NCBI RefSeq assembly: GCF_001194135.2
Contig: NC_069001.1
Coordinates: forward strand, 9,682,750-9,738,774
Length of the DNA: 56,025 nt
Reading direction: 5' to 3'
Source of the DNA: Octopus bimaculoides
Lineage: Eukaryota
The position numbers and the translations under genes were made by a program. The notes beneath the pieces were generated by a model. The model was given only the letters and a program-made list of their open reading frames with translations. It was not told the origin of the DNA and searched no databases. Shown here in pieces: positions 1-56,025 of the stretch (the first letter of the stretch is position 1; each line of letters starts with the position of its first letter).

Positions 1-11990: not shown

Positions 11991-12362
11991 GTGGGTACGC
12001 AATGGCCCAGTAGTTAGGGCAGTGGGATCGCGGTTTCGATTCCCAGACCGAGCGTTATGAGTGTTTATTGAGCGAAAACGCCTAAAGCTCCACGAGGCTC
12101 CGGCGGAGGCTTGTGGTAGCGAACCCTGCTGTACTATTTCACCACAACTTTCTCTCACTCTTTCTTCCTGTTTCCGCTATACCTGTATTTCAAAGGGACC
12201 ACCTTTGTCACGCTCTGTATCAAGCTGAATCGCCCCGAGAACTACGTTAAGGGTACAAAGTGTCTGTTGAGTGCTCAGCAACTTGCACGTTAATTTCACG
12301 AGCAGGCTGTTCTGTTGATCGGATCAACTGGAACCCTCGTCGTCGTAACCGACGGAGTGCCA
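11991..12362 (+). mobile_element. SINE family C, near full length
   Basis: GCAATGGCCCAGTAGTTAGGGCAG (A-box), GGTTTCGATTCC (B-box), body, tail ending GACGGAGTGCCA. Confidence 0.9.
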
Positions 12363-12802
12363 CGAATTTCCNNNNNNNNNNNNNNNNNNNNNNNNNNNNN
12401 NNNNNNNNNNNNNNNNNNNNNNNNNNNNNNNNNNNNNNNNNNNNNNNNNNNNNNNNNNNNNNNNNNNNNNNNNNNNNNNNNNNNNNNNNNNNNNNNNNNN
12501 NNNNNNNNNNNNNNNNNNNNNNNNNNNNNNNNNNNNNNNNNNNNNNNNNNNNNNNNNNNNNNNNNNNNNNNNNNNNNNNNNNNNNNNNNNNNNNNNNNNN
12601 NNNNNNNNNNNNNNNNNNNNNNNNNNNNNNNNNNNNNNNNNNNNNNNNNNNNNNNNNNNNNNNNNNNNNNNNNNNNNNNNNNNNNNNNNNNNNNNNNNNN
12701 NNNNNNNNNNNNNNNNCTAGGGGCCTCACAGATCTAGGGACCTCACGGCTGTAGGCGCTTCACAGGTCTAAGGGCACATATTTTGTAGCCTAATATCAAC
12801 AG

Positions 12803-13175
12803 GATGGCAGTGTAGTAAGAAGCTTGCTTCCCAATAACTTGGTCCCAGGTTCAGTCCTACTGCATGGCACCTTGGGCAAGTGTATTCTACTATAGCCTCG
12901 AGCCGACCAAAGCTTTGTGAGTGGATTTGGTAGACAGAAACTGAAAGTAGCCCGTTTTATGTGTGTGTGTGTACCTGTGTTTGTCCCCAAATCATCGCTC
13001 GACAACCGCTGTCGGTGTGCTTACGTCCCCGTAACTTAGAGGTTCGAGAGACCGATAGAATACGTACTAGACTTAAAAGATAAGTCCTGGGGTCGAGTTG
13101 CTCGACTACAATACTTCAATGCGGCGCTCCAGCATGGCTGCAGACTGAAACAAGTAAAAGAATAAATAGATACCA
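12803..13175 (+). mobile_element. SINE family B, near full length
   Basis: GGTTCAGTCC B-box, CCTTGGGCAAGTG, central (TG)n, tail CTCCAGCATGGCTGCAGACTGAAACAAGTAAAAGA. Confidence 0.9.
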
Positions 13176-14620
13176 GAGGGCCTTGCGTATTGAGCTGTCC
13201 GGGAGGGCGGGCCATAATGCTACTAAAACTGCCCTGATTAGAACTGAGAATGCTATCCTCAGAAGTTAGGAACGGCATTACCACTAAGTTACAACAAATG
13301 TGAGTGCCATCGCCGGAACGGCAGTAATATTTGTAATTGAAAATATTAAGTAGCAACAAGAACATCAAGATGTGTGATGTCTCAGAAGAAGCAGCAACTA
13401 CAACGGCAACATCATGAAGAACAATATCATCGGTAACAGTAGTAGCAGGAACAACAACAACAACAGTGGTAGCAGTAGTAGCGAAAAACAACAACAACGA
13501 CAACTGCAACAACAACAACAACTAGAATAATTATAACGGCGATGACTAAAGAGATAGAACGGTTAAGTTCTTCAGCACACATCAAGAAAAAACATCTGTT
13601 CTTATCATTTTTTGGTACATGACAGAAAGCTTAAATTTAATTTGGTTTGTTTTTAGTCCCCGAGAAAGCTTTCACGAAGAATTTTCGGCTGCTAACTAAG
13701 AAAACCGCCTGTACCTATTTCAATCAATGTGATATTGTGCTTTAATTAGTCATGCCTTGCTAAGTTCCAAGCGAAGTGAGGGCTTCCTTCTGCGGGAGTA
13801 ATCTTCAGGTTTCTGCTTTTAGATGTAATTATCGTATATAAACAAACCACTCGAGTCGCAGCCCAAACCGCTGGCGCAAATTAGACACACGCAAGTCTAA
13901 TTTCAGCAGAAATCGGCAGCGGAAATAACGATCGCGCCATTATAAAAATAAATATTACACAAATAAACAAAATACATTAATAAATAGATAGATAGATAAT
14001 AACAACAGCAGCAACAACAACAACAAAGACATGAAGACAACATACGTATTATCAAACAAAATACAACACACAAAAAATCAGTAGACTGTACATCAACAGT
14101 ATAAACATGAAAACTATGATGAGAAAATATATAGGATATTATGTTGATTAATATATTCTACATGCGGAACATAAATATACATCATAGATGATCATCGGAG
14201 GAGTAAATAACGTGAATAGTACTTGAAATCCTGCTGCAATAATTTCACACTTAATTCTTCTTCTTCCTTGCTGTTGTTATTATATTCAACAAGATATATA
14301 TAAACAAATAAATGGGAAGACTGATGGCTAAATCTAATTTGCTTTACTAAGATTCTTGGCAAAATAATAACACATAAACCAAATGTGTTTTCGTTCTACA
14401 CAGGCCTTGTTATCTAGTTGTTTTCTGGGGGTTTTTTTTGTCGGTTATTTTTTTTTGTAAGGGTGCTTTTTTTAAAATCTTTTCATTAATTTATTTTTTA
14501 ATTATTTCTTTATTTACTTCTCATTTCAGGATGAGGAGGAGGAGGAGAAGAAAAGAGACGATGAGGATGAATAAACTTTAATTATGGTTTCGTATTTCAA
14601 TTTATTCTTTTTTTCATTTT

Positions 14621-14850
14621 TCGTTTTATCTAGTTTCAGCTTATGAGCTGTGGCCATGCTGGGGCACCGCCATTTGGTGTTTCTACACAATTTTACTTCA
14701 CGAATTGACATTTGGTGTATGAGAGAGTTTGATGCAGCTGCCCTCATCTGCACCTCCTGCCGCGAAGTTGGTTCATCTGCGACACCTGACAGGAAGAGGT
14801 CCAGCCTCATCTTGAAGACACCTACATCCACCCCATGCAGGTCTCTCTTT
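14621..14850 (-). mobile_element. CR1-like LINE 3' end (ORF2 C-terminus + 3' tail)
   Basis: Encodes RDLHGVDVGVFKMRLDLFLSGVADEPTSRQEVQMRAAASNSLIHQM, resembling the FK..LD.FL...DEP...A.SNS C-terminus of CR1-clade ORF2; second copy at 37682. Confidence 0.75.
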
Positions 14851-15169
14851 CAGACCTCCTTCCTGTTACTCCCTTGTCTTGTCTATTATTGTTGGTATTG
14901 TTGATGTTTAGCTCATGGCAAACCTAAGCTAATTTCTAATACTCGGCTACAAATTTCGAGTAAAACAAGCTGATCGATTAACAGAACGACCTAGTCATTG
15001 AAATATCGTACAATTTGCTGAGTATTCCACGGACGTCTGTAGTCTTAACATAAATCGACAGACAACCAGCATGCCATGGGTCTTTGAATTATTGTGACGG
15101 GTTTCCGAATAGTTTCCATGTCTGATTTCATTCACAATGCTTCGGTTAACATGCAGTTATGGCGAACGA

Positions 15170-15358
15170 TACACGTTTCAGTCGATGGAGTACGACCATG
15201 CTGGAGCACTGGTTTGAATGGCTTTTAGCCGAATGAATCGCTAACAGATATTTTCTTTAAATCCTGGTACTTACTCTATCGTTCTCTTTTGTCGAACAGC
15301 TAAGTTATGGAACGTAAACAAACCAAAGATTATCAAGCTTTGAGGGAGACAAATACAC

Positions 15359-15392
<34 letters not shown>

Positions 15393-15566
15393 GCACACGC
15401 ACGTATGGACTTCCGCACAGTTTCCGTTTACTAGATTCACTAACAAGTCATTGATCAACTCGTCGCTATAGGAAAAGCTGCTCGACCAAAGTACCGCACT
15501 GGGGGACTGAACCCAAAACCGCATGGTAGCAAACCGAGCTTCCCAACCACAAAGCCATGCATGCCT
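15170..15566 (-). mobile_element. SINE family B, old diverged copy
   Basis: CCATGCTGGAGCAC tail, central (TA)n, GGGACTGAACCC head. Confidence 0.75.
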
Positions 15567-16184
15567 CAACAATTTCTTCAATATGCAAATGATACCGGCA
15601 CGCTTAAATAACCTTGTGTATGGCCCACTTTAGGTCATGTGGCCCACTTTATGCGTCGTTGGTTTAGAAAGCTTTATGGTTCGTGGAGCAGTGAATATTC
15701 GTTACACTGAAGTAGATTCTAGATTTCTGGTTCAAACGCAGCTCTCAAATTTCCATACCATGAAACCTATTCAACCATGGGCCCAGGTACAGGGGGTGCA
15801 AGTGCACTCCTAGAATTTTTGTGGGGGTGCAAAATCAAAATTTGTCTCCCACGACTACTTACTTGTCACAGGTTTAGAAAATTGAATAAAAAGTGATCAT
15901 TAAAAAGTAACTTCTAGTTAGGTTTATTCTCAAAGAACAAAAATAGAAGGAAAAAAAACAAGACCTTGCTTGTAAGATTTTTGAACCTGGGTTTGTACCC
16001 TCTAAGCAAATTTCATTCTCGAGTCAGCGTATTTAACCTGATAATCATTTAATCAAACGAAAAAGAATTTTTTTTAAATAAGAGAAAACCACAAGCTAAC
16101 GAAGGACCTTGATCCTTCTCACACGGCCTGCTAGAAGTAGCATACGAATTTCCTCATAAGCACACTTGCTTATTATAAGTAAAT

Positions 16185-16300
16185 GAAGGCGAGTTCAGTC
16201 CCTCTGCGTGGCATCTTGGGCAAGAGACTTCTACTGTAACTTCGAGCCGACCAAAGCCTTGTTAGTGCATTAGGTAAACGGAAACTGAAAGCCAGTCGTG
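16185..16300 (+). mobile_element. SINE-B 5' fragment
   Basis: GAGTTCAGTCCCTCTGCGTGGCATCTTGGGCAAG..CGACCAAAGCCTTG..ACGGAAACTGAAAG. Confidence 0.75.
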
Positions 16301-17140
16301 TATAGACTAGTATTATAACCCAATTTCATTCGGGTCTACTCATGCCACTTTTAAAAGATGAGGAATTTTGTCCTAGAGGACATGCCTATCAATTGAATAT
16401 TCTTAACATGGGTGTGCAAATTTTCAGGTCAATCCGACCACATACTAACACTTTTGCCTGCACAAGTGTTTGAGAGACAACGTCCGCCTTTTCCAAAAAT
16501 TATATGTATATATATAATAATATATATAATATATAAATATACGCATATATCCATACATATATGTACATAACTACATCTATATGTATGCATACATGCATAT
16601 AGGTACAGGGTATAAAAAAAAACGTTAAACACAATGAGAAACGAAAACAGAAAACGAACTTTTTTCGAACAACGAAAAAAACAAACTGAGAAACGAAACA
16701 TTACTCATTTATCGTAAATTTATACGCTGAAATTGCTTTGAATTTGGGGTGAACCTGTTCAACGCTTAACGGATACAACAAGGCGAGTAGGATTTTAACA
16801 CTAAGTATTTAGTAAGACCTGTTGAAGAGAATTGAGGATTAATCCAGAATTCGAAATCAGGATACAGGTATATCAACAAACTAATTGTACAGTTTTCAGC
16901 TGAGTTAAAACGTTGATTTTTCTCTGCTCGTCGGCCCGATTTCTGTTGGTCTGTTATGATTTTTCAGTGAGTTTGGTACCTTGTTTGAGTATTTTAACTC
17001 TTATTTCTAGCAAGCTGGTACTTCGTGTATTTTCTATTATAACTATTATAAAATTTTATTGTTTTGCCACATTACGGCATCATTGCTTGCTGGCCACTAA
17101 TATTATTGTTATTATTATCGTAAATTATTTATATATTTAC

Positions 17141-17333
17141 TCTCTTTTACTTGTTTCAGTCATTTGACTGCGGCCATGCTGGAGCACCGCCTTTTAGTCG
17201 AGAAAATCGACCCCAGGTCTTATTTTTGTAAGCTTAGTACTTATGCTATCGGTTTCTTTTGCCGAACCGCTAAGTTACGGGGACGTAAACACACCAGCAT
17301 CGATTGTCAAGCGATGTTGGGGGTACAAACACA

Positions 17334-17371
<38 letters not shown>

Positions 17372-17543
17372 CATATATACGACGGGCTTCTTTCAGTTTC
17401 CGTCTACCAAATCCACTCACAAGGCTTTGGCCGGCCCGAGGCTATAGTAGAAGACACTTACTCGCCCAAGGTGCCACGCAGCGGGACAGAACCTGGAACC
17501 ATGTGGTTGGTAAGCAAGCTACTTACCACACAGCCACTCCTGG
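17141..17543 (-). mobile_element. SINE family B, full length and well conserved
   Basis: Complete tail, central (CA)n(TA)n and head; used here as the reference copy. Confidence 0.92.
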
Positions 17544-17679
17544 TCCTATGTAAGAATGATGAACAACTTTAATCAATTTTCAAGCCTTATTGGATTTCTC
17601 ATCAGAGGCGTCCACAACATTCTGACTGATAATGATAATAATGCTAATATCTATATCAATATTCATTCTAATATTTACT

Positions 17680-17860
17680 CGTGTGTGTGTGTTGGTGTGT
17701 TTGCGACCCCGTAAACTAGCAGTTCGGCAAAACGGTCCGATAGAATAAGTAGCAGGCTTTAAAAAAAAACAAAAAAACTGGGGTTCGATTCATTCGACTA
17801 AAAAATTCTACGCAGTGCTCCAGCATGGACGCAGACTGAATCAAGTGAAAGATAAAAAGC
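17680..17860 (+). mobile_element. SINE-B 3' half
   Basis: CCCCGTAAACTAGCAGTTCGGCAAAA..CGATAGAATAAGTA..CTCCAGCATGGACGCAGACTGAA. Confidence 0.75.
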
Positions 17861-18404
17861 AAAATATAAAGAACCCATCGTATTAACACACACACACAGA
17901 ACTAACTGACACACAGCTCTACACAATACCGTGCTCGTACTGACTCAGTCACTATTTACTGACACAAATACACACACACAGACACACACACATATTCATA
18001 CACAAACTCCCAGTGCCGTCACCGCCACCAAACTAACAACAGCAGACTGACATCCAGCAGTCAAGATATTAAACAAGAATACGCGAAGTTTAAACAGAAA
18101 TAGTAAAGCAGATTCACTGAAATACATTGCCGATATTCTTGTAACAAATGCTAGACAAGCTTTCATGAACTCTCACGTCTGTCTATGTTGTTAGCTTATA
18201 AGGTTTCTCATCTCCCCTGCGGTGGCGATTCACAGCCAGCTTTTATTGAGACCTCTGTTCTTCTGATCATCATATACAAATACAAATACACACACACACA
18301 CACACATATACACTCAATTGAGTGCTTGGTCTGAGAGTATGTGTATGTATTTATATGTATACATACATATACACACACACAGATAGACAGAGCATATATA
18401 GATG

Positions 18405-18443
18405 ACAGATAGATAGATAGATAGATTGATTGATTGATAAACT

Positions 18444-18481
<38 letters not shown>

Positions 18482-18492
18482 GAAATAAATAA

Positions 18493-18524
<32 letters not shown>

Positions 18525-18541
18525 AGAAATAGATAGATAGA
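18405..18541. repeat. (GATA)n tetranucleotide microsatellite
   Basis: Interrupted GATA run. Confidence 0.9.
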
Positions 18542-18984
18542 AAGACGAGTACAAAGTGTGTTTGTGTGTGTCTATGCGCACCTATGAAAATGTCTAATGT
18601 GGAAACATTATTTTGATGTGCATAGGAACTGCATTACCTGCCCGGATGTAGCTATAAACCAATCATCTAAAAATCATGGGTCAGACATTACATTTTGCTA
18701 TTTTCATAGCAGTCTTACTGTAAGCTTCCAGATTTTCGTACAAATATATCTACCATTCGTTTATCTAATTATACAGTTATACACCCTGTGTGTCTGCAGC
18801 ATTTTGATATTTTGATCATAGATAACAGGCCTGCACCAAAACAATTTTAAATCATAAAGTAATTAGGGAAGCTAATTCGCTGGAACGAATTCTAGTTTCT
18901 TTTAATGAACTCGAAGTAGGTGAGAAAATTCTAGAGTAATTCACCTCGGTTTTTCTTATCTTACTTTTTTTTTTTTTTAATCTT

Positions 18985-19442
18985 ATACTTATTTCAGTCA
19001 TTAGTCTGCGGCCGTGCTGAAGAATTTTTAGTCATGCGAATCGACCCCAGTAGTATTTTTTTTNNNNNNNNNNNNNNNNNNNNNNNNNNNNNNNNNNNNN
19101 NNNNNNNNNNNNNNNNNNNNNNNNNNNNNNNNNNNNNNNNNNNNNNNNNNNNNNNNNNNNNNNNNNNNNNNNNNNNNNNNNNNNNNNNNNNNNNNNNNNN
19201 NNNNNNNNNNNNNNNNNNNNNNNNNNNNNNNNNNNNNNNNNNNNNNNNNNNNNNNNNNNNNNNNNNNNNNNNNNNNNNNNNNNNNNNNNNNNNNNNNNNN
19301 NNNNNNNNNNNNNNNNNNNNNNNNNNNNNNNNNNNNNNNNNNNNNNNNNNNNNNNNNNNNNNNNNNNNNNNNNNNNNNNNNNNNNNNNNNNNNNNNNNNN
19401 NNNNNNNNNNNNNNNNNNNNNNNNNNNNNNNNNNNNNNNNNN

Positions 19443-19476
<34 letters not shown>

Positions 19477-19640
19477 CGGCCTTCTTTCAGTTTCCGTCTA
19501 CCAAATCCACTCCAGTCTTTGGTCGACCTGAGGCTAAGCTCTAGTAGAAGACACTTGCCCAAGGTGTCACGCAGCTGAATTGAACCCTGACCCATGTGGT
19601 TTGGAAGCAAACTTCTTATGACACAGCCAGGCCTACGTGT
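18985..19640 (-). mobile_element. SINE family B spanning an assembly gap
   Basis: Tail remnant before the gap; 5' half at 19474-19640 after (TA)n. Confidence 0.75.
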
Positions 19641-21398
19641 ATAACCACGCCTGCCTTACTTGTGGTTGTGTGTTTAAGAAATTTGAAACTACTTAGTTTC
19701 GAGTTCAAATAACAGTGTAGACCACTACATACTTTTTAATGGAATCTATCAGAGACAGTGCATCGTCTTTTCATCTACGAGCTGAATATCATCTTAATAA
19801 CCATAAATTATCTGAAGTCTTTAGGCTATTAACCCGTACGATGTACCATCGTAGTTCCTAAAAGCCCTCTGCCCACTCATACTAGCGGTTTAATGAGGTG
19901 TAGCGTTTGGAGTGGATTCTTTGGTGTACTGCACCGTGTTAACCAGTTCTTACTTAAAATCACAAGCTAACTTTGTATTTATAAAATGCAGAGTGGTTTT
20001 CTGTTATATCTCTCGGAAAAATACGAAATGCAACTTATAAGACGATAAATACAGTACAAATCATTAAAGCTATTAAAACATAAAAATCTGTTTGATTCAC
20101 GAATTTCTTTAAATTTCTACATCAGCATTTCCGAACCATTTTCTGTTTTTTCATCTATAGAGCCATTTGATTCCGATTTTACACAGGAGGACCCTCCTAG
20201 ACATTCAATGCTTCAACAGAATCCCATCATTTTTATATCCGAATATTTTTAGGAAGTTTGTAAAATAATTGCTGAAATATTTTGCATATTGCAGGAGTAT
20301 AAGCAATTTTATTGCTCATAAATTTTAACAACAAAATCTTATATGGACTCCTAAATCTCATATGAATCCCTAAGCGTTCCATTAATTAAAACAGCTCGGT
20401 AGCTCTGCTCTTCGCTTCTTAGTCGATTAGACTTAGAGCCATTCAAGTCATTGCTATGTCTGTATTTCTCGACGCCACATAACTGAAAACCACCACTTAG
20501 CTGTTATTTCTACATTTTCTTTGTCTGAACTGTCTTGCATATATTACTTCATTCAACTAGATTCTACATTTTGATTATGTATCATCATCGACCAGTAAAT
20601 AAAATATACTTTTACGTAGTAAATATGTAGTTCTTGAATTTAGTCTCTATCTCTTTATGAACTATTGTAATAACAAACACACAGCCACATCAACACTTTG
20701 TACTGACAATATGTCGCCACTACAAGTAGAACCAACAACAACAACAAAAAGAACATCATCTGCATTAAGTATATGTTGTTGCTATTATGCAAAAGTGTCG
20801 TAAATCCAAGACGTGGCTTTTTCAGAAAACAAAGAAAAATAGTCTCACCATTTCATTTCGTTAGGTGCATAAAATCGTAACTCCATGCATGTATGATATT
20901 TTCAGTCAATATTTTCGCAAAACTGTCGTATGTGGGACTTGCTACACTTTAAAAAAATTTTTAAACCGTTGTACTACACTTTGACAATTTTTATCTGAAG
21001 TAGCTGGAATTACAATAGTTTGACGAAAAGAACCGGCTATTGCAAGCAAATTTAAATATTGAAAAAAAAAATGTATTTGGCCACATTTGGACATACTAAT
21101 AGCAACAATATAGAGTCGAGCTGCTTGGCAAACACACTCTCTAGATTCAAACTTTGGCTTAATAGTATCACATGGCGATACGCCAACGGCACGTGCATCA
21201 AGTTTACAGTGGACAGAGCCGTCACTATTTTCATATTGTTAATATGCTAAATATTTAAGGTGGAAAGGATTATACTAATGGATAGAAACTACACACGGTG
21301 TTGCGAACGAAAATTAATACAAGAAACAAAAGAGACGGAAAGATGGATCATTTGACAGAAGGTTCCAATTCTTCAGTTGTTTATAATTAATAATAAAA

Positions 21399-21615
21399 AG
21401 ACGGTGAAAGGATAGAAATCGTTAGCATGCCGGACAAAATGTTTAGCGGCGTTTCTTACGGCTTTACTTTCCACCGAGGTCGACTCGGCCTTTCATCTTT
21501 TCAGGGTCGATAAGATAAGTACCATTAGAGCACAGGGTCCAATATAATAGAATGCTACCTCAGAACAAACACACAAAATCCACGTTTTGTATCTACAGTA
21601 GAAAGGATTATAGGT
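21399..21615 (+). mobile_element. SINE family A, diverged, short tail
   Basis: AATCGTTAGCATGCCGGACAAAATG..GAGGTCGACTCGGCCTTTCATC..GGGTCGATAAGATAAGTACC. Confidence 0.75.
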
Positions 21616-22749
21616 TTTAAGATCTCACTGGGACAACTTGGCTGGCATGTTGGTAGATTTAATTGTTACTAAAATTAAGTAAAAAGTGACATACGTTTAT
21701 ATGTGTGCGTAAGTTTATCGTATTCAAAGAATTTGTTTGTATAGTTAAGGGACAAAATGAATACGAATTTCTTACAAATTGATAGTAATAACGATTGCAC
21801 GTGAGGAGGGAGAGAGGGAAAGAAAGACAAGGAGGTAGAGAGAGAGAGAGAGAGAGTTAGACAGACAGGTCGATCGATAGACAGAGTTAGATAGCTAAAT
21901 AGATAGAGAGATAGAGAGATAGATAGATAGATAGATAGATGCATCTCTCTCACTATATATATAGAGAGGGGGAGAGGCACGCACACCCACTCACATACAC
22001 CTGCACACACACACACTTGCATATATGCTTCTTGTACACACACACACACACACCGACAGACATGATTGCTAAAACAGATTGAAGTGGTTCATGTACGAGC
22101 TTACATTACGTATGTTTTAACATTGTTCAGTTCTCGTCTAAAATTATAACAACTTCTTAGATATCGTTTTTAAAATAACGCAAAACCAGTCAAACAGATA
22201 TATATCCCCCCCCACACACACACACACGCATACAGACATTCACCTATCTCTACATCACACACACACACACACACATATACCCACGATATACGTAGAATAC
22301 ACACTCCTACGATTACCAACGCCTCGGCACGTGATTCTTACCAACAACACATATATACATATACATACACACTTCACACGTAGAAACACACAGAAAATAC
22401 ACATCGACCAGATTTAACGCCGCGATAACCACCTTAACACCTTAATAACTAAGCTCTCCCTACACCTGCCTCTCCCTTATATTACACCTAGAAGTAACAG
22501 CTGTATAACACTCATATACAAAACGTTGGCATACGTATAGATGTATAAATACATTTGAAACCGTGATATATATAAATACATTATATAAATACATTACATA
22601 AATACATTATATATAATACATACATATGTACGTGTGTGTGTGCGCACGCTTACGTGTACATACATAAATTATTTGTACATTATCGCACCAGTTTTGTCTT
22701 GTTTCTTTTTTTTAAGAATTCAAGTATTTTCAGTCAAACCCATACTCAT

Positions 22750-22790
<41 letters not shown>

Positions 22791-23381
22791 NNNNNNNNNN
22801 ATATATGCACACAGGTGTGCCTGTGTTTGTGTAGATAGACACGCGTGTAAATGAGTGTATGTGTGTGTGTGTGTAGGTAGGTAGATAGATATGCGAGAAA
22901 ATATGTAAACGTGTGTGTGTGTGTGTACACAGACAAGTGTAAACAAATTCATAATTGTGCGCGTACACACACAATCACAGATAGTGAGAGAGAGGGGGAG
23001 AGAGAGAAAGAGTGAGGTATACACGTAGAGACACATCTTGCAGATGAAAAGTAAAGAACGCATATTGAATTAATAGCATTAACGAAAGTATTCCGAGGCA
23101 AAGAGAGAGGGGAAAAAATGTCCTGAAAGAAAAGCTAAATATTGACAAATTCAATATATTTAGAACACTGAACCGTTGTTTAAACACACAAACAGGATAT
23201 GTACAATTTATGTTCACTTATAGATATACAAATGCTCTTCAGGGCTTAGCGTATACACAGATCTGTCTTTCGTTCTAACATCGATGTGCAAGCAAGCAGA
23301 GTTTTAAGGGAATGGAAGAATATATGCTTATATGAGTCAGTAGGACATATGCGGGAGATTGAAGTTCGAGACATGGGTTTG

Positions 23382-23412
<31 letters not shown>

Positions 23413-23423
23413 ATGTGTGTGTT

Positions 23424-23760
23424 CTTTTACCAGTCTTTTATTTCAGTCATTTGACTACAGCCATGCTGGAGCACCGCCTTTAGTCGAACAAAGCGACCCC
23501 AAGACTTATTCTTTGTAAGCCTAGTACTTATTCTATCGATCTCTTTTGCCGAACCGTTAAGTTACGGGAACGTAAACACACCAGCATCGGTTGGAGGGGA
23601 CAAACACAGAAATACACATACAGATATACGGCAGGCTTCTGTCAGTTTCCGTCTACCAAATCCACTCACAAGGCTTTGGTTGGCCCGAGGCTTATAGTAG
23701 AAGACACTTGCCCAAGGTGCCACGCGGTGGGACTGAACCAGGAACCATGTGGTTGGTAAG
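23424..23760 (-). mobile_element. SINE family B lacking the first ~30 nt of its head
   Basis: Tail through GGGACTGAACCAGGAACCATGTGGTTGGTAAGCA, then an abrupt switch to unrelated sequence. Confidence 0.88.
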
Positions 23761-24117
23761 CATCGCATGGGGGTGCGATTGGGTTGTGGTGTAAGGGATG
23801 AGAGGGTAAATGGAATGGAATAACCGAAAGAGTCACACAAGGAAAGGTCTCCCCCCTACATCGATATATTATAAAAATAGACACACAACCGCAGGGAGAG
23901 TGACAGGGAGCAATGTGGAATGAATATTTCCATTCCTGCCGAATTTCTTTTTTTTTATTTCTATTATTTATTTCATTGTCATAGCCTGTCACTAAATTGC
24001 TCATTAGTAGTGGAGCACTCTTAGTGACTGTGTGTCTGGATTAGATGAATTAATTGTATTTTGAGATTTGTAAGTGTCTGGTTGTTTCACCATGTTTCAA
24101 TTTGCTGTAATGTAGCC

Positions 24118-24257
24118 GGGGAGAGGGAGGAGAAAGAGGGAAGTAAAAAGAAGACAGAGAAAATAAGGGAGGAAAAGAGAGACGGAAGCTAGGAGAGAGA
24201 GAACAAGGGAGAAAGAGAGGGGACAGAGAAAAATGCAGTAGAAAGAGAATAGCAAGC

Positions 24258-24324
<67 letters not shown>

Positions 24325-24334
24325 NNNNNNNNNN

Positions 24335-24404
<70 letters not shown>

Positions 24405-24700
24405 AAGAGAGAGAAAATGAGGCAGAAAGGGAGAGACGAGTAAAGAGAGAGAATGAGAGAGAGAGAGAGAATGAGAGAGAGAGAGAGAATGAGAGAGAGA
24501 GGAGACAGAGGGAGAACATGAGAGAGAGAGACAGAGAAACTGAAGCAGAGGGACAGAGACGGACAAGCAGGCAGAGACAAAGAGAGAGAGAGAGAGAGAG
24601 TGAGAGAGAGGGGGTAGACAGGCAGAGAGTAAAAGTGTACGTGATTGATATAGCGATATAGAGAGACATTACTTAAAAGAGAGAGAGAGGGGGGGAGGGA
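24118..24700. repeat. ~580-bp polypurine (GA)n-rich tract
   Basis: Almost exclusively A/G on the + strand, including (GA)n and GAGAGAGAAT units. Confidence 0.9.
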
Positions 24701-25321
24701 GCAGTTGCTTGCTAAAGAGAAGCTGTTTGCGCATATTAACATAGAAAGCTTCATAATGGAGGCTGTGAGGAGTGTGAGAGAACGATAATGAAAGAAAGGG
24801 GTGTGTAGTACAGGGCGAGAGGGGATGGCACATACATGTGTTATAGTAAACAGTGACAACAGAAGTAATTAAAGACAACTGGAGGTGGTGGAGAGGGAGG
24901 TGGAGGAGCAGGAGGAGGCGGGGGGGCAACATGGAGATTGAATTACAGTTGTCATGTAAGAGAATAGAGACATCATAGGGAAGCTGGTCGGGGCAATGGG
25001 GTAGGTGTGGATACTGCTGCTGCTGCTGCTACTACTACTACTAAATACCCCGAGATAGTACGACTAGTTCTATCCTGTGTTTTTTTTGTTGTTGTTTTTT
25101 CTTTCGTGTGTGTGTGTAACTGTGTGTTTATGTCGAGTTAAAATAAAGACAATTTAACATTAAACTAATTAATTAATGCTTTTTTGGCAGAGCGCATGTT
25201 TATTATCCATTTACAAAAAGTAGAGTGACAGTAACTTCGAAGTATCGGTATTATGTACACACATACACACATATAAAACTAATCTACAATTGCACGTGAG
25301 GGCGTGATACAGATATTGTGT

Positions 25322-25380
25322 TACTGGACGCTCAGGAAAGGAAAGAAAGATAATTTGACGTTTCGAGCGGAGCTCTTCGT
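25322..25380. mobile_element. Penelope-like terminal motif fragment
   Basis: GACGCTCAGGAAAGG..TTTGACGTTTCGAGCGGAGCTCTTCGT, homologous to 2991-3040. Confidence 0.45.
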
Positions 25381-25822
25381 GTATATATATATATGTGTGT
25401 GTGTGTGTGTGCGTGTGTGTATTTTCAATGGGTACAAATAATACGGAATAAGTAAATAAATAGTTATCAGGGTAGTAAAAATTCAAGTACAAAGGATGTT
25501 ACAGCCTACTTATAAAGGTAGAAATTGCAGAGTTAAGTGAAATGCTTTTGTATGACATAGATAAATTAAGATATGGAGTCAAACGCAGGTGTTATTCAAA
25601 TCTTTATACTTCCGACATATACATCCACACGCAGACAGGAGCAAATATTTATAGATATTACTATTGCTATTGTTATCGAACGAGGGTTTTAACTCTTCTC
25701 TCTGATTGGTTTTAACTCTTCTTTATGATTGATTGATTGATATGTGTTTGTGTGTGTTTCTGGAGACAAATTTTCTTAAATTAAACATTTCTAATTATAT
25801 AAAAATTATTTTAAAAGATGTT

Positions 25823-26088
25823 GTCAGTCCTTACTGAAGGAAGGTCTAAGTCAATTTGTTACTTTTTAGTTTTTTTTAATACATAAAAATTAACAATTAA
25901 TAATATAAAATTTTAATTCAAGTGGGGTCACGTGCAGCTTTGTATGTATATATTAATGAAGTTTTGACATTCTGGATACAATCACGATACTTGAATTAAG
26001 ATTTTATATTATTAATTAATTTTTATGTATTAAAAAAACAAACAAAAAGTAACAAATTGACTTAGACCTTCCTTCAGTAAGGACTGAC
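25823..26088. mobile_element. Foldback/MITE with ~100-bp inverted arms
   Basis: 25823-25923 is the reverse complement of 25989-26088 apart from two small indels and about 2 substitutions; 65-bp spacer; right arm runs into the gap. Confidence 0.8.
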
Positions 26089-26500
26089 NNNNNNNNNNNN
26101 NNNNNNNNNNNNNNNNNNNNNNNNNNNNNNNNNNNNNNNNNNNNNNNNNNNNNNNNNNNNNNNNNNNNNNNNNNNNNNNNNNNNNNNNNNNNNNNNNNNN
26201 NNNNNNNNNNNNNNNNNNNNNNNNNNNNNNNNNNNNNNNNNNNNNNNNNNNNNNNNNNNNNNNNNNNNNNNNNNNNNNNNNNNNNNNNNNNNNNNNNNNN
26301 NNNNNNNNNNNNNNNNNNNNNNNNNNNNNNNNNNNNNNNNNNNNNNNNNNNNNNNNNNNNNNNNNNNNNNNNNNNNNNNNNNNNNNNNNNNNNNNNNNNN
26401 NNNNNNNNNNNNNNNNNNNNNNNNNNNNNNNNNNNNNNNNNNNNNNNNNNNNNNNNNNNNNNNNNNNNNNNNNNNNNNNNNNNNNNNNNNNNNNNNNNNN

Positions 26501-26547
<47 letters not shown>

Positions 26548-26975
26548 GTGTATGTAGTTATATATAGACATAAGATAACAGACGAATGAATCATCTGGTA
26601 TTGCTGAAGTTTTTTCATTAAGAATCTTTATTGTGACATAAGCAGCAAGGTAGTCAGGTATGTAGGATGCACAACATTCATAAGAATATTTATTACGCTG
26701 CACAACTCAACTCATCAGGCTTACTAAATAAACAAGCAAGCAATTAGGTGTTGATTAATCAACAGATCATCAACAAGTGAAATTTCTAATACGAATTAGC
26801 ACATTTAAGAAATATAAAGTGCGTGGGACAATCTGTCAATCATGGCGGTGAATGGAAAAATAAAGTTGTAAATTAAAGAATATTTAAAGGTATTTCTCTT
26901 AACAGTATGTCGTTAAACTTAGCAGCCTCGCTCATAAAGGACGGTGCTGGCAAAGCATGCTTGCATACCAGCAGA

Positions 26976-27328
26976 TGTTGTTGGCACTGTCGCTTAAGAC
27001 GTCGAGGGCTCCAGTTGATCCGATCAACGGAACAACCTGAGCACTCCACAGAAAAGTCTACCCTTAACGTAGTTCTCGGGGATATTCAGCGTGACACAGT
27101 GTAACAAGACTGACCCTTTGAATTACAGGCACAACAGAAACAGGAAGTAAGAGTGAGAGAAAGTTGTGGTGAAAGAGTACAGCAGGGTTCGCCACCATCC
27201 CCTGCCGGAGCCTCGTGGAGCTTTAGGTGTTTTTGCTCAATAAACACTCACAACGCCCGGTCTGGGAATCGAAACCGCGATCCTATGACCACGAGTTCGC
27301 TGCCCTAACCACTGGGTTATTGCACTTC
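26976..27328 (-). mobile_element. SINE family C
   Basis: Tail GTTGTTGGCACTGTCGCTTAAGACGTCG through head GGGAATCGAAACCGCGATCC..CCCTAACCACTGGG. Confidence 0.9.
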
Positions 27329-27955
27329 CACATACTAGCAGATAGCAGGCACCAAGCAGCACGTTTGACCCCTGTCAAGACATATTTGATGACAGTTGCC
27401 GACCTTGTTCTAAAAACAAAATTTTGCTGTGTTATAATGTTTAGAAAATCTAGGACTAACGCGGTTAATAAATTTCAGCAACACGTATTCAGTTAATTAA
27501 TATTCGTTAAAGTGCTCTGACTAATTTTTGTAGAACTAATAGAATACTGAATTTAAAGGAGATTCGGTTAATAAGAATACAGGGAAACCATCTTAAGGAA
27601 AGGTTCAGAGAATACGAACGAAGGCTCCTGCAAAATTTCAGAGAAGAGAGAGGGGAAACAAATAGTAGTAGTAGTAGTAGTAGTAGTACCACCACCACCA
27701 CCAGATAATCTATCCATCTATTTTTATTATATTATTATGTCACACTTAAGGTTTCACTCATCACTGGATACTACTGGAGCAGCTGATTACCAAACAACTG
27801 AATTTCCTTTCGTTGATGCAGTCCATGCTATGCTATGGTAAAGGATTACTTCACTGTCTGATTTGCTTCATTCTGTCTAACGATCAGTTCCGGAGTGATT
27901 CTCATCGATGCTTTATGGATCCCTTTTAATCAAATCTCTATATAAATATGTATAC

Positions 27956-28019
<64 letters not shown>

Positions 28020-28579
28020 NNNNNNNNNNNNNNNNNNNNNNNNNNNNNNNNNNNNNNNNNNNNNNNNNNNNNNNNNNNNNNNNNNNNNNNNNNNNNNNNN
28101 NNNNNNNNNNNNNNNNNNNNNNNNNNNNNNNNNNNNNNNNNNNNNNNNNNNNNNNNNNNNNNNNNNNNNNNNNNNNNNNNNNNNNNNNNNNNNNNNNNNN
28201 NNNNNNNNNNNNNNNNNNNNNNNNNNNNNNNNNNNNNNNNNNNNNNNNNNNNNNNNNNNNNNNNNNNNNNNNNNNNNNNNNNNNNNNNNNNNNNNNNNNN
28301 NNNNNNNNNNNNNNNNNNNNNNNNNNNNNNNNNNNNNNNNNNNNNNNNNNNNNNNNNNNNNNNNNNNNNNNNNNNNNNNNNNNNNNNNNNNNNNNNNNNN
28401 NNNNNNNNNNNNNNNNNNNNNNNNNNNNNNNNNNNNNNNNNNNNNNNNNNNNNNNNNNNNNNNNNNNNNNNNNNNNNNNNNNNNNNNNNNNNNNNNNNNN
28501 NNNNNNNNNNNNTGGCTGCAGTCAAATGACGGAAGCAAGTAAAAGAATAAAATGATATATATACATATGTGTTTGTTTA

Positions 28580-28627
<48 letters not shown>

Positions 28628-29276
28628 CAAATGCATCTATGTAAGTGTTTATACACGTATATGTACACACACATGCATATATATATATATAAACTCATAT
28701 ATGTATGTGTGTTCATAAAATACACTCACAACTACTTATAAATTGAATTTTTAAATATGGTATTAATTACTTTGTTAATAAATGAAACAGACTATGTAAA
28801 TTCATACATTGACTTCTAATCTCACACTCATAAACTTTGCTATACATCCCACACACATACACACATATATACACCCACACTTAGAGTATGAACTTTTAAT
28901 AAAATATTCGTGTGACACATAAACGACGCCATTGAAATCTCGGCGATATCACTGACCCCCGGCATCTGACGTGTACTCATTTCGAGAACTCCCACAATTC
29001 GTAGGGAAGTGGAGGTGAAGGCTACTCGTCTCGCTGCACTAACAACACCCTCCTTGTTTTCCGTTTTTAATTTAATTCTAATTTTCTTTTAACGATTTAG
29101 TCACGAGATGAAAAACAGCGCCTACAATCTCCAAGAAAGCTGGGGTGACAGAGGAAGACAAACTATCTGGAGATGTTGATCGATTTTATTCAACAAAATG
29201 AACTGAGTAACAGCATCTAAGGACCGAATAAACGTAAGTGTTATACGGGGCGACAGTTTAAACGCATCATCTAAAT

Positions 29277-29490
29277 CAGTTATTCTCAACCGAGGCCTGC
29301 ATGGCCCCTCGAGGACCGTATAAGATTTTCGGGGCTCCACGCAGCAAAACAGTAAATTAAGTCTCTACAATAGGATTTTAAGGAATCCCTGAAACAATTT
29401 TGCATTAGATCTATGTATTGCAAGATACAGCTTGGTTACTTCCTCTAACATTTTATGCAGTTCAACCTACAAAAGTTAATGTGTGAAAAA
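29277..29490 (+). mobile_element. hAT/Charlie-like element, left end only
   Basis: CAGTTATTCTCAACC resembles the Charlie TIR CAGTGGTTCTCAA; preceded by ATCTAAAT, close to the NTCTAGAN target consensus. Right TIR not found. Confidence 0.5.
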
Positions 29491-29499
29491 CAAAATACG

Positions 29500-29765
29500 A
29501 ATGGCCCATTGGTTAGAGTGGCGGACTCGCGGTCGGAGGATCGCGATTTCGATTCCCAGACCGGGTGTTGTGTGTGTTTATTGAGCGCAAACACCTAAAG
29601 CTCCACGAGGATCAGGCATGGGGTGATGGCGACCCCTATCGTACTCTTTCGCTTCACATTTCTCTCACCGTCCAGCTGGTGAGGGGGAACACATACGCCA
29701 TAAAAACCGAGAAACCGAGCTCATGAGCCTGGCTAGGCTTTAGAAGGGCGCATAAGAAAAGATAG
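29500..29765 (+). mobile_element. Mosaic SINE: family-C head and body + alternative tail E (near-full second copy 29836-30140 across a gap)
   Basis: tRNA head AATGGCCCATTGGTTAGAGTGGCGGACTCGCGG, C body to ~29665, then CCAGCTGGTGAGGGGGAACACATACGCCATAAAAACCGAGAAACCGAGCTCATGAGCCTGGCTAGGCTTTAGAAGGGCGC. Confidence 0.75.
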
Positions 29766-30148
29766 CGCGCGCGCGAGAGAGAGAGAGAGGGGGGGGCGGA
29801 TAATTCTGAGAATTTCCCGATCTCANNNNNNNNNNGCGGACTCGCGGTCGGAGGATCGCGATTTCGATTCCCAGACCGGGTGTTGTGTGTGTTTATTGAG
29901 CGCAAACACCTAAAGCTCCACGAGGATCAGGCATGGGGTGATGGCGACCCCTATCGTACTCTTTCGCTTCACATTTCTCTCACCGTCCAGCTGGTGAGGG
30001 GGAACACATACGCCATAAAAACCGAGAAACCGAGCTCATGAGCCTGGCTAGGCTTTAGAAGGGCGCATAAGAAAAGATAGCGCGCGCGCGAGAGAGAGAG
30101 AGAGGGGGGGGCGGATAATTCTGAGAATTTCCCGATCTCATCCGTGGA

Positions 30149-30232
<84 letters not shown>

Positions 30233-30850
30233 ATATGCACCCATGTGGACACGTGGATCTGAAGAGACGATGTGTGTGTTTGTGAGTATGTTAGCAATAA
30301 GAATTAGGTGGGGAAGTACTCACACGCACAAAGATATTCATACACACAACATACACAAAGATTGTCATACAAAAAGCACACCGACAATAACACAAATGCA
30401 TACACACAAACACACATACTCAGACACAATACGCACGCACGCACACATCAAACTACGGTTAAATATGAACACGTATATGCTCTTTAACTAACTGCAAGTC
30501 CTTAGCGAGCGTTATTGGTGCCCCCACTCCTATTAATTGGTAATTTGAGACAGAAAATCTAATAAGGTCATCATAACATTTAATTTTAATGAAAGAAGTT
30601 GTTACTTTTTCTTTGATTTTTGTCGTTTTGCTGAGAAAATCAGAAATTATATGAAAATTATGGGAATTTTATGCATAGTTCACTAATTTAATGTCAATAA
30701 ACTACGTCACCGAAGTATACACACGCACACATGGGTGTGTGTTAGTATGCATAAATAAGTACACATGTGTACACTGTCATATATATATAAATAAATGCAT
30801 ACATGCACACATCTATGAATATGAATGCGTACACACGCGCACACACACAC

Positions 30851-30885
<35 letters not shown>

Positions 30886-30985
30886 NNNNNNNNNNNNNNN
30901 NNNNNNNNNNNNNNNNNNNNNNNNNNNNNNNNNNNNNNNNNNNNNNNNNNNNNNNNNNNNNNNNNNNNNNNNNNNNNNNNNNNNN

Positions 30986-31017
<32 letters not shown>

Positions 31018-31851
31018 TACACATACATACATATACATATATGCAGAAATATATATACATTTGTAGACAAGACAAAACGTACACGTCGGTCAGACACAGA
31101 AGGACTCTAATTCTTCATCAGTTATCGACCAAAAATACTAATACTCAATTTCGCAACTGATGAAAATTTAGAATCCTTCTGTCTCTTGTCCTATCTGTAC
31201 GTCTTATAGTATTTACTGCATTTTTCATTTATTGAGTAACTGAACGCCAGGCATTCCGACTTTTGTGATCAGTAAGATTTTCATACACACACATACACAC
31301 ACACATATATATATATATATATTGTTCAATGTATGCCTGGCTGTCTCTACCTTTCTGTCTGCGTGCCTCTATTTTGTGCTTCAAACTTTTATTTGTCTAA
31401 CCGTTAACCCCTATTATCAGTTTGTCTCGTTGCCCTCTCTTCTTTCATGTATCCCTATCTTCCCATATATCTGTCTGCTTATTTGTCAATTTTCTGTTTA
31501 TTTGTCTCTAAATCTTTCAGTCTGTTCACGTTATGTCCTTAAGAAGAGAAACATCTTATTCCAGTGTTTAGTGTGTAGTTTGCGGCCCTTTTATAATGAG
31601 TATTCTCTGTCACTCCCAAAAGACCCGCTTTATCTAGTCCCTATCGGAAAGGGGTCACCTGATCTATAACTCCCTGAAGATTTCTCTCCTATTCACGTCC
31701 CTTAGCGAAAGGTCATATGCTCCCACTGTCGTTGCCTAAAAACACCTATCTTCACTCTATCTTCGTAAACTGTGAAACGGGGTCACAGATAAATATGTTA
31801 GGGAGCAGAAAAGAAACAGATAGATTGATAGATAAGGGCATGATGTGAGGC

Positions 31852-31884
<33 letters not shown>

Positions 31885-32574
31885 AAGAGAGAAAGAGAGA
31901 GACAGACAGACAGAGGGGGGGAGGATAGAGAGACGGAAACAGTAAGTGTGTGTGTATGTACCAGAACGAGTGAAAGAGATTGAGATTGAGAGAGAACGAG
32001 GAAGAGAGAAGAAATGGGGAAATTAAAAAGAGGAAGGGATTTTTTTTAGTGGAGATATTTGCAATGCGGGGGTGGAGGAGCAAATGCGGGTATTAGTGCA
32101 ATTTCTGTTGGTAATAAAGAAAAAGTAAGCTGCGGTATGGGTAGTGGGTATTGTGGTAACAGCTGTGGTAGTGATGGTCGTAGTTGTGGTGATTGCGGTG
32201 CTAGTACTGGTTGTGGAGGAAATTGTGGTTGTGGTGGTAGTTGTGGTTGTACCGATCTTGGTGGCAGTGTCTGTAGTGGTGCTGGTGGTGGCAGCAGTAG
32301 TTATGATGGTGAAGGCAGTGATGTCTAAATTTCGATGGTGTCGAAATTGTGATGGTAGTTTTGGTAGTAGTAGTAGTAGTAGTCGTGGTGGTAATCGTGT
32401 TTGCAGGGTGCTACTTTGGTGTGCGATCCATGTGTCATGAAACCGCTTTGGTATTCGATCTACACTTTATATTGTGATCAACAACAAGCAAAGTTATACT
32501 AATCAAGATGTTCGTTCGATTCATCAATAAAATTAGCAAGACTGGTTTCAAATTGGTTCATTTTAATTTCCTTT

Positions 32575-33120
32575 TTTTTTTTACTTGTTTCAATCATTTG
32601 ACTGCGGCCATGCTGGAGCACCACCTTTAGTCGAGAAAATCGACCTCGGGACTTATTCTTTGTAAGCCTAGTACTTATTCTATCGGGCTCTTTTTGCCGA
32701 ACCGCTAGATGACGGGGACATAAACACACCAGCATCGGTTGTCAAGCAATGCTAGGGGGNNNNNNNNNNNNNNNNNNNNNNNNNNNNNNNNNNNNNNNNN
32801 NNNNNNNNNNNNNNNNNNNNNNNNNNNNNNNNNNNNNNNNNNNNNNNNNNNNNNNNNNNNNNNNNNNNNNNNNNNNNNNNNNNNNNNNNNNNNNNNNNNN
32901 NNNNNNNNNNNNNNNNNNNNNNNNNNNNNNNNNNNNNNNNNNNNNNNNNNNNNNNNNNNNNNNNNNNNNNNNNNNNNNNNNNNNNNNNNNNNNNNNNNNN
33001 NNNNNNNNNNNNNNNNNNNNNNNAGTAGAAGACACTTGCCCAAGATGCCACGCAGTGGGACTGAACCCAGAACCATGTGGTTGGTAAGCAAGCTACTTAC
33101 CAAACAGTCACTCCTGCGCC
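32575..33120 (-). mobile_element. SINE family B spanning a gap
   Basis: Tail at 32575-32759 and head at 33024-33120. Confidence 0.85.
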
Positions 33121-33867
33121 TATATTAATAATAAATGTATAAAATGAATAAAAATGCTAATTCTCTATTTTTAACTTTTCTAGCTGATGTTCGCTCGGTT
33201 CGCCTATAAAATTAGTCAACTTATTTCAAATCTGCTTCATTTTATATTTTTTAAAAAATAAATGTCTAAAAAATGTAAGAATGTTTTATTTAAGCCATAA
33301 TAAATAAATGAAACATGTAGATCGCATACTAAATTAGAATTTGACTTTTGTAGATCACGTTGGGTGGATCGCATACCACAGTAGCACCGACTGCAGTATT
33401 ACTCATGCTTCTGCTGGTATATGGAGAGGTGGTGCTGGTAGTAGTGGTGGTGGTAGTGCAGGTGGAAGTGGTGTTGGTAGTTGTTGTAGTGGTGTTGATT
33501 GCAGTGTTTTTAGAATTTGTGATGCTAGTTATCGTTATCACAACCTTAAAGGCAAGAGTATAGGTGGTTTTAGTGGTAAGAAAATGTTATGGTTGGTTTT
33601 GATGGTAGTAGTAGCAGTGAAAATGGTGGGCATTAATAAACGAAGGGAGCCTTTACTTTCTTATGATAGAAAGATGGTCTATGATTGAGCTTTTAGCAGC
33701 TGATCTTCTATCCTTGAATGCTAGACTGGTCCTGTCTCGTCGATAGGAGTTTATCCAATGTTATTGGAATGTTTCAGTAGAATTTCCCGTTATACTTCTG
33801 AAGTGCTTAGGTAAGCAATTGAGTAGTTGAGGCTCTCTAAATATCAGACAGGTAGGTAGGTACAATC

Positions 33868-34186
33868 GTTGTTGTTGGCACTCCGTCGCTTACGACGTCG
33901 AGGGTTCCAGTTGATCCGACCAACGGAAGAGCCTGCTCGTGAAATTAACGTGCAAGTGGCTGAGTTCCAGTTGATCCGACCAACGGAACAGCCTGCTCGT
34001 GAAATTAACGTGCAAGTGGCTGAGCACTCCACAGACACGTGTACCCTTAACGTAGTTCTCGGGGATATTCAGCGTGACACAGTGTGACAAGGCTGACCCT
34101 TTGAATTACAAGCCCAACAGAAACAGGAAGTAAGAGTGAGAGAAAGTTGTGCTGAAAGAGTAGAGCAGGGTTCGCCACCATCCCCT
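33868..34186 (-). mobile_element. SINE family C 3' part with a 60-bp internal tandem duplication
   Basis: 33904-33963 repeated at 33964-34023 with one mismatch. Confidence 0.9.
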
Positions 34187-34969
34187 NNNNNNNNNNNNNN
34201 NNNNNNNNNNNNNNNNNNNNNNNNNNNNNNNNNNNNNNNNNNNNNNNNNNNNNNNNNNNNNNNNNNNNNNNNNNNNNNNNNNNNNNNNNNNNNNNNNNNN
34301 NNNNNNNNNNNNNNNNNNNNNNNNNNNNNNNNNNNNNNNNNNNNNNNNNNNNNNNNNNNNNNNNNNNNNNNNNNNNNNNNNNNNNNNNNNNNNNNNNNNN
34401 NNNNNNNNNNNNNNNNNNNNNNNNNNNNNNNNNNNNNNNNNNNNNNNNNNNNNNNNNNNNNNNNNNNNNNNNNNNNNNNNNNNNNNNNNNNNNNNNNNNN
34501 NNNNNNNNNNNNNNNNNNNNNNNNNNNNNNNNNNNNNNNNNNNNNNNNNNNNNNNNNNNNNNNNNNNNNNNNNNNNNNNNNNNNNNNNNNNNNNNNNNNN
34601 NNNNNNNNNNNNNNNNNNNNNNNNNNNNNNNNNNNNNNNNNNNNNNNNNNNNNNNNNNNNNNNNNNNNNNNNNNNNNNNNNNNNNNNNNNNNNNNNNNNN
34701 NNNNNNNNNNNNNNNNNNNNNNNNNNNNNNNNNNNNNNNNNNNNNNNNNNNNNNNNNNNNNNNNNNNNNNNNNNNNNNNNNNNNNNNNNNNNNNNNNNNN
34801 NNNNNNNNNNNNNNNNNNNNNNNNNNNNNNNNNNNNNNNNNNNNNNNNNNNNNNNNNNNNNNNNNNNNNNNNNNNNNNNNNNNNNNNNNNNNNNNNNNNN
34901 NNNNNNNNNNNNNNNNNNNNNNNNNNNNNNNNNNNNNNNNNNNNNNNNNNNNNNNNNNNNNNNNNNNNA

Positions 34970-35150
34970 CATCGCTTGACAACCGATGCTGGTGTGTTTA
35001 CGCCCCCGTAACTCAGCGGTTCGGCAAAAAGAAACCGATAGAATAAGTACCAGGCTTACAAAGAATAAGTCCTGGGGTCGATTTGCTCAACCGAAGGCGG
35101 TGCTCCAGTATGGCCGCAGTCAAATGACAAACAAATAAAAGAGTAAAAGA
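34970..35150 (+). mobile_element. SINE-B 3' half
   Basis: ATCGCTTGACAACCGATGCTGGTG..GGCGGTGCTCCAGTATGGCCGCAGTCAAATGAC. Confidence 0.88.
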
Positions 35151-35429
35151 GTGATTTAATGACTATTTGGCTATCATTTCTAGCAATATTCGCTACCATA
35201 TAGAGACTTCGTTTTGTAATATGTCAAAAGCAAGGAGAGCTAGATGATTCAGCATGCCTTCCGTTTACTCCTTCCCTGTCTAAATATACTCTGTCACCCT
35301 TGCCAAGCGTCTCCTTTGTCTCACCCCAACCCCTCACACGTTATTCTTCCCAAGGTGTCACAAATTGCCTCGATTTCCTCGGTCCAGAGATCAAATCATT
35401 TGAATGGAAGTGTTAAGAAAAAAAAAAGT

Positions 35430-35900
35430 TGTGTATAAGTGTTTATGTATTGTGAATATGTGTGCGTGAGTGTGCTCATGTGTGTGTGTGTTTGTTGGTG
35501 TGTGTGTGTGTGTGATGGCAATGAACTGTGTGCAAATGTGTGTGTATACCTATCTCTATAGATTTGTGCATGTGTTTCTGATGGTGTGTGGGGGGGGTGT
35601 TTCTTATAGTGTGTGTATGTTCCTGATGCTGCGTGCGTCTGTGTGTCTGGTGGTGTGTGTCTCTGGTGGTGGTGGTGTGTGTGTGTGTGTGTTTCTGATG
35701 GTGTGTGTGTGTGTGATGACAATGAATTATGTGCAAGCATACCTTTCTCTCTCAGTTGCTGTATGTGTCTGTTGGTATGTGCGTGTTTATGTGTGAATAG
35801 GTTTGTGTTTGTATGCATGACTGTGTGTATGTGTGTGTCTACACGCATACCTTTCTCTGTAAGTTTATGTATGTGTCCGATATTATGAATGGTTTATGTG

Positions 35901-35951
<51 letters not shown>

Positions 35952-36118
35952 TTGAAGGCTGTTCTTATCTCCATCCCAATCGCCAACTCTACCCCACATC
36001 TTTTCTCTCCGTCCCACCATCTCTCTCACCAACTCTCTCTCTCTCTCTCTTGTAAGTTTATTACCCTCAAACAGTGAGATACGCATTTGCATGTATGCAT
36101 GTGTGCGCCAGCACGCGC

Positions 36119-36198
<80 letters not shown>

Positions 36199-36468
36199 AT
36201 GTATATATGTGTGCGCTCATACATATGTTTGTATGAAAGTGCATACATGTGCCTATATTTTTCTTCGCATTATCTGTGAGGACATTCGTAATAGTAATCA
36301 ACAGAGTAACAGCGGCATTAACGACAATAGCATCAACCTACACACGCAAACACAAGCGTACACACAGACGCACGCACACACAAATATATAAACACACACG
36401 TGCACAATGCCAGCACATATGCATGTAACTTATTGTGTATTTATGTGAGTATACAAATACATACACAC

Positions 36469-36548
<80 letters not shown>

Positions 36549-37040
36549 GTTAAATGTGTATACATGAGGTTGTTGTGCATTTGCGTATCTACATATACAC
36601 ATATACAAATACACATGTATGACACCCGATATCTCAGTATATACATACACACGTACTTGCATATATGTATATGTACATCTATCTTATTGTCTCTCTATCT
36701 ATCTATCTATCTGCCCGTCTCTCCGTCTATCTATCTGCCTATCTATCTATTATCTATCTATCTGTCTCTCCTATCTGCCTACCTCTCTCTTCTATCTGTC
36801 TCTCTCTCCTATCTGTCTATCTCTCCATTTATCTGTCTATCTATCTCTCCATCTGTCTGTCCACCTCCCTCTCCATCTGCTTGTCTATTTACCTACCTCT
36901 CCATCTACCTGTATTTACCTGTCCATCTTACTCTCCATCTACCTATCTCTCTCTATCTGTCTCTCCGACTGTCTGTCTGTCTGTCTGTCCGTCCGTCTGT
37001 CCATCTCTCCATCCGTCTGTGTCCGTCTATCTGTCGCCGT
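35430..37040. repeat. Block of (TG)n, (CA)n, (TCTA)n and (TCTG)n simple repeats
   Basis: Low-complexity sequence; source of many spurious ORFs. Confidence 0.9.
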
Positions 37041-37042
37041 TT

Positions 37043-37294
37043 GTGAGGCGCGCTTTCCCGCAGCTCGTCTCCATGACCGAACTGCAGCCGTGGATCAAAA
37101 AGAGGCCGAGGAAGGGCGATTGACACCGCGAGTGTCACGTTGCTCTCAAGCAACTATGCCGTCCCGGGTCGACCTTGAGCGACTTCAACACAACCAAAGC
37201 ATTATATAGGAGATTAGTGGAGGGGAGGTACGACGACGATCTCGGGGCGAACCTGGGCGTCGACGAGAAATACCTGATGAGTTTGTGTGTGTAG
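37043..37294 (+). pseudogene. Tx1/L1-clade LINE ORF2 fragment (post-RT region) with one nonsense codon
   Basis: One frame reads VRRAFPQLVSMTELQPWIKKRPRKGD*HRECHVALKQLCRPGSTLSDFNTTKALYRRLVEGRYDDDLGANLGVDEKYLMSL. GC/CpG-rich island; the TGA at 37121 is one change from TGG. Clade assignment is from recalled similarity. Confidence 0.6.
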
Positions 37295-37681
37295 GTAGTC
37301 GTGAATGGAGAAACCTGTTCAATATNNNNNNNNNNNNNNNNNNNNNNNNNNNNNNNNNNNNNNNNNNNNNNNNNNNNNNNNNNNNNNNNNNNNNNNNNNN
37401 NNNNNNNNNNNNNNNNNNNNNNNNNNNNNNNNNNNNNNNNNNNNNNNNNNNNNNNNNNNNNNNNNNNNNNNNNNNNNNNNNNNNNNNNNNNNNNNNNNNN
37501 NNNNNNNNNNNNNNNNNNNNNNNNNNNNNNNNNNNNNNNNNNNNNNNNNNNNNNNNNNNNNNNNNNNNNNNNNNNNNNNNNNNNNNNNNNNNNNNNNNNN
37601 NNNNNNNNNNNNNNNNNNNNNNNNNNNNNNNNNNNNNNNNNNNNNNNNNNNNNNNNNNNNNNNNNNNNNNNNNNNNNNNNN

Positions 37682-37900
37682 GTCTTCAAAATAAAGCTAG
37701 ACCTCTTCCTGCCAAGTGTCCCAGACGAACCAACTCCGCGGCAGGAGGTGCAGATGAGGGCAGCTGCATCAAACTTTCATGCACCAAATGTCAATTCCTA
37801 AAAAGGCATTCGTGAAGTAAAATTATGTAGCAACACCAAACGGCGGTGCCCCAGCATGGCCACAGCTCGTGAGCTGAAACTAGATAAAATAAAATAACAA
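37682..37900 (+). mobile_element. CR1-like LINE 3' end, second copy
   Basis: VFKIKLDLFLPSVPDEPTPRQEVQMRAAASN, then tail GGCGGTGCCCCAGCATGGCCACAGCTCGTGAGCTGAAACTAGATAAAATAAAATAA. Confidence 0.78.
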
Positions 37901-39300
37901 AAAAAAAAAAAATGTAATGAGAGATCGAACCCGCATTGCGAAACTTGGTTTGCTCGATGAACTTACTGCCCATCCTCGCTGCTGGCTTAGTAATGTTATA
38001 TAAAGTCTATTAAATTACTTTATCGGTAGAAACCATTGTGGTGAGAAGAATTCTTTGAATCGGAACTACGCTAAATAAGTTTAATCCAAAAGGTTAACAT
38101 CAAGCAGTAGCTGAAATGTAGTGTAATTTCTCCTCTCTATCTTTATTCCAATAGAAATATCCACTGGAGGGGCCACTTGAATGTTTCTGTATTTACGGCA
38201 AATTTACAGAATGTACGGAGACGACAGCAATGTTGGGTAATATATGGAAATTTTCCGAAATTATAGATTTACGCGTTTTAATGTGTTTTTCTAATGCTTG
38301 TTACTGCTGTAGTTTATGAGTAATTTGTAACTCTTGGAAAGAGAGAGAAAAAAATGCCTTTGGCAACACATACTTTAAAAGTAAATGAGCAAAAGCTACA
38401 AGACCATTCTTCAACTCTGAACTATAACGAAAGAATTTCATTGTCGCGAATGGAAAGCAATAAGCAAGTATGCTTATATAGTGAACAAACAAACGAAAAA
38501 TGGGGGGGAAAAGAGAAGGAAAAACCGAAGAAAATAAACAAGAATAGAAAAGAAAAAAAAAAAATGAGCGTATATTTTACATTACGTCCAGATGTATTTT
38601 TCACGACGAAAAATATGTCGATTTATCAATAGGGCATTTTTTATCTGCTATTGAATAATAAGAGGTTCAAATGAAAATGGCGCAAAAATCACATTTTGAC
38701 CGCTAAGTAACCTCTGGTTTGCTTCAGAGGTAAAACCATCTTGATGCCACAAGAGGTCGGTGATGCGATGATGGACAATGTGGGGAAGGGGAGGGTGCTG
38801 GTAATGGCAAGAATGGTGAGTGGCCGGACTGAAGAAGAGAGGGAGAAAGAGAGAAATGAAAAATAAGTGGAAGAAAACGCGTGGCTTATACGACATTCGT
38901 GGAGCTTTTAGCCATTTTGTTATCAACCAAAGATCAGCCACCACCACTACTACTGTAATAACAGCAAAGCAACAACGACAACAATGATAATATAATAATA
39001 ATAATAAAAAAAAAATTACGCTTCGAAAAAGAAAAAAAAACACACCAGTTCGATATACGTATAGCAACTATACATAAAATGATAAAGCTTATATTCACCG
39101 TTCAAAACTGTAATCTTTAGTACGCAATATCACAATATAAACTTCGCCACCTTCACGATTTAAAGTCATGCAATATTACACGAAGTTTTCCGCGTTTCGT
39201 TTGCTTTACGTCAAGTTTAAGATACCGCTCCACCTGGAATTTCGACTAAACGAGGAGGAAGAATATTCTTGGGTGAGTGCGATGTGGGTTGGATGGATGG

Positions 39301-39336
<36 letters not shown>

Positions 39337-40299
39337 NNNNNNNNNNNNNNNNNNNNNNNNNNNNNNNNNNNNNNNNNNNNNNNNNNNNNNNNNNNNNNNN
39401 NNNNNNNNNNNNNNNNNNNNNNNNNNNNNNNNNNNNNNNNNNNNNNNNNNNNNNNNNNNNNNNNNNNNNNNNNNNNNNNNNNNNNNNNNNNNNNNNNNNN
39501 NNNNNNNNNNNNNNNNNNNNNNNNNNNNNNNNNNNNNNNNNNNNNNNNNNNNNNNNNNNNNNNNNNNNNNNNNNNNNNNNNNNNNNNNNNNNNNNNNNNN
39601 NNNNNNNNNNNNNNNNNNNNNNNNNNNNNNNNNNNNNNNNNNNNNNNNNNNNNNNNNNNNNNNNNNNNNNNNNNNNNNNNNNNNNNNNNNNNNNNNNNNN
39701 NNNNNNNNNNNNNNNNNNNNNNNNNNNNNNNNNNNNNNNNNNNNNNNNNNNNNNNNNNNNNNNNNNNNNNNNNNNNNNNNNNNNNNNNNNNNNNNNNNNN
39801 NNNNNNNNNNNNNNNNNNNNNNNNNNNNNNNNNNNNNNNNNNNNNNNNNNNNNNNNNNNNNNNNNNNNNNNNNNNNNNNNNNNNNNNNNNNNNNNNNNNN
39901 NNNNNNNNNNNNNNNNNNNNNNNNNNNNNNNNNNNNNNNNNNNNNNNNNNNNNNNNNNNNNNNNNNNNNNNNNNNNNNNNNNNNNNNNNNNNNNNNNNNN
40001 NNNNNNNNNNNNNNNNNNNNNNNNNNNNNNNNNNNNNNNNNNNNNNNNNNNNNNNNNNNNNNNNNNNNNNNNNNNNNNNNNNNNNNNNNNNNNNNNNNNN
40101 NNNNNNNNNNNNNNNNNNNNNNNNNNNNNNNNNNNNNNNNNNNNNNNNNNNNNNNNNNNNNNNNNNNNNNNNNNNNNNNNNNNNNNNNNNNNNNNNNNNN
40201 NNNNNNNNNNNNNNNNNNNNNNNNNNNNNNNNNNNNNNNNNNNNNNNNNNNNNNNNNNNNNNNNNNNNNNNNNNNNNNNNNNNNNNNNNNNNNNNNNNN

Positions 40300-40362
<63 letters not shown>

Positions 40363-40754
40363 TATTTGTGAAATAATACAATTTAGCATGAGCGACCTAA
40401 CATGTAGAACAAAGTGGACAGCCAATATATAGAATACTGCTCATGTTGAGCGTGCAGAGGTACGTTGACAGCGAACGCAATGTAACTGCCAGCGTCTACT
40501 GGATTCAAAAGAGCCAGTTGGATGTGTTAGCATCAAAATCAAAGATTTACTTAAGGGGACAGTGATTATATATCACCTGTGGAGATACAACTGGATCCTA
40601 TTATGCTATACAGGTAAACCGTTGCTTAATTTAAATCCTTTGTATTTATGTGGATCTATGCTGTATCGAAACACCTGTAGTGTTTGCTAAATTACTGTCT
40701 AAACGTACTCCTTATTGTTGACACTATTTTCACACACGATGAATGTCTTAAGAC

Positions 40755-43378
40755 TTATTTCTTTATTACGGCATATAGTCTAAAAAAGATGGGACATTAC
40801 AAGGACAGACAACACAAAACGTGGGGTACATAAAACGAATGATGAAATACGAAATGAAGTATTTAACAATGAAAGGATGCAATGGTTTACGAGCCCCACA
40901 AAGCTCGCAGTTCCATTTTACTGTTCTAATTATACATATTATTTATCAGTTTTATGTATTCCGTGAGGTCAACTAATTCCATAACATTAGGTAAATTATC
41001 GTTTTGGATATATATCCCGGTAGGTCTGACTCTGGTTCCAAATAATTCTATCAGCTTTTTCTTTTTCTCTTTCTCCAATAATACAGCTCTTTCATCGAGT
41101 TCAAACATCTCATAGTCCAATTTAATTCTTATGAAATTTTTCATTTTTGCCATATTACCTTCACATGGTCAATAATTCCATCAACTGAAAATTAGAGCTA
41201 ATTCTGATCTGTATTAACAGATACGGCCGGAGTAAGGCATCAGACGCGAACTCATTCATCATACAGCGCTACTAGATATCCAGGTTTTGTAATATAAATT
41301 TTCATTTTTCTATATCCTTGTCATATATCAAACATTGTTCTTAAATTCCGTCTAGCAGTCTTCCTTGTTTGTGATACATATTCCTCTCTCCTCCTTACTT
41401 TCTTCTACTTCTTTGTCGCTCTTTGCTCTTCGGTTTTTTTTTCTCCTGCTTGTTGTCGTCTCTGGTTCCAGTTCGAATCTCGTTCTCTTTTCCCTCTGCT
41501 ACTTGTTTCTTTTTCTCCACCTTTCTTTTCTTTGGATTTTTTGGTGGCGACTCCATTCTCGTTCTTTTTCTATCTGCCTCAGTTTCCTCCTCCTTCTCCA
41601 CTACTACTGCTTCTATCTCCATCTGCACTTGTTTACGATGGGAAGTATACCGTAATACTACCGGCTATTTAGTAATTCTAAGGGTTAACAAGCTCTATTC
41701 TGTTCTCTCATACGTTCCTAACGGAATAAATACACCTTAAATATAAATATATATATATATATATATGTGCATATATGCTTCTGGTAAATATCAATTAAAA
41801 TATGGATATACTCATATTGTGAGTTCTATATTTCATGTTTGCCCCAACATACCCGTATATATATGTATGATTTTATTCACCTTACTTCGCGCTGTGTGGA
41901 TAATACCGGACTGACTGTGCCTCAACTTAAGTACCTAAATCAACTGAATCTTATATATATATATATATATATATAAAGATTTACTTTTCGTAATGAGATA
42001 AAAAAAAAACCAAGGTTGCGTGCATTATAGAACATTTATAAATGTTCTTTCTATATTATACACAGCCTTGGTTTTTTTTATCTCATTACGAAAAGTAAAT
42101 CCTTATATTTACACCGACGCCAAGCACACACACACACAGTGAGGTCTCTGCATAGGAAAATATTTCTTTCCAAGCCACATACAAACTTCACATAAAAGTT
42201 CCTATTATACAGGTAAACCATTCCTTAATTTAAATCCTTTGTATCGATTTATGTATGTACATCTATGTTGTACATACATTTGAGTGTGTGTGTGTTTAAT
42301 TGTTTGTGTGTGTAATGTAGGTATTTGTGTGCGTTTCTGTTCGTTTGTGTGCGTGTCTGCATGTATATGTATATATATGAGTGGGTGGGTGTGCATTTTC
42401 CCTTTGTCCTGATATGTTAGCACAATTTGTAAAATCAACTGTAAATATTAATATTAATGGTGTTATCTCTATGAAAAAAAACCCCGAGGTGTTCGTTGTT
42501 CGACGGACAAGGCAAAACCTACAACTGTAAATTAAAATATCCCACAAGCTGAGAACTGTGACAGTTAGAACTTCCGATTGCAAAATCTCGCACCTAATAA
42601 AATATCCGTCTAATAAAAAAACAGATGCTAAACGAACGAACGAATACATAAAGGACAAGTTTATAAATATGGAAATAAAGTAAATATACAGGTAAATATA
42701 TATACACTTACCTAAGTATGGCAGGTTGATAAACGTCCAGGGAATAGAGAGAAATGTTGTTCTTCCTATCAATTTTTGTACATCTTCTGTAGTAGTTGAA
42801 AATTCTACTGCGTTTGAAGATTGTTTTTTACCTCCTTGTAAAAAGAGTTATTCACGGTTGACTACTTTAAACCTAGATTTCTGTACCTTCCAAAAGAAGA
42901 GCACCCACTGTGTGCCATTGAAGTGGCCAAGCCCCATGGCTGCTATGTCAGGTTGACATTCCTTGACCAATTAAGAGATTTTATTCCAACAAGGGAACTG
43001 TTCCCTTAGACACTCAAATAAAATATTTTCCCTTCTTCACTTCTCATCTTCCAACAGAAAACCGTGCAATCTTCATTGTTTCTGCCTTTTCTTTGTATGG
43101 AGGTTTACTAACGTTGGATGAGGACAAGGGAAGAGACGAGACGAGACGAAAAATATATATAAATATATGATTAATACACAGTCCTCCTTGTACAAGCGAG
43201 TCCCCACGTCCGCATCTGAGGCCAATCAACGAATCTCACCGAAGATTGAAACCACCAAAACCAGTAGAAGCATGTGTCCTCTCTCTCGATTGATATTCTC
43301 AGACCTGCCTCTTAGTGAAGCTGTACCAGTTCAGTGGTGAGCTCAGTCCCATACTCAGCCGTCAACTCTTCAATATAC
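40755..43378 (-). mobile_element. Decayed single-ORF non-LTR retroelement (ORF1-only, HAL1-like)
   Basis: Putative 5' UTR 43378-43110; degenerate reading frame 43107 to stop at 40926 (stops and frameshifts, K/E-rich linker, C-terminal KMKNFIRIKLDYEMFELDERAVLL..); ~170-bp 3' UTR ending AATAAAGAAATAA and homologous to the SINE-A long tail; no RT or endonuclease motifs seen. Confidence 0.55.
41976..42104. mobile_element. Small palindromic MITE inserted in (TA)n
   Basis: ~43-bp arms GATTTACTTTTCGTAATGAGATA(n)CCAAGG at 41976-42018 and 42063-42104; perfect 20-bp central palindrome AGAACATTTATAAATGTTCT at 42029-42048; TA flanks suggest Tc1/mariner. Confidence 0.8.
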
Positions 43379-43380
43379 GT

Positions 43381-44215
43381 CGCGAGCTGGCAGAAAAGTT
43401 AGCTCGCCGGGTGAAATGCTTAGTGGTATATCGTCTGCCGTTGCGTTTTGAGTTCAAATTCCGCCGAGGTTGAATTTGCTTTATCCTTTCGGGGTCGATT
43501 AAATAAGTACTAGTTATGCACTGGGGTCGATATAATTGACTTAATCCGTTTGTCTGTCCTTGTTTGTCTTCTCTGTGTGTTATTTCTTTACTACCCACAA
43601 GGGGCTACACACAGAGGGGACAAACAAAGACAGTGTGTAGCCCCTTGTGGGCAGAAATGCTTAGCGGCATTTTGTCTGCCGTTACGTTCTGAGTTCAAAT
43701 TCCACGTAAGTTGACTTTGCATTCATCTTTTCGGGGTCGATCTAATCGACTTAATCCCTTTGCCTCTCCTTGTTTGTCCCTTCTATGTTTGGCCCCTTGT
43801 GAGCAATAAAAGAGATAAGAAACGTTAGCACGCCTGGCGAAATGCTTAGCGGTATTTCGTCTGTCTTTACGTTCTTTTAAATTTCGCCGAGGTGGACTTT
43901 GCCTTTCATCCTTTCGAGGGGCGATAAATTAAGTACCAGTTGCGTACTGGTGTCAATCTAATCGACTGGCGCCCCTCTCAACATTTCGGGCTTTGTGCGT
44001 AGAGTAGAAAAGTATAATTGAAGGCGGCGAACCGGCAGAAACGTTAGCATGCCGGACGAAATGCTTAGAGGTATTTCGTCTGTCTTTACGTTCTCAGTTC
44101 AAATTTCGCCGAAGTCGACTTTGCCTTTCATCCTTTCGGAGTCGATAAATTAAGCACCAGTTGCGTTTTGGGGTCGATCTAATCGACTGGCCCCCTTCCC
44201 CAACGTTTCTTACTG
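43381..44215 (+). mobile_element. Cluster of four tandem or nested SINE-A copies plus one inverted tail
   Basis: Copies start at about 43381, 43650, 43818 and 44022; inverted 52-bp tail at 43581-43632. Confidence 0.88.
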
Positions 44216-44439
44216 TCTACTAGGTGTTTTGCTTCATATGGAAGTCGAGCTGAAAACATAACACGATTAATTCTTGGACAAAATCCCGATGATTTGTACC
44301 GTCATGATGACAATATATCTGAAGTCAGCAAGAAGTTGTGCCCCCCTCACAACCCCTCATGTTACACGTGCACGCATTTATTCCCATACGCACATACACA
44401 TATGCACACGTGTGTGTTGTGTGTGTGTGTGTGTGTGAG

Positions 44440-44620
44440 TGCGCGTATCTTTGTGGCTGTGTTTGTCCTTCAACATTTTCCATCACCGCTTAGCTGTTTT
44501 TTCGTGCTCGTAACCTAGTGATTCGGCAAAAGACACCGATACAGTAAGTACTGGGGTCAATTCAATCGACTAAAAATGCTTCATGTCGGTGCCCCACCAT
44601 GGCTTTAGTCTAATAACTTT
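44440..44620 (+). mobile_element. SINE-B 3' half, diverged
   Basis: CGTAACCTAGTGATTCGGCAAAAGACACCGATAC..CTGGGGTCAATTCAATCGAC..GGTGCCCCACCATGGC. Confidence 0.7.
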
Positions 44621-44632
44621 TTAAAAGAAACG

Positions 44633-46480
44633 ATGGGCTTCTTTCAGTTTCCGTCTACCAAATTCACTTAAGGTTTTGCTTGGCCCAAACTATAAGAAGA
44701 CTCTTGGAATTGAACCCAGGACCATGTGGTTGGAAAGCAAGCTTCTTAGCACATGACCACGCATGCGCCTATGCATACTAGTACAAATACGTCCTAAGAA
44801 GACTCTTGGGATTGAACCCAGGACCATGTGGTTGGAAAGCAAGCTTCTTAGCGCATAACCACGCATGCGCCTATGCATACTAGTACAAATACGTCCTAAG
44901 AAGACTCTTGGGATTGAACCCAGGACCATGTGCTTGGAAAGCAAGCTTCTTAGCGCATAACCACGCATGCGCTTATGCGTACTAGTACAAATACGTCCTA
45001 AGACTCTTGGGATTGAACCCAGGACCATGTTGTTGGAAAGCAAGCTTCTTAGCGCATAACCACGCATGCGCTTATGCATACTAGTATAAATACGTCCTAA
45101 GAAGACCCTTGGGATTGAAACCGGAACTCTGGCAAGCTTCTTAGCGCATAATCACGCATGCGCTTATGCATACTAGCACACATCCTACACACACACTAAT
45201 TCATAAAACAACAAATAATCACTTTAACATTTTTTATTTTCTTTAATATAAAAAATGGTTTCTGGTACACAAATTCACACAAAAGCAAATCACTTAAAAA
45301 TTCTTTATTTTCTGTAAAATATTAAAAATGGTGGTTTCTTGGCCTGAGGCTATAAGTAGAAGACTCTTGGAATTGGACCCGGAACTGATAATAAGACTTG
45401 CTTCTTAGCGCATAACCACGCATGCGCCTTATGTGATACGTCCTAAATGGTTTCTGGTACATAAATTCACACAAAACAAATCACTTAAAATTCTTTATTT
45501 TCTGTAAAATATTTAAAATGGTGGTTTCTTACCAGAGGCTATAAGTAGAAGACCTGGGATTGAACCCGGAACTGTGGTTGGAAAGCAAGCTTCANNNNNN
45601 NNNNNNNNNNNNNNNNNNNNNNNNNNNNNNNNNNNNNNNNNNNNNNNNNNNNNNNNNNNNNNNNNNNNNNNNNNNNNNNNNNNNNNNNNNNNNNNNNNNN
45701 NNNNNNNNNNNNNNNNNNNNNNNNNNNNNNNNNNNNNNNNNNNNNNNNNNNNNNNNNNNNNNNNNNNNNNNNNNNNNNNNNNNNNNNNNNNNNNNNNNNN
45801 NNNNNNNNNNNNNNNNNNNNNNNCCTTGGGATTGAAACCGGAACTCTGGCAAGCTTCTTAGCGCATAATCACGCATGCGCTTATGCATACTAGCACACAT
45901 CCTACACACACACTAATTCATAAAACAACAAATAATCACTTTAACATTTTTTATTTTCTTTAATATAAAAAATGGTTTCTGGTACACAAATTCACACAAA
46001 AGCAAATCACTTAAAAATTCTTTATTTTCTGTAAAATATTAAAAATGGTGGTTTCTTGGCCTGAGGCTATAAGTAGAAGACTCTTGGAATTGGACCCGGA
46101 ACTGATAATAAGACTTGCTTCTTAGCGCATAACCACGCATGCGCCTTATGTGATACGTCCTAAATGGTTTCTGGTACATAAATTCACACAAAACAAATCA
46201 CTTAAAATTCTTTATTTTCTGTAAAATATTTAAAATGGTGGTTTCTTACCAGAGGCTATAAGTAGAAGACCTGGGATTGAACCCGGAACTGTGGTTGGAA
46301 AGCAAGCTTCATAGCACATAACCACGCATGCGCCTATGCATGCTGGTACAAATACGTCCTACAAAACAAATTATCACTAATTCTTTTCTTTAAAATACAA
46401 ATTCACACAAAACAAATTTATCACTAAAAATTCTTTATTTTCTTTAAAATAATATTTAAAAATGGTGGTTTCTGGTTGGA
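44633..46480 (-). repeat. SINE-B-head-derived tandem array (102-bp monomers, then ~192-bp second-tier units)
   Basis: Monomers start at 44694, 44796, 44898, 45000 (99 bp) and 45099; later heads alternate with an AT-rich spacer (starts 45253 and 45445). The founder SINE body is at 44633-44770. Confidence 0.9.
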
Positions 46481-47839
46481 ACCCCCAGGTTTTCTGCACT
46501 GAAAGAGCCTGGCTAAGAGTTTATACGGTTACGTGACACAGCCCGGACACCTTGCAACTATGTTATGACACCAACCAGCATGTTGCAGAGGGTGTTTAAA
46601 AACTCAAAGGTTCATAAAACCGACAACATTATCGACTAGTAATTGTTTTTAACGACAGTTTCTATCTTGTTGATATGAAGCTAAAAATATACCTAATTTA
46701 ATTATGACGTAATAAAGTTATGCAAATGGCTGTAGATGCATGAATCGAATCGAGAAGCTATCGTCCTCGTGCGGTTTCCTAATACTTAAACAATGTCCCT
46801 GAAAATCACGTTTTAGTGATTTGACTGCCCAACCGTACTCCGTACCGGCTGTCTAACAACGAATCGACCGCCACCACCCAACGGAACCGAAAAACGACCA
46901 TCGGAAGATCCATATGCAGCTAGTCACGAATGGGTTGAGCAGCATCTAAAATAAGGTTAAGGGGTGGAACCTACGGAAAATGGAAAAAAAACCTAGCTCC
47001 TACTCCTTTGGAACTAATGATTCCCTACTCTAGGTAACTAAGGACCGCTCGAGTATACATAGCTCTGAAGGCCGATACCAGCTACTACAAGAAATGCATG
47101 TATTGTCTGTATCTGTGTTTGTGTATTTGCGTTGTGTATGCATGTGTGTGTATATGTGTTTTTGTGTGTGTGCATAAGTGTGTGTAAGTAGAATAAAATG
47201 CTTACCTATTTTAGACGTCGGTTCAATATCTCAATGCCAAAGGATTATCGACAAGAGTGTCTTATAAATCCGATGTTGGTGTCTGCTGAAGCATTGACGA
47301 TATGAAGATAAGCCGCTCTGCGCCTTCTATTTATAAGAAATTCGGCAATTATGACATCATTATGATGATGTCATAATGAACAATATCAACGTTTTTAATC
47401 TAAATATCCAAAAATATAAAAAATTGCCTCTCTTTTTGTCTCTCTCTCATTTTTTAAATTGAAAAATCAGCATTGAAGTGACGTCATAATACGATATTTT
47501 GCGAAATTTCCAAAATGTCTTCCTTCATGAAAATAATTAAATTAAAAAAAATATTTAGATATTTAATGTTATGAAAACATTTATTTCAAAAGCAAAATAA
47601 AAATACTACAATTGATAATATTAATAATAATAATAATAATCTTTGATTTAAGAACAGGGCAGAAAATTTAAGTGCGTAAGCTTAATTGTGGGGCGTCGCC
47701 TTGGGATGTATTTGTCGAATGAATCGACCACAGTGCTTATTATTTTAAGCCTGGTATTTATTGTATCGGTTTATTTTGCCGAACCGCTATCTATCTATCT
47801 ATTTTTCTATCTATCTAACTAACAATTTTAGCAAATCAG

Positions 47840-48170
47840 TCAGTAATATAATCTCTCATTGTTTACGACTTCTTGTCAAAGATCAGCGAACTCATCAATG
47901 CTTTGACCGTACGAATTATCGGGTCGTGACTCGGGAGGAGTCATCGATCCACATTTTCAGCTCTGCGTCGTTGTTGAACGAAACACCTCGTAAAATTGTT
48001 TGAGAGAGACTAAGAAACGAAATAACCTGAAGGCACTCTATGGGGGAAATATTGGAAGGACGGTAGAATTTCCCAGCCAAGCTCATGAACGGCGATTTGG
48101 TTCGTCTTAGCGACAGATATGTGATTATTGTCGTGTTGAAGAAGCCCACTATGTCCGGTCGAGACACTTG
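47840..48170 (-). pseudogene. Mariner (DD34D) transposase C-terminal remnant
   Basis: Across frameshifts reads LLQHDN..ELGWEILP..YFPHRVPSGY (degenerate YSPDLAPSDY)..SLSN/LRGVSFNNDAELKMWIDD/ESRPDNSYGQSI..*QEVVNNE. Confidence 0.8.
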
Positions 48171-49851
48171 GACCTTAACCCTCGGGTGAAGATAACGCCT
48201 AACGGCCGACAGGGTTCTAGGGGATTACCATCTTCTGGCTCTATTTCTTAGTGTATTGCTCCCAATCATGGTGGATAATCTCGTTCAATGGAATCTTATT
48301 GAAATGAATAGATCAACCAGAACGCGAAGGAGTTTGAGGTCGAATTTGCCCACAACGAATGTTCAAAACCAAGTTTTTATAGTCTTTACCCGAATAGCTT
48401 CTTATCCGCGTTAACACCACGAATATCTCGAGTGGATTTGGGTGTTTTAGAAACTTGATTGAAAGCGAGGAGGGGCATTTTATTTCTAGATAAAACTCCA
48501 TCGTCAAATGTCCGAAAGAGGAGAAATTTACTCTAATTTCAAATATGTTAAACAAAAGTTGCAGCGAAAAATAATAGAGTTACAAAAGAAACAGAAAACA
48601 GAATAATACTGCTATTTCTGGTGTTAATAACATTAGTCAGACATGTTTGTGCGTATGCTTGCACATTCGCACAAACCACATACACACCTCTCTCGGTTCT
48701 CCACCCCATGCACACACATTGTGATAGACTTACACTTTAGTTTCCTCATGCTATAACTTGATTACTATCGGCTCTTATGTTTTGCTTTTTTAAGGTGTGA
48801 CATGCTGATCTTGATAACATAAGTGAATTTATTGCCGATGTTTGTATTTCATATTTGTTGCTTTTGGGAGTGATATAATCAACTCCATTACATTTACATC
48901 CAAAAGCGTTATTATTATAGTTTATCTAATGCGTTGCTTTTTGTTTCATTGGGACTAGTCGTAGTTAGATTATGGTTGTTTTTTTGTTTTTGTTTTTCCT
49001 GTTCGTGCTCTCGGCTGTTCATTTTAAATCTAACTAAAAACTACTCGTACAATTCATCAGAATTTTATGTGATTTTTGAAGATGATTTTTTAGCATCTCC
49101 AGGGACTGAAATAACTTTAAATTCTATTTAATAACTTCAATATAGTTTGTCTGGAAGTAAACTAACGCTGTGTTAACCTCGTTGATTAAACTTAAAGTTT
49201 CAGCCTCGAGGGCAATAGATATCTGGTTTCTTTTTTCCAATTTCTTATAAGTTGTGCTTTAACATGCAGCAGCAGAATACTTTTCTTTTACTTAGATGAA
49301 GACGATGCTGGAGTCGTTAGTTTTTAACAAACAACGAAGTAGAGAAAATGAAGAAAACTGTACGTAGTCTTTCCATTTAATAGAAATAGCAGCCAAATCT
49401 CCCTCAAATCCAACAAACTCATTGCCGTAAGGAAGTGAGACCTAGTTGCTAAAGTAATCGTACATACACCTATAAAAACATAATGTTTACGCGTCTTCGC
49501 CCTCGGCCTGATCAATATGGATTAATCTCATCTAGGGTTAACCAACAACAACAACAATATTAGCCCTAGAAGATAGGAGACCTCACAGCTTGTATTCTGT
49601 CAAAGGCAATTCATCTGACTCTTGGCTTGAGTAATTTACCATCAATAAACTGGTGAACTAGAGATAGATTTTTTTCCCCAAAGTTACAGACTTTGAGCAT
49701 GTTTGTGTTACCTGAAATTGTTACCTGACATTGGTTATTTTCAGTTCAGGGAATTTTATATGTAACCATAATCAATTTTGTGTATTTGTTTCTTTGCTAT
49801 TCTTGTTGGTGATTGATTTTCTTTACTGTTTATTTTTTCTCTAATCTTTTC

Positions 49852-50470
49852 AGGTGCAAGCGTGGATGTGTGGTAAGAGCTCTGCTGCCCAACCATATGG
49901 TTCCGGGTTGAGTTCCGCTGCATGGCACCTTGAACAACTAACTGTCTTCTACTAAAAAGCCTTGTGAGAAGATTTGGTTAATGGTAGCTGAAAGAAACCC
50001 GTCATATCTATCTATCTATCTATCTTATTTCTCTGTTGCCCACAAGGGGCTAAACGTAGAGGGGACAAACAAGGATAGACAAAGGGATTAAGCCGATTAC
50101 ATCGAACCCAGTGCGTAACTGGTACTTAATTTATCGACACCCAAAAGGATGAAAGGCAAAGTCGACATTCGGTGGAATTTGAACTCAGAACGTAACGTCA
50201 GACGAAATACCTCTAAGCATTTTGCCTGGCGTGTTAACGTCTCTGCCAGCTCACCGCCTTATCTATCTATCTGTCTATCTATCTATCTATCTATCTATCT
50301 ATGTGTGTGTGTGTGTGTGTGTTTCTGTCTGCGTTTGACCCCCACTACCGCTTGCCAGCTGGTATTGTTGTTTACGTCCCCGTAACATAGTGGTTCGGCA
50401 AAAGGAACCGATAGAATATGTACTAGGCTTACATTAAAAAAAAAAAAAAACAAGTCCTGGAATATCTGAT
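49852..50470 (+). mobile_element. SINE family B split by a nested SINE-A
   Basis: Head 49852-50005 and 3' part 50300-50470 flank (TCTA)n and the inserted A copy. Confidence 0.8.
50024..50259 (-). mobile_element. SINE family A, full length, long tail
   Basis: From TTATTTCTCTGTTGCCCACAAGGGGCTAAAC to TCTGCCAGCTCACCGCC. Confidence 0.9.
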
Positions 50471-50902
50471 CAGGACACTTTATAGTTATTTCTGGAGATA
50501 TAACTTTATGCATACACTTTTTTCAAATAATAAGGCTACGACCTAGTAGAATCGTTAGCACACCAGGCAAAACGCAAACGCACACACACACACACACATA
50601 CACACACATGCATGCGTGTTTATTTGAACTTATGCTTGCCAGTCGACGTCCACTTGAAACCCAGGCTACGTCTACTCCGATGATCAGTTGTTAGTGTGTC
50701 AGCGGATCTTCTGTGATGGTCAGCAATCGACGGCAAAGTGAGCTGAGCTGCTAAGAGCATCACACTAGCCCAGAGTGTGTATACATGAAACCGGAGACCA
50801 CATGGAATCTCTTGTTACCACTGAAACTCCGAACATGATCCTCACCAGCGAATGAAAACTACGGCTGTGATGTTCGGGTTATTGGAGTACGAAAGATAAT
50901 GT

Positions 50903-51145
50903 TATATTTCTTTCTTTATTGCCCACAAGGGGCTAAAAATAGATGGGACAAACAAGGACAGACAAAGGGAGTAAGTGGATTACATCGACCCCAGTGCGTA
51001 ACTGGTACTTATATAATCGACTCCGAAAGGATGAAAGACAAAGTTGACCTCGGCAGAATTTGAACTCAAAACGTAAAGGCAGGCGAAATACCACTAAGTA
51101 TTTCGCCCGACGTGCTAACGATTCTGCCAGCTCGCCGCCTTTATG
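50903..51145 (-). mobile_element. SINE family A, full length, long tail, 12-bp TSD
   Basis: GAAAGATAATGT at 50891-50902 and 51146-51157 flanks the element. Confidence 0.9.
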
Positions 51146-51873
51146 GAAAGATAATGTCATATTAAAACCACAAGTCTTATTGGAGACTGCCAGCCAGAGT
51201 TTTCTAGAGAAAATATAAATTTATTTCACCATTTTGCAAGTTGAGTGCAAGACCGTTGGTCAGTTGTCTTTTGATCAGATGACGTTTGAATAAGCGACCT
51301 CTTCAAATGTCATCTGTTCTAAAAGAAACTAACAAACGGACTTGTTTTAAACTGGATAAATGGCGACATAATTGCGGCCGACTGTCGGATGTAGTCAAGA
51401 TTCGTGAAGAGACGTAATGAACTTATTGGACGGAGGTGGCTAAACTCACTGCGGGTGAATGCCACCGCCAGTATAAATAAGTAACTAAGCTTCTTAACCA
51501 TACAGCCATGCGTGTGTGCAGTTTTTCGGTTTTAATCTTACATCTATTTCAGCCTTCGGGCTCTGGTTATGGCAAGACTTCATCATTAGAAATGTAAGCG
51601 TATACACACGATCCATCATACACAGAAAGACATACATACATACATACATACATACAGACAGACAGACACACATTCACACACATTTACAGACACTAGAATA
51701 CGGGACGAAAATCCAGTCAGCGATCTCAGATCCTCGAAGGAAGCGACTAAGTACAGGTGGTGGTAACGGGTAAAGTTCCCCGTTACGGCCAGCACCAACC
51801 AACACCAACACCGCGCTACTCAGCCTTCCGTACTGTAATGAGCGTAGATAAAGGCAAATGGCAGAAGTAAAAT

Positions 51874-51965
<92 letters not shown>

Positions 51966-51970
51966 CTATA

Positions 51971-52003
<33 letters not shown>

Positions 52004-52326
52004 GCATATTATGATTTATGTGTTGATAAATAATTATATGTAAGCATCTAGCCTCGTAAAGCGGAATTACTCACATTATCGTATTTATTTTGTTCACCTA
52101 AGCATGCTTAAGTGTATATATATAAAAAAAAAGAGTAATCGAACTTTGTACACAAGCATCTACATACGTGTATGTGTATGTGTACTATCAAAAGTGTTTT
52201 ACTCATTTTAAACTCAATTCCATGTTTATAATTGTATTAATGTTTATCAGTATCTCTCACACACTCGATGTGTGTGCTCGTATGTGTATGTGGGTGTATA
52301 CATACATATATATACACATGCATACG

Positions 52327-52359
<33 letters not shown>

Positions 52360-52514
52360 GCATGTGGGAACCTGTATAACATATATATATATATATATAT
52401 ATTTATAACGTATAACATTTTAATGTATATAGATAATTATACACACATATGTGCTTAAATTTAAATTTATATATATATATATATATATATAGTTACATAT
52501 ATACATATATGCTT

Positions 52515-52640
52515 CTATACATACATACAAACATACATATATACACGCATACATACATACATATATACACGCATACATACATACATATATACACGCATAC
52601 ATACATACATATATACACGCATACATACATACATATATAT
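52515..52640. repeat. 24-bp minisatellite (ATACATACATACATATATACACGC)n
   Basis: About 4-5 units inside a larger TA/CA-rich block. Confidence 0.85.
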
Positions 52641-53339
52641 ATATATATACACGCATACATACATGCATATGTACGTATGTATATACCACTCTTTTCCAAA
52701 TGAGTGGATGTCAGAGAAGCTATTTGTGGACCTTTGATTTGACAAACGATATTGCTGAATAATGGTGCCATAAATATAATGGCACTAAAGATATTGATAA
52801 GAACAATCTACTGATCCAGATGATGGTGGTAATGGTGGTGATGGCAATTCTGACGACATTGACGACGACAACCAGGAACAAAATTGAGGATGAAGCTCAG
52901 TAGAGGTGAGAGTGGTAGTTTCACATAGGTGAAACAACAGGGAGTTAATGATGGTAATGATGATGATGATGACGATGCTACAGCGCGCGTGTGTATGTAT
53001 AAAGACACACACACATACACACGAATTCACAGCAAGTTAGAAAAATATATTACTCGAATACGGAAGGCAGAGCAATATGTTGTTTTATTAAAGCGGAAAA
53101 AACATCACAAAAACTCCTACTGAGAGTTTCACAATCCCGTTCGTCGTACTGTTGTGGTCAAACATCCACAACTATCTGACGAGGGGAACGTGAATCTCTG
53201 AGCTGTAGTTCTTGTGATGGTTTTACAGCTTTCATAAAAAAAGCACGCACACAGACAGACACAGACACAGACAAACACACAGACACACACACACACACAT
53301 CATTTTTAGCTGCCAGAATCGTTAGGTTGCCGATCGACC

Positions 53340-53699
53340 CCAAAGGGATTAAGTCGATTAAATCGAGTGGTACTTAATTTATCAACCCCGAAAGGATGAA
53401 AGGCAAAGTCAACCTCGGCGGAATTTGAACTCAGAACGTAACGGCAGACGAAATACCGTTAAGCATTTCGCCCGGCATGCTAACGTTTCTTATTTCTTTA
53501 TTGCCCGCAAGGGGACAAACATAGAGGGGACAAACAAGGACAGACAAAGGAATTAAGTCGATTACATCGACCCCAGTGCGTAACTGGTACTTAATTTATT
53601 GACCCCGAAAGGATGAAAGGCAAAGTCGACTTCGGCGGAATTTGAACTCAGAACGTAACGGCAGAGGAAATACCGCTAAGCATTTCGCCCGGCGTGCTA
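53340..53699 (-). mobile_element. SINE-A dimer (long-tail copy joined to a head-truncated copy)
   Basis: Copy 53489-53699 ends AATAAAGAAATAA on the minus strand and directly abuts GAAACGTTAGCA of copy 53340-53488. Confidence 0.88.
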
Positions 53700-53739
53700 A
53701 GAATGTAACATTGTGATACTTCATGTAAAGTAAATATAA

Positions 53740-53942
53740 CAAATGAAAAATCCTTCAAGAATCCATAAAAATTCCCGGATCACTACCAAAATTTTATCAT
53801 ATGTTTCTCGTGTCATTTCTAACTTTTCCTGCAAGTTTCACCAAATACCGTTCTCAAATTTTTGAGTTATTTTGCACACAGACGGACGCACGGACAAACC
53901 AATGCCGATGAAAACCTAACCTCCTTCCTTGGCGGAGATAAT
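53740..53942 (+). mobile_element. Helentron/DINE-1-like non-autonomous element, 3' part
   Basis: AAGTTTCACCAAAT motif, (GACG/GACA)n microsatellite, terminal AAAACCTAACCTCCTTCCTTGGCGGAGATAAT hairpin motif similar to HINE ends. Confidence 0.6.
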
Positions 53943-53959
53943 AATGGGATGATTTAACA

Positions 53960-54340
53960 GTAGCCTTTCTTAACAGCTGTAACTGGTATAACGTTGTTGT
54001 TTGCTAGACTTGTGATTAGTCGTTGTACATAATTTATGTGAGGGCTTTGTATGTTGTTGCAAGGCATGTTAGAAGTCTGTAATTACATAGCTGTATGGTG
54101 TTTTAATTTTAGGGATTAGAATGTTTTCCTCCCACCACGTCGTTATCCAGTCAGATGTTCATTCTGATCTGCTTAGCATTTCATTAAATATCTATGCTAC
54201 GTCTTTTTGTGTAGTAGTGAAATGCTTCAACCAGAAATAGCGTACAAGGCCTATTCCTGGCGTTTTCCAGTCGCTGATGGTTCTCAGTGCGTCGGTGACT
54301 TTCTGGCTGGTGACCCCAGACCATATCTGGGCTGTGTATA
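53960..54340 (-). pseudogene. Non-LTR reverse transcriptase remnant, R4/Dong-like (RLE type)
   Basis: Reads ISDWKTPG..YFWLKHF..*IFNEML..DWITT..ILIPK, then after a frameshift NYRLLTCLATTYKALT; matches the N-terminal RT motifs WKAPG..FWLK and NYRPITCL..YKLLT. Confidence 0.7.
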
Positions 54341-54554
54341 CCCTTTTCTTTCTTATTCGATGTGCATCTATTTTGCTGATGGGTCTTTTCTTTCTGATCC
54401 CTTAAGCCGTTATTCTTTATGTTTGATTTTCTGATATTGTTGGTATGGCTTTTATTATGTTTTATTTTTGCCTATGACTTTTGTTTTAAATTCGTTTCAG
54501 TCATGGGACAGCGGCCACGCAGGGGCATCGTCCTGAAGAATTTTTCGTCTAAGT

Positions 54555-54720
54555 GTTTTATTAGCCATAAACAGGCTATACAAAGATGCTTGACGATACA
54601 AGACAACACAACATAAGGACAGTACAAAACATAAACTCGGGGGAACTAAAATGATAAAAAGGGAGATCGAGTAAGAAGAAAAATAAAAGAAAACGAATGA
54701 TAGTATGAAAGAATAATAAA
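54555..54720 (-). mobile_element. Tx1/L1-like 3' UTR fragment
   Basis: Minus strand TTTTGTACTGTCCTTATGTTGTGTTGTCTTG..CATCTTTGTATAGCCTGTTTATGGCTAATAAAA is related to the SINE-A long tail and the 40755 tail. Confidence 0.45.
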
Positions 54721-54937
54721 ATGAGGCGCAATGCCCACTCGATCCCCGAAGTCGAGTGGTTACATTAATACATGAATTTTTTTACAGTCTTTTCTCTTTT
54801 CCATTTTTAAAATTAAAAGTTCACACAAAAAAATTATTCTTACAGTGTTTTCTCTTTTTACATTTTTAACATTAAAAGTTTACCACACAGCCACACACAC
54901 ATATATATATATAATATATATATATATACATGTATAT

Positions 54938-55076
54938 ACGTCTACCAAATCCACTCACAAGGCTTTGGTCGACCCGCTGCTATAGTAGAAGACACTTGCC
55001 TAAGTTTCTTTGCAGTGCGACTGCACCCAGAACCATGTGGCTGGCAAGGAAAATTCTAACTACACAGTCACTCCTA
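54938..55076 (-). mobile_element. SINE-B 5' half
   Basis: CGTCTACCAAATCCACTCACAAGGCTTTGGTCGACCC..AGAACCATGTGG. Confidence 0.8.
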
Positions 55077-55091
55077 ACATAAGCCAGTATA

Positions 55092-55421
55092 TCTATATAT
55101 ATAAAAATGAGAATGTGTGTCTGTCTGTGTGAATCCCTAAAACTCGAGAACTACGCAACCAATTTCATTCAAATTTTACACATGCCTTACTTAGGGTTCC
55201 AGTTGTGTTTTAGTCAAAAAAAGTTATTAACTTCTTGCAGAGTTCGAGCACACGGCAACATAATATCTCCTCCACTATTTAAGTATTACTTGTCAAAAGT
55301 GAAACAAAAACACTCATGTCAAATCCTTTCACTTTAAAAATGAAACTATTCCACTAACTGAAACAATCACATTTTGATACTGTAGTGACAGATACTTTCA
55401 CAGAGAGAGAAAGAGAGAAAG

Positions 55422-55452
<31 letters not shown>

Positions 55453-55515
55453 TGTATATGTATACATATACATGTATATGTACACCATTTCGATACTGTA
55501 ATGACAGATACTTTC

Positions 55516-55570
<55 letters not shown>

Positions 55571-56025
55571 AAGAGAGAGAGAGAAAGAGAGAAAGAGAGA
55601 GAGAAAGAGAGACAAAGAGAGAGAGAGAAAGAGAGAGAGACAAAGAGAGAGAGAAAGAGAGAGAGAGAGATGTATATATGCATATAGATGTACACGTATA
55701 TGTATATATATATATATAGATCTATACATACATGTATATGTATACATATGTGTAGATGTATATATATATATATAGATGTACATGTAATATGTACACATAT
55801 ATACATATATACATGCATACAGATATCTATACATATATACACCCACCACACACACATACACATACACATGCACACACACACACACATTAGTCATTTGTTT
55901 TCTTATCCAAAACTACGTCAAAAGTACTGAATGGATCTTTATGAAATTTGGAAATTATATTCTTTGCATAACGGCCATAACTCCCATGAAAATTCATATA
56001 TTTTTGATGTTGATGAAATTTTAAC
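55092..56025 (+). mobile_element. Non-autonomous Helitron-like element, 5' end, running off the window
   Basis: A|TC start TCTATATATATAAAAATGAGAATGTGTGTCTGTCTG, then CAACCAATTTCATTCAAATTTTACAC; internal duplication of GATACTGTA.TGACAGATACTTTCA; (GA)n expansions. Continuity through the microsatellites is assumed. Confidence 0.6.

What the first reader, a model, noticed from the sequence alone, without database searches (positions are those of the whole stretch)
44633..46480. A satellite being born from a SINE tRNA head: tandem Pol III B-boxes with two-tier structure
The founder SINE-B (44633-44770) lost ~20 nt between CTTG and GGGA, and all units inherit that deletion. The head plus ~30 nt of flank was amplified as 102, 102, 102 and 99-bp near-identical monomers, then as ~192-bp units with an AT-rich spacer. 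Each 102/99-bp monomer has a consensus-matching B-box (minus strand GGTTCAATCCC or GGTTCAATTCC, e.g. 44808-44818), a degenerate A-box and ACGCATGCGC (9/10 to the NRF1/Ewg palindrome). Clustered TFIIIC sites act as boundaries in other organisms, so a new insulator or Pol III array upstream of LMO4 is possible (inference). True copy number is uncertain because of the 45595-45823 gap.
Basis: partly seen in the sequence, partly recalled or inferred. Interest (0 to 1): 0.7.

Follow-up and report, generated by a model that had tools for sequence, protein, structure and literature searches.

The report
SINE-derived tandem repeat, partly assembly-duplicated
A copy of a common short mobile element (SINE) about 38 kb upstream of an LMO4-type gene was duplicated head-to-tail into a roughly 1.2-kb minisatellite, a known kind of event; part of the printed array is probably one stretch written on both sides of an assembly gap, and nothing shows a function.

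Summary
The repeat is real. TRF finds 4.9 copies of a 102-bp unit at 44693-45180 (91% match), followed by longer units of about 192 bp.

All units lack the same 19 nt found in seven other copies of the SINE family in the window.

Two corrections:
- **Gap duplication.** The 488 bases left of the gap (45107-45594) are identical, with no mismatch and flush to both contig ends, to the 488 bases right of it (45824-46311). Two other gaps show the same pattern. The four long units are therefore most likely two, and the array about 1.17 kb.
- **Order of events.** The long units keep ancestral SINE body sequence that the 102-mers lack, so they cannot derive from them. The 102-mers are the youngest tier.

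The anatomy is tandem units plus a longer terminal unit that runs to the SINE 3' end. This matches published SINE-derived satellites in squamates and tandem SINE arrays in bivalves.

No tool supports tRNA folding. The A box is degenerate (5-6 of 9). TFIIIC, insulator or Pol III function is pure inference. Whether the monomer is specific to this locus could not be tested. This is an ordinary new member of a known kind.

The parts
44418..44632 (+). Left boundary. A 5'-truncated piece of the 3' half ('X') of another copy of the composite SINE. It meets the terminal unit tail-to-tail and is not part of the array.
   Evidence: 44418-44552 matches 17236-17373, 23520-23580, 32667-32728 and 19018-19052. 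In each of those places the match lies 3' of a SINE body, in the same orientation.
44633..44770 (-). Terminal unit U0. It has the head, a 9/9 B box (GGTTCAATTCC), the 19-nt deletion, and the complete SINE body down to ...GAAGCCCATCG.
   Evidence: alignment to the family consensus, score 162, running to consensus position 168.
44693..45097 (-). Four short monomers of 102, 102, 102 and 99 bp (U0 head, U1, U2, U3). Each consists of a 25-nt linker GGACGTATTTGTACTAGTATGCATA, the head, and AAGAGTCTTCTTA. They are 94-97% alike and each has a 9/9 B box.
45098..45183 (-). Degenerate junction unit U4. It has a deletion of about 10 nt in the anticodon-like region and an 8/9 B box (GTTTCAATCCC). Its head is of the long-unit type and its 3' end of the short-unit type.
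45184..45343 (-). Two copies (S1, S2) of an AT-rich spacer module of about 75 nt. Each ends in AATGG(TGG)TTTCT(T)GG on the + strand.
   Evidence: 45193-45259 against 45267-45332, 78% identity. There is no copy elsewhere in the window.
45344..45445 (-). Long unit L1. It has the SINE body part ...TCTTCTACTTATAGCCTCAGGCCAAGAAACC, a decayed head with an 8/9 B box (GGTCCAATTCC), and a shortened linker.
45446..45594 (-). Spacer S3 and the left part of long unit L2 (9/9 B box at 45556-45566). The contig ends here.
   Evidence: 45445-45574 is 91% identical to 45253-45387, giving a 192-bp period.
45595..45823 (.). Assembly gap of 229 N.
45824..46311 (-). Exact second printing of 45107-45594 (U4, S1, S2, L1, S3 and part of L2). 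Most likely an unmerged contig overlap.
   Evidence: 488 of 488 identical and flush to both contig ends; the same pattern at gaps 3063-3072 (61 nt) and 29826-29835 (305 nt).
46312..46359 (-). The rest of the L2 head (with ACGCATGCGC at 46324-46333) and its linker GGACGTATTTGTACCAGCATGCATA.
46360..46476 (-). Spacer copies S4a (partial) and S4b.
   Evidence: 46397-46473 is 86% identical to 45269-45339.
46477..46515 (-). Decayed remnant of a further unit (sense strand ...CCTGGGGGTTCCAACCAGAAACC). This is the right end of the array.
   Evidence: weak alignment, score 23. The reading is by eye and the identification is tentative.

Best explanation
One copy of a dispersed Pol III-type SINE lies antisense on the + strand and lacks the 19 nt that follow the B box. 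DNA-level tandem duplication, by unequal crossing-over or replication slippage, turned it into a small minisatellite.

An older tier of units of about 192 bp was duplicated first. Each holds a linker, the head, part of the SINE body and an AT-rich spacer.

A shorter 102-bp variant (linker plus head) then arose and was amplified 3-4 times next to the terminal unit, which still runs to the SINE 3' end. This is the youngest tier.

The B boxes and the GCGCATGCGT palindrome are passengers inherited from the source copy. The array has no demonstrated function.

The printed array is about 717 bases too long, because the same 488-base stretch is written on both sides of the gap.

Shown: the tandem structure, the common descent of the units, the relative ages, and the identity across the gap. 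Inferred: the duplication mechanism, the absence of function, and that the gap duplicate is an artefact.
For: - **Tandem array.**
- **Homology to a dispersed family.** At least 7 other copies in the window carry (TA/TG)n tails.
- **Common descent.** 31 alignment columns (the 19-nt deletion plus 12 substitutions) are shared by all 7 units against the family consensus.
- **DNA-level duplication.** Linkers and spacers, which are not part of the SINE family, are homologous between units. This rules out repeated insertion.
- **Relative ages.** Identity is 94-97% within the 102-mers, 86-89% between L2 and the short units, and 75-79% for L1. L1 and L2 keep the ancestral TCTTCTAC-TATAGCCTC and TTCCGGG, which the 102-mers have lost.
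- **Junctions.** Every linker is preceded by TA, and by TTA in 5 of 6 cases. This is compatible with microhomology at the duplication junction.
- **Gap duplicate.** 488 of 488 bases are identical and flush. Two other gaps in the window show the same pattern.
[quoted passage not shown] Bivalve arrays follow TSD1-(SINE)n-TSD1 with a complete final unit (PMC11481361).
Against: - No reads or second assembly were available, so copy number is unverified in both directions.
- This gap is 229 N, whereas the two other flush-duplicate gaps are 10 N. A real, very recent 717-bp higher-order duplication is therefore not excluded.
- The 19-nt deletion and the 12 shared substitutions could mark a SINE subfamily rather than a change at this locus.
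- The array units have a better B box (A58 kept) than the other window copies, which read GGTTCAGTCCC. That is mildly unexpected for a decaying passenger.
- GCGCATGCGTG is the longest block that is invariant in all seven units. I did not show that this exceeds chance.
Confidence: 0.78

Rival explanations
1. The duplication across the gap is real. A block of about 717 bp (U4, spacers, L1, spacer, L2 and about 229 unread bases) is present twice as a very recent higher-order repeat. The array would then have four long units and be about 1.9 kb or longer.
For: - The gap carries a specific size estimate (229 N). The two other flush-duplicate gaps in the window carry the minimal 10 N.
- Tandem arrays do expand in higher-order blocks.
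- A gap closer may have rejected the overlap because the span estimate was larger than the collapsed solution. This last point is inference.
Against: - There are no mismatches in 488 bases, while even the youngest 102-mers differ by 3%.
- The identity stops exactly at both contig ends. That is the signature of one stretch used to extend both contigs.
- The assembly does the same at non-tandem places, for example 29521-30140.
Confidence: 0.25
2. The array works as a cluster of B-box-only TFIIIC sites (ETC-like) or as a Pol III transcription array. It would form a chromatin boundary or a regulatory element upstream of LMO4, possibly helped by NRF1/Ewg-type binding to GCGCATGCGT.
For: - Five non-redundant units match GGTTCRANNCC at 9 of 9 positions and two more at 8 of 9.
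- The A box is degenerate, as in ETC sites.
- No run of four or more T lies on the sense strand between 44627 and 45204.
- The palindrome is intact in all seven units.
- TFIIIC binding to SINEs and ETC sites with architectural roles is documented in yeasts and mammals (PMC3744447 and PMC12409998, listed; otherwise established knowledge).
Against: - Every motif is inherited from the source SINE, so the motifs by themselves are not evidence of selection.
- The family is abundant, with at least 8 loci in 56 kb, so B boxes are commonplace in this genome.
- No tRNA-like fold is detectable.
- CpG observed/expected in the array (0.65-0.74) is no higher than the window mean of 0.87.
- No occupancy, expression or conservation data exist. 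The array lies 38 kb from the only LMO4 exon seen.
Confidence: 0.05
3. The array is one copy of a dispersed composite element, such as a SINE subfamily with an internal variable tandem region or a multimeric SINE that retrotransposes as a unit. It would not be a duplication that arose at this locus.
For: - All units share 12 substitutions and the 19-nt deletion against the window's other copies. That could define a subfamily.
- The 102-mer domain lacks Pol III terminators, so a multi-head read-through transcript is conceivable.
- Multimeric SINEs exist in other taxa (PMC10702118).
Against: - There is no second copy of the linker, the spacer or the deleted-type head anywhere else in the 56-kb window.
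- The long units contain many T runs that would stop Pol III.
- No target-site duplication around the array was identified.
- The 129-aa ORF through the 102-mers has no relative among 5.8 billion proteins. This is a weak test.
Confidence: 0.07
4. The heads are independent insertions of the same SINE subfamily into one hotspot, not duplications.
For: - SINE copies cluster in this region.
- Four same-orientation copies of a second SINE-like family lie at 43382-44203, directly to the left.
Against: - Non-SINE linkers (22 of 24 identical between L2 and the short units) and spacers (78-95%) are repeated along with the heads.
- The units have no tails of their own.
- The period is regular.
Confidence: 0.02

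Closest known systems
SINE-derived satellites (sSats) of squamate reptiles (Vassetzky, Kosushkin and Ryskov 2023, PMC10702118)
   Same: - Tandem repeats made from part of a SINE.
- A longer terminal unit continues to the SINE terminus.
- Many loci have only a few units.
- Origin is attributed to unequal recombination, and such loci are viewed as the 'library' stage of satellite birth.
   Different: - The host here is an invertebrate. I believe from memory that it is a cephalopod, but no tool confirmed this.
- Only one locus is known, with about 7 units in two tiers and a non-SINE linker and spacer inside the unit.
- There is no evidence of multi-locus spread, subtelomeric location or homogenisation.
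Tandem-like SINE arrays in bivalve molluscs, TSD1-(SINE)n-TSD1 type (PMC11481361)
   Same: - Arrays of 4-15 truncated SINE units, in which only the end units keep a complete SINE end (here U0 keeps the 3' end).
- Found in or near genes.
- Unequal homologous recombination is the proposed mechanism.
   Different: - No target-site duplications were identified here.
- The units here include non-SINE sequence.
- The SINE family is different, and no highly conserved domain was tested.
Minisatellites derived from Alu and other transposable elements in the human genome
   Same: Local tandem amplification of a fragment of an abundant Pol III SINE, giving locus-specific arrays with variable unit number.
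   Different: The source is 7SL-derived rather than a box A/B tRNA-type head. The human cases have population data, which are lacking here.
ETC (extra-TFIIIC) sites, tDNA insulators and SINE B2 boundary elements
   Same: Consensus B boxes with poor or absent A boxes, occurring in clusters.
   Different: Those elements are defined by measured TFIIIC occupancy and boundary activity. Nothing of that kind is known here, and the resemblance is a motif match only.
False duplications flanking gaps in short-read scaffolds
   Same: An identical sequence is flush on both sides of an N run, and the pattern recurs at other gaps of the same assembly.
   Different: The N run here is 229 rather than the minimal 10, so a real duplication is not fully excluded.

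Membership tests
SINE-derived tandem repeat / sSat-like array | The monomer is homologous to part of a SINE that is dispersed in the same genome. | tested here: met
   at least 7 other copies in the window, 67-81% identical, with variable flanks and (TA/TG)n tails.
SINE-derived tandem repeat / sSat-like array | Head-to-tail tandem arrangement of several units. | tested here: met
   period 102, 4.9 copies, 91% match; two non-redundant long units at a 192-bp period.
SINE-derived tandem repeat / sSat-like array | A longer terminal unit extends to the SINE terminus. | tested here: met
   U0 (44633-44770) aligns to the consensus through ...GAAGCCCGTCGT.
SINE-derived tandem repeat / sSat-like array | Satellite properties: many loci or long arrays, with homogenisation. 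| not testable with these tools
   No host genome is in any searchable collection. Even the general SINE motif is absent from them. Within the window there is a single locus of about 1.17 kb.
tRNA-derived SINE (the head) | An internal Pol III promoter: a B box matching GGTTCRANNCC. | tested here: met
   9/9 in U0-U3 and L2, and 8/9 in U4 and L1.
tRNA-derived SINE (the head) | An A box matching TRGCNNAGTGG at tRNA-like spacing. | tested here: inconclusive
   5-6 of 9 in the array units. Where the best match is the homologous TGGTYATGYGC (U0 and L2) it starts 41-43 nt before the B box. The best other family copy scores 8 of 9.
tRNA-derived SINE (the head) | Recognisable similarity to a tRNA sequence or cloverleaf. 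| tested here: not met
   ARAGORN finds 0 genes. The Rfam tRNA model is silent at the gathering threshold and at E<=10, both on the monomer and on the best family copy. The only tRNA-like hit is mascRNA at E=2.4.
ETC / TFIIIC insulator | TFIIIC occupancy without full Pol III machinery, plus boundary activity. | not testable with these tools
   This needs CUT&RUN or ChIP and Hi-C. Only the B-box motif was shown.
NRF1/Ewg binding site | The palindrome GCGCATGCGC, and occupancy. | tested here: inconclusive
   ACGCATGCGC (9/10 to the palindrome) occurs in all 7 non-redundant units. The consensus is quoted from my own knowledge. Occupancy cannot be tested here.
Assembly false duplication at a gap | Identical sequence running flush to both contig ends. 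| tested here: met
   45107-45594 equals 45824-46311, 488 of 488.
Assembly false duplication at a gap | The same pattern at other gaps of the assembly. | tested here: met
   61 nt at gap 3063-3072 and 305 nt at gap 29826-29835.
Assembly false duplication at a gap | Single-copy read depth, or long reads showing one copy. | not testable with these tools
   No reads and no second assembly could be reached.

The most novel reading that the evidence does not exclude
The five to seven canonical B boxes with decayed A boxes, packed into about 1.2 kb and each next to an intact GCGCATGCGT palindrome, are bound by TFIIIC (and perhaps an NRF1/Ewg homologue). They would form a newly born chromatin boundary or regulatory hub upstream of LMO4. 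That would be a caught-in-the-act case of an insulator arising from tandem amplification of a SINE head in an invertebrate.
Probability: 0.04. Interest if true: 0.6.

Novelty: new member of a known kind. Interest (0 to 1): 0.2.

Why it matters
As a structure it adds one small example, apparently from a mollusc, to the documented route from SINE to tandem repeat. Its tiers are clear enough to order the duplication events.

Its practical value is as a caution. A quarter of the printed array is the same sequence written twice around a gap, and the same artefact recurs in this assembly. Counts of repeats, motifs or 'units' near gaps in this genome should therefore not be taken at face value.

It would matter biologically only if TFIIIC binding or boundary activity were shown.

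Tried and rejected
- **tRNA detection.** ARAGORN on the window and Rfam at gathering and at E<=10 on the array, a single monomer and the best family copy gave no tRNA hit. 'tRNA head' therefore rests on box motifs only.
- **Coding potential.** The 129-aa ORF that runs through the 102-mers (102 = 34 codons) has no exact record and no homologue. I treat it as a by-product of the period.
- **Independent copy of the locus.** The LMO4 exon ORF is not on record either. Its relatives sit on contigs too short to reach 38 kb.
- **Locus specificity.** The metagenome and prokaryote-genome collections hold neither the monomer nor the general SINE motif, so the test could not be made.
- **Literature search for the SINE consensus as a string.** It found nothing. 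My recollection that this is the abundant octopus SINE stays unverified, and nothing in the report depends on it.
- **Spacer or linker as decayed SINE 3' body or tail.** This would make the long unit a whole SINE. Support is only marginal for one segment (CTTTTGTGTGAATTTGTGTACCAGAAAC against CTTGTGAGTGGATTTGGTAGACGGAAAC; 11-22 of 500 shuffles do as well). It is not significant for the other spacers or for the linker. I left it open.
- **CpG content as a sign of protection or youth.** Nothing unusual was found.

Full report
**The gap first.** The window has 19 runs of N. For the run at 45595-45823, the 488 bases immediately to its left (45107-45594) are identical, without a single mismatch, to the 488 bases immediately to its right (45824-46311). 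The identity runs exactly to both contig ends. My first attempt was one base out of register.

The same flush, exact duplication occurs at two other gaps of the window. One is 61 nt at 3063-3072. The other is 305 nt at 29826-29835, which TRF reports as a 315-bp 'repeat' of 2.0 copies at 100%. So this assembly tends to print one stretch on both sides of a gap.

The youngest true repeat units in the array differ by about 3%. A 0 in 488 difference that stops precisely at the contig ends is therefore best read as an unmerged overlap. I put this at about 70-75%.

The remaining doubt has two sources. This gap carries a size estimate of 229 N, whereas the other two carry the minimal 10 N. And repeat arrays can be either under- or over-assembled.

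The consequence is that the bases on the two sides of the gap are not independent observations. The minimal reconstruction drops 717 positions, and the array shrinks from 1883 to 1166 bases.

**What is in the sequence.**
- TRF finds a 102-bp period at 44693-45180, with 4.9 copies, 91% matches and score 780.
- The SINE sense strand is the window's minus strand.
- Read in sense, each short unit is a 25-nt linker GGACGTATTTGTACTAGTATGCATA, then the head GGCGCATGCGTGGTTATGCGCTAAGAAGCTTGCTTTCCAACCACATGGTCCTGGGTTCAATCCC, then AAGAGTCTTCTTA.
- The units are 102, 102, 102 and 99 bp and 94-97% alike. A fifth unit (45098-45183) has lost about 10 nt of the anticodon-like region.
- To the right follow AT-rich spacer modules of about 75 nt and two non-redundant long units, L1 and L2, at a 192-bp period. 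Then come two more spacer copies and a decayed remnant ending near 46515.
- The leftmost unit (44633-44770) is the only one that continues through the whole SINE body to ...CTGAAAGAAGCCCATCG.

**The parent family.** BLAST of the units against the window finds at least seven other copies: 3260-3406, 12816-12953, 16221-16291, 17379-17550, 19478-19618, 23634-23762 and 33056-33123. They are 67-81% identical.

Their alignment gives a consensus consisting of a head with box motifs, a body, and a (TA/TG)n tail. In four copies the tail is followed, in the same orientation, by a further conserved segment.

A 5'-truncated piece of that segment, in the opposite orientation, forms the left flank of the array (44418-44632). 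It meets the terminal unit tail-to-tail.

From memory the consensus resembles the very abundant octopus SINE. No tool confirmed the organism, and nothing below depends on it.

- *The shared deletion of about 20 nt is real.* All seven non-redundant units lack the 19 nt ACTGCGTGGCACCTTGGGC that every other family copy has directly after the B box. With 12 shared substitutions, that makes 31 alignment columns shared by all units against the family consensus. The units therefore have one common source. Whether the deletion happened at this locus or marks a subfamily cannot be decided from 56 kb.
- *The B boxes are real.* GGTTCAATYCC occurs six times, all in the array, against 0.02 expected. One of the six is the gap duplicate. 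Against GGTTCRANNCC, five non-redundant units score 9/9 and two score 8/9. The other family copies carry GGTTCAGTCCC, that is G at the position of the invariant A58, so the array's source had the better B box.
- *The A box is degenerate.* It scores 5-6 of 9 (in U0 and L2 the best match is the homologous TGGTYATGYGC), against 8 of 9 in the best other copy.
- *ACGCATGCGC is present in all units.* There are nine hits as printed and seven non-redundant. It arose from the family's GCGCAGGAGT by two substitutions.
- *The LMO4 neighbour is real.* The ORF at 6057-6332 on the minus strand is an LMO4-type first LIM domain (PDB LMO4 chains, E about 1e-29; homologues named LMO4). The array lies about 38.3 kb on its 5' side.

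First, the number of long units is most likely two, not four, as shown above.

Second, the order of events is wrong.
- The long units keep ancestral SINE sequence that the 102-mers and the terminal unit have lost: TCTTCTAC-TATAGCCTC..GGCCAAGAAACC of the body, and TTCCGGG before the B box.
- The terminal unit and the 102-mers share the derived GGTCCTGGG and TCTTCTTA.
- Lost sequence cannot be regained, so the long units do not derive from the short ones.
- Divergence agrees with this: 79% between L1 and L2, 75-89% between long and short units, and 94-97% within the short units. The long tier is older and the 102-mers are the latest expansion.
- The 'founder' is simply the terminal unit of the array. 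It has at least one private change.
- U4 is a junction unit, with a long-type head and a short-type 3' end.

Third, 'tRNA head' is not demonstrable. ARAGORN finds nothing in the window. The Rfam tRNA model is silent even at E<=10, both on a single monomer and on the best family copy.

**Mechanism.** The linkers are 22 of 24 identical between L2 and the short units, and the spacers are 78-95% identical. Neither is part of the SINE family, and both are repeated together with the heads. The array therefore grew by duplication of genomic DNA, not by repeated insertion.

Every linker is preceded by TA, and by TTA in five of six junctions. The terminal unit reads TCTTCTTA|TAG at the corresponding place. 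This is compatible with a microhomology-mediated first duplication, followed by unequal crossing-over or slippage. That step is inference.

I tested whether the spacer and linker are decayed SINE 3' body and tail, which would make the long unit a whole SINE. One collinear segment is marginally similar (11-22 of 500 shuffles do as well). The rest is not.

**Comparison with what is known.** The anatomy is that described for SINE-derived satellites in squamates: tandem repeats from a portion of a SINE, with a longer terminal unit that reaches the SINE terminus. Many such loci have only a few units, and they are interpreted as the first 'library' step of satellite genesis through unequal recombination (PMC10702118).

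In molluscs, bivalve genomes hold tandem SINE arrays of 4-15 units of the type TSD1-(SINE)n-TSD1, with truncated inner units and a complete final unit (PMC11481361).

The present array meets the structural features of this kind. The features that would make it a satellite, namely many loci or long homogenised arrays, could not be tested.

**Function.** The idea of a TFIIIC, insulator or Pol III array rests only on motifs that any copy of this SINE inherits. The relevant facts are these:
- TFIIIC does bind SINEs and B-box-only sites in other organisms (PMC3744447 and PMC12409998).
- The 102-mer domain has no run of four or more T on the sense strand.
- The palindrome block is invariant in all units.
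- On the other side, there are no occupancy, expression or conservation data, and CpG content is unremarkable.
- The family is common, with at least 8 loci in 56 kb.

I give the functional reading about 5%.

**Verdict.** This is a real, modest SINE-derived minisatellite of a known kind. It is over-counted in the assembly, has a two-tier history opposite in order to the one proposed, and has no evidence of function. Interest is low, about 0.2. The useful by-product is the demonstration that this assembly duplicates sequence across gaps.

Noticed in passing
window 3002-3133 and 29521-30140: Two further gaps (3063-3072 and 29826-29835, each 10 N) are flanked by exact, flush duplicates of 61 and 305 bases. 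TRF reports the second as a 315-bp repeat of 2.0 copies at 100%. These are probable unmerged contig overlaps, so any 'repeat' next to a gap in this assembly needs checking.
   Followed up: partly
window 43382-44203: Four same-orientation copies of a second SINE-like family lie head-to-tail directly left of the array, at 43382-43541, 43654-43751, 43818-43987 and 44021-44203 (77-87% alike). They contain ...GTTCAAATT(C/T)CGCCGA.GT.GACTTTGCCTTTCATCCTTTCGG.GTCGAT... Other copies lie at 45-209, 1580-1891, 21398-21524, 50091-50260, 50965-51141 and 53368-53700. I did not decide between old tandem duplication and an insertion hotspot.
   Followed up: partly
window 43594-43612 and 43633-43651: A perfect 19-nt inverted repeat (CCCACAAGGGGCTACACAC / GTGTGTAGCCCCTTGTGGG) with a 20-nt loop lies between two copies of that second SINE-like family.
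   Followed up: no
window 17236-17373, 23520-23580, 32667-32728, 19018-19052, 44418-44632: The SINE family appears to be composite. After the (TA/TG)n tail comes a further conserved segment of about 140-215 nt (...CGTAACCTAGTGATTCGGCAAAAGACACCGATACAGTAAGTACTGGGGTC...) in the same orientation. Isolated 5'-truncated copies of that segment also occur at 4742-4800, 15267-15307, 17696-17751, 34993-35050, 47754-47789 and 50366-50427.
   Followed up: partly
window 44690-45079, minus strand: A 129-aa ORF stays open through the 102-mers because 102 is 34 codons. It has no exact record and no homologue among 5.8 billion proteins, so I take it as non-coding.
   Followed up: yes
window 6057-6332, minus strand: This is the first coding exon of an LMO4-type LIM-only gene (MTPKTGG...CRNDYIR). 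The best solved-structure matches are LMO4 chains (E about 1e-29). The closest non-identical relative in the protein collection is 84% identical and sits on short Logan contigs.
   Followed up: partly
window 33904-34024; also 10491-11265, 12247-12754, 33869-34087: A 60-bp unit is duplicated at 98% inside another dispersed repeat. ORFs across that repeat recur with the motif ...RRRGFQLIR.TEQPAREINVQVAEHSTDT.
   Followed up: no
window 44759-46333 (seven non-redundant units): GCGCATGCGTG is the longest block that is invariant in all seven units, including the two most decayed ones. The 5' half of the head is generally better kept than the 3' half. I did not establish whether this exceeds chance or reflects gene conversion.
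   Followed up: partly
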